Below are positions 1-50,066 of a DNA stretch of 50,066 nt, one piece after another. Source of the DNA: an uncultured Thermococci archaeon (GTDB lineage Archaea; Methanobacteriota_B; Thermococci; Thermococcales; CAYNOZ01); contig CAYTEI010000003.1 of the NCBI GenBank assembly GCA_964436705.1, positions 2,164-52,229 on the forward strand, written 5' to 3'. Under the pieces are notes generated by a model, which saw nothing but the letters and a program-made list of their open reading frames with translations, made no database searches and was not told the origin of the DNA. Numbering within the stretch: position 1 is the stretch's first letter; the number at the start of each line of letters is the position of its first letter. The position numbers were made by a program, and so were the translations under genes.

Positions 1-297
1 GTACCGTTCTCTGCAGATAAAGATAAAAATATAGAGAAATTAAAAAATGAGATATTTGATTCTCTAGGATTAATAAAAGTAAGAACTAAAAAACCTAGAC
101 AGGATCCTGAATGGCCTCCTATACCGCTAGAAAAAGGATCTAAAGTCATAGACGTAGCAAGAGAAGTACATAAAGATATGAAAGAAAACTTTAGATACGC
201 TAAGATCTGGGGAAGTTCAGTGGATTTTGATGGACAAAGAGTAGGAAAAGATCATAAAATAGAAGAAGGGGATATAGTAGAATTCCACACAAGCTAA
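1..297 (+). CDS. 3' end of a DRG/OBG-family GTP-binding protein (TGS domain), truncated by the window edge
   Basis: Frame 1 reads ...GLIKVRTKKP...VIDVAREVHKDMKENFRYAKIWGSSVDFDGQRVGKDHKIEEGDIVEFHTS*, the typical DRG TGS C-terminus. Stop TAA at 295-297. Confidence 0.85.
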   Translation, partial: VPFSADKDKNIEKLKNEIFDSLGLIKVRTKKPRQDPEWPPIPLEKGSKVIDVAREVHKDMKENFRYAKIWGSSVDFDGQRVGKDHKIEEGDIVEFHTS

Positions 298-298
298 G

Positions 299-532
299 TT
301 ATCCCTCTACAGATATTAGAGTTGAGGTCATCTGTATAGAAGCTAACTCTCTAATCTTTTCAGTTATGAACTTATCCAATTCTCTTAGATTGTCTGCCTG
401 GACTTGAAGAATGATATCATATTCTCCATAAACTACGTAGCCTTCTTCTACTTCTGGTTTCTCCATTAAGTTATTAAGAATTTTACTTTCCTCTCCTGCC
501 CCAGTAACCAATAAAACGTAAGCAGTAACCAT
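299..532 (-). CDS. Stand-alone Lrp/AsnC ligand-binding (RAM) domain protein
   Basis: MVTAYVLL...VYGEYDIILQV...IRELASIQMTSTLI pattern with no HTH. ATG at 532 follows a GGTG-like RBS; the ORF could extend to 547. Confidence 0.85.
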   Translation of the reverse strand: MVTAYVLLVTGAGEESKILNNLMEKPEVEEGYVVYGEYDIILQVQADNLRELDKFITEKIRELASIQMTSTLISVEG

Positions 533-998
533 AACAACACCATCCATAATAGAATTTAAAGTTTTTAAAGTTAACGGAAACCAAATACCTAAACAAACAA
601 AGAATTAGAAAAAAACCATTTCCCCATAAATAAATATTATAAAAACCTTTCCTAAAAGAGAATAGACATGAAAATGGTTTCATCATTATTTCTTCACCCA
701 AAAACAGTTTAGAAGCTAATTTAATCTATAAGAACAGGAATCTCTCCGATTATTAATCAATATAAAATGTTAGTAAAAACTCTCATTTTATAAATAATAA
801 TTATCATATAAGGTTCTTACCACATTGAGAACGAATAGATCAAATAAATTCATAATAATTAACTAAATAGTGTATTATCACTCGGGATCCCATATCGAAG
901 GAAATTCGGAGTATATAAAATCCCAAGTCAATTTCTTTGAAGAAAGGATCCGTAATTATTAAATATAACAAGTTAATCATAGAATTATAGGTGAGAAC

Positions 999-3281
999 TT
1001 GAAGAGGATACTAGCTATTCTGATGGCCACTATGTTATTGGCGATAACAGCAACTGCCTCTGGGCCTGTAACAGCCCAAGATGACACTATGGAAGTAGTT
1101 TATGGACAATCCTCAATGTCCGAGGCAGCTGCCGTAAGAACTAATGACATAACCGTAAGAAATGATAAGATAGAGTTTACTGTAGGAGTAGACACAGCTG
1201 GAGCATACGGAATGCCTCCGGGAGTTATAGTTGACGCTGGTAGCTACAATGATGGAACATCAAACACTGGTGACATGGTAGCAACCCTAGGATTCGTAGC
1301 AGACAACTTCGGATCATGGGTAAACTACAAAGACATAGAAGTAACAACCAACACAGACGAAAAAATCGTAGTAACATCATCCGGCCACTGGCAAGGACAC
1401 GAAGACGTAGAAATAACAACAACATACACCCTAGGAGCAGGTGATAGACACATACAATTCGAAACCACTGTCGAAAACACAGGATCAGAAACCTACGAAA
1501 TGACAACTGGTTATGGAGTATCAATGAGCGGAATGCAAACCTACCTCCCAGGATACGGAGACGTAACATCAGGAATGTACTCACTACAAGATGCAGACCA
1601 ACTCCCACTTAACTGGGCAGGAGGATACAACAAAAACAAAGGAACCTACGCATTCTACTTCGAAGAAATGACCAATTTCACAGCATCAGACACATGGGTA
1701 GACCCATTCAAACCAATAACACTAGAACCAGGAGAATCAGACACACAAAAAGCTGACTTCTACCTCTGGGAAGAAAAAGACATGACCAAACCACTAAGCA
1801 AATACTACGAAATAAACGACATCTCAACAGGAAAAATCGAAGGCACAGTTGAAACAAGTAGCGGAGAAGCAGTAGAAAATCCATACGTAAATATAGAAAC
1901 AGGTGATGACTTATTAGCGACTATAGAAGGAGATGAAAACGGAGAATTCTCAGTAAACCTAGCCGAAGGAGATTACACAATAGATGCAGGACTTAAACCT
2001 TATTCTCAAAACGATGAAGTTGAAGTAACTACTAGTGAAGGAAGTACAAAAACTATTGATTATCAAGAAGTAGAAGATCCCGGAACACTATACCTCTCCA
2101 CAAAAACTCTTGGAGAAGAAAAACCAGCTCATGTAAACATATACAGCGATGGAATGTATAGAGACACAATATATACAGACTATGATGGAGAAGCCAAACT
2201 AGAACTACCACCTGGTGACTACAAACTAGAATTATCTTACGGAGACGACTACACATCCTACAGTGCACCAAGAAGCGTAACAATAGAATCTAATACTTGG
2301 ACTGTTGCAGGAGCAAACTTCTACAAACCATATGAACCAAACGAAATGAACTACTACGGAGGAGACATGCACCAACACTCTAACATACTAGATGGAACAA
2401 CACCACCAAAAGACCTAGTCAAATCATACATAGCAAGTGATCTAGACGTAACCACAGTAACAGACCATAACAAAGTAACAAACCATGAAATAATAAATGA
2501 AATTTCTAAAGAACAAAATATACCGTTCATACCAAGCGCAGAAGTAACAACTGAAAGTTGGGGACACTACAACGTATACCCACTCGATATGGGACAAGAA
2601 ACCCAATGGAAAGGACACCCATCCGAACTATTTGCAAGCGCTAGAAATAACGGAGCAGAATTCATACAAGTAAACCATCCAAACACAGGAGGAAGCTACT
2701 TCGACAGAACCGTAGAATCAACTGATGATGGACTAGAGGTTAGTGATGATTTCGTAGATACCTTCGATGCAATAGAAATAAACGGAGCATTTGGCGACGA
2801 CGATGCCAAAACTCTAAAACAGACCTACAAATTCTGGAACCAAGGTAAAAAATACACAACCACTGCTAACTCTGACTGCCATAACGTATGGCAAGAATGG
2901 GGAGGAACTGGAGCTCAAAGAACTTACGCATACGTAGAAGGAGAATTCACTGCAGATAAATATGTTTCAGCACTAGACAACCAGCATGCATTCTGGACAT
3001 ATGGACCACTAGTCTACATGGAAGCTAACGATGGTAAAATACCTGGTGAAACCGTATCAAGTGATAGCGTTGAAATAACAGCTGAGCTAAAAAGTACTGA
3101 TGGTCTTATGAATGCAGAACTAATCAAGAACGGTGAAGTAGTTAAAACATTTGATCTCTCAGGTAAAACTGATTCAATTTCTTACAGTGAAGATGTTGAT
3201 GGAGAAGGATGGTACGCTCTACAAGTATATGACAGTAACGAGAACAGAGCACATACCAATCCAATTTGGTACGAAGGATAA
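999..3281 (+). CDS. Secreted CehA/McbA-family (PHP-fold) metallohydrolase with N-terminal beta-rich and carboxypeptidase-regulatory-like domains
   Basis: Sec signal peptide; PHP metal motifs GDMHQHS..DG, TDHN, EVT..GH, NHP, NSDCH; C-terminal AHTNPIW; GGTGA RBS before the TTG. Confidence 0.75.
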   Translation: MKRILAILMATMLLAITATASGPVTAQDDTMEVVYGQSSMSEAAAVRTNDITVRNDKIEFTVGVDTAGAYGMPPGVIVDAGSYNDGTSNTGDMVATLGFVADNFGSWVNYKDIEVTTNTDEKIVVTSSGHWQGHEDVEITTTYTLGAGDRHIQFETTVENTGSETYEMTTGYGVSMSGMQTYLPGYGDVTSGMYSLQDADQLPLNWAGGYNKNKGTYAFYFEEMTNFTASDTWVDPFKPITLEPGESDTQKADFYLWEEKDMTKPLSKYYEINDISTGKIEGTVETSSGEAVENPYVNIETGDDLLATIEGDENGEFSVNLAEGDYTIDAGLKPYSQNDEVEVTTSEGSTKTIDYQEVEDPGTLYLSTKTLGEEKPAHVNIYSDGMYRDTIYTDYDGEAKLELPPGDYKLELSYGDDYTSYSAPRSVTIESNTWTVAGANFYKPYEPNEMNYYGGDMHQHSNILDGTTPPKDLVKSYIASDLDVTTVTDHNKVTNHEIINEISKEQNIPFIPSAEVTTESWGHYNVYPLDMGQETQWKGHPSELFASARNNGAEFIQVNHPNTGGSYFDRTVESTDDGLEVSDDFVDTFDAIEINGAFGDDDAKTLKQTYKFWNQGKKYTTTANSDCHNVWQEWGGTGAQRTYAYVEGEFTADKYVSALDNQHAFWTYGPLVYMEANDGKIPGETVSSDSVEITAELKSTDGLMNAELIKNGEVVKTFDLSGKTDSISYSEDVDGEGWYALQVYDSNENRAHTNPIWYEG

Positions 3282-3282
3282 T

Positions 3283-3320
3283 TTTAATTAATCCCTTTCT
3301 TTCTTTTCTCTTTGATTTCA
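3283..3320 (+). terminator. Pyrimidine/T-rich archaeal terminator between convergent genes
   Basis: CCCTTTCTTTCTTTTCTCTTTGATTTC just after the stop of 999..3281. Confidence 0.4.
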
Positions 3321-3356
3321 ATTTAATAAATAAAGAATTATGGATAAGAAACAGAA

Positions 3357-3911
3357 TTAGATTTTGTTATTCTTTTTTAACCAGTCTATAATCTTCGAGA
3401 CGCTTTGTTCTAATTCTTCTTCGTTAGTATTTACTTTTATTTCTGGGTTTTTTGGTTCTTCGTATGGGTCGTCGATTCCTGTGAAGTTGTCTATCTCTCC
3501 GTTTAGTGCTTGTTTGTAGAGGCCTTTTGGGTCTCTTTCTTTGCAAACTTCTAGTGGGCAGTGTACGTGTACGCATATGAAGTTGTCGATTATTTCTCTG
3601 ACCATGTTTCTTGTTTTTTCGTATGGAGAGATTAGTGATACTATAGGTATTACTCCGTGTTTGGCAAGCATTTGGGATACGTAAGCTGTTCTTCTTATGT
3701 GTCGGGTTCTTTCTTCTGCTGTGAATCCTGCGTCTGGGCTTATTGTTTGTCTTAGTTTGTCTCCGTCTAATCTTTCTGTATCGTAGTCCATGTTTCTTAA
3801 TTCTTTGTTTAGAGCTTTTGATATGGTGGTTTTTCCTGATCCGGATAGTCCGGTCATCCATATTACGAATCCTTGGTTGCCTATAGTTTTTGGATTTACA
3901 TTACATCCCAT
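3357..3911 (-). CDS. cysC: Adenylyl-sulfate (APS) kinase
   Basis: WMTGLSGSGKTT P-loop, LDGD, RDPKGLY, FTGIDDPYEEP. ATG at 3911 follows a GGTGA RBS; the ORF-track start at 4013 overlaps the upstream gene. Confidence 0.95.
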   Translation of the reverse strand: MGCNVNPKTIGNQGFVIWMTGLSGSGKTTISKALNKELRNMDYDTERLDGDKLRQTISPDAGFTAEERTRHIRRTAYVSQMLAKHGVIPIVSLISPYEKTRNMVREIIDNFICVHVHCPLEVCKERDPKGLYKQALNGEIDNFTGIDDPYEEPKNPEIKVNTNEEELEQSVSKIIDWLKKNNKI

Positions 3912-3915
3912 GATT

Positions 3916-4896
3916 TCACCTGGAGTCTTTTTCCAAATAATTTTCGATCCTAGAAAGAAACTCATCACGATCCTCTTTTGGGATAACGGATCCAATAACG
4001 TCTTTCTTCCCACCTAAAGACCATTTCTTCTTTAATTCCGAGATCAAAGGTCTAAGATCTTTTTCACTGGTTCTCACATAAATCTGATCTTTATCATCGA
4101 AAAAACCCTCATTTATCACTATAACAGTACGGTTCAGATTCCAAGCTAATTTTCTAGTAACTGAGGAAATAATATTGTAAGAAGAATCCATATATCTTAC
4201 CACGATCTCATCCGAATCACTATTTTCAATTTCCGTCCATCTCTTGATTTCTTTGTCTATTTCTTCTAAATTATTATTGAGTTTTTTATTGCTAAGAATA
4301 GTTTTGATCCCGTTTTTCAGGGAATTTTCAGCGATCTTCATTGATTTTTCAACTTCTGATCTTTTATTCATTTTATAGCTTGAATCAAGGAGATTCACTG
4401 TCTTTTCCAGATCTTCAAATGAAACATCATTTTCTTCAAGATATCCCTTTATCTCTGGGTAGGTTTTTTCATTGTCTTTTATTTGTTCTTCTCGATCTCC
4501 TATGGCGCCTAGAATTTTAAGTAGATCCGTTTCCCTCTTGAGTTTTTCTGATAGTACCCATGTGTTAGAGGGATACTTTTTAGGATTAGATCCGAGAGCA
4601 ACTGGATTATTGAACTCAAATTTGTCTAGATCGATCTTTTTAGATTCATGATGATCGAAAAAAGAAATATAAGAATCGATAGATTCTCTAATTTTTCTTA
4701 AATTTTTCCTGGAAAGATTTAAATCAACTATGTATACCTTTTCATGATCTTTAAGTCTCTGTATGTCTTTTTCACTTAGTTTATAGTTACCGATCTTTGG
4801 TGTGAAGTTTTCAACGTCTTCTTCATCGATCTTATCTTTTATTATTGCTGCTGAACATATCCCATCGGTGTCCCAGTGATGAACTATTGCTGTCAT
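3916..4896 (-). CDS. DHH-family phosphoesterase, putative pAp phosphatase
   Basis: HHWDTDG, VD, FDHH, GAIGD motifs and C-terminal GGK. Sits between sat and cysC. Confidence 0.75.
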   Translation of the reverse strand: MTAIVHHWDTDGICSAAIIKDKIDEEDVENFTPKIGNYKLSEKDIQRLKDHEKVYIVDLNLSRKNLRKIRESIDSYISFFDHHESKKIDLDKFEFNNPVALGSNPKKYPSNTWVLSEKLKRETDLLKILGAIGDREEQIKDNEKTYPEIKGYLEENDVSFEDLEKTVNLLDSSYKMNKRSEVEKSMKIAENSLKNGIKTILSNKKLNNNLEEIDKEIKRWTEIENSDSDEIVVRYMDSSYNIISSVTRKLAWNLNRTVIVINEGFFDDKDQIYVRTSEKDLRPLISELKKKWSLGGKKDVIGSVIPKEDRDEFLSRIENYLEKDSR

Positions 4897-4908
4897 TTGT
4901 ATTCACTC

Positions 4909-6033
4909 TTATACGAATGGTTTGTTATGTTCAAGCACTTTCTTGGAGACTTCATCTCTCATGAAGGTGTCTGATGGTTTATCGCCATCTCTTAGCATTC
5001 CTCTAATCTTTGTTCCGCTGAAAGTTGTTCTGTGATTTTCTCCATGTGGGCAGGTTTTTTCGTTGACTACTCCTCCGCATTTGTCGCAGTGGAAGAATGA
5101 TCTGAAGAAGAGTGGAGTTATTCCTAGGTCAGGGAATTCATCGAATATTCTGTGCGCCTCATAAGGATCATAGTAGTCTCCTACACCGGCATGATCTCTT
5201 CCAACGATGAAATGGGTACATCCAAAGTTCTTTCTTGCTATTGAATGGAATACGGCTTCTCTTGGTCCTGCGTACCTCATTTCTGTTCTGAAGATTGATA
5301 GTGTGGCTGTATCTTTCACATAGTAATTATTCATTAATTCGTTGTAGGCGTCTATTATTACTTCGTCTCTGAAGTCTCCTTCTTTCTTTTTACCTATGAC
5401 CGGGTTAACGAATATTCCATCGACGAAGGCGAGTGCGGTCTTTTGTACGTATTCATGTCCTTTGTGTGGTGCGTTTCTTGTTTGGAATCCGGCAACAGTC
5501 TCCCAGTCCTTTTCTTTAAATAGTACTCTGGTCTCTTTAGGCCATAAAGTATATTCCTTAAAGGAATTATCTCGATCTCTTACTAGGTCAATTTCACCTG
5601 CAACCAGAACATCATCCATTTCGTATGTTTTTTCAACTCCTGGGTGCTGGGTGTCTGTGGTTCCGTATACTTTTTTCGCCATTTCCTCTTTGTCGAATTC
5701 GTATTTCTCTTCAACATGCATTATTGCTAAGGGATCATTATGGGTTAGTGATATGTCGTCTCCAACACTGAATTCTCTTGATTTTTCTTTTGATACGTCA
5801 AGTATGATGGGTACTGTCCAGGGTACATCGTTGGAAAGCCTCATTCTATTCAGTACACTTTCGAAGTTATTTCTTGTCATGAAGCCTTCTAATGGGCTGA
5901 AAACTCCGTGTGCTATGTTTTCAATGTCTTTGGTTTTTTCCTGGTTTACTGCTACTTGTATTAGTTCTTCTGCTTCATCTTTTCGATCTTTTGCAATTCT
6001 TTCAACTAGGTTGCCGCCATGAACTCGAGCCAT
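4909..6033 (-). CDS. sat: Sulfate adenylyltransferase (ATP sulfurylase)
   Basis: FSPLEGFM, FQTRNAPHKGHE, YAGPREA, GRDHAGVG and SGTKIR motifs. Confidence 0.97.
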   Translation of the reverse strand: MARVHGGNLVERIAKDRKDEAEELIQVAVNQEKTKDIENIAHGVFSPLEGFMTRNNFESVLNRMRLSNDVPWTVPIILDVSKEKSREFSVGDDISLTHNDPLAIMHVEEKYEFDKEEMAKKVYGTTDTQHPGVEKTYEMDDVLVAGEIDLVRDRDNSFKEYTLWPKETRVLFKEKDWETVAGFQTRNAPHKGHEYVQKTALAFVDGIFVNPVIGKKKEGDFRDEVIIDAYNELMNNYYVKDTATLSIFRTEMRYAGPREAVFHSIARKNFGCTHFIVGRDHAGVGDYYDPYEAHRIFDEFPDLGITPLFFRSFFHCDKCGGVVNEKTCPHGENHRTTFSGTKIRGMLRDGDKPSDTFMRDEVSKKVLEHNKPFV

Positions 6034-6068
6034 ATTATCATTTTCAGTTAGATAATTATTTTGTAATT

Positions 6069-6287
6069 TTAGTCTAGGTATCCTAATGATCTTAGTCTGT
6101 CTTTTACTTTTTCTTCATCTTCTTCTGAGAAGGGTTCTTCATCTTCCTCTTCTGAGACTATTTCTCTGAGTACGTATGCTACGTAGCTAGAGACGGAAGT
6201 AAATCCTGTTCCTTCGACTCTGTCTTTTATCTTGTTAAATAGTGGTTTTGGTATAGAGACCGTTGTAAATTCTTTATCTTCTGACAT
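6069..6287 (-). CDS. CopG/ribbon-helix-helix protein with acidic 'RLRSLGY' C-terminal tail
   Basis: TTVSIPKPLFNKIK...SVSSYVAYVLRE RHH pattern; GGAGG RBS; first gene of the sat operon. Confidence 0.8.
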   Translation of the reverse strand: MSEDKEFTTVSIPKPLFNKIKDRVEGTGFTSVSSYVAYVLREIVSEEEDEEPFSEEDEEKVKDRLRSLGYLD

Positions 6288-6649
6288 AGTCTATCCTCCA
6301 GTTTTTAATTAAATATAATTAAACATCTTTAAAAAACTTTTCCCACACCCTAAAAACCCCCACACTCCAGAAATGAAGAATGAGTCCTCCTACCTACTTA
6401 AGATGATTACTAATAAATCGAGAGAAATAAGATCGGTAATAAAATTATTTAAAGCTAACAAAATTCGTAAAGTCAAGTTTTTGGATATCTTTCTATTTTC
6501 ATTTAAGAACATATCAGTAGGATTACCTTGTTTTGGTATAATTCTGGAAGGTTTTATGATAGTTGTATCCATAGGTTTTAATCACATATTGGTGAGTAAA
6601 ATTTTTAAATGACATCTACTACCAATAAAAGGAGATTAGGTGAACCTTA

Positions 6650-7525
6650 ATGAAACGAGAAATTATAGAAATAGATAAAGAAAAATGCAATGGTTGCGGT
6701 GAATGTGTACCAGCTTGTCCAGAAGGAGCTATTCAAATAATAGACGGAAAAGCCAGACTAGTAAACGAATCATTCTGTGATGGATTGGGAGCCTGTATTG
6801 GGGACTGTCCTAAAGACGCAATCCAAATAGAAGAAAGAGAAGCTGAACCTTACGATGAAAAAGCGGTAGTTGACCGGATGATTGACCAAGGAAAAAATGT
6901 ACTAAAGGCACACTTGGAGCATTTAAAAGAACATGGAGAAAAAGACTTACTCAAAGAAGCTATAAACCATCTAAAGAATCAAAATGAAGAGATACCTTTG
7001 AATTTGGAATCAAAGGGTAGAGAAAAAAGGTGTAGTGATCAAGGTCATTCTCACGGTGGAGGATGTCCTTCAGCGCAGTCGAAACAATGGGGGGAAAGTA
7101 GTCGGTCAAACCAACAAGTTCATGGATCATCATCTGATAGTCAGAAAATTCCTTCTGAGCTTAATCAGTGGCCGGTTCAATTGGAATTAGTATCTCCGAA
7201 TGCTTCATTTCTAAATAATTCAGATCTTTTAATAGCTGCTGATTGTGTTCCTTTCGCCTACGCTAACTTCCATCAAGATCTTCTAAAAGGAAATTCAGTG
7301 ATTATGGGTTGCCCTAAATTGGATGATCCTGAACATTATGTAAATAAATTAGCGAAGATTTTCGAAAATGCCAATATTAATAGTATAACGGTAGCCCATA
7401 TGGAAGTCCCATGCTGTTTCGGACTAAAAAAGATAGTTAACCAAGCAATGCAGAAATCAGGTAACCAAATACCAGTAGAAGATATTACAATAACCATAAA
7501 AGGAAAGAAAGAAACTAAAAATTAA
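6650..7525 (+). CDS. 4Fe-4S dicluster domain iron-sulfur protein
   Basis: CNGCGECVPACPEGAI and CDGLGACIGDCP, plus the conserved QWPVQL, ADC, GCPKLD and MEVPCC motifs. Confidence 0.85.
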   Translation: MKREIIEIDKEKCNGCGECVPACPEGAIQIIDGKARLVNESFCDGLGACIGDCPKDAIQIEEREAEPYDEKAVVDRMIDQGKNVLKAHLEHLKEHGEKDLLKEAINHLKNQNEEIPLNLESKGREKRCSDQGHSHGGGCPSAQSKQWGESSRSNQQVHGSSSDSQKIPSELNQWPVQLELVSPNASFLNNSDLLIAADCVPFAYANFHQDLLKGNSVIMGCPKLDDPEHYVNKLAKIFENANINSITVAHMEVPCCFGLKKIVNQAMQKSGNQIPVEDITITIKGKKETKN

Positions 7526-9291
7526 TTTTCTTCTCCATCCGATTCTTTATCATTATCTTTCAGTTCATCTATCTTTTCTTCATCTGGTAAAGGTTTCCAA
7601 TCTCTTTCATCATATCTCTCTGTGTTTTCAAATTCTTCTTCTGTTTCTACTGCCCTTATTGTAGAAGAAAGCATTTGATCTTTGGATTCGTATATATTGG
7701 TTTCACCAATTTTCTCTTTAATATTTAACTGTTTTAAATCCTCATATAGTTCTTTACTAATTCCGGTAAGTATAACCTTCCCTTCACTCTCCTTAACTCT
7801 TTCTATAAATTTGTCTAATTCTTTTAGAGAAGTAAGATCAATCCTTTCTATGTTTCTCATCCTAATAATAAAAGTTCCATCATCTTCATATATTTTATTA
7901 AATTCTTCTTTAAGATTATCTGAGGCACTGAAATCAAGGTCCCCGCTTAAGTCAATTATCTTGTAATCATCATTCTCTCTTTCATCCGGCTCTTTGCGAT
8001 GAAGTTTAATCTGCGCGTTTTTATCATAGATCATGTGATGAATATCTACTCTACTGCTTTGCCTTATCACTACTAACAAAGAAATGAGTACTCCTAAATA
8101 AACTGCATACTCCAATCTAGGAGCTGAAAGTGTTGTAATAAAGGTAACTAGAAAGATAAGAGCGTCACTTCTTTTAGCTCTAAATATCTCTTTAATTTCA
8201 TCTAGATCTATCATTTGATACGCTACAAAAATAACTAGGCCTGAAAGACTCGATATAGGTATATTTCTTATTAATGAATTAAAAACTAATATGAATAGTA
8301 TTATGGAGAGAGCTGTAAAGAATTGTGATAATCTGGTTTCATTACCTGTTTGATAATTGGCATATGAATTGGTAAAAGATCCTGATATAGTGAAACCACT
8401 AAAGAATGAGGTTCCGATGTTAATTATTCCCTGCCCCATGAATTCACGATTAATATTTACTTCTTGCCCAGACTTAGTCTCTAAAGATTTAACTATAGCT
8501 AAACACTGAATTAAACCAATAATAGCTACTGAAAGAGATTTAGTAAATATTCTCCTTCCTAAACCAAAATCTAGATTAACTAAACTGAATTCAGGCAAAG
8601 AAGCAGGAACATTACCAACAATAGACAAACCACTTGAAAGACCAAGCGAATAAACAAGAATTGCAGAAACAAAAATAGAAATCAAATAAGAAGGCAATTC
8701 AGGTTTTATTTTTTCAAACCAGATAATCATCACAATAGTTCCTAATCCCATCGCCAGTGCCAAAAGATTAAGACCATTAATATTCTGGATGATAAGATAA
8801 ATTTCGGAAAAAAGATTTGAAGATCTAGCAAGACTTAGACCTAAAAAGTTTTCCAATTGCCCAACTGAAATTAAAATAGCTGCTCCGGCAGTAAGACCGG
8901 TAATAACAGGTTTAGAAATATAATTAACTAGATTTCCTAATCTTAGTAAACCAAATAATAACTGGAATACTCCAACCATGAAGGTCAGTAATATAACGAT
9001 CTGCAGATAGGAAAACCCCCCCGAAGATACAGAACTTAAATTACTGGCAATAGCCATAGACATAAGATTAGTAGGGCCAACCACCATATAATCAGAATCT
9101 CCAACGAAAGTAGCGATTATCATTGAGACAATTGAAGTATATAAACCATATATCGGATTAACACCAGCTATCAAGGCATATGCCATGTTTTGAGGTAATG
9201 CAATAGATGCTACCGATAAACCGGAGAAAAGATCTGACTGTAAAGAATCTGTACCGTAACTGAAATCTTTTAAAGCTTTAATTTGTTTCAT
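7522..9291 (-). CDS. SulP/SLC26-family anion permease with STAS domain
   Basis: ALPQNMAYALIAGVNPIYGLY, GPT, NREFMGQG motifs, many TM helices, and a STAS domain (LDFSA...IDLTS). Confidence 0.93.
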   Translation of the reverse strand: MKQIKALKDFSYGTDSLQSDLFSGLSVASIALPQNMAYALIAGVNPIYGLYTSIVSMIIATFVGDSDYMVVGPTNLMSMAIASNLSSVSSGGFSYLQIVILLTFMVGVFQLLFGLLRLGNLVNYISKPVITGLTAGAAILISVGQLENFLGLSLARSSNLFSEIYLIIQNINGLNLLALAMGLGTIVMIIWFEKIKPELPSYLISIFVSAILVYSLGLSSGLSIVGNVPASLPEFSLVNLDFGLGRRIFTKSLSVAIIGLIQCLAIVKSLETKSGQEVNINREFMGQGIINIGTSFFSGFTISGSFTNSYANYQTGNETRLSQFFTALSIILFILVFNSLIRNIPISSLSGLVIFVAYQMIDLDEIKEIFRAKRSDALIFLVTFITTLSAPRLEYAVYLGVLISLLVVIRQSSRVDIHHMIYDKNAQIKLHRKEPDERENDDYKIIDLSGDLDFSASDNLKEEFNKIYEDDGTFIIRMRNIERIDLTSLKELDKFIERVKESEGKVILTGISKELYEDLKQLNIKEKIGETNIYESKDQMLSSTIRAVETEEEFENTERYDERDWKPLPDEEKIDELKDNDKESDGEEN

Positions 9292-9448
9292 GTTTTCAAA
9301 TTAGTCATTTTTGTTCTTTTGAGATCTCCATTTCGTCTTATCTAACCACCCAAAGTTGGCAGTTACTTATAAATGTTTTGGTTTTGATAGGTAGATGATA
9401 CGGGAAAGAATTTATTAAATAAACAACGATTTTTAGTGAGGTGCGAGA

Positions 9449-10678
9449 GTGGCCGATAAATCGAGAGAACTATATAAACTCAGGAAAAAACTTGAGGAAC
9501 TTGGCGAGATTAGAGGCAGAAATACCGAACTTGTAACACTTTATATTCCAGACGGATATAATATAAACAAAGCTTTAACACAAATGAAGCAAGAAAGAGA
9601 AACAGCTCAAAATATCAAATCAAAATCAACAAGAAAAAACGTTCAAGCCGCATTAGACAAAATAGTTCAATATCTAAAAGGAACTAAAACGACCCCAGAA
9701 AATGGACTAGTTTTATTTTGCGGAGATATATCCGATAACCCTTCTAAAAGAAATATTGAACTATACGACATAATACCGCCAAGACCTATAGACATGAAGC
9801 ACTATAAGTGCGATAAAGATTTCTTTATAGAACCCTTAAAAGATATGGCATACCACGAAAACACATATGGACTAATGATAATCGAGAAAAATGAAGCAAC
9901 TATCGGGACTCTCCGAGGAAAAAGAATTGTGAAGGAAGATCAGTTAACCTCTAATGTACCAGGGAAAACGAAAGCCGGTGGACAATCCCAGCAACGATAT
10001 AGAAGAATAAGAGAGGAAATGACACATAACTTTTTGATAGAGATAGGAGAACACGCCGACCGGATATTTAAAGAAATGGAACTAAACGGAATTATAATCG
10101 GAGGGCCTGGAGGAACAAAAGATCAATTTATCGATGGAGACTTCTTACATCATGAATTACAAACCGAGATCATAGGGAATGTCAACGTAAGTTACAATGG
10201 GGAATATGGATTAAAAGAGATGGTTAGAAAGGCTTCTGACATCCTCAAAGATCAAGAAGTTACTAAAGAAAGAGAATTAATGGAAAAATTACTTAAAAAA
10301 CTAGTAGATGAGCCAAGACATGTAACTTATGGAGTGAAAGAGGTTAAAAGATCTATTAGATTAGGCGCAGTTAAAACACTTCTAATATCTGAAGAATTTG
10401 ATCATTATGAAGTAAAAGTAGACTGTAACGACTGCGGATTCGATGGTTCAGAGTTCGTGGAAGGTTATAAGGTTAAAAACAAAGATAAATTCAATTGTCC
10501 AGAATGTGGAAGCTCTAATGTGGAGATCGAGAAGAAAGAATTAATGGAAGTTCTTATGGATGATGCCGATGACATAGGCTCAGAAGTTGAGATGATATCA
10601 ACTGATACAGATCAGGGAGTACAATTAAGGGATTCCTTTAATGGAATAGGTGCTATACTCAGATATCCAATAAACTAA
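9449..10678 (+). CDS. prf1: Peptide chain release factor aRF1
   Basis: NIKS, YKCD and GGQS motifs, CxxC...CxxC zinc ribbon, GIGAILRY. Confidence 0.97.
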   Translation: MADKSRELYKLRKKLEELGEIRGRNTELVTLYIPDGYNINKALTQMKQERETAQNIKSKSTRKNVQAALDKIVQYLKGTKTTPENGLVLFCGDISDNPSKRNIELYDIIPPRPIDMKHYKCDKDFFIEPLKDMAYHENTYGLMIIEKNEATIGTLRGKRIVKEDQLTSNVPGKTKAGGQSQQRYRRIREEMTHNFLIEIGEHADRIFKEMELNGIIIGGPGGTKDQFIDGDFLHHELQTEIIGNVNVSYNGEYGLKEMVRKASDILKDQEVTKERELMEKLLKKLVDEPRHVTYGVKEVKRSIRLGAVKTLLISEEFDHYEVKVDCNDCGFDGSEFVEGYKVKNKDKFNCPECGSSNVEIEKKELMEVLMDDADDIGSEVEMISTDTDQGVQLRDSFNGIGAILRYPIN

Positions 10679-10688
10679 GGTGTAAAAA

Positions 10689-12503
10689 ATGGATAAAAAA
10701 ACTATAAAAAAAGAATTAAAAGATCTTTTTGAAAATTGGGGATTAGAATCTATTGATATAGAGATTGAGGAAACACCTGATCCTGAGATGGGAGATTACG
10801 GTACACCAATAGCTTTTAAATTAGCCTCAGAACTGCAAAAAAGTCCAGAAACAATATCAGAAGAAATCAAGAAAGAAATAGAATTAGAAGGGATTAAAAG
10901 AATTGAAACTAAAAATGGTTACGTTAACTTCTTCTTTAATAAGAAAAAATACTTCAACGTAGTTCAAGACATATTAGAAAGTGGAGAAGAATTTGGTTCC
11001 TTAGATCTAGGCCAAGGAAAAAAAGCGATAGTAGAACATACCTCAGTCAACCCTAACAAGCCCCTACACATAGGACATGGAAGAAATTCCATTCTTGGAG
11101 ATACCTTAAGCAGAATCATGAAAAAAGCAGGCTATGATGTGAAAGTACAGAACTACATAGACGATCTTGGTTTGCAAGTAGCTAAGGTTCTATGGGGCTA
11201 TAGAAATTTAGAAGTAGAAGATAAGAAATTTGATCATGCACTAGGAGACCTCTATGTAAGAGCACATAAAGAAATAGATAGTGAAAATGAAGAAACTCGA
11301 AAGATAGTGAAAGAACTAGAAGAAGGATCTGAAGAAGGAAGGAGATTAGTTGAAAAATGTGTTGAAGCCCAAATGGATTCAACAAGAAGATTAAATATAG
11401 AATATGATTTACTTTGTTGGGAAAGCGATATAGTCTCCTCAGGAATTTTTAATGAAGTTTTTGATGAATTTGAAGATCATGATAATTTTGTCAAAGAAGG
11501 TTCTGGCTCAAATGCAGGTTGCATTGTAATGAAACTCGGAGAACATTTCTCTCATATGGAAAATCCTGACAAGATTTTGATAAGATCTGACGGTACCGCA
11601 ACTTACACGGCTAAAGATATTGCATATCAAATGTGGAAATTTGGCTTAGTTGACTCAAAGATGAAGTATGATGACTGGAATAACGTCATTGAGGGTAATA
11701 TAAATAAAGATCTTAAGACCACGTATCCCGATGGAGAATTGGAAGAGAATGAAAGATCAGATATAGTGATTAACGTTGTTGGATCCGAGCAGAAATATCC
11801 ACAGGAAGTAGTAGCTCTCGGTCTCAAATTCTTAGGTCATGAGAAAGAGTATGAAAATTCTTTCCACTTGGCTTATGATTTAGCTAGATTACCTGATCAG
11901 AGTTTTTCAGGTAGAGAAGGAACCTGGAAGGGTTATTCTCTAGATGAAGTTTTGGATGAAGCTATTGATAAATCAAAAGAAGTTATTTTAGATAAAAATC
12001 CGTCTCTTAATAAGGAAAAAATAAATTCTATCGCTGAAAGTGTTGGTATTGGAGCAATTAGATATAATATCCTGAAAAAAAGTCCTGAGAAGCAGATAGT
12101 GTTTAAATGGGATGAGGCTTTAAGTTTAGAGGGTGAAAGTTCTCCTTATATCCAATATGCTCATGCCAGATGTTCTTCTATTTTAAGAAAAACTAACAAA
12201 GAAATAAATGAATTAGAAGAATACGAGGAAGTTAATATGAAAAGTCAGGAGAAAGAGTTAATTAAAATGCTTTCGGAGTATCCTGAAGTGATAAAAGACG
12301 CTACTCAAGAAAAAAGACCTCATTTAATAGCTCATTATGCAAATGATCTAGTAAATTCTTTTAACAATTTTTATAGAGACTGTAAAGTATTAATAGACGA
12401 TGAAAAAATTCGAAATTGGCGATTAGCCCTTGTAAAATCAACAAAAGCAGTATTAAAAGATACATTAAATCTAATGGGTATAGAAGCTCCAGAAAAAATG
12501 TAA
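10689..12503 (+). CDS. argS: Arginine--tRNA ligase
   Basis: EHTSVNPNKPLHIGHGRN (HIGH), RSDGTATY, YIQYAHAR, C-terminal GIEAPEKM. Confidence 0.97.
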   Translation: MDKKTIKKELKDLFENWGLESIDIEIEETPDPEMGDYGTPIAFKLASELQKSPETISEEIKKEIELEGIKRIETKNGYVNFFFNKKKYFNVVQDILESGEEFGSLDLGQGKKAIVEHTSVNPNKPLHIGHGRNSILGDTLSRIMKKAGYDVKVQNYIDDLGLQVAKVLWGYRNLEVEDKKFDHALGDLYVRAHKEIDSENEETRKIVKELEEGSEEGRRLVEKCVEAQMDSTRRLNIEYDLLCWESDIVSSGIFNEVFDEFEDHDNFVKEGSGSNAGCIVMKLGEHFSHMENPDKILIRSDGTATYTAKDIAYQMWKFGLVDSKMKYDDWNNVIEGNINKDLKTTYPDGELEENERSDIVINVVGSEQKYPQEVVALGLKFLGHEKEYENSFHLAYDLARLPDQSFSGREGTWKGYSLDEVLDEAIDKSKEVILDKNPSLNKEKINSIAESVGIGAIRYNILKKSPEKQIVFKWDEALSLEGESSPYIQYAHARCSSILRKTNKEINELEEYEEVNMKSQEKELIKMLSEYPEVIKDATQEKRPHLIAHYANDLVNSFNNFYRDCKVLIDDEKIRNWRLALVKSTKAVLKDTLNLMGIEAPEKM

Positions 12504-12570
12504 ACTACCCTCTCCAAAACCAAATCACCAAAAACTATTTAGGATTAAAACACCTCCAATCATTACACCA

Positions 12571-12647
12571 GGGCCGGTAGCTCAGCTCGGCAGAGCAACA
12601 GGCTCTTAACCTGTCGGTCGAGGGTTCAAATCCCTCTCGGCCCGCCA
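12571..12647 (+). tRNA. tRNA-Lys(CTT), intronless, CCA encoded
   Basis: Acceptor stem GGGCCGG/TCGGCCC, D arm GCTC/GAGC, anticodon arm ACAGG-CT-CTT-AA-CCTGT, T arm GAGGG-TTCAAAT-CCCTC, then G-CCA. BRE/TATA-like CAAAAACTATTTA about 30 bp upstream. Confidence 0.97.
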
Positions 12648-12690
12648 ATTAAATTCTCACGCAAATAAACAAAATAAAAGAGGTAAGAAC

Positions 12691-13497
12691 ATGGGAGAAG
12701 AAGAATTAATCAAAGAAACAAAAGAACCAAGAACTCTAAAAAGCCTAACTAAAGACCTCAAAGAACTAGGAATCCAACCAGGAATGACCCTACTAACTCA
12801 CTCCTCTCTCAGCTCCCTCGGATGGGTCTGCGGAGGAGCAGTTACCGTTATCCAAGCACTTATGAAAGCAAATAACTCTGGAACCATTATCATGCCCACC
12901 TTCTCATACGAATACTCCGATCCTTCCCAATGGGAAAACCCGCCAGTCCCCGAAGATTGGGAAAATAAAATAAAAGCCAATATGCCAGCTTACAACCCTA
13001 AAGTAGCTCCAACCCGAGGCGTTGGAAAGATACCGGAAATTTTCAGGAACTGGCCAGGTGTAAAGAGAAGCTCACACCCAACTGCGTCCTTTGCCGCTGG
13101 AGGAAAATTCGCCAAAGAGATAATTAAAGATCATAGCTTAGATTATCCCCTAGGAGAGAATTCGCCATTATCCCGATTATACGATCTTAATGCAAAGGTT
13201 CTTTTTCTGGGAACTGGTTTTGATACGAATACTTGCTTCCATCTTGGAGAATACAGGGCACCGGATTATGAAGAAATAGAGCAAGGAGCTCCGGTTTTAG
13301 AAGAAGATGAAAGAGTTGTCTGGAAATCCTTTAAAGATATTGAGCTTTTTTCTGATAAATTTGAAGAGATAGGACAAGAATTTAAGGCTAATAATCATGT
13401 TAAAAAAGGGAAAGTTGGTTCTGCTGATGCAAAGCTTTTCTCCTTAAAAGAAGCCGTTGACTTCTCCAAGGAATGGTTTAAGGAATTTCGTTCTTAG
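12691..13497 (+). CDS. AAC(3)/YokD-family N-acetyltransferase
   Basis: LTHSSLSSLGWVCGG, IMPTF, RSSHPTASF, SPLSRLY, NTCFHLGEYR motifs. Confidence 0.9.
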   Translation: MGEEELIKETKEPRTLKSLTKDLKELGIQPGMTLLTHSSLSSLGWVCGGAVTVIQALMKANNSGTIIMPTFSYEYSDPSQWENPPVPEDWENKIKANMPAYNPKVAPTRGVGKIPEIFRNWPGVKRSSHPTASFAAGGKFAKEIIKDHSLDYPLGENSPLSRLYDLNAKVLFLGTGFDTNTCFHLGEYRAPDYEEIEQGAPVLEEDERVVWKSFKDIELFSDKFEEIGQEFKANNHVKKGKVGSADAKLFSLKEAVDFSKEWFKEFRS

Positions 13498-13558
13498 AAA
13501 TTCAAATAGTTAACATAGACCTTATATATTTATATTCTTAATATCTTTTGGAGATAAA

Positions 13559-14182
13559 ATGAAACTTCAAGTAGCTTTAGATCTAACTGAGCAAGATAAA
13601 GCAGTAGAAATAGCTAAAAAATCAGTTGCAGGTGGTGTTCACTGGGTAGAAGCAGGTACCCCACTAATCAAGAATGAGGGTATGACAGTGGTTGAGGAAT
13701 TAAAAAATCTTTTTCCTGATAGAACTGTAGTTGCCGATCTAAAAACTATGGATACTGGTTTTTTAGAAGTTGAACTTGCAGCAAAAAAAGGAGCTGATGT
13801 TGTATCGATTCTTGGAATAGCAGATGATGCCACTATAGAAGGGGCAGTTGAAGCTGGAGAAAAGTACCATGTCGATATAATGGCTGATTTAATTGGAGTT
13901 GATGATCTGACGAAGAGGGCTAAAAGATTGGAGGAACTTGGTGTAGATTATATTTTAGTTCATACAGGAATAGATCAGCAAAGAAAAGGCCAATCCCCTT
14001 TGGATGGGTTGAGAAAAGTTAACGAAGTAATAGATATTCCAGTAGCCGTTGCTGGCGGATTAGATATGGATTCTGTTTCTGAAGTAAGATCTATTGGGGC
14101 TGAAGTAGCAATTGTAGGTGGATCAATAACTTCTGCAGATGATCCAGAAAAGGCGACAAAAGAACTGGTAGAAAGAAGTTAG
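13559..14182 (+). CDS. hxlA: 3-hexulose-6-phosphate synthase
   Basis: KLQVALD, EAGTPLIK, ADLKTMDTG, HTGIDQQ, AVAGG, IVGGSIT motifs. Confidence 0.9.
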   Translation: MKLQVALDLTEQDKAVEIAKKSVAGGVHWVEAGTPLIKNEGMTVVEELKNLFPDRTVVADLKTMDTGFLEVELAAKKGADVVSILGIADDATIEGAVEAGEKYHVDIMADLIGVDDLTKRAKRLEELGVDYILVHTGIDQQRKGQSPLDGLRKVNEVIDIPVAVAGGLDMDSVSEVRSIGAEVAIVGGSITSADDPEKATKELVERS

Positions 14183-14195
14183 AGGTAAGAAAATA

Positions 14196-14732
14196 ATGAA
14201 TGAATTGAAGCCAATAAAGATAAGAGACCAGGATATAGTTACTTTTAAAGTTTTTGAAGGAATTTCAACCGATTTAGATCATGGAAATATTGATAAATCA
14301 AAAGATATAGCCATAGTCTTGCTCTCGGAGGATGAAATTATCCCTTCCGCGGAGGAAATAAGAGAGATCTTCAATCCATTTTTATCTGTTTTATTCGGGT
14401 ATAGAGGGGAAAAACCACTCCAGAAACTTGTAAACAGCATAGACACTGATGGTTTGGTAAATGTAGATTTAGCTGATCTTAGAAATCTTGTTAAGGACGG
14501 GTATGGAATTATTAGATATAAAAATTGTGAAAAACTAAAAGATATTGGCCGATGGGACCGTGGATTAATAGATATAAAAGTGAATAAGAGATTATCTATT
14601 AAGAAATTAGAAGAGATAATAGGAGATTTCTTACATTTAAGAGAATTTGTATGGGGTCTAAAAGTTAATTCAGTTCATAACCCAAAAGCACTAAGTATTA
14701 TGATAAATGATTGGAATTCAGATAAATGGTAA
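14196..14732 (+). CDS. Hypothetical protein resembling an isolated FtsZ C-terminal domain, with T7 loop
   Basis: DGLVNVDLADLRNLV matches the FtsZ GLINxDFADV T7 loop; downstream GLIDI...LSIKK...FVWG matches GALI...LTL...IIWG. No GGGTG tubulin signature. Confidence 0.6.
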   Translation: MNELKPIKIRDQDIVTFKVFEGISTDLDHGNIDKSKDIAIVLLSEDEIIPSAEEIREIFNPFLSVLFGYRGEKPLQKLVNSIDTDGLVNVDLADLRNLVKDGYGIIRYKNCEKLKDIGRWDRGLIDIKVNKRLSIKKLEEIIGDFLHLREFVWGLKVNSVHNPKALSIMINDWNSDKW

Positions 14733-14741
14733 GAAAAGAAA

Positions 14742-16169
14742 TTAAAATGTTTCTGCAAAATACACTTTATGTTGAGCTTCCTCTCCACAACCGTGGCATT
14801 TGCCGCTTACCTCTTCATTTTCATCGACACCAAGCATATCGGAATCAGTTTTCTCTTCCAAATTAATTCCACATCCATTTTCTCCACACCAATTCAGTTT
14901 AACTATGTTACCTTCTTTGAGCAATCCTTCAACTTCTTCTATATTATTAGGTTCGATGATTCTTTCTTCTAAGATATTATCCGCTCTATCCTTTAGATTA
15001 GATATGATCTTACCAAGGTATTCTTCTACTTTTACTGAAATATCTTCTAAGTCTTCTGTATTCTTCTCCATGTTGTCTCTTCTAACTAAAATAGCCTCAT
15101 CGTTTTCAATGTCATTTGGACCTATCTCAATTCTTAATGGTACTCCTCTCTTTTCCCAGTGGAAAAATTTGCTTCCTGGTCTGTCATCTCTATCATCAAG
15201 TTTTACTCTGATTCTTTTAGATTCTAGTTCGCTTTTAACTTTTCTAGAAACTTCTAGAACTTCTTCTTTTGTATCTTCAAACAATATAGGTACTATAACT
15301 ACTTGATATGGTGATGCAGCTGGTGGAAATACAAGTCCATTGTCATCTCCGTGTATAGATAATATGGCGGCGAGTAATCTTTCACTCATTCCATAGGTAG
15401 TTTGATAAACGTTTTCATGTTTCCCATCTTCGGTTTCATATGTTATATCATAAGCTTCGGAGAAGTTTTGTTTATATTGGTGGTTAGTTCCTATTTGAAG
15501 GGTTTTCCCGTTAGGCATTAGTACATCTACTCCTATTGAGTAATCAGCTCCTGGGAATTTATCCCACTCTGGCCTTCTTAATTCCAAATATGGAAGTGCC
15601 CAGTCCTCTGCAAGATTTCTCATAATCTCTTTGTTATCGTTGATCTGTTCTTCAGCTCCTTCGAAGGTCTTATGACAAGTATGCCCTTCAAAGAATCGGC
15701 TTACTTCTCTTACTCTTATAAGAGGCCTAGTATGCTTGGTTTCATATCTGAACATGTTAACTATTTGATAGGTTCTTAATGGTAGGTCTGTATGTGATCT
15801 TATCCAAAGATCAAAAGTTGAATACATTGCTGTTTCGCTTGTAGGTCTAAGAGCCATTTTCTCGTCTAATTCTTTTTCTCCAGCCTGGGTAACCCAGAAA
15901 ACCTCATCTTCAAAGCCTTCTATGTGATCTGATTCTTTCTCAAGTTGTTCTTCTGGAATTAATAAAGGGAAAAGTACCTCCTCATAATTTTTAGCTTTAA
16001 CTTCACTATGAATATTATCTTCTATTCTTTTCATGATCTTAAATCCATAAGGCCTCCATATACTCATTCCTTTGATAGGATATCTTTTATCAACTATATC
16101 AGCTTCTTTTAAGATATTATTATACCATTCACTAAAATTATTCTTCCATTCTTCTCGCTCAATTTCCAT
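14742..16169 (-). CDS. proS: Proline--tRNA ligase (archaeal/eukaryotic type)
   Basis: FSEWY, LRPTSETAMY, FRYETKHTRPLIRVRE, HGDDNGL, GVPLRIEIGP motifs. ATG at 16169 follows GAGGGG. Confidence 0.97.
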   Translation of the reverse strand: MEIEREEWKNNFSEWYNNILKEADIVDKRYPIKGMSIWRPYGFKIMKRIEDNIHSEVKAKNYEEVLFPLLIPEEQLEKESDHIEGFEDEVFWVTQAGEKELDEKMALRPTSETAMYSTFDLWIRSHTDLPLRTYQIVNMFRYETKHTRPLIRVREVSRFFEGHTCHKTFEGAEEQINDNKEIMRNLAEDWALPYLELRRPEWDKFPGADYSIGVDVLMPNGKTLQIGTNHQYKQNFSEAYDITYETEDGKHENVYQTTYGMSERLLAAILSIHGDDNGLVFPPAASPYQVVIVPILFEDTKEEVLEVSRKVKSELESKRIRVKLDDRDDRPGSKFFHWEKRGVPLRIEIGPNDIENDEAILVRRDNMEKNTEDLEDISVKVEEYLGKIISNLKDRADNILEERIIEPNNIEEVEGLLKEGNIVKLNWCGENGCGINLEEKTDSDMLGVDENEEVSGKCHGCGEEAQHKVYFAETF

Positions 16170-16307
16170 TTTACCCCTCTGATCCAAAAGTAATTCTAAA
16201 CACTTGTTAAAAAAACTTTCTTTAACAAAAACTAATCTAATTCCAAATAATCTTAGAGATTAGAAAGATAGTATTTAAACATGGAGCTACTGATAAGAAA
16301 ATGAAAA

Positions 16308-17045
16308 TTAATTATAACGGTTTAAATAGTTAAGAATCACGTTTAAGGTAATATTCTGCTGTTTATTCCAGCTTATTCCAGCTAATCCATCCCCTGATTG
16401 CTCGCCATAGGATCCGAACTGGGCATGGTTCCCTCCCTGTATAACTTTAATTACCCGATCTTTTGGAAGAAGGTCTTTATTACTCTCTAATTTATCTTTG
16501 TCGATAACTTCATCCTTCGTTCCGTAGATAGATATGGCGGATAAATTCTTATTTTTCAAGTTAGAGTTATCTGGGGGGTAGGCTGCTAACATTATGAGTC
16601 CTGCAATCTTACCTGGATTTTCGCTACTGTATTTTGCTGCCATTGAACCTCCTAGTGAATGACCGGCCATAATCCATGTTTCAATATTTTGGTGTTCCTT
16701 GATTACGCTGTTAGCTTTATCACTATTTAGAACTGCTAAGTTAAGAGTCATAGGTGTTATAATTACTTTGTAGCCTTTTTTAGAAATTTTATGGGCTATA
16801 GGGGCGTAAGCTTCCGGCTCTACCTTTCCTCCTGGATAAAAAATAATCCCGGTTTTTGGATCCCGGTTTTTTGGTGAGAAAATAATATTACCGCTCTGAT
16901 TAACGACTACTTTTTCATTTGATTTAAGAGCTTTTAACGCCTCTTCCTCTGGTTTATAAGTGTCATTAGCCCAGTAAAAGAATGATCCCAGAATCAATAT
17001 GGATATTAATGCTACTATCAGTCCAATTTTTTTCTTAGATTTCAT
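16308..17045 (-). CDS. Membrane-anchored alpha/beta hydrolase
   Basis: N-terminal TM helix; FYPGGKV, GHSLGG nucleophile elbow, GTKD, GGNHAQFG. Confidence 0.88.
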   Translation of the reverse strand: MKSKKKIGLIVALISILILGSFFYWANDTYKPEEEALKALKSNEKVVVNQSGNIIFSPKNRDPKTGIIFYPGGKVEPEAYAPIAHKISKKGYKVIITPMTLNLAVLNSDKANSVIKEHQNIETWIMAGHSLGGSMAAKYSSENPGKIAGLIMLAAYPPDNSNLKNKNLSAISIYGTKDEVIDKDKLESNKDLLPKDRVIKVIQGGNHAQFGSYGEQSGDGLAGISWNKQQNITLNVILNYLNRYN

Positions 17046-17127
17046 TAAGATCTTCTCTAAAAATACTTATCAAAATTTAATTTGAAAAAGATCATAAAAA
17101 TTTCGAGGAAATTTATTCTCCCCATCT

Positions 17128-17685
17128 TCAAGACTTTTTAATGTCAGCTACATCTCCAAGGGTTACTTCATCACCGTTTGAATCTCTGTCACCTTTTTCG
17201 TAGTCAATACTTTGATCGCCAAGTAATTGAATATCTAATTCCCTTTCCAATTTCTTTGCAAGTGAAATTGAGGGCTCCATGTGCTCAGATTCTATTCTAT
17301 GGATTACTGAAGATTTTTCGTTAATTTTCTTCCCAAGATCTTCTTGTGACATATCTTTATTTACTCTTCCTTCCCTAACTATCCCCCCATAATCCATAAC
17401 TATGTCCTGATCAGTTAAACTTCCTTTCTTTTTACTACTACTGCCTTTACTACTAGATTTACTCGATTTCCTCCCTCTACTAGATTTGGAGCTACCCTTA
17501 GAGCTTGATTTAGATCTACCCTTACTTTTTGATTTAGAACTTTTAGATCCCTTATTACTACTATCAGAACCAGGTTTCGCATGCTTTTTATAGCAGTTCT
17601 GACAGAGAATCATTTCCACTCCATGAACATACCCAGATTTGTGATCTGATCCAGTATCGGCACCGCATAATTCACAAGTTGGCAT
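17128..17685 (-). CDS. Multiprotein bridging factor aMBF1
   Basis: N-terminal CELCG...CQNC zinc ribbon, HTH SQEDLGKKINEKSSVIHRIES, C-terminal TLGD. Adjacent to pan. Confidence 0.9.
   Translation of the reverse strand: MPTCELCGADTGSDHKSGYVHGVEMILCQNCYKKHAKPGSDSSNKGSKSSKSKSKGRSKSSSKGSSKSSRGRKSSKSSSKGSSSKKKGSLTDQDIVMDYGGIVREGRVNKDMSQEDLGKKINEKSSVIHRIESEHMEPSISLAKKLERELDIQLLGDQSIDYEKGDRDSNGDEVTLGDVADIKKS
17426..17565 (-). repeat. Low-complexity degenerate Ser/Lys/Gly repeat in the MBF1 linker
   Basis: Encodes SSNKGSKSSKSKSKGRSKSSSKGSSKSSRGRKSSKSSSKGSSSKKKG. Confidence 0.7.
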
Positions 17686-17763
17686 GATGTTTCCCTTCCT
17701 TCGATAAAAATACCAAAACTTTTATTTATATATTATGCTTACCAAGAACGGAGGTCGAGTACA

Positions 17764-18891
17764 GTGACAGATGAAGTATCACAGTTAAGAAACAAAATTA
17801 GAAAACTTGAATTCGAAGTAGAGAGATTGAGAAACAAGAATGAGGAGTTATCAAGTGAATTAGATAAACATAAAGAACCTCCTCTATATGCTGGCAAGTT
17901 AATCGAGATCTTAGATGATAATAGAGCAATTGTTGAGAATTCAAACGGTTTAAGATTCGTAGCAAAAATGTCCAATTCAGTTAATAAAGAAGAGTTAGAA
18001 CCAAGCTCCTTAATTGGTATGGAACAAAGAAGTATGACCGTTATGGAAATACTTCCAGAGGAGAAAGAACCGGATGTCAAGGGCATGGAAATGGTTGAAA
18101 ACCCTGAAACCCGGTATACTGATGTTGGAGGCCTTGAAAAAGAAATACAAAGGCTGAGAGAGACCGTAGAATTACCCTTAACTTCTCCCGAAAAGATGGA
18201 AAAAGTAGGAGTAGCACCACCTAATGGAGTGTTACTTTATGGGCCACCCGGAAACGGTAAAACACTACTAGCTAGAGCCGTTGCAGGAGAAACCAACGCC
18301 ACCTTCATAAGGATCGTTGGATCAGAACTCGTAAAAAAATACATAGGTGAAGGAGCAAAACTTGTAAGACAAGTATTTAACCTGGCTAGAGAAGAATCCC
18401 CATCAATAATATTCATAGACGAAATAGATGCAATATCATCTAAACGAATGAAGCAAACTACAGGCGGAGACAGAGAAGTTAATAGAACAATGATGCAGCT
18501 CCTATCAGAACTAGACGGATTCGATCCTAGAGGTGACGTCAGAATAATCGGAGCCACAAACCGAGTAGATATCTTAGACGATGCGATCCTAAGACCAGGA
18601 AGATTTGACAGAAAAATAGAGATACCAGCACCAGAAACAGAGGCCAGAAAAGAAATTCTTGAAATACACTCCCGAAACATGAATCTAAGAAGCGTGAACC
18701 TAGAAGAAATTGCTGAACTGACAGAAGGCAGTACAGGAGCCGATCTAAGATCAATTTGTACAGAAGCCGGAATGAACGCTGTAAGAGAAGACAGAGAGTT
18801 CGTTATACACGAAGATTTCCTCAGTTCAATGGAAGAAGTACTCCAAGAATTCGAAAACATTGAACCAGAGAAAGGAGTAATGTACGGATAA
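17764..18891 (+). CDS. pan: Proteasome-activating nucleotidase
   Basis: N-terminal coiled coil, GPPGNGKT, FIDEIDAI, GGDREVNRT, RPGRFDR, and C-terminal HbYX (MYG). Confidence 0.96.
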   Translation: MTDEVSQLRNKIRKLEFEVERLRNKNEELSSELDKHKEPPLYAGKLIEILDDNRAIVENSNGLRFVAKMSNSVNKEELEPSSLIGMEQRSMTVMEILPEEKEPDVKGMEMVENPETRYTDVGGLEKEIQRLRETVELPLTSPEKMEKVGVAPPNGVLLYGPPGNGKTLLARAVAGETNATFIRIVGSELVKKYIGEGAKLVRQVFNLAREESPSIIFIDEIDAISSKRMKQTTGGDREVNRTMMQLLSELDGFDPRGDVRIIGATNRVDILDDAILRPGRFDRKIEIPAPETEARKEILEIHSRNMNLRSVNLEEIAELTEGSTGADLRSICTEAGMNAVREDREFVIHEDFLSSMEEVLQEFENIEPEKGVMYG

Positions 18892-18940
18892 ATATCTTCT
18901 TTTCTCTATTAATATATTTAAAAAAAGAAAAGATTTTAAT

Positions 18941-19801
18941 TTATTGAGTACTTATTTGAGTTGTATTCTTCGCTTCTTCAGGTATCACTACACTAAGATC
19001 ATCACTATATTCAAAGTTAGAGTCTACAGATAAGTTCATACTGTATTCTATTGTTTGGTTTTGAGTTTGTTGGGTGAATTCGATTTGAGCTGTAGCTTTA
19101 GTTTTAGCCGGTTTCTTAGATTCTTTATATACCCATTGCTCTACTTCAAGGCTTTGAACATCTTCACTAGGACTAATTGGTTCTCTGGAAACCATTTGCT
19201 GTCTTAAACCAGTTTTCTCAAATACATTATTCCATAAAGTCGTTTTATTAGCGCTATACTCTATAACTAAGTAGTCAGTACCCTCCATTTCTTTTTCAGT
19301 AGTTTGCTCTATACTTGTACTATTTACCGTTTCATAGAAAATTGACAACTGATTTGATTTCTCCCAAAATTGTTTTGCTCTGCCTTGACCAGCTGCACTG
19401 ATATTAAAACTCATCCACATCCCACGGTTATTTTGATACACCATATCGCCATCAGCATAAATCTCTTGAGTTTGAACCTGATTTTCTTCCTCTGGAAGTT
19501 CTACTTTTTGCTCATTGACTATACTAAGCTTCTTATCACTGATTTCATGGACCTGTGTTGTGTTCGTGGTTATTTTAAGATCATTCACATTACTTTGATT
19601 TGATTTCTGGTTAATTTCAGCATCATTAACAGTTTTCATCGTAAATTTATAGGAACCCTGATTACTTACAGCCGCTTTAACCTCGTCTTTTATATTACCG
19701 GAAGATGGCCCATTTTCATCATTAGCTGGTTGATCTCCGACACAACCCGCTCCAATAATGAATAGCGAAATTATTGAAATAGCGATTAATTCTTTCTTCA
19801 T
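18941..19801 (-). CDS. Lipoprotein of unknown function (possibly LolA/LppX-like beta-rich fold)
   Basis: MKKELIAISIISLFIIGAGC lipobox. ATG at 19801 follows GGTGG; the longer ORF-track start overlaps the divergent gene. Confidence 0.7.
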   Translation of the reverse strand: MKKELIAISIISLFIIGAGCVGDQPANDENGPSSGNIKDEVKAAVSNQGSYKFTMKTVNDAEINQKSNQSNVNDLKITTNTTQVHEISDKKLSIVNEQKVELPEEENQVQTQEIYADGDMVYQNNRGMWMSFNISAAGQGRAKQFWEKSNQLSIFYETVNSTSIEQTTEKEMEGTDYLVIEYSANKTTLWNNVFEKTGLRQQMVSREPISPSEDVQSLEVEQWVYKESKKPAKTKATAQIEFTQQTQNQTIEYSMNLSVDSNFEYSDDLSVVIPEEAKNTTQISTQ

Positions 19802-19899
19802 TTTTCCACCATCTGGAATAATTAGGAATCTTTTTAAGTTATGCGGGATATTCATTAAAAGGGCGATGAAGAATAGCAAGCCAACTGAGAGATGATGAC

Positions 19900-20508
19900 A
19901 TGAGCACCAACGGAGCCCCAATATTAAATGATAATATCGAGTTAACAACTGATCTAAAAGTTTATTCTCCAGCTGAAGACACTTTTCTACTTGCCAATAA
20001 TCTTGAAATCTATAAAGATGATAAAGTACTGGAAATAGGAGTTGGGACTGGATATATATCTATTTTAGCTGCAAATAAAGCCCAATATGTGTGGGGTACT
20101 GATGTAAATCCAAAAGCAGTAAAGATATCAAAGAAAAATGCAGACCTAAATAATATTGATAATACAAAATTTCTAAAAACAGAATATTTCCCTAAAAAAC
20201 CATCAAAATTTGATTTAATTATACTTAATCCGCCTTACCTTCCTGAAGAAGAGATTATTTCAAGAAAAAAGCCTATTGACCGATCCTGGGGGGCCGGTGA
20301 GAACGGAAGAAAGGTTACCGATACCTTCATAAATAAAGTTGACAGCTATCTAAAATCTGAGGGGAGAATCCAAATGATCCAATCTTCCATCTCTGGAATA
20401 GAAAAAACTCTGGAAAAATTAAAAGATTTAAATTATAAAGTTGAGATCACGGCTGAGAAAAAACTATTCTTTGAAAAATTAGTATTAATAACAGCTTACA
20501 AAAAATAA
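19900..20508 (+). CDS. HemK2/MTQ2-family release-factor glutamine methyltransferase
   Basis: VYSPAEDTFLL, VLEIGVGTG, NPPY, and FFEKL motifs. Confidence 0.9.
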   Translation: MSTNGAPILNDNIELTTDLKVYSPAEDTFLLANNLEIYKDDKVLEIGVGTGYISILAANKAQYVWGTDVNPKAVKISKKNADLNNIDNTKFLKTEYFPKKPSKFDLIILNPPYLPEEEIISRKKPIDRSWGAGENGRKVTDTFINKVDSYLKSEGRIQMIQSSISGIEKTLEKLKDLNYKVEITAEKKLFFEKLVLITAYKK

Positions 20509-20553
20509 GGTAAAATCAAAAACGCTTTAAATTTGAATAATGTACTTAAGTCT

Positions 20554-21114
20554 ATGGGGTACATTAGAGACTTTTATGCACGAGATACGGAAGAAGTGGC
20601 TAAAGATTTGCTCGGAACAATTTTCGTTAAAGAAATAAATAATACTATTTTAAAAGGGCGTATTGTTGAAACTGAGGCCTATTATGGTCAAAATGATCCT
20701 GCTTCTCATGCTTCTAATGGGAAAACTAACAGGAATAAGATAATGTATGGGGAACCAGGAAAACTTTACGTCTACCTCTGTTATGGAATGTATAACCTTA
20801 TGAACGTCGTAACAGAAGAAAATAATGAACCAGGAGCGGTTTTAATACGTGGAATTGAGCCTTTGGAAGGTATGGAGATAATGAAAAGTAATAGAGGGAG
20901 ACAAGAGAATTTAACGAATGGGCCTGGAAGGTTGACTGAAGCCTTTGGAATTGATCGTGATCATAATGGTGTTGATCTAGTGAATAGTAAGATCTATATA
21001 GAGAAATCGGATGAGGATATTGATATTGGAAGATCTTCTCGAATCGGTATTAATGAAGGAGATGAATTACTTTTAAGATTTTATTTAAAAGATAATCCTT
21101 TTGTATCGAAGTGA
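20554..21114 (+). CDS. DNA-3-methyladenine glycosylase (MPG/AAG family)
   Basis: GRIVETEAY, DPASH, YVYLCYGM, GAVLIRG, NGPGRL and RIGI motifs. Alternative start at 20533. Confidence 0.93.
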   Translation: MGYIRDFYARDTEEVAKDLLGTIFVKEINNTILKGRIVETEAYYGQNDPASHASNGKTNRNKIMYGEPGKLYVYLCYGMYNLMNVVTEENNEPGAVLIRGIEPLEGMEIMKSNRGRQENLTNGPGRLTEAFGIDRDHNGVDLVNSKIYIEKSDEDIDIGRSSRIGINEGDELLLRFYLKDNPFVSK

Positions 21115-21118
21115 TAAT

Positions 21119-21862
21119 ATGAGGTTTGAGGAAGTTAGAGGGATTCTATCCCAGAAAGAGGTGGAGCTTAAGAAGAGGGGAATCGATATTGAAACTGAAG
21201 ATTCTTGGATAGAATTGAATGAATTTTTATCAGGTAAAGAGGGTCCAGAGTCATTGAAGAGAGCCTATGAGTATTGGGTTTTTATGAAAATAGTCTATGA
21301 AATAAATTCTAATTTTTCAGGCGAATTAATGTATCGAACTTCTGCTGGAACGAGAGAACAGGAACCAATTCTTATTGATGATCAAAGTTTATGGGTTAAA
21401 CCTTATTTATCAGCCTATGATTTTCGAAAAATCTTTGAAAGCGTTGATCTGAATTTACTTCAAACTCCTGATATGTTAGAGGTTAGGCCTGATTTTTTAT
21501 TATCTGATCCTAGGTGCCAGAGCTTGCCATGGGCTGCTTCTCATCCTGGTTGGGTAGTTAATGATTTTAGTGATTCTAAAAATACTTTTAAAGAATTTTC
21601 TAAGAATAAAAGTATGAAGATAATTGGAGCGGTAGACGAACTAGATAAAGATATTGTATCGAAGTATATGTGGTTTTGTTTAGCTTATGAAGTTCCGGTT
21701 TATGTTCTCTGTTCGAAGCGTAATAATATTTTAAGAGCGTCTGAAGATTTTAAGAGTGATATTAAAACTTTAAGAGAATCTGGTTATGTTTTTGAACTAC
21801 CTGTTATCCATCTTGGAAATGAAAAAGAATGGAATGAGGTGTGGATTGATATAAATAGTTAG
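21119..21862 (+). CDS. Hypothetical protein, possibly PD-(D/E)XK-like
   Basis: Long ORF 4 bp after MPG containing AYEYWVFMKI and RPDFLL motifs. Confidence 0.55.
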   Translation: MRFEEVRGILSQKEVELKKRGIDIETEDSWIELNEFLSGKEGPESLKRAYEYWVFMKIVYEINSNFSGELMYRTSAGTREQEPILIDDQSLWVKPYLSAYDFRKIFESVDLNLLQTPDMLEVRPDFLLSDPRCQSLPWAASHPGWVVNDFSDSKNTFKEFSKNKSMKIIGAVDELDKDIVSKYMWFCLAYEVPVYVLCSKRNNILRASEDFKSDIKTLRESGYVFELPVIHLGNEKEWNEVWIDINS

Positions 21863-22803
21863 AATAAATCTATATTAAACCTACTATAGCTTTCTAGTTT
21901 TTTTCCGTAGTATATCCCTATTATTGCTCCTGCCAGATGGGCGGCGTAAGCTGTTCCTCCTATTCCTGTTCCTGTTAGTTCTGTTACCATTCCTACTACG
22001 TTATACATTAAGTATAGTATGAGAACGTGTTTCAGTTTTGCCGGAATTAGGAAAAATACTAATACTCTTATATTAGGAGCTATAAATGTTAGCGCAGTTA
22101 ATATACCTAGTAGAGCTCCAGATGCTCCTAGTGCTGGTATGTAGACCGGCAGACTTAATATTCCATAGGTGAAGCTGAAAAGCATGTGTCCTAGGCTTCC
22201 TGCAATTCCAGCTAGGAAAAATATTTTCAGGAAGTTTGTTTTTCCAACTCTTTTTTCAAGTTCAGGTCCAAAGAAGAACAATAGTAGCATATTAATGAAA
22301 AGGTGACCTAGGCTTCCATGTATGAATATGCTTGTAACTAGGCTCCATGGCCTGTTGATTATAACATTCTTAAATATTTGGGTTAATCCTAAGGGTTCAG
22401 TTGATTGCAGTGCGCCTGGTGCTATTGTTTCTGCTGTTCCTGGGTGTATTATCATGAAATTTTCGAATCCTGGTATAATTGCTTGTAATATAAATGATAC
22501 GATACATATTCCTATTATCGTATATGCGACTCCACGTTTGAAGAGTTTTTCTGTTAAGTTGTTTGTTATTTTGCTTATGTTTTTATTAATGCTGGTTTTT
22601 TTTGTTTTTTTGGCGTTTCTCTTTTTTTCACTGGGGGTTGGAGACATTATTTTCCCTTGATCCCGCATTTTCTGGTTTTCTTCTTCTAATCCTGGGCATT
22701 CATGATTCTCTGGAAGTCTATGTTCGCTACAAAAGGAATCTCCGCAGTATTTACATTTAAAGGCAAGTTCTGTGTCCTTGCCGCAATAGTCACAATTACC
22801 CAT
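21859..22803 (-). CDS. Rhomboid intramembrane serine protease with N-terminal AN1 zinc finger
   Basis: CDYCG...CKYCGDSFCSEHRLPENHEC finger; HGSLGHLFINM, GASG, and AHLAG motifs. Confidence 0.93.
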   Translation of the reverse strand: MGNCDYCGKDTELAFKCKYCGDSFCSEHRLPENHECPGLEEENQKMRDQGKIMSPTPSEKKRNAKKTKKTSINKNISKITNNLTEKLFKRGVAYTIIGICIVSFILQAIIPGFENFMIIHPGTAETIAPGALQSTEPLGLTQIFKNVIINRPWSLVTSIFIHGSLGHLFINMLLLFFFGPELEKRVGKTNFLKIFFLAGIAGSLGHMLFSFTYGILSLPVYIPALGASGALLGILTALTFIAPNIRVLVFFLIPAKLKHVLILYLMYNVVGMVTELTGTGIGGTAYAAHLAGAIIGIYYGKKLESYSRFNIDLF

Positions 22804-22903
22804 TAGATCACCGTTTGATTAACGGGTATAGTACTTATTAATGTTACCAAAAATTACCGGGATGAAGTCCAAGACCCCTATGGATTTCAGTCTTACTAGA
22901 GGG

Positions 22904-23227
22904 TTAGAATCGGTTTTTAAGTTTGTTTAGAGCTTTTTTAAGCATTGTTTTTTGTTCTCTTCTTTTATTATATCCTAAATTATTGGCTTTCGCTTTAAAG
23001 GTGGCATCACTTAATAGTTCATCTATATCTTTTTCGCCTTCTTCTATTTGGGTAAGAAAATCTTTTGAAGGAACAATGTCTTTCAAAGTTTCCCTTGCTA
23101 TAATCTCAGCATCATCTTCAAATCTTCTCTTTTTGTCTTCCTTCTCTAAATCAGATTTCAGATCTTCAAGATCCGAACGATCCTCGTTATCAGAATCTTC
23201 CAAGTCCTTTCTCATAACTACCACCAA
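22904..23227 (-). CDS. Hypothetical small charged helical protein
   Basis: 107-aa ORF filling the gap, with host-like acidic N-terminus. No recognised motif. Confidence 0.6.
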   Translation of the reverse strand: MVVVMRKDLEDSDNEDRSDLEDLKSDLEKEDKKRRFEDDAEIIARETLKDIVPSKDFLTQIEEGEKDIDELLSDATFKAKANNLGYNKRREQKTMLKKALNKLKNRF

Positions 23228-23387
23228 GATCTATGTTTCTAAGAATAAATAACTTGTTAATTAAACTCTAACTTTTTCACTGACTCACAAAATAACTAAC
23301 ATATTTATGTTTTCTAAAAAATTAGTTAACTATTTAAAGTTCCAACCAATATACCCATAATAAAGCCCCATTTTTTAAGGTGTAATT

Positions 23388-24206
23388 ATGAAGTACTTTG
23401 AGAATGATGATGTACAAATTCCAGCACTGGGTTTTGGAACTTGGAAACTTAAAGGAGAAGATTGTGTAGAAGGAGTTCAAGACGCACTTGAAATAGGTTA
23501 TAGGCATATAGACACAGCCCAAATTTATGAAAACGAAGAAAAAGTTGGATTAGGAATAAAGCGGTCCGAAGTAGATCGAGATGACGTCTTTTTAACCACT
23601 AAAATCTGGAGAACAAATCTAGTGTTTGAAGATGTTTTAAAAACTTTTGAAAAAAGTTTAGACAAATTAAAAATGAATTACGTAGATTTATTGCTAATAC
23701 ATTGGCCAAATAAAAAAGTTCCTGTCGAAGAAACTATAAAAGCAATGGAAAAGCTAAGATCAGAAGATAAGGTTAAAAATATAGGTGTTAGTAATTTCAC
23801 AGTTGATCTTCTGGAAAGAGCCACAGAAGCTTCAGAAGCCCCAATAATATGTGATCAAGTGGAGTACCATCCATTTCTATCTCAAGAAAAAATTCTTAAT
23901 CATTGTAAAAAGAATAATATCGCTTTAACATCGTACAGTCCTCTATCAAGAGGGAAAGTGCTAGATAATAAGGTTTTAAAAGAGATAGGAAAGAAATATA
24001 ATAAAACCCCTGCCCAGGTTACACTAAGATGGCATATGCAACAAGAAAACGTAATCGCTATTCCTAAAACATCTACTCCAAAATATAGGAAAGAAAATTT
24101 CAATATATTCGACTTTGAGTTAACGGAAGAAGAAATGAAGAAAATTTTTAACCTAGCAAATGATCAAAGAGCTATCGATCCAGGATTTGCTCCTGATTGG
24201 GATTAA
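23388..24206 (+). CDS. Aldo/keto reductase
   Basis: LGFGTW, GYRHIDTAQIYENE, LLLIHWP, IGVSNF, YSPL and IPK motifs. Confidence 0.95.
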   Translation: MKYFENDDVQIPALGFGTWKLKGEDCVEGVQDALEIGYRHIDTAQIYENEEKVGLGIKRSEVDRDDVFLTTKIWRTNLVFEDVLKTFEKSLDKLKMNYVDLLLIHWPNKKVPVEETIKAMEKLRSEDKVKNIGVSNFTVDLLERATEASEAPIICDQVEYHPFLSQEKILNHCKKNNIALTSYSPLSRGKVLDNKVLKEIGKKYNKTPAQVTLRWHMQQENVIAIPKTSTPKYRKENFNIFDFELTEEEMKKIFNLANDQRAIDPGFAPDWD

Positions 24207-24222
24207 AAAAGAAGAAGAGAAC

Positions 24223-25479
24223 TTATATAGGAGTCTGATGACCCCATTTGTCAAGAGCCGTAGATAATTCTTCATGATCTTCAGCATATTCATGGATATC
24301 TCTATCTTTCATCACCGCTTCTATTGCCTGTCTAAGAGCCTTAGCTCCTTTATGAGTTCCTCCTGGGTGACCATGGATTCCTCCTCCAACTTGAACTCCA
24401 ATATTCTTACCGGTTCTTTCAACTAGCTTTGGTATAATTCCTGGGTGAAGACCTCCAGAAGCCATCGGTAGTACATCGTTCAAATCTCCGAGATCAGAAT
24501 ACATCCAATCGTTTATCCCGACTGTATCTTCATTATCAAGTTTACCTAGATTTGCAGTACCTGTGTGAAGCTGATCAACTCCTATAATCCTTGCAAATTG
24601 TGCTATACATCTCATTGAAACTCCATGTGTTGGAATTCTATCAAATGCCGCATGCATTGCTCTATGGGCATGGATAGCTAGATCAAGTTCTTCAGTTTTT
24701 TCTCTAACAGCTTGAAGTCCGGCCCAACCTGCAGTAATGATATCTACCATAACGTATTCTCCGCCATGATCTTTGACAAATTCAGCTCTTCTAATCATCT
24801 CATTGGTATCTGCCGTGATATTTACTAAATAGCTTTTTTTATCTCCTGTTTCTTCTTCTGCTTTGTCTCTCATTTCGAAACTCTTGATGACACGATCTTT
24901 GAACTTGTTGAAGTCTTGATCAGTAAGGTTCTCATCATCTTTGAGGAGATCAAGCCCTCCAGTCCAAGCATCATAACCTATCTGTGCGTGTTGTTCTGTG
25001 GTTAATCCAACCTTTGGTTTTGGAACTGTAGCAGTTATAGGCCTATCCCCAGCATTAAATATTTCATTTCTAACAGAACTACCGAATTGAGGACCCATAA
25101 AGTGTTTAACTATAGATTCAGGCCATTCACAATCCATTAATCTTATCCTATCAACTGCCTTCATCCCCATGATATTTCCAGCAATACAAGAAAGTATCTG
25201 AGGCATACTTCCGTCTTCGAACAATTTATTTGGATAGGCAATCTTTATAGAATTATTTTCCTTATCTATTTCAAATGATCTCGCTCTCATCTCTTTTATT
25301 CTACTATCAACCTTTAATTCAGCCCAGGTTCCATTTGAGCTCTCTGATGCTACTCTACCAGCAGCGTCATCCCAACTTAATCCCTCTCTAGGTTCTATAT
25401 AGAATTCACAAACCAACTCATCCTCTTTAGGTTTATAACCTTCATCCACGTAGTCATCATACTTCATGCCTTCAGTCAA
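24223..25479 (-). CDS. rbcL: RuBisCO large subunit, form III
   Basis: ASESSNGTW, KPKVG, LLKDDENL, HAHRAMH, HTGT, SGGLH, GGGIHGHP. TTG at 25479 follows AGGTG; alternative starts at 25467 and 25488. Confidence 0.95.
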   Translation of the reverse strand: MTEGMKYDDYVDEGYKPKEDELVCEFYIEPREGLSWDDAAGRVASESSNGTWAELKVDSRIKEMRARSFEIDKENNSIKIAYPNKLFEDGSMPQILSCIAGNIMGMKAVDRIRLMDCEWPESIVKHFMGPQFGSSVRNEIFNAGDRPITATVPKPKVGLTTEQHAQIGYDAWTGGLDLLKDDENLTDQDFNKFKDRVIKSFEMRDKAEEETGDKKSYLVNITADTNEMIRRAEFVKDHGGEYVMVDIITAGWAGLQAVREKTEELDLAIHAHRAMHAAFDRIPTHGVSMRCIAQFARIIGVDQLHTGTANLGKLDNEDTVGINDWMYSDLGDLNDVLPMASGGLHPGIIPKLVERTGKNIGVQVGGGIHGHPGGTHKGAKALRQAIEAVMKDRDIHEYAEDHEELSTALDKWGHQTPI

Positions 25480-26179
25480 TATACACACCTATAATCCTAG
25501 TGGTATTTCGATATTTAAGATTTTGCTTCAACATCCATCATAATACAGATTTACCTCATTAAAGTCTAGAACAGATTATATTTGAATTTGTTTTTGAAAT
25601 CAATTTTTTAATGATTTACCAAAATTTTAGATAATAAAGACTATTTTAAAGATATAATTAAAAGAAATATTGCTATAAAGGTTCTATAATATTCGTGATA
25701 TTTTATTCATTATTTTTTAATCATTATATACCTCCATAGACAAAAAAGAAACAGTTAAAATTGAATAAATTCAAAATAATTTATTTTTTATCTTATTTAC
25801 TTTATTTATGTATTTAAATATTCCTTCTCTGAAGAAGCCAATTTGCTATATTTTAACCGAAAAAATGTATATCCCCACAGATAAGAGAGTTCTAAAAACG
25901 TTTAAAATAGAGAAATGGCTTTTACTAATATATTAAATATTCTAAAACCAGTAAATCTGCCGATAAATTTAAAGAATACCTTTGAAAAGATAATTACTAA
26001 AATTTTAATGTCCATAATTCGGTTTAAAATGTATTTTATTTAGAGCCTATGATTTTTGGTAAAAAATGCTTTATCTAGGATATTATTTTAGATATTAATC
26101 ATATTTTTCTTAAATTTGTTTCTTAACCTATTTTTTAATTTGTTCGAAAATATTTTTAAGCCAGAGAGCGCATTCTATA

Positions 26180-26788
26180 ATGATGAGCCGCATTTCCTTT
26201 TACATGAAAGAAAAGATCAAAGAAATAAAGAATAGAATTACCTGGGAAAGGTATGAGGAACAAAAGCTCCCTAGATGGGAGAGGATCGCCCTAACTTGGA
26301 CTATATTATTCATTTTTTGGATAGTAATTAGTGCAAGTGTTAGATGGCAGAATCTTATAATCGGTGCATCTGTTTCCTTGATTATCTCATCCTTTATGTA
26401 TGATATGTGGACTGATGATATAAGACATAGTGGTAATCTGTTACAGAAGTTTCTCTATATTGGATTTTTCTATATTCCGGAGTATATTTTGATAATGACG
26501 TTTCATTTACTTGAAAGTAATTTTAAAGTTATTAAACATGCTATATTGATGGATATCGATCCTGGGATAGTGAAAATAGATTCTGATCTGCATTCAGATA
26601 CTGGAATTACAATATTAGCTAATTCTATTACTCTTACTCCAGGTACTTTAACTATTGATGTTGATAAGGGGCTTGAAAAATCTAGTCTGTATGTTCACTG
26701 GATTAATGTCAAAACTAAGGAAAGAGCGGAGGCTGGAGAAATTATAAAGGGGGATATTGAAGAATGGTTGAAGAAAATATTTTGGTAA
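26180..26788 (+). CDS. mnhE: Na+/H+ antiporter subunit E (MnhE/MbhA-like)
   Basis: PGIV, LANSITLTPGTLT, LYVHWI motifs. Confidence 0.9.
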   Translation: MMSRISFYMKEKIKEIKNRITWERYEEQKLPRWERIALTWTILFIFWIVISASVRWQNLIIGASVSLIISSFMYDMWTDDIRHSGNLLQKFLYIGFFYIPEYILIMTFHLLESNFKVIKHAILMDIDPGIVKIDSDLHSDTGITILANSITLTPGTLTIDVDKGLEKSSLYVHWINVKTKERAEAGEIIKGDIEEWLKKIFW

Positions 26789-27066
26789 ATATAGTTGGAA
26801 ATATTGATATGTTCCAGTGGGTAGTGATCTTGTTAATTATTACTAGTTTTATGTTGTTTTATAGAGTACTATTTGGACCTACATTAGCAGATAGAATAGT
26901 TGGTCTTAATACTATTACTACTAAAATTGTTGTTGTAATAGCTTTGTTCTCTGCGATAAATAATCAGTTTGCTTTTATTGATTTAGCTATTGTGTTATTA
27001 ATGGTTAATGCTGTTGGAGGATTGATCCTGTCCAAGCATTTTGAAAGGAGGAAAGAATGTGTTTGA
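26764..27066 (+). CDS. mnhF: Na+/H+ antiporter subunit F (MnhF/MbhB-like)
   Basis: RVLFGPTLADRIVG and IDLAIV motifs. Alternative start at 26809. Confidence 0.88.
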   Translation: MVEENILVNIVGNIDMFQWVVILLIITSFMLFYRVLFGPTLADRIVGLNTITTKIVVVIALFSAINNQFAFIDLAIVLLMVNAVGGLILSKHFERRKECV

Positions 27067-27373
27067 GTACTTATTTTTGATTTTAGGATCCTTTGTGATG
27101 TTTTTTGGATCAATAGGGGTATTAAGATTCCCCGATGTTTATACAAGGTTGCATGCAGCTGGTAAATGTGATACTGGCGGGGCAATGAGTATACTTGTTG
27201 CCATCGCAATTTCAGTAGATGCTTCACTAATGATTAAAGCAAAATTCTTGATACTGGGCTTATTGATTGCTTTAGTTAATCCTATGGTTTCACATGCGTT
27301 AGCAAGAGGAATTTATAAGTGTGGAGTTAAGCCAAGTGGGGAGTTAGATTTTTATGCACGCGATAATACTTAA
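27059..27373 (+). CDS. mnhG: Na+/H+ antiporter subunit G (MnhG/MbhC-like)
   Basis: GVLRFPDVYTRLHAAGK and NPMVSHALAR motifs. GTG follows AGGAGG. Confidence 0.9.
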   Translation: MFEYLFLILGSFVMFFGSIGVLRFPDVYTRLHAAGKCDTGGAMSILVAIAISVDASLMIKAKFLILGLLIALVNPMVSHALARGIYKCGVKPSGELDFYARDNT

Positions 27374-27581
27374 AATATTATTAATTTCAATGATTGTGGT
27401 TTCTGTAGCTGTAGTTGAGGAAAGAAATTTGATAGCCGCTGTGATTGATTTTTCATTACTTAGTCTGATCTTTGTGGTGGTCTTGTTTCAGCTTAAAGCT
27501 CCTGATGTGGCTTTATCTGCGATAGTTGTCGGAGCTCTGGTTATAGGGATCTTTATATTCACCATAGAAGAGGTGAGGTAA
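27354..27581 (+). CDS. DUF4040/MbhD-like antiporter subunit
   Basis: Three TM helices with the LKAPDVAL motif. Confidence 0.85.
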   Translation: MHAIILKILLISMIVVSVAVVEERNLIAAVIDFSLLSLIFVVVLFQLKAPDVALSAIVVGALVIGIFIFTIEEVR

Positions 27582-27585
27582 TACA

Positions 27586-27834
27586 TTGAAAAAAAGAATA
27601 GTTGCAATTATTTTGGTCGGGGTTTTAGGGTTTATTCTGTTGCAGGTAGATTATTCTGTATCAAATATTGGTAGCTATCAATATTATGTTTCCAACTGGG
27701 ATCAGGTGGGTATTCCTAATCTTGTTACAGCAATTTTGGCTGATTGGCGTGTTTATGATAGTTTAGGTGAGGCTGTGATACTTTTCACTGCTATCACTGG
27801 TTCTTATCTTTTGCTAGGAGGTGGTGAAGAGTGA
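27586..27834 (+). CDS. MbhE-like antiporter subunit (MnhB-related)
   Basis: PNLVTAILADWRVYDSLGEA motif. Confidence 0.85.
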   Translation: MKKRIVAIILVGVLGFILLQVDYSVSNIGSYQYYVSNWDQVGIPNLVTAILADWRVYDSLGEAVILFTAITGSYLLLGGGEE

Positions 27835-28253
27835 AAATGACTGTGCTGGTAAGAACTACCACAAAACTTCTATCACCATTTCTCGTGGCTTACTCAGCGT
27901 ATTTAATGTCTTATGGACATTTAAACCCTGGTGGAGGATTTCAAGCAGGGGTAATACTTTCTGTAAGTGTAATACTTCTTATAACGGCTTATGGATATCA
28001 TAGAGTTAGAGAAACCTTTAGACTTCCAGAAGTACAGTTCATAGAAGCCTTTTCAGGTATATTTTTAGTACTTCTAGGAAGTATAGGTATTTTATTTGGC
28101 GGATTTTTCTATAACTTTCTTAAAGGAGGAGAATTTGGTTCACCTCTAAGTGGTGGAACTGTACCCCTATTTAATATTGGAGTCGGGTTAAAAGTGGGAG
28201 CTACTTTTACCTTCTTATTTTATATACTGTTGAGGTGGGTTGAAAGTGATTAA
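27831..28253 (+). CDS. mnhB: Na+/H+ antiporter subunit B (MnhB/MbhF-like)
   Basis: GHLNPGGGFQAG and SGGTVPLFNIGVGLKV motifs. Confidence 0.9.
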   Translation: MKMTVLVRTTTKLLSPFLVAYSAYLMSYGHLNPGGGFQAGVILSVSVILLITAYGYHRVRETFRLPEVQFIEAFSGIFLVLLGSIGILFGGFFYNFLKGGEFGSPLSGGTVPLFNIGVGLKVGATFTFLFYILLRWVESD

Positions 28254-28530
28254 TTCGAGAATAACCGGTATAATAGTGATATTAATAGGTTTATACGGTA
28301 TAATAGCTAAAAGAAAACCTATTAAACAGATATTATCAGTGAATGTTATGTCTACTGGTTTGATCCTCTTCTTCGTAGGAGTAGGTTATATGGAAGATGC
28401 TAAAATTCCTATTCTACCACAAGGAAAAGTGGTAGATCCATTACCTGCAACCTTAATGCTTACAACCTTGGTGGTTGATGTAGCTTTAACATCCTTAGCC
28501 CTAGTACTGATCCTAAAAATGGAAGATTGA
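28240..28530 (+). CDS. mnhC: Na+/H+ antiporter subunit C (MnhC/MbhG-like)
   Basis: GLYGII and DPLPATLMLTTLVV motifs. Confidence 0.88.
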   Translation: MKVINSRITGIIVILIGLYGIIAKRKPIKQILSVNVMSTGLILFFVGVGYMEDAKIPILPQGKVVDPLPATLMLTTLVVDVALTSLALVLILKMED

Positions 28531-30050
28531 TAACTATGATACCCATTATAATTGTGTCACCATTGATTTGCGGATTTATCTTATCATTTATCCCTATTAT
28601 GATAGATAATGAGTATGTAGATGAATTCTTATTGATTATTGGAATATTTCTGCCATGGGCCTATTTTTTAACCTCATTCGAATCAACTCATGAGGTTTTG
28701 GGAGGTTGGTCTCGTTACACGGGAATTGAAGTAGGAATCGGTGGGTTTGACTTTTATTTCATCTTAGCAGAGCTAATACTTTTTTCACTTGTATCAATTT
28801 ATTCTTTAGGTTATTTTGAACATGATAGATTGAATAAGGTTTACTCATTATTTCTATTGATGCATGCTGGTCTTTTAGGTGCATTTATTAGTAGAGATCT
28901 TTTTAATTTCTATATTTATTTAGAAATAGCTTCAGCAGCTGTTTTTGGATTAGTTGGTATTTCAAATGTAAAAGGAGCTAAAAAAGCCGCTTTTAAATAT
29001 ATAACTTTTTATTTCATAGCCTCATACTTTTTCATATTAAGTATTGCCATAATATATATGGAAACCGGATACCTAAATCTTCAACTAATCAAAGAAAACC
29101 TAGTTATGAGCTTAGGCCTCAGATTTGCCATTGGGTTAGCTTTTGTGAGCTTAATTTTGAAGGCAGGAATCTTTCCTCTGTATTTCTGGCTACCAGATGC
29201 CCATTCAAAGGCTCAAACACCAGTAAGCGCATTATTATCCGGTATGATGGTAAAAGGGTCTGTTTTTGGAATGATCCTTTTAGGAAATCATTTCCCCATC
29301 GGTTTCTTGTCTGAGCCACTGAAAATCGTAGCATTTTCTTCCATGGCCTTTGGAGTTATATTGGCACTGGTACAAACCAATATAAAAAGACTTTTAGCTT
29401 ATCATACGGTATCCCAACTCGGATATGTCTTATTGGGAATTTCCACTTTGAACTTTCGTGGGGCCATCTTCCATGTATTTGCTCATTCATTGTTTAAATC
29501 TGGACTTTTCCTAGGAGCAGGTGCACTTATAGATGATCAAAACACTGAAAAACTAAATAAACTTGCATATGATCGTAATTGGGCCTTAATTATTTCTATG
29601 ATATTTCTTAGTTTAGCTATTGGGGGAATCTCACCATTTATCGGAGGTTTCAGTAAGAATCTTCTCCTTTCAGAAATTAATGGTATTTGGAAATATCTTT
29701 TCTATTTAGTGAGTATTGGAACATTGGTTTCTTTTACTAAAATGAATTATTATTTGCTAAGTAATAATGGATCTTCTTCACCTAGACCCTTATCAGTTTT
29801 CGTGACTTTATGTAGCGGTGCTTTAACACTTGGTTTTGGTTTATATTTCTTCCCTAAGCTCAAATTAATAGATCTTGGGTTGTTAATGATTGGAATATTA
29901 GTGTTCTTCGGATTAAAGTACTTAGGATTATTCAAACTGAATATTAAAAATCCGGTAAAGGAGAGAGTTAAAGGGGTTGGTGGTGAGAATAATTTTTATG
30001 CAGTTGTTTTTGTCTCCTTTTTGATTTTGATATTATTACAGGGTTTCTAG
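28527..30050 (+). CDS. mnhD: Na+/H+ antiporter subunit D (MnhD/MbhH-like)
   Basis: DLFNFYIYLEI, LKAGIFPLYFWLPDAHS, KRLLAYHTVSQLGY, HSLFKSGLFL, GFSK motifs. Confidence 0.92.
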   Translation: MITMIPIIIVSPLICGFILSFIPIMIDNEYVDEFLLIIGIFLPWAYFLTSFESTHEVLGGWSRYTGIEVGIGGFDFYFILAELILFSLVSIYSLGYFEHDRLNKVYSLFLLMHAGLLGAFISRDLFNFYIYLEIASAAVFGLVGISNVKGAKKAAFKYITFYFIASYFFILSIAIIYMETGYLNLQLIKENLVMSLGLRFAIGLAFVSLILKAGIFPLYFWLPDAHSKAQTPVSALLSGMMVKGSVFGMILLGNHFPIGFLSEPLKIVAFSSMAFGVILALVQTNIKRLLAYHTVSQLGYVLLGISTLNFRGAIFHVFAHSLFKSGLFLGAGALIDDQNTEKLNKLAYDRNWALIISMIFLSLAIGGISPFIGGFSKNLLLSEINGIWKYLFYLVSIGTLVSFTKMNYYLLSNNGSSSPRPLSVFVTLCSGALTLGFGLYFFPKLKLIDLGLLMIGILVFFGLKYLGLFKLNIKNPVKERVKGVGGENNFYAVVFVSFLILILLQGF

Positions 30051-30449
30051 GGTTATTTCTTCTACTTCTTTGTTATCTAAGATTTTTTCTTGAAGATTCT
30101 CAAGGGAAATGTCAGATTCACTAATATCGGCGATCATAATTATTGCAGCTAATTCAACTTCTTCTACGCCTTGGCTCTCATTAAAGAGAATATTTATTTT
30201 ATATTCGCCAAGTATACCACTTATTTGCGCTAAAACTCCTGGTTTATCCTTTACGATCGCCTTCATTTCGACCAGTTCTTTTCCTTCAACTGCTATTCTT
30301 TCAATATTAGCCTCTTTTAGTTCTGGGTCTATTCCAACTAAAAAATATGCTCCTTCTAAAGCTCCTAACTCGTGAATATATTCCTTAGGAATTTCTATTT
30401 TACCATCTTCTTCAATCTTAGTAATTTCATATTGCCTCATTGGGATCAT
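30036..30449 (-). CDS. AbrB-like N-terminal plus ACT domain protein, putative regulator
   Basis: KIEEDGKIEIPKE (AbrB-like) and DKPGVLAQISGILGEYKINIL (ACT). Confidence 0.8.
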   Translation of the reverse strand: MIPMRQYEITKIEEDGKIEIPKEYIHELGALEGAYFLVGIDPELKEANIERIAVEGKELVEMKAIVKDKPGVLAQISGILGEYKINILFNESQGVEEVELAAIIMIADISESDISLENLQEKILDNKEVEEITLETL

Positions 30450-30667
30450 TTAATATTATAAAGAATCATTGAAAAAATTGATCATACCAAATTAATCAAA
30501 AATTCCAAATCATGGAGACTTTGATTAGAAGGTTAGAAATCACAGCCTTTTAGATGGATCAGTCCTTAAATAATTTATAGGGTTAGTTGTATTATGTATG
30601 TTTTTCAGAATTGATCTATACATCTAGATATTTTACTTGATTTTAAAATTAGAAGTGAGGGGATAGT

Positions 30668-31732
30668 TTGGAAAAAGATCAAGAACGTAAGATAGCTCTT
30701 ATCGGTTTTGGAACTGTAGCAACCGGGTTTCTAAAGGAATTGGTGAATAAAAAATCTGAATTAAAAGATAAATATGATCTTAGGAATAGAATTGTTGCGG
30801 TCGCTAATAGCAAAAGATCTTTATATACGGCAGAAGGCCTAGATCCTGGAAAATTAATTAAGAATAAAGACGATCTGACTAGATATACTGCTAATCAAGA
30901 TTTAAAGAAAGATTTAGATCCTAAAAAGATCATTGAAAAAGATAATGTTGATACTATAATTGAGACGACTTGGACTGATTTAGATACTGGCGAACCCGGA
31001 TATAGCCATATTAAAACGGCTTTAAAAAAAGGTAAAAATGTTATAACTTCAAATAAAGGTCCTTTGGCTTTAAATTACTTTGAACTAAGTGATCTTGCCC
31101 GATCGAATAATGCCTACCTGAGATACGAAGCCACCGTAATGGCTGGAACACCAACTATTAATTTAATGAAGGAAGATCTCGCTGGTTGTAATATAAAAAG
31201 CGTAAGAGGGATCCTCAATGGCACTACAAATTATGTCTTGTCCAAAGTGGAAAAAGAAGGTTGGGGGTGTAGAGAGGCTCTGCAAAAAGCTCAGGAATTA
31301 GGCTACGCCGAGGAAGATCCTTCAGCAGATATTGAAGGATGGGATACTGTAGCTAAGGCTGCAATAATCTCAAATACTATCTTCGACAAAAACATAAATC
31401 CAAAAGAGATAGATAGACAGGGTATTGGAGATATCTCTATCAAAGATGTTAAGGAAGCAAAGGAAAATAATAGTAAAATAAAATTAATTGCTAATCTGGT
31501 AAAGAATAAGAATAAATTAGAAATTTCTGTAAAACCAGAGAAACTAACGGAAGGGGATCCACTGTCACAGGTTGATGGAGCTAGTAATGCTCTATCGATT
31601 GATACTGACCACTTAGGTTCAGTTGATATAATTGGCTCTGGAGCTGGTGGACCTGAAACTGGTCAGGCTATTTTAAACGATTTAATAAGAATTGAACAGT
31701 TTTTAAGAAAAGGAGATAGTTTTAAAATCTAG
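30668..31732 (+). CDS. hom: Homoserine dehydrogenase
   Basis: GFGTVA, TSNKGP, YEATVMAGTP, GILNGTTNY, AQELGYAE, GAGG motifs. Confidence 0.95.
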   Translation: MEKDQERKIALIGFGTVATGFLKELVNKKSELKDKYDLRNRIVAVANSKRSLYTAEGLDPGKLIKNKDDLTRYTANQDLKKDLDPKKIIEKDNVDTIIETTWTDLDTGEPGYSHIKTALKKGKNVITSNKGPLALNYFELSDLARSNNAYLRYEATVMAGTPTINLMKEDLAGCNIKSVRGILNGTTNYVLSKVEKEGWGCREALQKAQELGYAEEDPSADIEGWDTVAKAAIISNTIFDKNINPKEIDRQGIGDISIKDVKEAKENNSKIKLIANLVKNKNKLEISVKPEKLTEGDPLSQVDGASNALSIDTDHLGSVDIIGSGAGGPETGQAILNDLIRIEQFLRKGDSFKI

Positions 31733-31861
31733 TAAATATAATTTCTGTTATTATTTTTTTCATTTACCTTTAGTATCTAATCAGTTAGGAAGCTACTCCT
31801 TATTTTTATCTTAATCCCTAGATACTTAAGGAGTTAATAAGTTGATTTGAGGGGTATTAAC

Positions 31862-32290
31862 ATGACAGATGCGGAAAGTGGTTCAGATAATTGTACCTTC
31901 TGTAAAATTATTTCAGGTGATCTTCCATCATACAAAGTCTATGAAGATGAAAGAACTATCGCTATATTAGATAAATATCCAATTTCAAAAGGACACACCC
32001 TAGTTATACCCAAAACACATAGGCCTGATTTTCTGAGTATGAAAATGGAAGAATCTGTTGAGGTTATGAAGTCTTTAAAAAAGGTTTCAGAGGCTGTTTA
32101 CGAGGCGCTAGAGACTGAATCATTTAATATTGTACAATCTAATGGAAGAACTGCTGGTCAAGAGATATTTCATGTACACTTTCATATAATCCCTCGTTAT
32201 GGAAATGAAATTAGGATCAATGCAGATGGATTTAATTATTCCACTGGTGAAAAAGAAAAAATTTTAGAATCTGTTAAAGATAGATTTTAG
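31862..32290 (+). CDS. HIT-family nucleotide hydrolase
   Basis: CTFCKII, GHTLVIPK, HVHFHIIPR motifs. Confidence 0.93.
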   Translation: MTDAESGSDNCTFCKIISGDLPSYKVYEDERTIAILDKYPISKGHTLVIPKTHRPDFLSMKMEESVEVMKSLKKVSEAVYEALETESFNIVQSNGRTAGQEIFHVHFHIIPRYGNEIRINADGFNYSTGEKEKILESVKDRF

Positions 32291-32297
32291 TGAGAAT

Positions 32298-33443
32298 ATG
32301 AATATACTATTGTTCCTTTTTATATTGTTTGGTTCTGCGGTCACTTTCGGCGAAATTTTTGAAAAAATGGATTTTCCCGCCCCTATTGGCGAGGTTTTTG
32401 GCGGATTAATCGTCGGTATAATACTTGTATTGATTGGAGGTTTATCTCCTGAGATTGGTTTTTATGATGAGACAAATGCTATTGTTAAAGTAGGAGAAGC
32501 TATTGTTGCTATATTAATAGGTGCTGGTATAGATATTCAGGAGATACGTGATCATGAAAAAGAATCTATGATTATTGCATTGTTTGGAATTATCTTTTGC
32601 CTGATCTCTGGTGGAGTTTTGGGTTATATTTTTGGTTTGACAATAATGGAAGCATTGTTTATAGGTTCTTCTTTGGCTATATCTGCCACTTATATAAATG
32701 TACCATTATTGGATTCTTTAGGCAGATTAAGAACTAAATCTGGATTTTCCTTGATAGAAGCTGCTGTAATTGATGATGTTGTTGGTATATTAATGCTTTC
32801 CTCAATGATATTTATTTTAGAACACCCTCAAGAACCAATTCTAATAGATATTGGGATAATTAGTGTAGAATTCATTATATTCTTTATTTTGATGTATATT
32901 TTCGAATCTTATGTTTTTGATTGGATTTTAGAGGGGCAGATTAATCAGATTTACAGGCTAAGCTTAGTTATTTTATTCGGTTTAGGTTTCTCTTATCTTT
33001 CTGAATTTTTAGGATTTCACATAATCTTAGGGGCATTTTTGTATGGAATTCTTCTTAGAAGAGTTTTGAAGTCCCACGATGTGGAGAGACTTACTTCTTG
33101 GGGATTTGCATTTTTCGCCCCTCTTCACTTTGGTTGGATAGGATTTAATGTTAGTTTTGAAGCTTTATTCACTTACTTTATGTTAGGATTGCTTATTTTG
33201 GCTTTTATTGGTAAGATTGGTGGTTGTAGCATTGGTTCTTTTTTGTCCGGGTTTTCTCTTAGGGATTCTTTATTCATTGGTATAGGTATGAATGGTCGAG
33301 GAGTAGTTGAACTCTTTTTTGTGTATGCAGCACTTAGCGCTGGTTTGATTAATGATTTGATTTATTCAAGTATTGTATTTATGGCGTTGATTACTTCTTT
33401 GACTACTCCTTTGTTGTTATCGGAGTTAAGCGATTATTGGTAA
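32298..33443 (+). CDS. CPA2-family cation:proton antiporter
   Basis: About 12 TM helices; AAVIDDVVG, GAF, and GRG motifs. Confidence 0.88.
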   Translation: MNILLFLFILFGSAVTFGEIFEKMDFPAPIGEVFGGLIVGIILVLIGGLSPEIGFYDETNAIVKVGEAIVAILIGAGIDIQEIRDHEKESMIIALFGIIFCLISGGVLGYIFGLTIMEALFIGSSLAISATYINVPLLDSLGRLRTKSGFSLIEAAVIDDVVGILMLSSMIFILEHPQEPILIDIGIISVEFIIFFILMYIFESYVFDWILEGQINQIYRLSLVILFGLGFSYLSEFLGFHIILGAFLYGILLRRVLKSHDVERLTSWGFAFFAPLHFGWIGFNVSFEALFTYFMLGLLILAFIGKIGGCSIGSFLSGFSLRDSLFIGIGMNGRGVVELFFVYAALSAGLINDLIYSSIVFMALITSLTTPLLLSELSDYW

Positions 33444-33630
33444 TTTTTTTTCATAGATCCTTGTTATGATTGTTTTTTTGTTTATTTTTCTGGTGAATTT
33501 TGGTCTTTGTCATTTTTATGTGCTTTTCTTAAATTAAATTGATAATTGATTATTGTTTATTTTGTTATTTATTTAATTTGATAGGGGAAAAATATATAAA
33601 TGGTCAATATGATTCCAGTAACGTGATATA

Positions 33631-34606
33631 ATGTCAGAATCACAATTAAATATTGAAGAAAAGTCAAAAATTATAGAGGATCTTACCGAAAGTGTCGAAA
33701 AACAATATGAACAAATCCAAACCCCACAAAGAAAGGCTGCAGTAAAAATACAAAGCAGTCTGAGAAAAACGATGAGCGACTTTCTAAAAGAAGAAGAATT
33801 CACAGAAATCTCACCAGTTATACTATCCCCAGTAACCATTAGACTCCAGCCAAGACGATTCCACTATAAACTACTATGGAAGAAACTACCAGCTAACCCA
33901 GAGCATGATATTCCATAAACAGATGTCACTGCTATCATTAGATAAATTATTTATCTTCTCACCAAACGTAAGATTGGAAAAACCCCACAAGAAAGAGACC
34001 GGTAGACATCTAGCAGAATTTACCCAACTAGACTTGGAGATCAAAAACGCATCCAGATCAGAAATAATGGATCTTGGAGAGAGAATGATAAAAACCACAA
34101 TCCAAAAAATCAAATCCGAACGTTCTCAAGAATTGGATATACTAGAAAGAGATCTTAAAGTTCCAAGCACACCTTTCGATCAAATAAAATTCAAAGATGC
34201 CAGAGAGGAATATGGTGATGATTTCGAAGCAATACTTTCGAAAGAACGTGATGTACCATTTTGGTTAGTAGATTTCCCTATTGAGGAACGAGAATTCTAT
34301 GATAAGGAATATTCGGATAAAAAAGGAGTTTTAAAGGATATGGACCTAATTTATCCTGAAGGGTTCGAAGAAGCTATATCGGGTGGAGAAAGAGAACACG
34401 AATACTCAAAATTAGTGAATAGAATTGGAAGAGCAGGCCTAGATCCGGAACAATTTAAATGGTATTTAGAAATGGCGAAGAAAGGCTTACCAGCATCTGC
34501 TGGATTTGGAATTGGTATAGAAAGGTTCACAAGATACGTATGTGGATTAGATAAGATAGAAGATTCAACTCTTTTCCCTAAAGTTCCTGGAAGATTCGGT
34601 CTCTAA
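33631..34606 (+). pseudogene. Archaeal asparagine synthetase (AS-AR, AsnRS catalytic-core paralogue), frameshifted near 33835
   Basis: Frame A reads ...SPVILSPVT and continues in frame B as LDSSQDDSTINYYGRNYQLTQSMIFHKQ...SPNVRLE...RHLAEFTQLDLE...SGGERE...SAGFGIGIER. The expected TDPL lacks about 5 nt. Could be an assembly error. Confidence 0.8.
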
Positions 34607-34750
34607 ATTTATTTATTCTATATTTTTTTTCTAACACAGTATTCTTTATTCGGTCACCTAACTACAACTTTTATAACTTCTACTTACTTATCTCAATTAG
34701 TGGGTTAATCAAGAAGCCCCCTCTTAAATATTCAAGTTAGATGTGATATT

Positions 34751-35086
34751 ATGAAAAATATGGGTAATCTAGATCCTAGGAAAATGAAGAAAATGATGAA
34801 GCAAATGGGAATGGAAACAGAAGAAATTGAAGCGGAAGAAGTAATTATAGTGAAGGAAGACGAGGAAATACACATTAGGAGTCCTGATGTTAATAAGATA
34901 GATATGATGGGGCAAGAGACGTTCCAGATCACGGGTGAAGAGGAAGTAGAGAAAAGAGAGATGGAGATTCCTGATGAAGACATTGATATGGTTGTTCAGA
35001 AGGCTGATGTGTCTGAAGAAAAAGCGGAAAAGGCTCTTCGAGACAATGATGGGGATATAGCTAAATCTATAAAGGATCTTCAGTAA
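34751..35086 (+). CDS. nac: Nascent polypeptide-associated complex protein
   Basis: PRKMKKMMKQMGM, GQETFQI, and UBA-like ALRDNDGDIAKSI. Confidence 0.95.
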   Translation: MKNMGNLDPRKMKKMMKQMGMETEEIEAEEVIIVKEDEEIHIRSPDVNKIDMMGQETFQITGEEEVEKREMEIPDEDIDMVVQKADVSEEKAEKALRDNDGDIAKSIKDLQ

Positions 35087-35251
35087 TTTGTTATTATTAG
35101 TTTCTTATTTTTCTATTTCTAGATCGATATTCTTTATTGATTAGGTTTGATATACATATCTATCTACACAAAGGTATTAAATTCTTTGACCCTCTATTTT
35201 CTTATGATATATTTGTTATTTTAACATGTTTGATGATTATTGGTGTTAAGT

Positions 35252-36373
35252 ATGCAAGAAGATATTGATGATTTACTTGAGCGTTTAGAGGAGAGTGAGG
35301 ACAGTTTAAAGGAATTAAAGTCTAAAGTTAAGCAGATGGAGAAAGTTAGTCCAAAGAAACCTTATGTCGGTGAGAAGGAAAGTAAAAGAAGTTTTGAAGA
35401 TCTCTCCGTTAAAGATAAGGTGGAAATAATCGATCAAACAATTCTAAAAAACTTAGAATATCTAAAGTATTCTTTCTATAAACTAGGTTATAGATTTGAT
35501 ATCTTTGAAATGATACAAAATAAGGCCCCTACTATCAAAGAAGCTCAAAATATAGGCATGATGCCAAACAAAGACTTTTTAAAAAGATATTTGAAAACAG
35601 GAACCAAGCTTGGGGTCTTTGAAAAGGAAAATAATCAGATAACACTTGATCCTGAATTCAATGTATCCTTTAGCCATTTAGACTACTCAGAAATCGTGTA
35701 TGACTACATAACGATGTATGATAATATCGCCAAGATGGGGCAGTATGCTGGAATAAATTATGATCACCCGAGCATTTTCCTTGGTTTCGAAAAAGATGCT
35801 GACTTTTGGGACCTAACTCTAAACAATACATTTCACCTCTATTTTAGATCAGTTATAGCTGAATATATGGATATAGAAGGTAAGAGAGTGCTAGATGTAG
35901 GGTGTGGATCAGTCTCACCAAGATACTTTGGAAAGAAAATCGGGCCACAAGGACTTTACAGAGGAATAGACATCTCCAGAAAATTACTCAAAATAGCGGA
36001 AAACAGAAAGTCCAAGGAGGGACTAGACTGGGTTGATCTTAAAAAGATGAATGTAGTCGACCTGTATCCTAAACCAAAATATGATATCGCAATAGCTTCA
36101 TTAACATTTAAATACCTAGAAAAAGACGCAAGAATACTGAAAAACATAATGAAATCCCTCTTACCCGGAGGAAAACTAATAATCTTTAATGAAGTCTTCC
36201 CAGAAAAAATAAGTAAAAACATAGCAGCACTAAAATTCTTCAATTCACTAAGCAAGTACTACACCCAATATCTGGAAGCAAAAGAAATAAAGAACCAGAT
36301 CGAAAAGCTGGGAATCGAATACGAAACAGAAACTTTAGGTAACAGCTTCCTCATAATAAAGAAGAAAAAATAA
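35252..36373 (+). CDS. Class I SAM-dependent methyltransferase with N-terminal coiled coil
   Basis: VLDVGCG, GIDIS, and LLPGGKL motifs. Confidence 0.85.
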   Translation: MQEDIDDLLERLEESEDSLKELKSKVKQMEKVSPKKPYVGEKESKRSFEDLSVKDKVEIIDQTILKNLEYLKYSFYKLGYRFDIFEMIQNKAPTIKEAQNIGMMPNKDFLKRYLKTGTKLGVFEKENNQITLDPEFNVSFSHLDYSEIVYDYITMYDNIAKMGQYAGINYDHPSIFLGFEKDADFWDLTLNNTFHLYFRSVIAEYMDIEGKRVLDVGCGSVSPRYFGKKIGPQGLYRGIDISRKLLKIAENRKSKEGLDWVDLKKMNVVDLYPKPKYDIAIASLTFKYLEKDARILKNIMKSLLPGGKLIIFNEVFPEKISKNIAALKFFNSLSKYYTQYLEAKEIKNQIEKLGIEYETETLGNSFLIIKKKK

Positions 36374-36385
36374 CTAAAGAAAGAT

Positions 36386-37003
36386 CTAGAAGAATTCTTT
36401 ACCTTTTTCATAACCTAATTCAAAAGCCTTAAGGTTCTCATTTACAGCTCTAGATGGTACAGTATCTTCCACCACGTTTTTCAAGACATCAATATCGATA
36501 GGGAATTCATTTAAAGCACTAACGGCACCTAATAAAACAACATTCTCCGTTCTAGGATTACCAGCATCCTCAGCCAAACCAGTAGAATCAATCATATTAA
36601 TCCTATCGGTAACCTCTTTTAAACCCTTTAAAACATCATCGAAATCAACGTACTCCTTATCCTCATCAACTACTTCACTTGTCTCAACGGGGTGATGTAG
36701 AACCCTTTCATTAGTTAGAACAACCCCATTATCCTTTAAGAACTCTATATACCTAAGAGATTCTATAGCTTCCATAGAGATCAACACATCAGCCTCGCCA
36801 TAGGGAACCAATGGAGAAATAGCATCCTCCCCAATCCTCAAATGAACATAAATCGAACCACTTCTCTGAGACAAACCATGCTGTTCACCAGTAATAACCT
36901 CTTTATCAACTCTATTACAGGCTTTACCAATTACTTCAGATAAGAGCATTAATCCCTGACCACCAACACCAGAAAGCATAATATTATACTTATCACTCAT
37001 CAT
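36386..37003 (-). CDS. iorB: Indolepyruvate:ferredoxin oxidoreductase beta subunit
   Basis: GVGGQG, HGLSQRSGS, E.LRY, NVVLLG, NLKAF motifs. ATG follows GGAGGTGA. Confidence 0.92.
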   Translation of the reverse strand: MMSDKYNIMLSGVGGQGLMLLSEVIGKACNRVDKEVITGEQHGLSQRSGSIYVHLRIGEDAISPLVPYGEADVLISMEAIESLRYIEFLKDNGVVLTNERVLHHPVETSEVVDEDKEYVDFDDVLKGLKEVTDRINMIDSTGLAEDAGNPRTENVVLLGAVSALNEFPIDIDVLKNVVEDTVPSRAVNENLKAFELGYEKGKEFF

Positions 37004-38882
37004 CTTCACCTCCAGTAGATTCAATGGCATCAATTGGACATAGCTTAGCACACACCATACAGCCATCACAGAGATCCTGATGAATCACACTATGCTTTGT
37101 CTCTGGATCCACCTCAATAGCTGGACAATAAAAATCATTAATACACGCATAAATAGAGCTACAATTTTCATCATCGACCTCATTAGGTATAATTGGCTCA
37201 CCACGCTTCCTCTTTAATCTATCATTGTAAAGAGCGCAAGGACCCTCCGAAATAAGAACCGAAACCCCATCATACTCAATAGTCTCCTCAATATCCTCAA
37301 CATTATTCTTAGGATCGAAAGCATTGATCTTAGTAACCTTATCAACACCAATCCCTTCTACAACTGATACAATATCTACCTCACTAACAGGATCCGGGCC
37401 AAAGTCAGAACCAGGATTAGGCTGCTGACCAGTCATCGCAGTTACACTATTATCCAGAATTATCACAGTTAAATTCTGATTATTATGTACGGCATTAACT
37501 AGACCTGGTAAACCTGCGTGGAAGAAGGTTGAATCTCCAATCATTGCTATTACATCATCATTAAGAACGTGCTGCATCCCACTTGAAAGACCCATAGAAG
37601 AACCCATACACAGAACAGAATCAGTCTTATTATAAGGCTCTAAGAGTAACATCGAATAGCAGCCAATATCATTATTAAGCACGTAATCTTTATCCTCAAC
37701 AGCTTTTTGCACGGCTTGAAGAGTAGCTCTATGCGGACATCCAGGACAGAAAATTGGTGATCTCTGAGAAAGCTTACCTTTTAAATCATTAGCTCTCTCA
37801 ACATATCTATCATAATCATTAGAAGATTCTAGATCAAGAGCAGAAGATAATCCATCCATTACTTTAGGTACATCATACTCGCCTACCATATTAAAATCAT
37901 CAGTATTCTTACCTTTGATCTCTAAATCAGGATTCACTTCTTTTGCTAGAGCAGTGATCTTTTCTTCAATATAAGGCATTAACTCCTCAACTACTACAAG
38001 AGTTTCGAGATCTTTTATAAAACCAGTAATAGTTCCTAATGGTAATGGATAGGTCGTTCCAAGTTTTAGGATGCTTGGATCAATTTCAAGATTATCAAGA
38101 GCTTCTAAAGTATGTAGATATGAAACTCCCGATGTTATAACACCGATATCGCTGCTCCCCTCAATAAACTTATTAAATTGATTATCTTCAAATTCTTTTT
38201 GGATTTCATCTATTTTTTCTAGGGCTTCTCCTTTTAATCGTCTTGCAGTAGCTCCGATAGTGTAGTAATTATCTTTTACATCTTCCCAATCTTTTTTCTC
38301 AAATTTGGATCTATTAACTTCGCCAAGTTCAATATTGGAGCTTTGATGATTAACTCTTGTTGTAGTCCTTACTAAGGTGACAATCTCGTGTTTTTCTGAT
38401 AGTTCGAAGGCCCATTTAACCATTTCATATGCTTCTTGGGCTGTCGATGGCTCGATCATTGGTACATGTGCTGCTTGAGCATAGTATCTGGCGTCTTGTT
38501 CACTTTGTGATGAGTGGGCGTGAGGATCATCGGCCGCAAGTAGTACCATTCCCGCGTTGATCCCGGTATATCCTAAACTGAAGAAGGTATCACTTGCAAC
38601 GTTTAGTCCAACGCTTTTCATTGAGGTGAATGCTCTTACTCCAGCCATGGAGGCGCCGGCAGCAGTTTCTAGAGCAACTTTTTCGTTAGAAACTACTTCC
38701 ATTTTAAGATCTTCATAGTTCTCGGATAACTGATAAACTGTATCAAGTATCTCGTTTGTTGGGGAACCAGGGAAGAAGGCTGTTACTTTTGCATCACTTT
38801 CGAGAACTGCTCTGGCAATCCCTTGATTAGCAACCATAAAAGCTGTTTTGGGCTCAGGATCTATCAAATCATCTAGGGACAT
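36993..38882 (-). CDS. iorA: Indolepyruvate:ferredoxin oxidoreductase alpha subunit
   Basis: NEKVALE, MKSVGLNVASD, SSQSEQD, FCPGCPHR, DIGCY, IGDSTFFH, TAMTGQQP, plus C-terminal Fe-S cysteines. Confidence 0.95.
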   Translation of the reverse strand: MSLDDLIDPEPKTAFMVANQGIARAVLESDAKVTAFFPGSPTNEILDTVYQLSENYEDLKMEVVSNEKVALETAAGASMAGVRAFTSMKSVGLNVASDTFFSLGYTGINAGMVLLAADDPHAHSSQSEQDARYYAQAAHVPMIEPSTAQEAYEMVKWAFELSEKHEIVTLVRTTTRVNHQSSNIELGEVNRSKFEKKDWEDVKDNYYTIGATARRLKGEALEKIDEIQKEFEDNQFNKFIEGSSDIGVITSGVSYLHTLEALDNLEIDPSILKLGTTYPLPLGTITGFIKDLETLVVVEELMPYIEEKITALAKEVNPDLEIKGKNTDDFNMVGEYDVPKVMDGLSSALDLESSNDYDRYVERANDLKGKLSQRSPIFCPGCPHRATLQAVQKAVEDKDYVLNNDIGCYSMLLLEPYNKTDSVLCMGSSMGLSSGMQHVLNDDVIAMIGDSTFFHAGLPGLVNAVHNNQNLTVIILDNSVTAMTGQQPNPGSDFGPDPVSEVDIVSVVEGIGVDKVTKINAFDPKNNVEDIEETIEYDGVSVLISEGPCALYNDRLKRKRGEPIIPNEVDDENCSSIYACINDFYCPAIEVDPETKHSVIHQDLCDGCMVCAKLCPIDAIESTGGEDDE

Positions 38883-39062
38883 TAACCCACCTTAACATAT
38901 ACTATAAACTTATTTATTAAAATCTTTTTTAATCAGGTATAAAAAATAAGAATATGTAAAAATACAACAAATGTATCTATAAGAAAGAACTGTTAACCTA
39001 GTCTTTAAATACCCCAAATGCTTTGTTGAAAAGTAAAAATTAGAGGTTTATCTAATAAGGCT

Positions 39063-40544
39063 TTATTTTTCCTCGATAAACTTGTTCCTCACTTGTTTTC
39101 CTGAAAGAGTGACCATTGGCATGCCTCCTCCCGGATTTACACTGCCTCCTACGAAATACAGATTATTATATTTTTCACTTTCTTTCGGAGCTTTGAAACC
39201 CTTATTTTTCCCCTTATCAGAGACTACACCGTATATGGATCCTTTATTTGAATAATAATTCTTTTTTATGTCTTCTGGCTTCCAAATGTCCTCAGTAATA
39301 ATATGATCTCTTAAATCTTCTAATCCCATTCTTTCAAGCTTATCTAAGACATTTTCTTTAAATTCAGCAAATTCTTCTTCCGTAAATGATTCTTCTTCTA
39401 TGTGAGGAATGTGTGGAAGGATTTTTATGTTTTCACAGCCTTCAGGCGCTTGGGATTCGTCTGTTCTCGTTGAGGCAACCAAATAAATCGTTGGGTCTTC
39501 TGGAAGTTTTTTATCATTGTAAACAGAATCAAAGTGATCTTTTGGGTCTTTAGAAAAGAAAAAGTTGTGATGAGCTAATTGATCGTATCTTCTATCGACT
39601 CCAAGATGAATTACGTATCCCGAGCATGATGGTTCGAATTTCTTTTCATACCTTTTTACAATGCTTTGATCTTCCAGTAATTCTCTATAAGTTGGAATAA
39701 CTTCCATATTAGATACAAATATTTCTCCTTCAATTAGTTCGTTATTTTCTGTTTCAATGCTTTTAACAGAATTATTTTCAGTATTAATATTTACTATTTC
39801 AGTGTTAAGATTTATTTCTATGTCTAGATCCTTCATAGCTTCTTTCAGGCCTTCTGCCAAATTATACATTCCACCACTTACATACCAAAGCCCATACTCA
39901 AACTGTACAAATGGAAGCAAATTTAGAACTGCCGGAGCATCATAAGGAGATGAACCAACATATTTTACGAAAAAATCCATAATATGCGTCAAATAATCAT
40001 TACTTATCCGTTTATCTACACCTTCATGCATTGTATTGAAATAATCAAAATCCCAAAGGGAACGAATAAACCCATGATTTTTCAGAACTTCCCAAAGATT
40101 ATCTAAACCCTTATTAAAGTAACTATCCTCTGCAGCATCATATAGATTATTAGAATAATCCATGAATTCTCTTAAATCCTTTTTATCTTTTTTGCCGAGA
40201 ATTTCATTATTCTTAACTATTTCATCTACGTCACCGTACAGATCTATGACTTGATCATCCTCGAAGAAATTTCTCCATTGAAGATCCAGTTTTTCAATTT
40301 CAACATAATCATCCATATCTTTTCCGGCCATATCAAAAAGATCGTAGAAAATGTGGGGCATTGTTAGGATTGATGGTCCTAAATCAAATTTAAATCCATC
40401 TTTCTCCAGTAAATTCAGTTTTCCACCAATTTGATCATTTTTCTCATAAAGTTCCACGGAATAACCTTCCGAAGCAAAGGAAATCGAGGCGGATACACCC
40501 CCTAGGCCTCCACCAATAACAATAACCTTTTCTTTATTATTCAT
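39063..40544 (-). CDS. crtP: 4,4'-diapolycopene/diaponeurosporene oxidase (CrtNb/CrtP subfamily of CrtI-like enzymes)
   Basis: VIGGGLGG, FDLGPSILTMPHIF, KYVGSSPYDAPAV, IKILPHIP, GGSVNPGGGMPMVTLSG, as recalled for staphylococcal CrtP and Methylomonas CrtNb. Confidence 0.85.
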   Translation of the reverse strand: MNNKEKVIVIGGGLGGVSASISFASEGYSVELYEKNDQIGGKLNLLEKDGFKFDLGPSILTMPHIFYDLFDMAGKDMDDYVEIEKLDLQWRNFFEDDQVIDLYGDVDEIVKNNEILGKKDKKDLREFMDYSNNLYDAAEDSYFNKGLDNLWEVLKNHGFIRSLWDFDYFNTMHEGVDKRISNDYLTHIMDFFVKYVGSSPYDAPAVLNLLPFVQFEYGLWYVSGGMYNLAEGLKEAMKDLDIEINLNTEIVNINTENNSVKSIETENNELIEGEIFVSNMEVIPTYRELLEDQSIVKRYEKKFEPSCSGYVIHLGVDRRYDQLAHHNFFFSKDPKDHFDSVYNDKKLPEDPTIYLVASTRTDESQAPEGCENIKILPHIPHIEEESFTEEEFAEFKENVLDKLERMGLEDLRDHIITEDIWKPEDIKKNYYSNKGSIYGVVSDKGKNKGFKAPKESEKYNNLYFVGGSVNPGGGMPMVTLSGKQVRNKFIEEK

Positions 40545-40556
40545 ATTTTTAACTCC

Positions 40557-41129
40557 TTAATAAATGAAAGGAAAATATTTATACCGATTTTTCTTCCATT
40601 CAATATATTTATCACCTAATCTTTCTTCTAGTAATCTTTCTTCCTCATTGATTCTTTTTTTCAATGCAATAAACATTAGAAAACAGGTAAATATAACTCC
40701 AATTAAGTTACCAATAAATAGACTGACTCCAAGAACTATTAGAAATAGTCCTAAATAAAGAGGATGTCTTAGATACCTATAGGGGCCAACACTAACAAGA
40801 TTTACAACATTTGGAACTATTAAATCTCTAGTAAAGTTATTACCCAATAAAATAGCGCTCCAATATCTAAGAGAAAGACCGAGAAAAATAATAAAGATCC
40901 CTATTAATTCAAGCATAGGCAGAAATTCCCTAGAAACCATATTACTAATATTTGAAATAAATAAAACAAAAGAAAACCCTATAGATATTAAAATAGAGAT
41001 AAATATCAGATTATATGTTTTTTGACCTTTCTTTGATTTTTCTGAATGGAAAACAAGGAATTCTGACCACCAAACAAGAATTAAGATAGATACAGCTAAA
41101 TTTCTCAAGTTCCATTCAAGTGCGACCAT
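40557..41129 (-). CDS. Isoprenylcysteine carboxyl methyltransferase (ICMT/PEMT) family membrane methyltransferase
   Basis: About 5 TM helices; LGNNF, GPYRYLRHPLYLG, RINEEERLL...GDKY...PFIY motifs. Confidence 0.85.
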   Translation of the reverse strand: MVALEWNLRNLAVSILILVWWSEFLVFHSEKSKKGQKTYNLIFISILISIGFSFVLFISNISNMVSREFLPMLELIGIFIIFLGLSLRYWSAILLGNNFTRDLIVPNVVNLVSVGPYRYLRHPLYLGLFLIVLGVSLFIGNLIGVIFTCFLMFIALKKRINEEERLLEERLGDKYIEWKKNRYKYFPFIY

Positions 41130-41131
41130 TT

Positions 41132-42673
41132 TTAAATCTCCCTATACAGAGAAATAAGGTTCTTGATCTTTTCAAGAAAACCTATATCTCCGTATTCGGT
41201 GTGAATTATCTTTTTAAGAGTTTTATAAAAATCTTCAGTATACGGGAACCAGTTAACCTCGTCACCACTCCTTTTATTCACCATTACAGAAGTCCTAATA
41301 CAGAATCTCCTCAAACCCTCTACTCCATGATATAAACCAATTCCACTCTTTTTAACTCCGCCAAAAGGAAGTTGAGGATTACCAACATTCTTAACTACAT
41401 CATTAATATAACTATTACCAACTCTTAAGTGATTAACCACTCTCTTAGCTTTACTAATATCCTCGGTCCAAACACTAGAATTTAGTCCATACCTTGTATC
41501 ATTAGCAAGTTCAATAGCTTCTTTCTCAGTACTGAAAGGCATAATAGGAAGAACAGGACCAAAAGTTTCATCCTGCATGATCTTCATACTATGATCCACA
41601 TTTTTTAGCACTTGAGGATAGTAAAAGAGATCTTCACGCTTTCTATCAGTTAAAATCTTAGCTCCCTTATCCAGGGCATCATCTAAATGCTCATCAACTA
41701 TATTAACTTGCTGAGGATATATTATAGGCCCAATATCAGAGTCCTTATCATCACCAAACCTAAGATCCTTAACTCTTTCCACAACTCTTTCCACGAACTC
41801 ATTATAAATGCTATTCTGAACATATAATCTTTCAATAGAAACACATAACTGACCAGAATTTGCAAATGCTCCGTAAACAGCTCCTTCTACCGCTCGATCC
41901 AGATCAGAATCTTCAAAGACTATCATAGGATCCTTACCACCCATTTCAAGCTCAACAGGAATTAAATTCTTTGAAGCAGCCTCCATAATCTTCTTACCGG
42001 TTTCAACACTACCGGTGAAAAAGATTTTATCAGGCTCAGCGTCAATTAATTTCTTACCAACGTTTCCACCACCTTGAACCACTTGGAAAACATTATCAGG
42101 AAGACCCGAATCCTGACAAATCTCTTTAGCAACTTCACCAACCAAAGGAGTTACCTCGGATGGTTTTAAAATAACTGTACTACCAGCAACCAACGCAGAC
42201 AAAGTAGGCACCATAGATAATTGAAGCGGATAATTCCAAGGAGAAATGACAAGAGTCACTCCTAAAGGCTTATACTCAATGTAGGAATTGTTCTTCCGGA
42301 AGATCCTGGGGGTCTTCTTTTCCTCTTTACTCAGTATTTCTTCTGCATTATCTTCATAATACTTTATTGTATCGAGGGTTGGTAGTATATCCGACATTAA
42401 TGCCTCATTATCTACCTTGCCAGTATCTTTCTTGATATCCTTAACTAATTCATCGAGATTCTCGATCATAGATTTTCTAATGTTTGATAAATGATTTGTT
42501 CTTTTTTTAACACTTAAATTGCTCCAAGTTTTAAAAGCTTCTCTTGAATCCTTAATTACTTCTTTTATTTCCTTTTCAGAAGCTTTAGAATAAGTATTAA
42601 CAATTTCATTATTTTGGGGATTTTTTGATATGATCTTGTCGTCTTTAGTTATTTCAAACACCCTCGTTACCAA
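41132..42673 (-). CDS. Aldehyde dehydrogenase, putative diapocarotenoid-aldehyde oxidase (Ald/AldH)
   Basis: [38 protein letters not shown] motifs. Lies between crtN and crtP. Confidence 0.9.
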
Positions 42674-44144
42674 ATCTTTTCTTTATTTCATGGGCTGCGA
42701 TTCTTCCAGACTCGTAAATAGTAGGTAGCCCACTACCAGGATTAGTTCCTCCTCCAACAATCCACATATTATCGAATTCTTCAAACTTATTTCTAGGCCG
42801 CCAGACTAACATCTGCCTTATATTATGGGATAGATTGAATGTAGATCCAATCCCAACATTCATTTCTTCCTTCCAATCCAAAGGTGTTAGTATCTTTTCG
42901 TACTCAATATGTCCCTCTAGATCTTCTAATTCTGCTTTTTCTTCTAGTTTATTGATTATTTGGTTCCTGTATTCTTCTTTTTTGGATTCCCAATCTGCAT
43001 CGGATTTTAGATTTGGAACTGGTACGAGCACGTAAAGGGTTGAATGCCCTTCAGGAGCTAGAGTAGGATCTGTAATTGAAGCGTTCTGAACGTAAAAGGA
43101 AGGATCTTCAGGTACAACTTTGAGTTCTTCTATTTCTTTGAAATTTCTTTCGTAATCTTCTGTAATGAAGACATTATGATGTTCAAGATCTTCATATAAC
43201 TTATCAAGTCCCAAATACAGCATGAACGTGGAACAGGAAAACTTCTTATTATCTATTTTTTCATCACTGTATTTATTTCTTTTCTCATTAGGGATCAAGT
43301 TTTTCATTGACCAAGCGAAATCAGAATTCATAATTATCTGATCTAATTCAATTTCCTCACCGCTTGAAAGTTCAATTCCTTGGGCTTCTCCATCCTCAAT
43401 CTTTATTTCTTCAACTTCGGAATCTAATCTTACTTCACCGCCTTTTTCCCTGAATAACTGAGTCATACCCTCTGCCAATTGGTTTAAGCCACCAATAGCA
43501 TGATATATATCCCAAGTATGCTCTATATATGGAATAATACTGAACATTGAAGGACAATTATACGGTGACATCCCTAAGTACTTAGACTGGAAAGTGAAGC
43601 CAACTTTAATTTTTTCATCGCTAAAATGTTTACCAAGATCATCCCAAAGACTCGTAAAAGGCCTAAGCACTGGAAGCATTTTTAAAACTTCTGATGAAAT
43701 AATATCAGTGTATTTATAGTAACCTCTTTGCAGAGCGGGTAAGGTTCTGTCCAGCTTCTTTTTATTATCTTTCATAAAGCTTTCATATCCATCACGATCG
43801 TCAGGCTCTATATTAGATATGGATTCCTTATTTTTTTCTTTATCTGGTCCTAATTTTAGCTTGTCTCCGTCTGAATATACTATTTGATAATATGGATCTA
43901 ATTCCACTAAGTCCACATATTCATCTAGATCTCTACCACATTCCTCGAATATTTCCTTTAGAATAAAGTCCATCATGAAAAAAGTTGGTCCTATATCGAA
44001 GGTGTAGCCATTTTCCTGAATTTTGGCGTTTCTTCCTCCGACTTCTGACTCTTTTTCGTATATAGTTACATCGTATCCGTAATGGGCTAAGAGATCTCCG
44101 GCTGCAAGCCCTCCAGGACCCGCTCCTATTATCCCGATCTTCAT
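42654..44144 (-). CDS. crtN: 4,4'-diapophytoene desaturase (CrtN subfamily)
   Basis: [62 protein letters not shown], as recalled for Methylomonas-type CrtN. Confidence 0.83.
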
Positions 44145-44357
44145 AATTTTTACCTCAAAGAGATTTTTAATTAGAATTAACCAAATTTAATTTTTAAAGA
44201 GTGATTTTGATCCAATTGATATTACATTTATATAAGTTTTTTATCTATTAAAGTTTTAGTATTTTCTAAAAAGAGGTTTAATTGTAACCTGATCGAAAGT
44301 TGTAAATTGGTTTGCACATAAGCCCTATATGTATTAGAAATAAGTAATAAAAAATAT

Positions 44358-44894
44358 TTAAAGATCAATTACTCCTTTTACTCGTTCTTCTACGTCTTCT
44401 AAGTCCTTTTCATTTGGACGTCCTTTAATGTTACCTAATCGTCCTTCTTTGGAGGCATAATCCATATTTTCTGTATAATCTCCGACTATATACCATTCTC
44501 CTAGAATTGTGTAACCTAAATGATCGAACATTTGCCCCATGTATTTCACGGCCGGTACGGCTTCTTTTCTCCCTGTATGGACTCCACCATAGGTACAATA
44601 AACTATAGCCCTTCGATTCGATCTCTTAGGACACCCTGGTTTTATATCATCAGTTTCAGAGTACTTGGAGAGAAGTTTTGAGAAAAGATCTCTCATTGGT
44701 TTTCCTGGTAACCAATTATAGACTCCGGATCCGGCGAAAACGAATTCGTAGTTCAAAATATTTAAGCCATCCAAATCCGAATCTATTTTTACAGTATTCA
44801 CCTCATGCCCGATACCTTTTAAAGTGTGTTCTATTCGGTTCGCAACTTTCTCAGTATTTCCTGAAGACGAATAAAAAACATTTAGGACTTTCAA
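44358..44894 (-). CDS. Flavodoxin-like protein
   Basis: YSSSGNTEKVA FMN loop, GSGVY, YCTYGG, GRPN motifs. Confidence 0.85.
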   Translation of the reverse strand: MKVLNVFYSSSGNTEKVANRIEHTLKGIGHEVNTVKIDSDLDGLNILNYEFVFAGSGVYNWLPGKPMRDLFSKLLSKYSETDDIKPGCPKRSNRRAIVYCTYGGVHTGRKEAVPAVKYMGQMFDHLGYTILGEWYIVGDYTENMDYASKEGRLGNIKGRPNEKDLEDVEERVKGVIDL

Positions 44895-45028
44895 ATTTAT
44901 CCCTCCAAGCTTGCTATCTCTTATAATCTTGTGAATTTTAAAAACTATGGAGATACAATTTAAAATTTATAAAGATATAAAGCATAATATAAAGGTATAA
45001 TTCCGGATACAGAATATTGACTAAATCT

Positions 45029-46108
45029 TTAATTAATTTCTACTTGCTTGAATCCTCCGAAATTTTTTCTTACTCCGTTGTAGACAGGTTTTCCAACAAA
45101 TTCTTTAAATATCTCATTTGCTTTGTTTTCTGGATCTATATCTTCGAATTTATCTGGAAAAACCTTCTTTCCAATGTAATATGAATTAGCTAGCACTATT
45201 TCGAAATTAGTTCCATAGAACATGGATGGGAGTATTCCATAGATCTCTTCGGTTTTCATTACTGATAGAACTTGGTATTTAGGTTCTTTTAGTTCTTTTT
45301 TGCATCTTTTGAGATTTGATTCGGATATGAACATTATTTCTGGGTTCCATGTTACTAATTTTTCCCTACTAATCATTGCGTGTCCATCGATTGAACTAGC
45401 AACATTTTTAGCGTTTAGGAATTTGAATGGTGCGAATGGGTGCTGAGTTGAGATTATTCCTGCTCCTCCTTCATGGGATCTTCCTCCGATATATACTTCT
45501 GGTTTAGCTTTTTTCGGGATTTCCTTTGTTCTATTATTTAGATCAGATATTATGGTTTCAGTATAATTAATAAGTTCTTGTGTTCTTTTTTGTTTATTTA
45601 GTACTTTTCCAACAGTTTCTAGGGCTTCATAGAATTGTTTTTGGTTTTTTATTATTTTTCCTGGTGAGGTTAGTACCACGGGGATACCTGTTTTGTCTTG
45701 TAGATCATTTGCTTTTCCCTCGGTTAAGGCGGTTGCTATTATGACGTCAGGGCTTTGTTCCGTTATTAGGCTTGGATCTCCTCCAAAGTCTGTACCGATG
45801 GATGTTTTTTCTTGTATTTCGGGGTGTGCCATGTTGTATGGGTTGAGTTTTCCCCATTTTTTCTCTGTTTGCTCTACGCCAACTACTTTGTCTGTAGCGT
45901 TTACAAAGGTTATCAATCTTAGTGCGCTTGGTCCGATTCCAATTACTTTATTTACTTTGTTTGGGATCTTAACTTTTCTTCCCGCCATATCTGTTATCTC
46001 TTCTTTGTTGGCTTGGCTTTGACTTTGGTTAATACATCCACTAACTAAGAGTATGGAAACTATTAACATGGTTATTGTGATCTTGAACATTTTTGATTTA
46101 TTAAACAT
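45029..46108 (-). CDS. Iron/cobalamin-type ABC transporter substrate-binding lipoprotein
   Basis: LVSGC lipobox; TDMAGRKV, VVGVE, PDVI, WNPE, and PDKFEDID motifs. Confidence 0.88.
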   Translation of the reverse strand: MFNKSKMFKITITMLIVSILLVSGCINQSQSQANKEEITDMAGRKVKIPNKVNKVIGIGPSALRLITFVNATDKVVGVEQTEKKWGKLNPYNMAHPEIQEKTSIGTDFGGDPSLITEQSPDVIIATALTEGKANDLQDKTGIPVVLTSPGKIIKNQKQFYEALETVGKVLNKQKRTQELINYTETIISDLNNRTKEIPKKAKPEVYIGGRSHEGGAGIISTQHPFAPFKFLNAKNVASSIDGHAMISREKLVTWNPEIMFISESNLKRCKKELKEPKYQVLSVMKTEEIYGILPSMFYGTNFEIVLANSYYIGKKVFPDKFEDIDPENKANEIFKEFVGKPVYNGVRKNFGGFKQVEIN

Positions 46109-46111
46109 TTT

Positions 46112-46852
46112 TTATTCCTCTTTAAATTTTATTAAGGGTTGTAAATCGTTTTCAAGTAGATCTTTTATGTTTACGCCTTCTTGTACTTTCTTCATTACTT
46201 CTTTGTCCTCTTTTATTTTGGAACCCGCTATAGCATCTACCCCGTAATCGAATAGTACGGAAGAAAAAGGAGTTGAAGGTCCTAAAACAATGTTATATGA
46301 ATTTTGGGATAATTCAAGGAGTCTAGGTAGAGTTTTATTTATTAGGGTGGTTCCAGTTATTAATACGTAGTCTGCTTTTGGTAAAATGTACTCAGAAGCG
46401 GTATCCGGTAGGTCTCCTTTGATGTTTTTTCTTTCTAAGGTCCAGACCTCTACATCTTTATCTGTTCTATCGACCCATGGGAAGTGCCCAATGACGGCGA
46501 CCTTGTCTCCATCCGATAATTTTTTATCAATGAAATCAAAAGCGTTCATTTTTTCTCCTTCGGGCTCCATTAAAGAGTTAAGAGCAGCTAGTCCGATGCT
46601 GGCTTCTGTAAAGTTCCATGATTTTATGTATTTGGTTAATTCGAGAGCTGTTTTCTCTGTGAGGTTCCCAGCGTTTTTGATTGAGGAATCTTCTCGGCTG
46701 TCGTATCTCATTGATATTCCAGCGTTCCTACTTTTGACGTATACTTCGTGTAGGCCTACCCTTATCTTTTTGATTTCTTCGTCTTGGATTTCAGATATTA
46801 GATCTTGATAAATCTTGAAATTGTAGTCTTGGTGATTTTGCATCTTATCCAT
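46112..46852 (-). CDS. DUF364 (Rossmann-like, putative metal/cofactor-binding) protein
   Basis: ASIGLAALNS, VAVIGHFP, ITGTTLINKT, LGPSTP, GVDAIAG motifs. Confidence 0.85.
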   Translation of the reverse strand: MDKMQNHQDYNFKIYQDLISEIQDEEIKKIRVGLHEVYVKSRNAGISMRYDSREDSSIKNAGNLTEKTALELTKYIKSWNFTEASIGLAALNSLMEPEGEKMNAFDFIDKKLSDGDKVAVIGHFPWVDRTDKDVEVWTLERKNIKGDLPDTASEYILPKADYVLITGTTLINKTLPRLLELSQNSYNIVLGPSTPFSSVLFDYGVDAIAGSKIKEDKEVMKKVQEGVNIKDLLENDLQPLIKFKEE

Positions 46853-46924
46853 CCTGAAATGGTATTAGACCTCACTTATATTATTTACGATTTGTCGTTA
46901 ATGTAGTGAATAAAGGGTTTTTTA

Positions 46925-46947
46925 GATATAGAGAATAGTTCTATATC
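46925..46947. promoter_or_regulatory. Inverted repeat, possible operator upstream of the DUF364-SBP operon
   Basis: GATATAGA-N7-TCTATATC, perfect 8-bp arms. Confidence 0.3.
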
Positions 46948-47050
46948 CCAGTTTAATCTGAATTCTTTGGAGACATGAAATCGCTTTAAAGGGTAATTAG
47001 TATAATAACTAGAACCAGTTCTTGCCTTTTATTAGGCACCCGACCAAGAA

Positions 47051-47089
47051 CCAAAAACCTTATAAAGGAAAACCCAAAAACCTTAAATA
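47051..47089 (+). promoter_or_regulatory. Tandem BRE-TATA elements upstream of tfb
   Basis: CCAAAAACCTTATAAA (47051-47066) and CCAAAAACCTTAAATA (47074-47089). Confidence 0.5.
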
Positions 47090-47217
47090 CTGGAAAACTT
47101 CTTTTGCTTTAAAAATTTCCCCAGCATAATTTGTATAAAAATATCTACAATGATAAAAAACGATTCAATAATAGAAGATATCCAAAAAAGTAGTTATCAA
47201 ATCTTGAGGTTATTTTT

Positions 47218-48117
47218 ATGGAATGTCCTGAATGTGGAAGCGAGAATATCGTAGAGGATTACGGAAGCGGTGAAACAATCTGCGGAAATTGTGGACTAGT
47301 AGTATCAGATGAAATAATCGACCAAGGGCCAGAATGGAGATCCTTCAACAGTGAAGATAAGAAAGACAAGAAGAGATCAGGAGCTCCATCCACCTACATG
47401 ATCCACGACAAAGGCCTTTCAACTAATATAGATTGGAGAAACAAGGACAGTAATGGAAGAGATATTGGCTCTGACCAAAAGTCCAAGATGTACAGACTAC
47501 GTATGTGGCAGAGAAGAACTAGAGTTTCTAGTTCAAAGGATCGTAATCTTTCCTTTGCATTAAGTGAGCTTGACAGGATGGCTTCAGCTCTTGAACTTCC
47601 TAAGAATGTTAGAGAAGCTGCTAGTGTTCTTTACAGGAGAACTATTGACGAGGACTTAGTCAGAGGAAGAAGCATTGAAGAAATGACAAGCGCCTGCCTA
47701 TATGCAGCTTGCCGAAAAGCAAGAATTCCAAGATCACTAGACGAAACCAGCGAAGTAGCAAAGGTTAGTAAGAAAGATATTGGTAGAACCTATCGATATA
47801 TTTCACGAGAACTCGAATTGCAGCTGAATCCTACGAGCCCAGTAGATTACATACCTAGATTTGTCTCAGAGCTTGGTCTTTCAGGTAATGTAAGAACGGA
47901 AGCTGAGAAACTTATTCAGAGAGCAATGGAGGAAGGGTTAACATCTGGTAGAGGACCCCTAGGGGTTTCTGCAGCAGCTATCTATATTACAGCAGCTAAT
48001 GGTGGAGAAAAGCGGACTCAGAGAGAGGTAGCAGAAGTTGCTAATGTAACTGAAGTTACTGTAAGAAACCGATACAAAGAACTAGCTGATGAATTTAATA
48101 TCGACGTAAAAATATAA
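47218..48117 (+). CDS. tfb: Transcription initiation factor IIB
   Basis: CPECGS...CGNCG zinc ribbon, GPEWRSF, HDKGLST, cyclin repeats with RGRS, and [12 protein letters not shown]. Confidence 0.97.
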
Positions 48118-48232
48118 ATTCTTCTTTTTTTATAAATTTTGAGTATTTCTTAGAAAAGGTTTGAGTTATGGAAGAAGGAATAGATCCTTCTCCCAGCTGG
48201 CCTGTCTATTACACTTGGATTTTTGGTTCTTC

Positions 48233-49837
48233 TTAAGTTTTTGGGTTTTCTTTATTTTCTTTAATTGTTTCCATTATTGAATTCGTAACCATTTTCCAGC
48301 TGTAATGGTTTTTTGCTATTCTATGTAATTTTTTTCTGTTTTTGTAAGATTTTATTTTTTCTTTATGTTTTATTAGATTTTCAAGATTATTTTCTATTTG
48401 TTTAGTTGTTCTCTTATTTGGATTTAGTTTTATGGTGTTTTCAAGAAAATCTGGTAAATTATTTTTGTCTATTTCTGTTTCCATAGTCTTTATGAAGTCT
48501 TTAAATCCGGAGAAATTCGTTACCATTGGTATTACCCCTGAACTCATTGCTTCAACAGATACAAGGGCGAATGCCTCAGGAGTCTTCGAAGGAGCTACCA
48601 TTACATCACTGAGAGGAAGTAGATACTTCAAAGCTTGATGGTCAGCATACCCAGTAAAAACAACTCTATCACTATAATTAGAACCTTCTAAGAACTCAAG
48701 ATCATCTAAGTTTTCTTTATGTTCTTTATCCCAATCATCATAAGTTCTTATAATTTTCTCATATAGATCCTTATTACCACTAGTTACGGCATGGAACAGT
48801 AGTTCGAAAGGTTCTCTATGACCTCCAAACCCAATCACCATGAATTTCGCTTCAGGATATTTTTTAAGGATCTTTAGAATTGGTATGACTAATTTAAAAA
48901 CTCCTTTAGTATTCAGGATCTTCCCGAGATAAGTTATTACGAAATCATTCTCCATATCCAACTTTGATATTTCATCTGTATCTGAATCCGGCACCATCTT
49001 AGTATATGACCCACTGTAATTCCCAATTATCTTTTCTAGATCTGGATCATCGGTATTAGTGATCTCTTGATATATTTTTTGATTGATATCTTTAGCCCTG
49101 CTTCCTTTATTATTTTTTAGTCGGATTAATTCTTTTTTAGCTTCTTTTAGGTATCTCTTTTTGTTTTTTGGTATTTGAAAACTTTCTACGTTTGTCCCAA
49201 GCGGAATAAGTTTGATCTTATCTGCTTCGAGCTCGGATCCTAGAACTCTCTTTAATTCTGACATTATGTATTCAGAAGGAACTATGATCCTACTTGCATG
49301 ATTTAAACCCTTTAAAGCATACTCAGAATACCTATCAATACCTTGCTTAACTGTAAAAGCAATAGAACTACCATGAACAACACTATAATAACTAAGATCA
49401 GACATATTTAATTTATAAGCAATATAAGGGGACATTACCACATGATTAGTGATTAGATGCCTAAATTCATCTTCTTCCTGAATCCATCTTAATGCCTCAA
49501 CATTTTTTTCTATATAGTTCCTGAGCTCGGCTCCTGTCAACTGGGTAAAAGGCTTTGTCCGGTATTCATCACTTTCATAATCAACATAACAAGGAAGTAA
49601 ATCACCGATCTCAGGCTGATAAACTTTACAGTACCCATCAAAAGAATTTTCTTGCTTACTTACTCGATCCCCTTTTCTGATGAACTCATTTACGAAATCT
49701 AAATCACTGACCTCCGAGTCCTGAGCCATTACGGATACATCATGCCCCATCCGACATAATTCCATAACTAGGTTCTGGACGTAAATATTACTGCCAGTAC
49801 CACTCAAAGAATAACCATGAAAAACTCATAACCTCAT
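48233..49837 (-). pseudogene. Glycosyltransferase family 4 with an in-frame TGA at codon 4 (or a CDS with truncated TTG start at 49807)
   Basis: ATG at 49837 gives MRL*VFHGYSLSGTGSNIYV. GT4 motifs KG, PSKTPEAFALVSVEAMSSG, and YSW are intact downstream. Confidence 0.6.
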
Positions 49838-50066
49838 ATTGAAATGTAAGAACTAATGATTTATAGTATTTTGTCTCTTCTTAAATTTTAAAGTATCTCA
49901 TATAAGGAATAAGGAAAATTCTCTTGATTAAATAAGAAGTATCCCGAAATATTTAAGGATAGAAGCTAATTTATCTAGAATTTTTGCTCTATATAGAAGG
50001 GTTTAAATAATTTGTAAACATATAAGTTAAACATGACACGGAGTAGACGAATTACTGGCATTATAG

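Follow-up and report, generated by a model that had tools for sequence, protein, structure and literature searches.

The window analyzed here is a 50,066-nucleotide stretch from an uncultured Thermococci archaeon. Its minus strand carries a compact block at 39063-44144 consisting of exactly four open reading frames (ORFs). In gene order, these encode a crtN-type FAD desaturase (42654..44144, 496 aa), an NAD(P)-dependent aldehyde dehydrogenase (ALDH; 41132..42673, 513 aa), an ICMT/PEMT-family integral-membrane SAM methyltransferase (40557..41129, 190 aa), and a crtP-type FAD enzyme resembling diapocarotenoid terminal oxygenases (39063..40544, 493 aa). The ORF listing gives a 20-bp overlap between crtN and the ALDH gene, followed by gaps of 2 bp and 12 bp, in agreement with the tight coupling described in an earlier note on this DNA. 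Upstream of crtN lies an AT-rich intergenic region of 213 bp (44145..44357, minus strand). Read by eye, it contains TTATATAA roughly 90 nt upstream, a putative promoter element, and GAGGT, a putative ribosome-binding site, precedes the ATG by 8 nt. A sigma-70 scan of this region was uninformative (28 sites versus 25.3 expected). On the other side (38883..39062, minus strand), T-rich runs start directly after the crtP stop codon and may act as a terminator; beyond them lies the upstream region that belongs to the IOR gene.

Gene families were assigned by Pfam and NCBIfam profile searches, which bear out the initial description of two differing CrtI-family flavoproteins accompanied by an ALDH and an ICMT-family methyltransferase. 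Both outer gene products exceed the curated TIGR02734 (crtI_fam) cut-off of 238.1 bits, with 478.1 bits for the crtN-type and 365.2 bits for the crtP-type protein, and they share about 27% identity with each other. The GxGxxG motif is intact in both, at residues 7 and 11, respectively.

The crtN-type protein falls within a 32-row clade (support 98-99) that includes a Nostoc crtN-like protein and the first desaturase of Azospirillum, to which it is 43% identical. The Azospirillum reference is a plasmid cluster of the alphaproteobacterial C30 type, comprising ald, two crtI-family genes, an acyltransferase, and a glycosyltransferase. In the trees, this clade is separate from C40 CrtI, Firmicutes CrtN, and the homologs of the host's class-mates. 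The C40 CrtI proteins of Pantoea, Thermus, Thiodictyon, and Roseobacter form a clade of their own (support 100), and Staphylococcus xylosus CrtN, only 33% identical, also belongs to a different clade. The crtP-type protein is 53.7% identical to CrtP in the S. xylosus crtOPQMN operon, and its nine best matches are all nine Staphylococcus plasmid records in the search (53-54%). It groups with staphylococcal CrtP in two trees (SH-aLRT 100 and 99) and is only 35% identical to the second crtI-family copy of Azospirillum, versus 54% for Staphylococcus. The different affinities of the two flavoproteins make the operon a mosaic. Moreover, a match of 54% to the CrtP in a canonical staphyloxanthin-type operon speaks for much the same kind of substrate.

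These placements bear on whether the flavoproteins could instead be of the C40/C50 type (CrtI/CrtD), or enzymes that modify archaeal lipids, on the model of bacterioruberin synthesis in haloarchaea. The NCBIfam CrtID and CrtD equivalog models do score high (366/359 and 220-317 bits), although far under their cut-offs of 500-640. The crtN-type clade joins the other major clades with weak support (83 or "open"), in one tree as sister of C40 CrtI (83), and one protein of the neighboring "CrtN-like" branch works on C40, according to the available text of PMC9907078. However, neither flavoprotein groups with C40 CrtI anchors, Roseobacter CrtD, or the C50 CrtD of Halocatena. A CrtB-type synthase, lycopene elongase, and CruF were not seen in the window flanks, and the single SQS_PSY gene of the genome is of the squalene-synthase type. 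A C40/C50 function is very improbable on this evidence, and phylogeny supports C30-type assignments for both enzymes, CrtN-type for the first and CrtP-type for the last, as had been proposed.

The four genes are adjacent in five archaeal genomes: the host (G000), its congener G070, G067 of the Methanonatronarchaeia, G063 (locus L010) of Ca. Methanohalarchaeum, and G062 (locus L009), a MAG labelled Thermoplasmata. Such recurrence indicates more than chance. The ALDH (PF00171 Aldedh, 480 bits) retains its catalytic Glu and Cys in the EMGGK and GQLC motifs when aligned to 4q92, and none of the NCBIfam equivalog models reaches its cut-off for this protein. It is 54-57% identical to the ALDH of L009 and L010 and 65% identical to that of G070. 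It matched none of the C30 AldH proteins tested; the ALDH of the Azospirillum cluster, at only 26% identity, is not orthologous. The methyltransferase (PF04140 ICMT, 55.5 bits versus a cut-off of 24) gives a full-length alignment with the Methanosarcina acetivorans ICMT structure 4a2n (E 6.6e-11), with an intact RHPxY...EE C-terminal block and hydrophobic segments. Orthologs occupy the same operon position in L009, L010, G067, and G070. Family names in the NCBIfam search indicate that ICMT/PEMT enzymes also methylate amines, phosphates, and thiols. Because the family takes such varied acceptors, it is gene order alone that points to a carboxylate as the methyl acceptor.

The distribution of the operon departs from that of its host. 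In the congener, the crtN-type protein is 70% identical to that of the host, and the operon has a different contig setting, next to NAC and aaRS genes. Among genomes of the class other than the host's own, none of 30 from the same order (family f2) gave a match. Other families of the class yielded matches in 8 of 30 genomes, at only 31-47%, and these lie in a different clade from the host's flavoproteins. The desaturase does not fit one archaeal clade, a topology rejected at p-AU 9.6e-05. The closest relatives are hypersaline anaerobes of both domains, represented by Methanonatronarchaeia, Halanaerobiaceae, Orenia, and Proteinivorax (Halanaerobiales included), not members of the host's class. 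This pattern marks the operon as horizontally acquired, foreign to the host lineage and also present in bacteria. The earlier note was right on transfer; the nearest kin are this pool of hypersaline anaerobes and not Methylomonas or staphylococci, to which the note likened the operon.

The closest named homologs include many bacteria, as an assembly chimera or bacterial contamination of an archaeal bin would also produce, and the Logan contigs found here have little length and low coverage (depth ~3-6). Nevertheless, operon composition is native, with a GC content of 0.28-0.37 and a codon-usage distance at the 35th-85th percentile of 387 long genes. Contig continuity was borne out at both junctions by independent contigs: one (X1 record 7) bridges 43739-45000 upstream, and another, from a ~91% relative in a different study, bridges 38723-39088 downstream. 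Archaeal genes border the operon on either side within a 68-kb contig, and the congener carries the same operon. A chimeric segment was rejected on these grounds and is scarcely credible.

The source of the carbon backbone lies elsewhere in the genome. A single SQS/PSY-family gene (PF00494) is present on contig C4, unlinked to the operon. Among NCBIfam models it scores highest against squalene synthase TIGR01559 (138.5 bits, under the cut-off of 286.75), compared with 34-47 bits for CrtB models. The nearest named homologs are from Nanohaloarchaeota (49%) and haloarchaea (~40%, "farnesyl-diphosphate farnesyltransferase"), and identity to S. xylosus CrtM is 26%. Since the SQS_PSY search returned no CrtM in the host genome, a crtM/diapophytoene route does not hold, and the backbone would be squalene. 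Lack of crtM together with an unlinked squalene-synthase-type gene resembles the "squalene route", arranged as in Methylomonas. The synthase lies within a MoeA-SQS-TrpRS synteny conserved in the host genus, accompanies the operon in both genomes of that genus (2/2), and was matched in none of 60 class-mates.

This below-cut-off synthase could also make squalene for use in the membrane as such, which leads to a different view of the substrate. The same enzymes might act on another polyprenyl compound, or on isoprenoids of external origin, for instance squalene or carotenoids from haloarchaeal biomass in brine sediments, while the host SQS independently serves membrane squalene. The methyltransferase and the CrtP-type oxidase would then form the module core, to which the ALDH and the CrtN-type desaturase were added. 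Indeed, the same operon occurs without a recognizable C30 synthase. SQS/PSY-family matches are absent from G063 and G062, both with the complete four-gene operon, and from all five Methanonatronarchaeia species genomes (0/5), two of which carry it. Of 80 environmental loci, three (L052, L054, and L067) have the methyltransferase-crtP pair on its own. In their flanks, tblastn found no CrtN-type gene, window-type ALDH, or synthase, and no carotenoid-related family appeared among the 10 flanking ORFs scanned; the L052 pair adjoins a CAAX-prenyl-protease-family gene. The available text of PMC9907078 suggests "other functions" where clades with carotenoid amino oxidases have no head-to-head synthase, and has squalene as a membrane component in haloarchaea, the lineage of the host SQS. 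However, the identity to staphylococcal CrtP, the joint presence of synthase and operon in the genus, both foreign to the class, and the known C30 logic of desaturase, oxygenase, and ALDH favor an endogenous carotenoid. A substrate of another kind is possible but rather unlikely.

Host physiology constrains when such a pathway could operate. Flanking genes for TFB (NF001658, 469 bits) and IOR alpha/beta confirm an archaeal host. The genome (89.6% complete) encodes IOR and superoxide reductase, and searches of it for cytochrome bd, heme-copper oxidase, MqnA/D, and MenB gave no match, consistent with the anaerobic lifestyle already proposed. Salt adaptation, also proposed, finds moderate support in a median pI of 5.24 over 1159 ORFs of at least 200 aa, a (D+E)/(K+R) ratio of 1.26, and the hypersaline-lake and sediment metagenomes among which the runs holding the stretch were found; no RNA run was found to hold it. 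CRTI reportedly requires O2, "replaceable by quinones" (PMC3382138). Eubacterium limosum retains aerobically functional crtM/crtN, yet forms no carotenoid anaerobically (PMC11611032, in its available text). As proposed for that species, the operon might be a retained but idle relic in a strict anaerobe, its enzymes O2-dependent and without present use, and the missing quinone pathway and oxidase fit such a scenario. It is nonetheless improbable given four intact ORFs with catalytic motifs, a gene order kept in the congener, dN of 0.22-0.24 against saturated dS for both flavoproteins (host versus congener), an ALDH dN/dS of 0.12, fully ameliorated codon usage, and repeated spread of the module among anaerobic halophiles.

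Current evidence favors, with a probability of roughly 0.55, a horizontally acquired operon whose enzymes carry out the later part of a squalene-derived C30 (4,4'-diapo)carotenoid pathway ending in a carotenoic-acid methyl ester. From squalene, the four-gene set probably yields a short carotenoid acid with a methyl cap. The unlinked squalene-synthase-type enzyme would form the C30 backbone from farnesyl diphosphate, and the CrtN-type flavoprotein would desaturate it to a conjugated diapocarotene. The CrtP-type flavoprotein would then convert a terminal methyl group into an aldehyde, which the ALDH would oxidize further to the acid. Finally, the membrane-embedded ICMT-family enzyme would methylate the lipid-bound carboxylate with SAM. 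The module probably stems from a gene pool common to strictly anaerobic halophiles of both domains, with subsequent vertical inheritance under purifying selection within the host genus. Because no quinone pathway was detected and reoxidation of CRTI-type FAD needs O2 or a quinone, the pathway is probably active only during O2 intrusion, and its product may serve as an oxygen-gated membrane antioxidant or stiffener. What the data establish are the identities and clades of the genes, the conservation and foreign origin of the operon, and its joint occurrence with the synthase in the genus. With no synthase matched in the Methanonatronarchaeia genomes and no quinone pathway or oxidase in the host, we infer the substrate and the electron acceptor, as we do the desaturation count, whether oxidation affects one end or both, what accepts the methyl group, and the role in the cell. 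The earlier interpretation survives in its C30-type flavoproteins, foreign origin, intact assembly, and Methylomonas-like layout; a crtM route, nearest kinship to Methylomonas or staphylococci, and archaeal novelty do not hold.

Comparison with known systems places the operon more precisely. Methylomonas combines an unlinked SQS with clustered crtN, crtNb, and ald/crtNc to form 4,4'-diapolycopene-4,4'-dioic acid (PMC10745290, available text). The present layout agrees with this arrangement, as had been noted: the synthase is unlinked, while desaturase, terminal oxygenase, and ALDH are clustered for desaturation followed by conversion to aldehyde and acid. The likeness is architectural only. 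In contrast to Methylomonas, the window adds a methyltransferase between ald and crtP, and its host is an anaerobic archaeon in which a quinone pathway or oxidase was not detected. Staphylococcal crtOPQMN, with AldH encoded elsewhere, resembles the window in its CrtP, with which the product of the last operon gene groups. Unlike that operon, the window lacks crtM, its desaturase and synthase are distant from CrtN and CrtM, and neither the crtQ glycosyltransferase nor the crtO acyltransferase was found nearby.

The "squalene route" clusters of Planctomycetes and Alphaproteobacteria are matched by the window desaturase through its Azospirillum affinity. CrtN and CrtP trees were congruent in the study of that route (PMC9907078, available text), whereas the window joins an alphaproteobacterial-type CrtN with a Firmicutes-type CrtP. 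It also differs from the Azospirillum cluster in its non-orthologous ALDH, the absence of glycosyl- and acyltransferases, and the added methyltransferase. As for archaea, the same text, by Santana-Molina et al. (2022), credits Methanonatronarchaeia with "C30 pathways" and Ca. Poseidoniia with CrtN, so a C30 pathway is not unprecedented in this domain, contrary to the earlier view.

Halophilic Bacilli such as Planococcus and Halobacillus make glycosylated C30 carotenoic acids as methyl esters (PMC8933910). A terminal O-methyl ester from salt-adapted makers is the kind of product expected of the window's ALDH and methyltransferase. The available text of that paper never mentions a "methyltransferase" and hence names no enzyme for the esterification, and tblastn found no ICMT-family relative in Bacilli loci L032 and L038. 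Likeness to the ICMT of M. acetivorans (4a2n) extends to fold family, full-length alignment, the conserved C-terminal cofactor block, membrane embedding, and, by inference for the window, a carboxylate on an isoprenoid as substrate. Unlike true ICMT, the window enzyme reaches 66 of the 160 bits set as cut-off for the NF040696 equivalog, and its genomic partners are of carotenoid type, not prenylation enzymes. Taken together, these comparisons suggest a known bacterial pathway type with an unusual extra enzyme and unusual hosts.

The carotenoid-type operon of this archaeon is read here, at a probability of roughly 0.55, as the clustered part of a squalene-route pathway to C30 carotenoic-acid methyl esters that is gated by O2 intrusion. 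Its four minus-strand genes were recovered in the ORF listing at the position and with the spacing that the earlier note had described: a 20-bp overlap between crtN and ald, followed by gaps of 2 and 12 bp. They encode, in order, a crtN-type protein of the CrtI family (42654-44144, minus strand; 496 aa; TIGR02734, 478.1 bits against a cut-off of 238.1), an aldehyde dehydrogenase (ALDH; 41132-42673, minus; 513 aa; PF00171, 480 bits), an ICMT/PEMT-family membrane methyltransferase (40557-41129, minus; 190 aa; PF04140, 55.5 bits against 24), and a crtP-type protein, also of the CrtI family (39063-40544, minus; 493 aa; TIGR02734, 365.2 bits against 238.1). Both flavoproteins carry an N-terminal FAD dinucleotide-binding motif, GAGPGG at residue 7 of the crtN-type and GGGLGG at residue 11 of the crtP-type protein. 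A PROSITE-like signature near the C-terminus is a further hallmark of CrtI proteins.

The surroundings bear out the archaeal, anaerobe-like setting proposed from the sequence, with indolepyruvate:ferredoxin oxidoreductase (IOR) alpha and beta genes downstream of the operon and a weak flavodoxin-like gene, Peripla_BP_2, DUF364, and transcription factor B genes upstream. No crtM, crtQ glycosyltransferase, or crtO acyltransferase gene adjoins the operon; the flanks consist of the genes just named and a class I methyltransferase. This class I SAM methyltransferase gene (35240-36373, plus strand), UbiE/Methyltransf_11-like in its C-terminal half, lies next to IOR beta. Upstream, positions 45029-46852 (minus) encode a Peripla_BP_2 binding protein and a DUF364/DUF4213 "heavy-metal chelation" protein, and a Peripla_BP_2/FecCD/ABC transporter also lies near the operon of a same-genus genome (G070, the congener). 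The flavodoxin-like gene (44358-44894) found no support as a conserved operon partner, given Pfam scores below cut-off and no tblastn match in loci L008-L021 from other genomes or in the congener's contig. A sigma-70 promoter scan, with a model not suited to an archaeon, was uninformative (28 sites against 25.3 expected), and no RNA runs are listed among the public runs that hold the stretch.

Those public runs are sediment and hypersaline-lake metagenomes, and their assembled contigs bear on the counter-reading that the segment is a chimeric bacterial insert. Logan contigs are shallow and fragmentary, and coverage holes, for example, 40540-40987 in run X2, were given no weight. One contig spans crtN and the flavodoxin-like gene (43739-45000), and a contig from a ~91% relative in another study spans IOR to crtP (38723-39088). 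With both junctions bridged, GC content and codon usage native to the host, and the same operon present in the congener, the chimeric insert is rejected. Run X3, a hypersaline-lake metagenome, yields a 3.9-kb contig (depth 17.5) from a relative at ~90% identity. It matches 42345-42568 and 44290-44909, so that the 5' portion of ald runs directly into the flavodoxin-like region and 263 different letters stand where the 1.7-kb crtN-type gene would be. This site thus has a crtN-less variant in a related population, with gene order perhaps permuted as in two other archaeal loci, L009 and L010.

The flavoproteins were placed in two trees, in which all clade supports are SH-aLRT values from quick searches. 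Anchors, taken from annotated plasmids, comprised the canonical crtO-P-Q-M-N operon of S. xylosus, an Azospirillum cluster (ald, two crtI-family genes, an acyltransferase, and a glycosyltransferase), C40 CrtI from Thiodictyon, Roseobacter, Thermus, and Pantoea, a Roseobacter CrtD, a Nostoc crtN-like gene, and the haloarchaeal C50 CrtD of Halocatena. Loci L020 and L021, which showed a branch length of 10 in the first tree, were left out of the second. The crtP-type protein groups with staphylococcal (S. xylosus) CrtP at supports of 100 and 99 and is 53.7% identical to it. In the plasmid search, the nine top matches are the nine Staphylococcus records present, all at 53-54%, against ~35% for alphaproteobacterial second copies and 27% for Pantoea CrtI. 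By its sequence, this gene belongs with the CrtP of the canonical operon, in the CrtP/CrtNb group, and not with CrtN, CrtI, or CrtD.

The crtN-type protein shares 43% identity with the Azospirillum first desaturase, 33% with S. xylosus CrtN, and ~32% with C40 CrtI. It stands outside the Firmicutes CrtN clade (33-38% identity) and forms a clade with the Azospirillum first desaturase and the Nostoc protein at 98-99, apart from the C40 CrtI clade (100) and the CrtD anchors; joins between its clade and the other large groups have little support (83 or open). The Azospirillum enzyme is presumably a C30 desaturase, judging from its cluster context. In the adjoining "CrtN-like" branch, one member acts on C40, according to the accessible text of PMC9907078. 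A C40 CrtI or CrtD identity, which the earlier note had named as a refuting outcome, is rejected on both trees, in which the two flavoproteins stand apart from those anchors. Seen against few anchors, the operon would be a mosaic of an alphaproteobacterial-type CrtN and a Firmicutes-type CrtP, which is a lead and not proof; the accessible part of Santana-Molina et al. (PMC9907078, section 7) describes CrtN and CrtP trees as globally congruent. Elsewhere in the trees, CrtI-family genes of the host's class-mates (L024, L025, L027, L028, and L030), a Thorarchaeota locus (L019), and the haloarchaeal C50 CrtD form one clade with a support of 100, perhaps the all-archaeal group to which the same authors refer. 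At the Thorarchaeota locus, an SQS/PSY-like (squalene/phytoene synthase family) gene is flanked by two CrtI-family genes.

In the ALDH, both catalytic residues, Glu and Cys, are retained, in the motifs EMGGK (residue 243) and GQLC, by alignment to 4q92. At only 26% identity, the enzyme does not qualify as an ortholog of the Azospirillum-cluster enzyme, the sole C30-cluster ALDH compared; its position in the operon suggests a role as C30 carotenoid AldH/CrtNc. The methyltransferase can be aligned over its whole length to the Methanosarcina ICMT structure 4a2n (E 6.6e-11), has the hydrophobic segments expected of the PF04140 family, and matches only ICMT-family clusters in the ESM Atlas. On the protein-S-isoprenylcysteine O-methyltransferase equivalog NF040696, it reaches 66.2 bits, below the cut-off of 160. 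Gene order points to a carotenoate carboxyl as its acceptor. No assignment of an ICMT-type enzyme to carotenoid esterification was found in the literature, and an Exiguobacterium paper goes no further than naming a phytoene desaturase and an ICMT-family protein in its set of secondary-metabolite proteins. Halophilic Bacilli are known to contain methyl esters of C30 carotenoic acids; the accessible portion of the gene-cluster paper (PMC8933910) names no methyltransferase.

The host genome (1.99 Mb in 167 contigs, 89.6% complete) contains one SQS/PSY-family gene (G000:C4:41757-42791, or L007:9758-10795; PF00494, 147 bits), located between MoeA and nuclease/TrpRS genes on another contig. Among NCBIfam models, squalene synthase TIGR01559 scores highest (138.5 bits, below the equivalog cut-off of 286.75), well ahead of HpnD (64), HpnC (44), and the CrtB models (34-47 bits). 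Its nearest named relatives are a Nanohaloarchaeota protein (49%) and haloarchaeal farnesyl-diphosphate farnesyltransferases (~40%), whose values exceed the mere 26% shared with S. xylosus CrtM. The CrtM route on which the earlier note had drawn is thus replaced by a squalene route, as an unlinked squalene synthase accompanies a clustered desaturase, ALDH, and oxygenase. A C30 head-to-head synthase is present in both the host and the congener, where the gene (G070:C2:30464-31489) is 55% identical by tblastn and keeps the MoeA-SQS-TrpRS synteny. Because the gene is of a haloarchaeal or nanohaloarchaeal kind and occurs in 0 of 60 other sampled genomes of the host's class, it was taken up from the halophile gene pool in a second event, apart from the operon.

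For the host's PheRS alpha, a housekeeping marker, the closest relatives with a name come from Theionarchaea and Methanofastidiosia and match at just 50-54%. McrA was not found in the host genome. The class sample comprised 30 same-order genomes (family f2, possibly Thermococcaceae; mostly closed, ~2 Mb) and 30 from other families. No desaturase match was found in the 30 f2 genomes, and 8 of the 30 others have homologues that reach no more than 31-47% identity and are placed in another clade, alongside Thorarchaeota and the Halocatena CrtD. Vertical inheritance within the class is rejected on this distance and placement. The closest desaturase homologues are unnamed proteins at 66-70%, then those of Methanonatronarchaeum (62%), Ca. 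Methanohalarchaeum, and a soda-lake MAG labelled Thermoplasmata; homologues of bacterial anaerobic halophiles (Halanaerobiaceae MAGs, Orenia, and Proteinivorax) follow at 55-63%, with an outer shell of anaerobic bacteria at ~50%. The horizontal origin suggested earlier holds, as the closest relatives lie outside the class. A literature search found no assignment of carotenoid genes in Halanaerobiales. In one Halanaerobiaceae MAG, an HTH_3 and B12-binding protein (L011:6843-7787, minus) is divergently transcribed from the crtN-type homologue and resembles light-responsive carotenogenesis regulators of the CarH/LitR type.

A single transfer into archaea can be set aside: a single archaeal desaturase clade is rejected (AU test, p 9.6e-05, for a group named post hoc after seeing the tree, three rows of which, P0002-P0004, have unknown taxonomy). 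The test covered 29 of 57 rows, drawn from the clades of halophiles and anaerobes, with Azospirillum as outgroup. This rejection indicates more than one inter-domain transfer. In the host, the operon is by now well settled, given GC content and codon usage that fit the host (35th-85th percentile), a same-order operon and the SQS gene in the congener, and the substitution rates between the two genomes. The congener's genes are 70% (crtN-type), 65% (ald), 48% (methyltransferase), and 68% (crtP-type) identical, in the same tight order within other surroundings; between the two, the flavoproteins show a dN of 0.22-0.24 with saturated dS, and the ALDH a dN/dS of 0.12.

A survey of archaeal genomes found all four genes together in five, including the host. 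Their order is crtN-ald-MT-crtP (MT, methyltransferase) in the host, the congener, and the Methanonatronarchaeia genome G067, and the cyclic permutation ald-MT-crtP-crtN in Ca. Methanohalarchaeum (L010) and the soda-lake MAG (L009). Among 14 genome-contig loci, the full set occurs in these last two, and an adjacent flavoprotein pair only in L008 and L016, the latter also with an ALDH-family stretch (30-33% to the ALDH studied here); the other loci have just a desaturase, or relatives from further out in the family. In L009, a UbiA-family prenyltransferase gene (9518-10447, plus), absent from the host's operon, directly follows the crtN-type gene. Among 80 metagenome loci with relatives of the methyltransferase (37 of them at least 5 kb), three (L052, L054, and L067) have it directly followed by a CrtP-type gene (45-52%). 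Their flanks gave no tblastn match to a CrtN-type protein, a window-type ALDH, or a synthase, and no carotenoid-related family among ten flanking ORFs scanned. At L052:85-1320 (minus), the pair adjoins a CAAX-prenyl-protease-family (M48) gene. Possibly, such pairs act on prenylated compounds other than carotenoids.

PF00494 has no match in the Ca. Methanohalarchaeum genome or the soda-lake MAG, both with the full operon, or in any of five Methanonatronarchaeia species genomes (G063 and G066-G069), though two of the five carry both flavoproteins, ald, and the methyltransferase. Methanonatronarchaeia were credited with a "C30 pathway" in 2022 (PMC9907078, in its accessible text). Because these genomes lack a PF00494 gene, that label seems to rest on the amino oxidases, and the absent synthase is at odds with it in its simple form.

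The supply of an electron acceptor is a second difficulty. FAD reoxidation in CRTI-type enzymes needs O2, "replaceable by quinones" in the accessible wording of PMC3382138. MqnA/D, MenB, cytochrome bd, and heme-copper oxidase were not found in the 89.6% complete host genome, and superoxide reductase is present. Anaerobes with functional crtM/crtN formed no carotenoid under strict anoxia, as the accessible part of PMC11611032 reports. These missing quinones and oxidases, the carriers without a synthase, the non-orthologous ALDH, and a methyltransferase acceptor drawn from gene order all speak against a simple pathway reading. They leave some room for the main rival, in which the module's substrate is some other isoprenoid or one from outside the cell; with a C30 head-to-head synthase in both genomes of the genus, we consider this rather unlikely.

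In the favored squalene-route pathway, the unlinked synthase would make squalene, the CrtN-type enzyme would desaturate it, and the CrtP-type enzyme is predicted to convert a terminal methyl group to the aldehyde. CrtO-type ketolases may take their oxygen from water. The ALDH would then yield the acid, and the ICMT-family enzyme its methyl ester. Gating by O2 intrusion is proposed because quinones are missing in the host: the flavoproteins would turn over only upon O2 entry, so that a methyl-capped C30 polyene, as antioxidant or membrane stiffener, would be made exactly when needed. A wider proposal is tentative. It holds that a compact, oxygen-gated CrtN-AldH-ICMT-CrtP module crosses the boundary between bacteria and archaea among strict anaerobes of hypersaline sediments, with the ICMT-family member acting as a carotenoate carboxyl O-methyltransferase and carriers without a synthase, such as Methanonatronarchaeia, using squalene scavenged from haloarchaeal neighbors.

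The pathway logic, and its occurrence in one archaeal class, flagged in 2022, were already known. New are the host lineage, the conserved ICMT-family operon member, the apparent CrtN/CrtP mosaic, and a cross-domain, habitat-bound spread among strict anaerobes, some without any head-to-head synthase. If the proposed reading is right, squalene-route C30 carotenoids reach an anaerobic archaeal lineage that branches deeply and is related to Theionarchaea and Methanofastidiosia, and an ICMT-family membrane enzyme becomes a concrete candidate for the C30 carotenoic-acid methyl-esterification step. Moreover, within a gene pool bound to hypersaline anoxic habitats, a module for a lipid pigment would have passed between domains on more than one occasion. 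The question raised for Clostridia and E. limosum, namely the role of carotenoid-type amino oxidases in strictly anaerobic organisms, would be sharpened by synthase-less carriers and, with Methanonatronarchaeum in culture, can be tested directly. Altogether, the operon is informative as a variant but does not amount to a new kind of system. Its layout resembles that of Methylomonas, where an unlinked squalene synthase likewise accompanies a clustered desaturase, ALDH, and oxygenase (PMC10745290, in its accessible text), whereas staphyloxanthin-type crtOPQMN operons keep crtM, crtQ, and crtO adjacent, genes that the present operon lacks, with its synthase on another contig.

Follow-up and report, generated by a model that had tools for sequence, protein, structure and literature searches.

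The locus considered here raises the question of why a small membrane methyltransferase gene is found within a carotenoid operon of an archaeon, and which molecule its product might methylate. The window, i.e., the whole stretch of 50,066 nucleotides that was analysed, contains a four-gene operon on the minus strand in the order crtN-type, aldH, ICMT and crtP-type. The first gene (42654..44144) encodes a CrtN-type (4,4'-diapophytoene or squalene) desaturase of 496 aa, as judged by crtI_fam and a tree, and overlaps by 20 bases with the second gene (41132..42673), which encodes an aldehyde dehydrogenase (ALDH) of 513 aa (PF00171, 7.9e-144). The third gene (40557..41129) encodes an ICMT/PEMT-family integral membrane SAM methyltransferase of 190 aa, a candidate carotenoic-acid carboxyl O-methyltransferase on the basis of Pfam, fold and linkage. 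The last gene (39063..40544) encodes a CrtP-type carotenoid terminal oxidase of 493 aa, putatively aldehyde-forming (crtI_fam, tree). An earlier note on this DNA had described the third gene as an ICMT/PEMT-type membrane methyltransferase with RHPLYLG and EERLL motifs, which starts 2 bp past the ALDH gene in an operon lacking glucosyl- and acyltransferase (crtQ/crtO) genes, and each part of this description was borne out. The junction between the ALDH stop and the ICMT start is TAA-AA-ATG (two intergenic bases, minus strand), 12 bases separate the ICMT stop from the ATG of the crtP-type gene, and Shine-Dalgarno-like GGAG motifs precede both the ICMT and the crtP-type starts. ORF annotation revealed no glycosyl- or acyl-transferase gene inside the four-gene unit, and neither CrtO (PF18927) nor CruF (PF04240) was found by profile search in the whole 89.6%-complete genome.

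The flanks of the operon were read directly. In the AT-rich intergenic region of 213 nt on its 5' side (44145..44357, minus strand), a GAGGT precedes the ATG by about 10 nt and TTATATAA, at about 44235-44228, resembles a TATA box; the region is a candidate, and only a candidate, for an archaeal promoter plus 5' leader. A sigma-70 scan gave 28 matches, no excess over the 25.1 expected from shuffles, and archaeal promoters are outside the scope of such a scan. On the 3' side (38883..39062, minus strand), TTTTTACTTTTC is located directly past the crtP-type stop, and this region with oligo-T runs is a candidate archaeal terminator; the own start region of iorA comes next. A flavodoxin-like gene (44358-44894) was considered as a fifth operon gene and rejected, since the same-genus genome has an opposite-strand NTPase upstream instead.

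Assignment of the 190-aa protein to its family was clear. It matched PF04140 (ICMT; 8.1e-15, 55.5 bits versus a cut-off of 24) and PF04191 (PEMT; 1.5e-12, 48.3 bits versus a cut-off of 25), with RHPLYLG at residues 121-127 and EERLL at residues 164-168. Among PDB sequences, phmmer matched residues 13-188 to Ma-ICMT (4a2n, E 6.6e-11). The best Foldseek match for its AF2 model (pLDDT 86.9, pTM 0.86) was again 4a2n (E 4.1e-5, TM 0.64, 24% identity), 5v7p/5vg9 were also matched, and the first unrelated match had an E value of 0.84. As judged from this model, the protein would share the helical membrane fold and the C-terminal cofactor pocket with Ma-ICMT. Using a list of SAH-pocket contacts in 4A2N that appears in part of a docking paper (PMC12643142), we found that 4A2N residues Y121, R125, H126, P127, Y129 and Y179 align to Y117, R121, H122, P123, Y125 and Y175, and that R163, E167 and E168 align to R159, E163 and E164, respectively. 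Across a 20-sequence subfamily alignment, each of these cofactor-pocket and R...EE residues was either invariant or conserved to 90% or more. H113 and K114 of 4A2N were not conserved and correspond to V109 and N110. The same alignment also revealed subfamily hallmarks, namely W20 and E23, both invariant, and PFIY at the C terminus. With a score of 233.9 bits to the subfamily profile and a gap in scores between 117 and 155 bits, the protein is, by profile score, a member of a sharply separated ICMT subfamily. The nearest NCBIfam equivalog, the prenylcysteine methyltransferase NF040696, reached only 66.2 bits versus a cut-off of 160, so function is not transferable by homology, which counts against our assignment; on that score the protein would not be filed as a protein prenylcysteine methyltransferase proper.

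The neighboring genes suggested what the substrate could be. Both CrtI-family proteins scored well above 238.1 bits, the cut-off of NCBIfam crtI_fam (478.1 bits for the crtN-type and 365.2 bits for the crtP-type protein), and they occupied separate starred clades, one of the desaturase type and the other of the terminal-oxidase type. The CrtN-type protein, which was 63% identical to the product of a Halanaerobiaceae MAG gene, grouped with the best-scoring cluster desaturases of Halobacillus, Planococcus and Exiguobacterium in a starred clade of 7 rows. The CrtP-type protein belonged to a 14-row clade (100/99) composed of all 13 sampled ICMT-adjacent CrtI proteins and an off-cluster paralogue of P. 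maritimus. A paralogue of this off-cluster kind, CrtP2, was shown to form C30 aldehydes in P. faecalis according to passages of PMC7764019, and the P. maritimus gene appears to be its orthologue. This placement in the tree supports the view that the ICMT-adjacent CrtI genes are of the aldehyde-forming terminal oxidase type. The ALDH reached no NCBIfam equivalog cut-off; it may carry out the step from carotenoid aldehyde to carotenoic acid. For the C30 backbone, the genome has one SQS_PSY gene (147.4 bits), located on another contig, whose product had squalene synthase TIGR01559 as its best NCBIfam match (138.5 bits, short of the 286.75 cut-off) and shared 27-29% identity with SQS_PSY proteins, each about 330 aa long, from two Halanaerobiales-type genomes. 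A search for its relatives in the homologue loci gave no match at 1e-10, a result that says little because the query is so remote from bacterial CrtM.

A pathway may be outlined in which the squalene-synthase-like enzyme from the other contig would supply the C30 backbone, the CrtN-type desaturase would convert it to 4,4'-diaponeurosporene or 4,4'-diapolycopene, the CrtP-type oxidase would introduce a terminal aldehyde, and the ALDH would oxidize the aldehyde to the acid. The ICMT-type enzyme, residing in the same membrane, would then methylate the carboxylate with SAM as the donor, giving a neutral methyl or dimethyl ester. We infer both the substrate and the carboxyl acceptor, and consider it quite probable from the comparative data that the gene encodes an ICMT-fold, SAM-dependent integral-membrane methyltransferase that methyl-esterifies the terminal carboxyl of a C30 carotenoic acid. 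A profile search found no CruF hydratase in the archaeon or in two Halanaerobiales-type genomes with the linked cassette; the product would therefore be expected to offer no oxygen nucleophile besides the carboxylate, and for the same reason methyl or dimethyl diapolycopenoate is a plausible end product. This observation also bears on the possibility that the protein is a carotenoid-pathway methyltransferase acting on another group, such as a hydroxyl, or on a pathway intermediate that is not the free acid. A CruF-type hydratase, a source of a tertiary hydroxyl, is likewise present in Bacilli that bear the subfamily. Besides, BpsB of Bacillus subtilis and DquB of Sporomusaceae, whose ICMT-like genes are next to type III polyketide synthases, are reported in passages of PMC9827899 and PMC6920507 to methylate alkylpyrone/alkylresorcinol hydroxyls, i.e., to O-methylate phenolic-lipid hydroxyls. 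These small ICMT-family genes resemble the window gene in being located directly downstream of the gene for a membrane-lipid natural-product enzyme and in encoding a tailoring methylation, and they differ in their pathway and in that the acceptor is not a carboxyl; as far as those passages go, the ICMT family is therefore not confined to carboxyls, a point that counts against a carboxyl acceptor. However, the ICMT genes are linked to the carboxyl-building oxidase type and to ALDH rather than to the hydratase or the main cluster, and the reported pigments contain methyl esters and glycosylated hydroxyls, methyl ethers not being among them (PMC8502411, PMC8933910). We thus regard methylation of another group as rather improbable.

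If the gene does act on carotenoic acids, its homologues might be expected near crt genes, and the earlier note had named a lack of such linkage as part of what would refute its proposal. That refutation failed: 42 of 80 homologue loci had either a linked CrtI-family gene or an adjacent ALDH. A CrtI-family gene on the same strand and within 300 bp was directly downstream of the ICMT homologue in 35 of the 77 loci that could be evaluated on this side, and ALDH was directly upstream in 11 of 76, mostly in Halanaerobiales-type MAGs (ALDHs 39-54% identical). Linked loci were derived from Halanaerobiales, Halobacteroidaceae, Limnochordia, Clostridiaceae, Tissierellaceae, Acholeplasmataceae/Izimaplasma, Bacillaceae and Exiguobacterium, with ICMT-CrtI spacers of 2 to about 60 bp. 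Chance adjacency was rejected, as no fewer than eight bacterial families, besides the archaeal genus, share this gene pair. The main crt cluster of Halobacillus and Exiguobacterium is separate from their ICMT/crtP-type pair. The remaining 38 of the 80 loci showed no crt linkage, which counts against the reading as a carotenoate methyltransferase.

The earlier note had also proposed looking for co-occurrence of ICMT homologues with crtN and crtP, and every subfamily-positive genome tested had crtI-family genes. Our sample comprised 401 genomes of the class of Halobacillus, and membership in the subfamily was set at 155 bits or above, the next best score being 117 bits. All 49 subfamily-positive genomes had crtI_fam versus 94 of 352 others (Fisher p 2e-25, many of the genomes being related and kin not independent). 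Also, each of the ten genomes with unlinked copies had 2 to 5 crtI-family matches (E <= 1e-40), five of these genomes being assemblies of 0.7-1.0 Mb, and the subfamily and crtI family occurred together in 2/2 genomes of the archaeal genus versus 0/39 sister-family genomes. Such strict co-occurrence, together with direct adjacency to the same CrtI clade across these families, argues against the view that the substrate is a membrane lipid other than a carotenoid, or else a prenylated peptide or protein, and that the methylation belongs to a membrane or oxidative-stress response, the gene being merely co-regulated or co-inherited with carotenoid genes. Three observations speak for this view. First, in Planococcaceae the gene adjoins OsmC, MarR and glutathione peroxidase genes, and in Planococcus, the methyl-ester producer with the best documentation, also cytochrome oxidase, which we count against our assignment; second, in small Bacilli MAGs it is beside MatE, PgpA, an M6 protease and a DNA glycosylase; third, the closest curated model is a protein ICMT. 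On balance, a non-carotenoid substrate seems to us unlikely.

A catalytically inactive or non-methylating membrane partner, e.g., one that anchors the CrtP-type oxidase or channels substrate to it, might account for the position of the gene, which is nearly always immediately upstream of the oxidase gene, and for its faster evolution (48% identity within the genus versus 66-70% for the other three genes). But the near-invariance of the cofactor-pocket residues and the R...EE motif across the subfamily is at odds with an inactive protein; many CrtP-bearing genomes do without it, the 94 crtI-positive sample genomes outside the subfamily being an example, and Planococcus has the ICMT and crtP-type genes on different contigs. 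We consider such a role very unlikely. Still less credible is formation of the methyl ester by a class I SAM methyltransferase (35240-36373, plus strand), which has Methyltransf_31/11/25 domains and is 2.7 kb from the operon, but was rejected as the methylating enzyme because the iorAB genes separate it from the operon and its strand is the opposite one, because the same-genus genome lacks it at the equivalent position (the crtP-type gene there being followed by a 112-aa ORF and asnA), and because it has no counterpart beside crt genes in any other annotated locus.

The methyl-esterification reading thus preferred applies to an archaeal host rather than a Firmicute, and in this host TFB, NAC and type III RuBisCO were all above profile cut-offs. 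None of 39 sampled order-mates had any of the operon's genes. Three observations gave no support to a recent foreign island. The GC content of the operon (0.33-0.35) was equal to that of its surroundings; the same-genus genome has the cassette at the same position, flanked by a Peripla_BP_2/BtuF-type substrate-binding-protein gene on one side and asnA/CPA2/MrpD on the other; and crtN-type, aldH and crtP-type proteins diverged between the two genomes to an extent like that of the flanking genes (61-75% identity), the ICMT-type protein evolving faster than these neighbors.

Comparison with known systems places the proposed activity among related ones. Ma-ICMT (4A2N) and eukaryotic ICMT/Ste14 (5V7P, 5VG9) are similar to the window protein in size (192-194 versus 190 aa), in a matching helical fold and in the conserved RHPxY and R...EE cofactor/active-site residues, and the proposed chemistry is also alike, i.e., a methyl ester formed on the carboxylate of an isoprenoid-bearing, membrane-embedded substrate. 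The window protein differs from Ma-ICMT in belonging, at 24% identity to 4A2N, to its own subfamily and in its context of carotenoid genes rather than CaaX processing. The norbixin carboxyl methyltransferase of Bixa orellana is said to form a carotenoid methyl ester in a SAM-dependent reaction. Both this enzyme and CrtF are soluble Rossmann-fold (class I or SABATH) proteins, whereas the window protein is predicted to be integral to the membrane and to have the ICMT fold. CrtF, described in part of PMC10892129 as a hydroxy-carotenoid O-methyltransferase, resembles the proposed role in the SAM-dependent methylation of a carotenoid end group. In passages of PMC11069360, RhlM, from the rhl cluster of Paraburkholderia kirstenboschensis F3, is proposed to methyl-esterify a rhamnolipid carboxylate, and a knock-out mutant was analysed. 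As described there, it is, like the window protein, an ICMT-family (class VI) integral-membrane methyltransferase encoded in a lipid natural-product cluster, with a SAM-dependent methyl ester proposed on a terminal carboxylate; it differs in its rhamnolipid substrate, which is not a polyene carotenoic acid, and in its proteobacterial host, and is likened here on its published description. Gene order and linkage place the window gene, like that of RhlM, inside a cluster that builds a lipid carboxylate. In the main texts of the literature searched, we found no ICMT-family enzyme assigned to carotenoids. The suggestion of the earlier note that the gene defines a new tailoring enzyme would thus hold for carotenoids and not for the kind of enzyme, because RhlM and BpsB are already in print.

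The same note had mentioned methyl-ester C30 carotenoids in Halobacillus and Planococcus, and H. halophilus, P. maritimus and Planococcus sp. CP5-4 are reported in the literature as producers (PMC8502411, PMC8933910). All three carry the subfamily, P. maritimus at two loci; carriers also include P. halocryophilus and P. donghaensis. The pigment of P. faecalis is given as a free acid in passages of PMC7764019. For the methylation step, an acyltransferase has been suggested in PMC8502411 and CrtP in PMC8933910, while PMC10448405 names "an unknown methyltransferase", so that none of the three assigns it to an identified enzyme; part of the discussion in PMC8502411 indicates that pathway rebuilds in E. 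coli stop at the free acid. In our view, the acyltransferase and CrtP were mis-guessed. A rebuild in E. coli by Hagiwara (2023) reportedly also had the free acid as its end point, going by the title. Methanolic work-up can itself generate methyl esters, a point that counts against the carotenoate-methyltransferase reading. Methyl esters are also reported for Bacillus indicus HU36 and B. firmus GB1; S. aureus produces staphyloxanthin and is not known to form a methyl ester. A broader proposal, which we hold only tentatively and at slightly less than even chances, is that the ICMT subfamily is the missing carotenoate methyltransferase of Planococcus/Halobacillus-type pigments, and that the minimal four-gene cassette of the archaeal lineage came from halophilic, mostly anaerobic Bacillota and yields, together with the squalene-synthase-like enzyme, a neutral pigment of the methyl or dimethyl 4,4'-diapolycopenoate type.

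Research on the methyl-esterified C30 carotenoids that Planococcus and Halobacillus make treats them as strong quenchers of singlet oxygen, and the comparative evidence points to one small gene as the candidate methylating enzyme. Our analysis also documents a bacterial-type C30 carotenoid cassette as fixed in an archaeal genus. If the assignment is true, a polyene acid would join the substrates of the ICMT fold.

The ICMT-type gene (40557-41129, minus strand, 190 aa) was found to be the third of four genes forming a compact minus-strand unit. It is preceded by a CrtI-family gene (42654-44144, minus; 478.1 bits against the NCBIfam crtI_fam cut-off of 238.1) and an aldehyde dehydrogenase (ALDH) gene (41132-42673, minus), which overlap by 20 bases, and is followed, 12 bases past its stop, by a second CrtI-family gene (39063-40544, minus; 365.2 bits against 238.1). 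The earlier note had described an ICMT/PEMT-type ORF with RHPLYLG and EERLL motifs starting 2 bp past the ALDH gene, and the translation, Pfam matches and TAA-AA-ATG junction all agreed with this description. GGAG-type motifs occur before the starts of the ICMT-type gene and the CrtI-family gene that follows it. The 213-nt AT-rich spacer 5' of the first gene contains a TATA-like element, TTATATAA, which is a candidate promoter only, and oligo-T runs 3' of the last gene are likewise only a candidate terminator. GC content of the operon is the same as that of its surroundings. A flavodoxin-like gene (44358-44894, minus, 178 aa; weak Pfam/NCBIfam matches below cut-offs), whose product could be an electron partner of a flavin desaturase or oxidase, lies 213 nt upstream on the same strand. 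Also near the operon are a class I SAM methyltransferase gene (35240-36373, plus, 377 aa) with a long charged N-terminal extension and, about 4 kb upstream, a gene for a 524-aa protein (48233-49807, minus) whose C-terminal part gives weak glycosyltransferase-like matches. Both the flavodoxin-like and the class I methyltransferase genes are missing from the corresponding places in the same-genus genome.

The ICMT-type protein matched Pfam ICMT (PF04140, 8.1e-15) and PEMT (PF04191, 1.5e-12) above cut-offs. Its best PDB sequence match by phmmer was Ma-ICMT (4a2n, E 6.6e-11, residues 13-188), followed by eukaryotic ICMT. An AlphaFold2 model built with 20 homologues as input (pLDDT 86.9, pTM 0.86) gave Foldseek top matches to 4a2n (E 4.1e-5, TM 0.64) and then 5v7p/5vg9, the next, unrelated chain having an E of 0.84. 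For the SAH-contact residues of 4A2N we relied on a docking paper (PMC12643142). Nine 4A2N residues (Y121, R125, H126, P127, Y129, R163, E167, E168 and Y179) correspond to window residues Y117, R121, H122, P123, Y125, R159, E163, E164 and Y175, all of which the subfamily alignment shows as invariant or conserved at 90% or more; no conserved counterpart of H113 or K114 was seen in the pairwise alignment. Against the NCBIfam protein prenylcysteine methyltransferase equivalog it scored 66.2 bits, under the cut-off of 160. The protein has the ICMT fold, yet it is not assigned as a protein ICMT. Methyltransferases acting on hydroxyl, amine, phosphate and thiol groups also belong to the family (BpsB; the PEMT, LmtA and MddA models), which counts against the carotenoate reading.

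A word-indexed protein search returned 119 relatives, the best being 46-48% identical and its few named members belonging to Exiguobacterium, Senegalia and Bacillota MAGs. A scan with one genome per species confirmed 240 relatives, and the best 80 of these were used for neighborhood analysis. They came from Halanaerobiales, Halobacteroidaceae, Clostridia, Mollicutes, Acholeplasma and Izimaplasma MAGs, as well as Halobacillus, Salimicrobium, Alkalicoccus, Salisediminibacterium, Exiguobacterium and many Planococcaceae. When the four operon proteins were compared with these loci by tblastn, 35 of 77 evaluable loci had a same-strand CrtI-family gene no more than 300 bp downstream, and 11 of 76 had ALDH directly upstream. 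Linkage to either or both, which the earlier note had predicted for homologues, was found in 42 of these best 80 of 240 loci. The remaining 38, where tblastn found no crt gene, comprised 26 Planococcaceae-type rows (2 of them MAGs), 6 small Bacilli MAGs and 6 others, including one locus (L034) too short beside the gene for a linkage call. The unlinked share, close to half of the loci and among them those of the most studied producer genus, also counts against the carotenoate reading. Planococcus neighbors were cytochrome oxidase subunits, OsmC, a MarR regulator and glutathione peroxidase, which is an oxidative-stress neighborhood and not a crt one; in the Planococcus loci L026 and L029, the OsmC/Ohr-like, MarR-family and glutathione-peroxidase genes follow the subfamily gene at about 8675-10094. 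Neighbors in the small Bacilli MAGs were MatE, PgpA, an M6 metalloprotease and methyladenine glycosylase. On an 82-row ICMT tree built by a quick method, the linked and unlinked states required at least 5 to 7 changes, and the window protein belonged to a starred clade of 28 rows (Clostridia, Halanaerobiales and Mollicutes), 25 of them linked.

When 401 genomes of the class containing H. halophilus were searched with the profile of the 20-sequence subfamily alignment, against which the window protein scores 233.9 bits, scores were bimodal: 49 genomes had at least 155 bits and the next best had 117. Matches to crtI_fam (E ≤ 1e-60) were present in 143 of the 401 genomes, that is, in 49 of 49 subfamily-positive genomes versus 94 of the remaining 352 (Fisher one-sided p 2e-25, a value that overstates independence because the sampled genomes are kin). 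As an attempt at refutation, we examined ten genomes whose subfamily gene is unlinked to crt genes; all ten, five of them assemblies of 0.7-1.0 Mb, had 2 to 5 CrtI-family matches (E ≤ 1e-40), with at least one in each above the family cut-off. No subfamily-positive genome without CrtI-family genes was found among these ten and the 49. The five 0.7-1.0 Mb Bacilli MAGs (G445-G449; loci L017, L035, L047, L064 and L070) each carry two or three CrtI-family matches besides the subfamily gene, and carotenoid genes are a large investment for such small genomes.

Twenty-seven CrtI-family proteins (the window's two, a MAG sample, and all four paralogues from each of H. halophilus, P. maritimus and Exiguobacterium) were placed in a carefully built maximum-likelihood tree, which resolved four starred clades. 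All 13 ICMT-adjacent CrtI genes included, the window's downstream one among them, fell into a single 14-row clade (support 100/99), whose 14th row was an off-cluster paralogue of P. maritimus. The window's upstream CrtI gene clustered with the highest-scoring cluster desaturases and is of CrtN type (C30 desaturase). Both window proteins were sister to those of a single Halanaerobiaceae MAG (63% and 60% identity). The main crt cluster of H. halophilus and of Exiguobacterium contains three paralogues, and the fourth sits on a separate contig with only the ICMT-type gene as its partner; the ICMT-type gene thus travels with carboxyl-end-forming enzymes and apart from the remaining pathway genes. 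The CrtP type, the aldehyde-forming terminal oxidase, is oxygen-dependent in literature accounts, and Halanaerobiales-type lineages are generally held to be strict anaerobes; such an enzyme is encoded in the Halanaerobiales-type MAG loci L002-L023, L062 and L068 and in the window. The off-cluster CrtP2 of P. faecalis was reported to make 4,4'-diaponeurosporen-4-al and 4,4'-diapolycopene-dial in E. coli, a separate AldH converting these aldehydes to acids, and the pigment described there is the free acid (PMC7764019). The P. maritimus off-cluster gene is probably the CrtP2 orthologue.

Marker genes show the window to be archaeal: transcription factor B (469 bits; cut-off 384), NAC (118.6; 80), type III RuBisCO (630.7; 497.45) and an archaeal-type ProRS all scored above cut-offs, the RuBisCO gene lying at 24223-25488 (minus). 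Forty-one genomes of the order were compared: that of the window, another from its genus, and 39 from a sister family (about 98-99% complete). Only the two genus genomes had the ICMT subfamily, a pair of CrtI-family genes apiece and one SQS_PSY gene each; the sister family gave 0 of 39 for all three. In the same-genus genome all four cassette genes recur in unchanged order and, as in the window, lie between a Peripla_BP_2/BtuF-type substrate-binding-protein gene and asnA/CPA2/MrpD. The asparagine synthetase A-like gene is broken in the window into ORFs of 95 and 233 aa in different frames (33631-33918 and 33905-34606, plus), through a frameshift or else a fault in the assembly, its same-genus counterpart being a single 329-aa ORF (L093:12058-13047). 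Cassette proteins were 70, 66, 48 and 68% identical between the two genomes, and three flanking proteins 61-75%. The lowest value belongs to the ICMT-type protein (40557-41129 vs L093:9348-9923), which evolves faster than its operon partners (66-70%); despite this divergence, all subfamily-invariant residues checked were retained. Most simply, the cassette would have entered the ancestor of the archaeal genus by an old transfer and then descended vertically, the distribution suggesting halophilic Bacillota as donors. The genome's only SQS_PSY gene, the presumed backbone synthase, is on another contig (G000:C4, L092 7758-8795, plus), alone between moeA and nuclease/trpS, and is distributed as the crt cassette without adjoining it. 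Its best match was squalene synthase, under that model's cut-off, and it fell below every specific cut-off; it shares 27-29% identity with the roughly 330-aa SQS_PSY proteins of two Halanaerobiales-type genomes. Its product may be dehydrosqualene or squalene, the latter corresponding to the reported "squalene route". CruF hydratase (PF04240) was present beside the main cluster in all three Bacilli tested and was not found in the window's genome or the two Halanaerobiales-type genomes, and among genomes searched for CrtO (PF18927) only H. halophilus was positive. Because neither was found, the archaeal C30 pathway looks minimal: desaturate, oxidize the end(s), methylate.

Taken at the comparative-genomics level, linkage and co-occurrence support the reading as a candidate carotenoid carboxyl-O-methyltransferase, and we consider it fairly probable that the gene encodes a carotenoic-acid methyltransferase. 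In the membrane, the CrtP-type oxidase and ALDH would form a carboxylate at one end, or at both, of 4,4'-diaponeurosporene or 4,4'-diapolycopene. The polyene would then be bound in a lipid-facing tunnel of the ICMT-type enzyme, with the carboxylate positioned near R159, whose role we presume from the ICMT literature, and E163/E164; transfer of the SAM methyl would yield a neutral ester that remains wholly within the bilayer. What the analysis shows is the family and fold of the protein, its conserved pocket, the structure of the operon, the linkage to terminal-oxidation genes across lineages and the strict carotenoid-gene co-occurrence; the substrate, the acceptor atom, one or two methylated ends and individual residue roles are inferred.

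Our full-text literature searches found no ICMT-family protein tied to carotenoids. A 2023 paper (Planococcus group) reportedly, going by its title, has the free acid as the most advanced product. Methyl esters may arise as work-up artefacts, a further point against the carotenoate reading. In Planococcus sp. CP5-4, the methyl ester was reported in saponified and unsaponified extracts alike (PMC8933910). [quoted passage not shown] For diapolycopenedioic acid in Methylobacterium, the relevant passage invokes "an unknown methyltransferase" (PMC10448405). Outside carotenoids, the ICMT-family RhlM, encoded in a rhamnolipid cluster and analyzed in a knock-out mutant, is proposed to form rhamnolipid methyl esters (PMC11069360), and the ICMT-like BpsB and DquB adjoin type III polyketide synthases (PMC9827899). 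The suggestion of a new tailoring enzyme therefore stands for the proposed substrate class and falls for the kind of enzyme, which these precedents had already made known. The ICMT-type gene is a ready candidate for an acknowledged missing methylation step, with an archaeon as its unexpected host.
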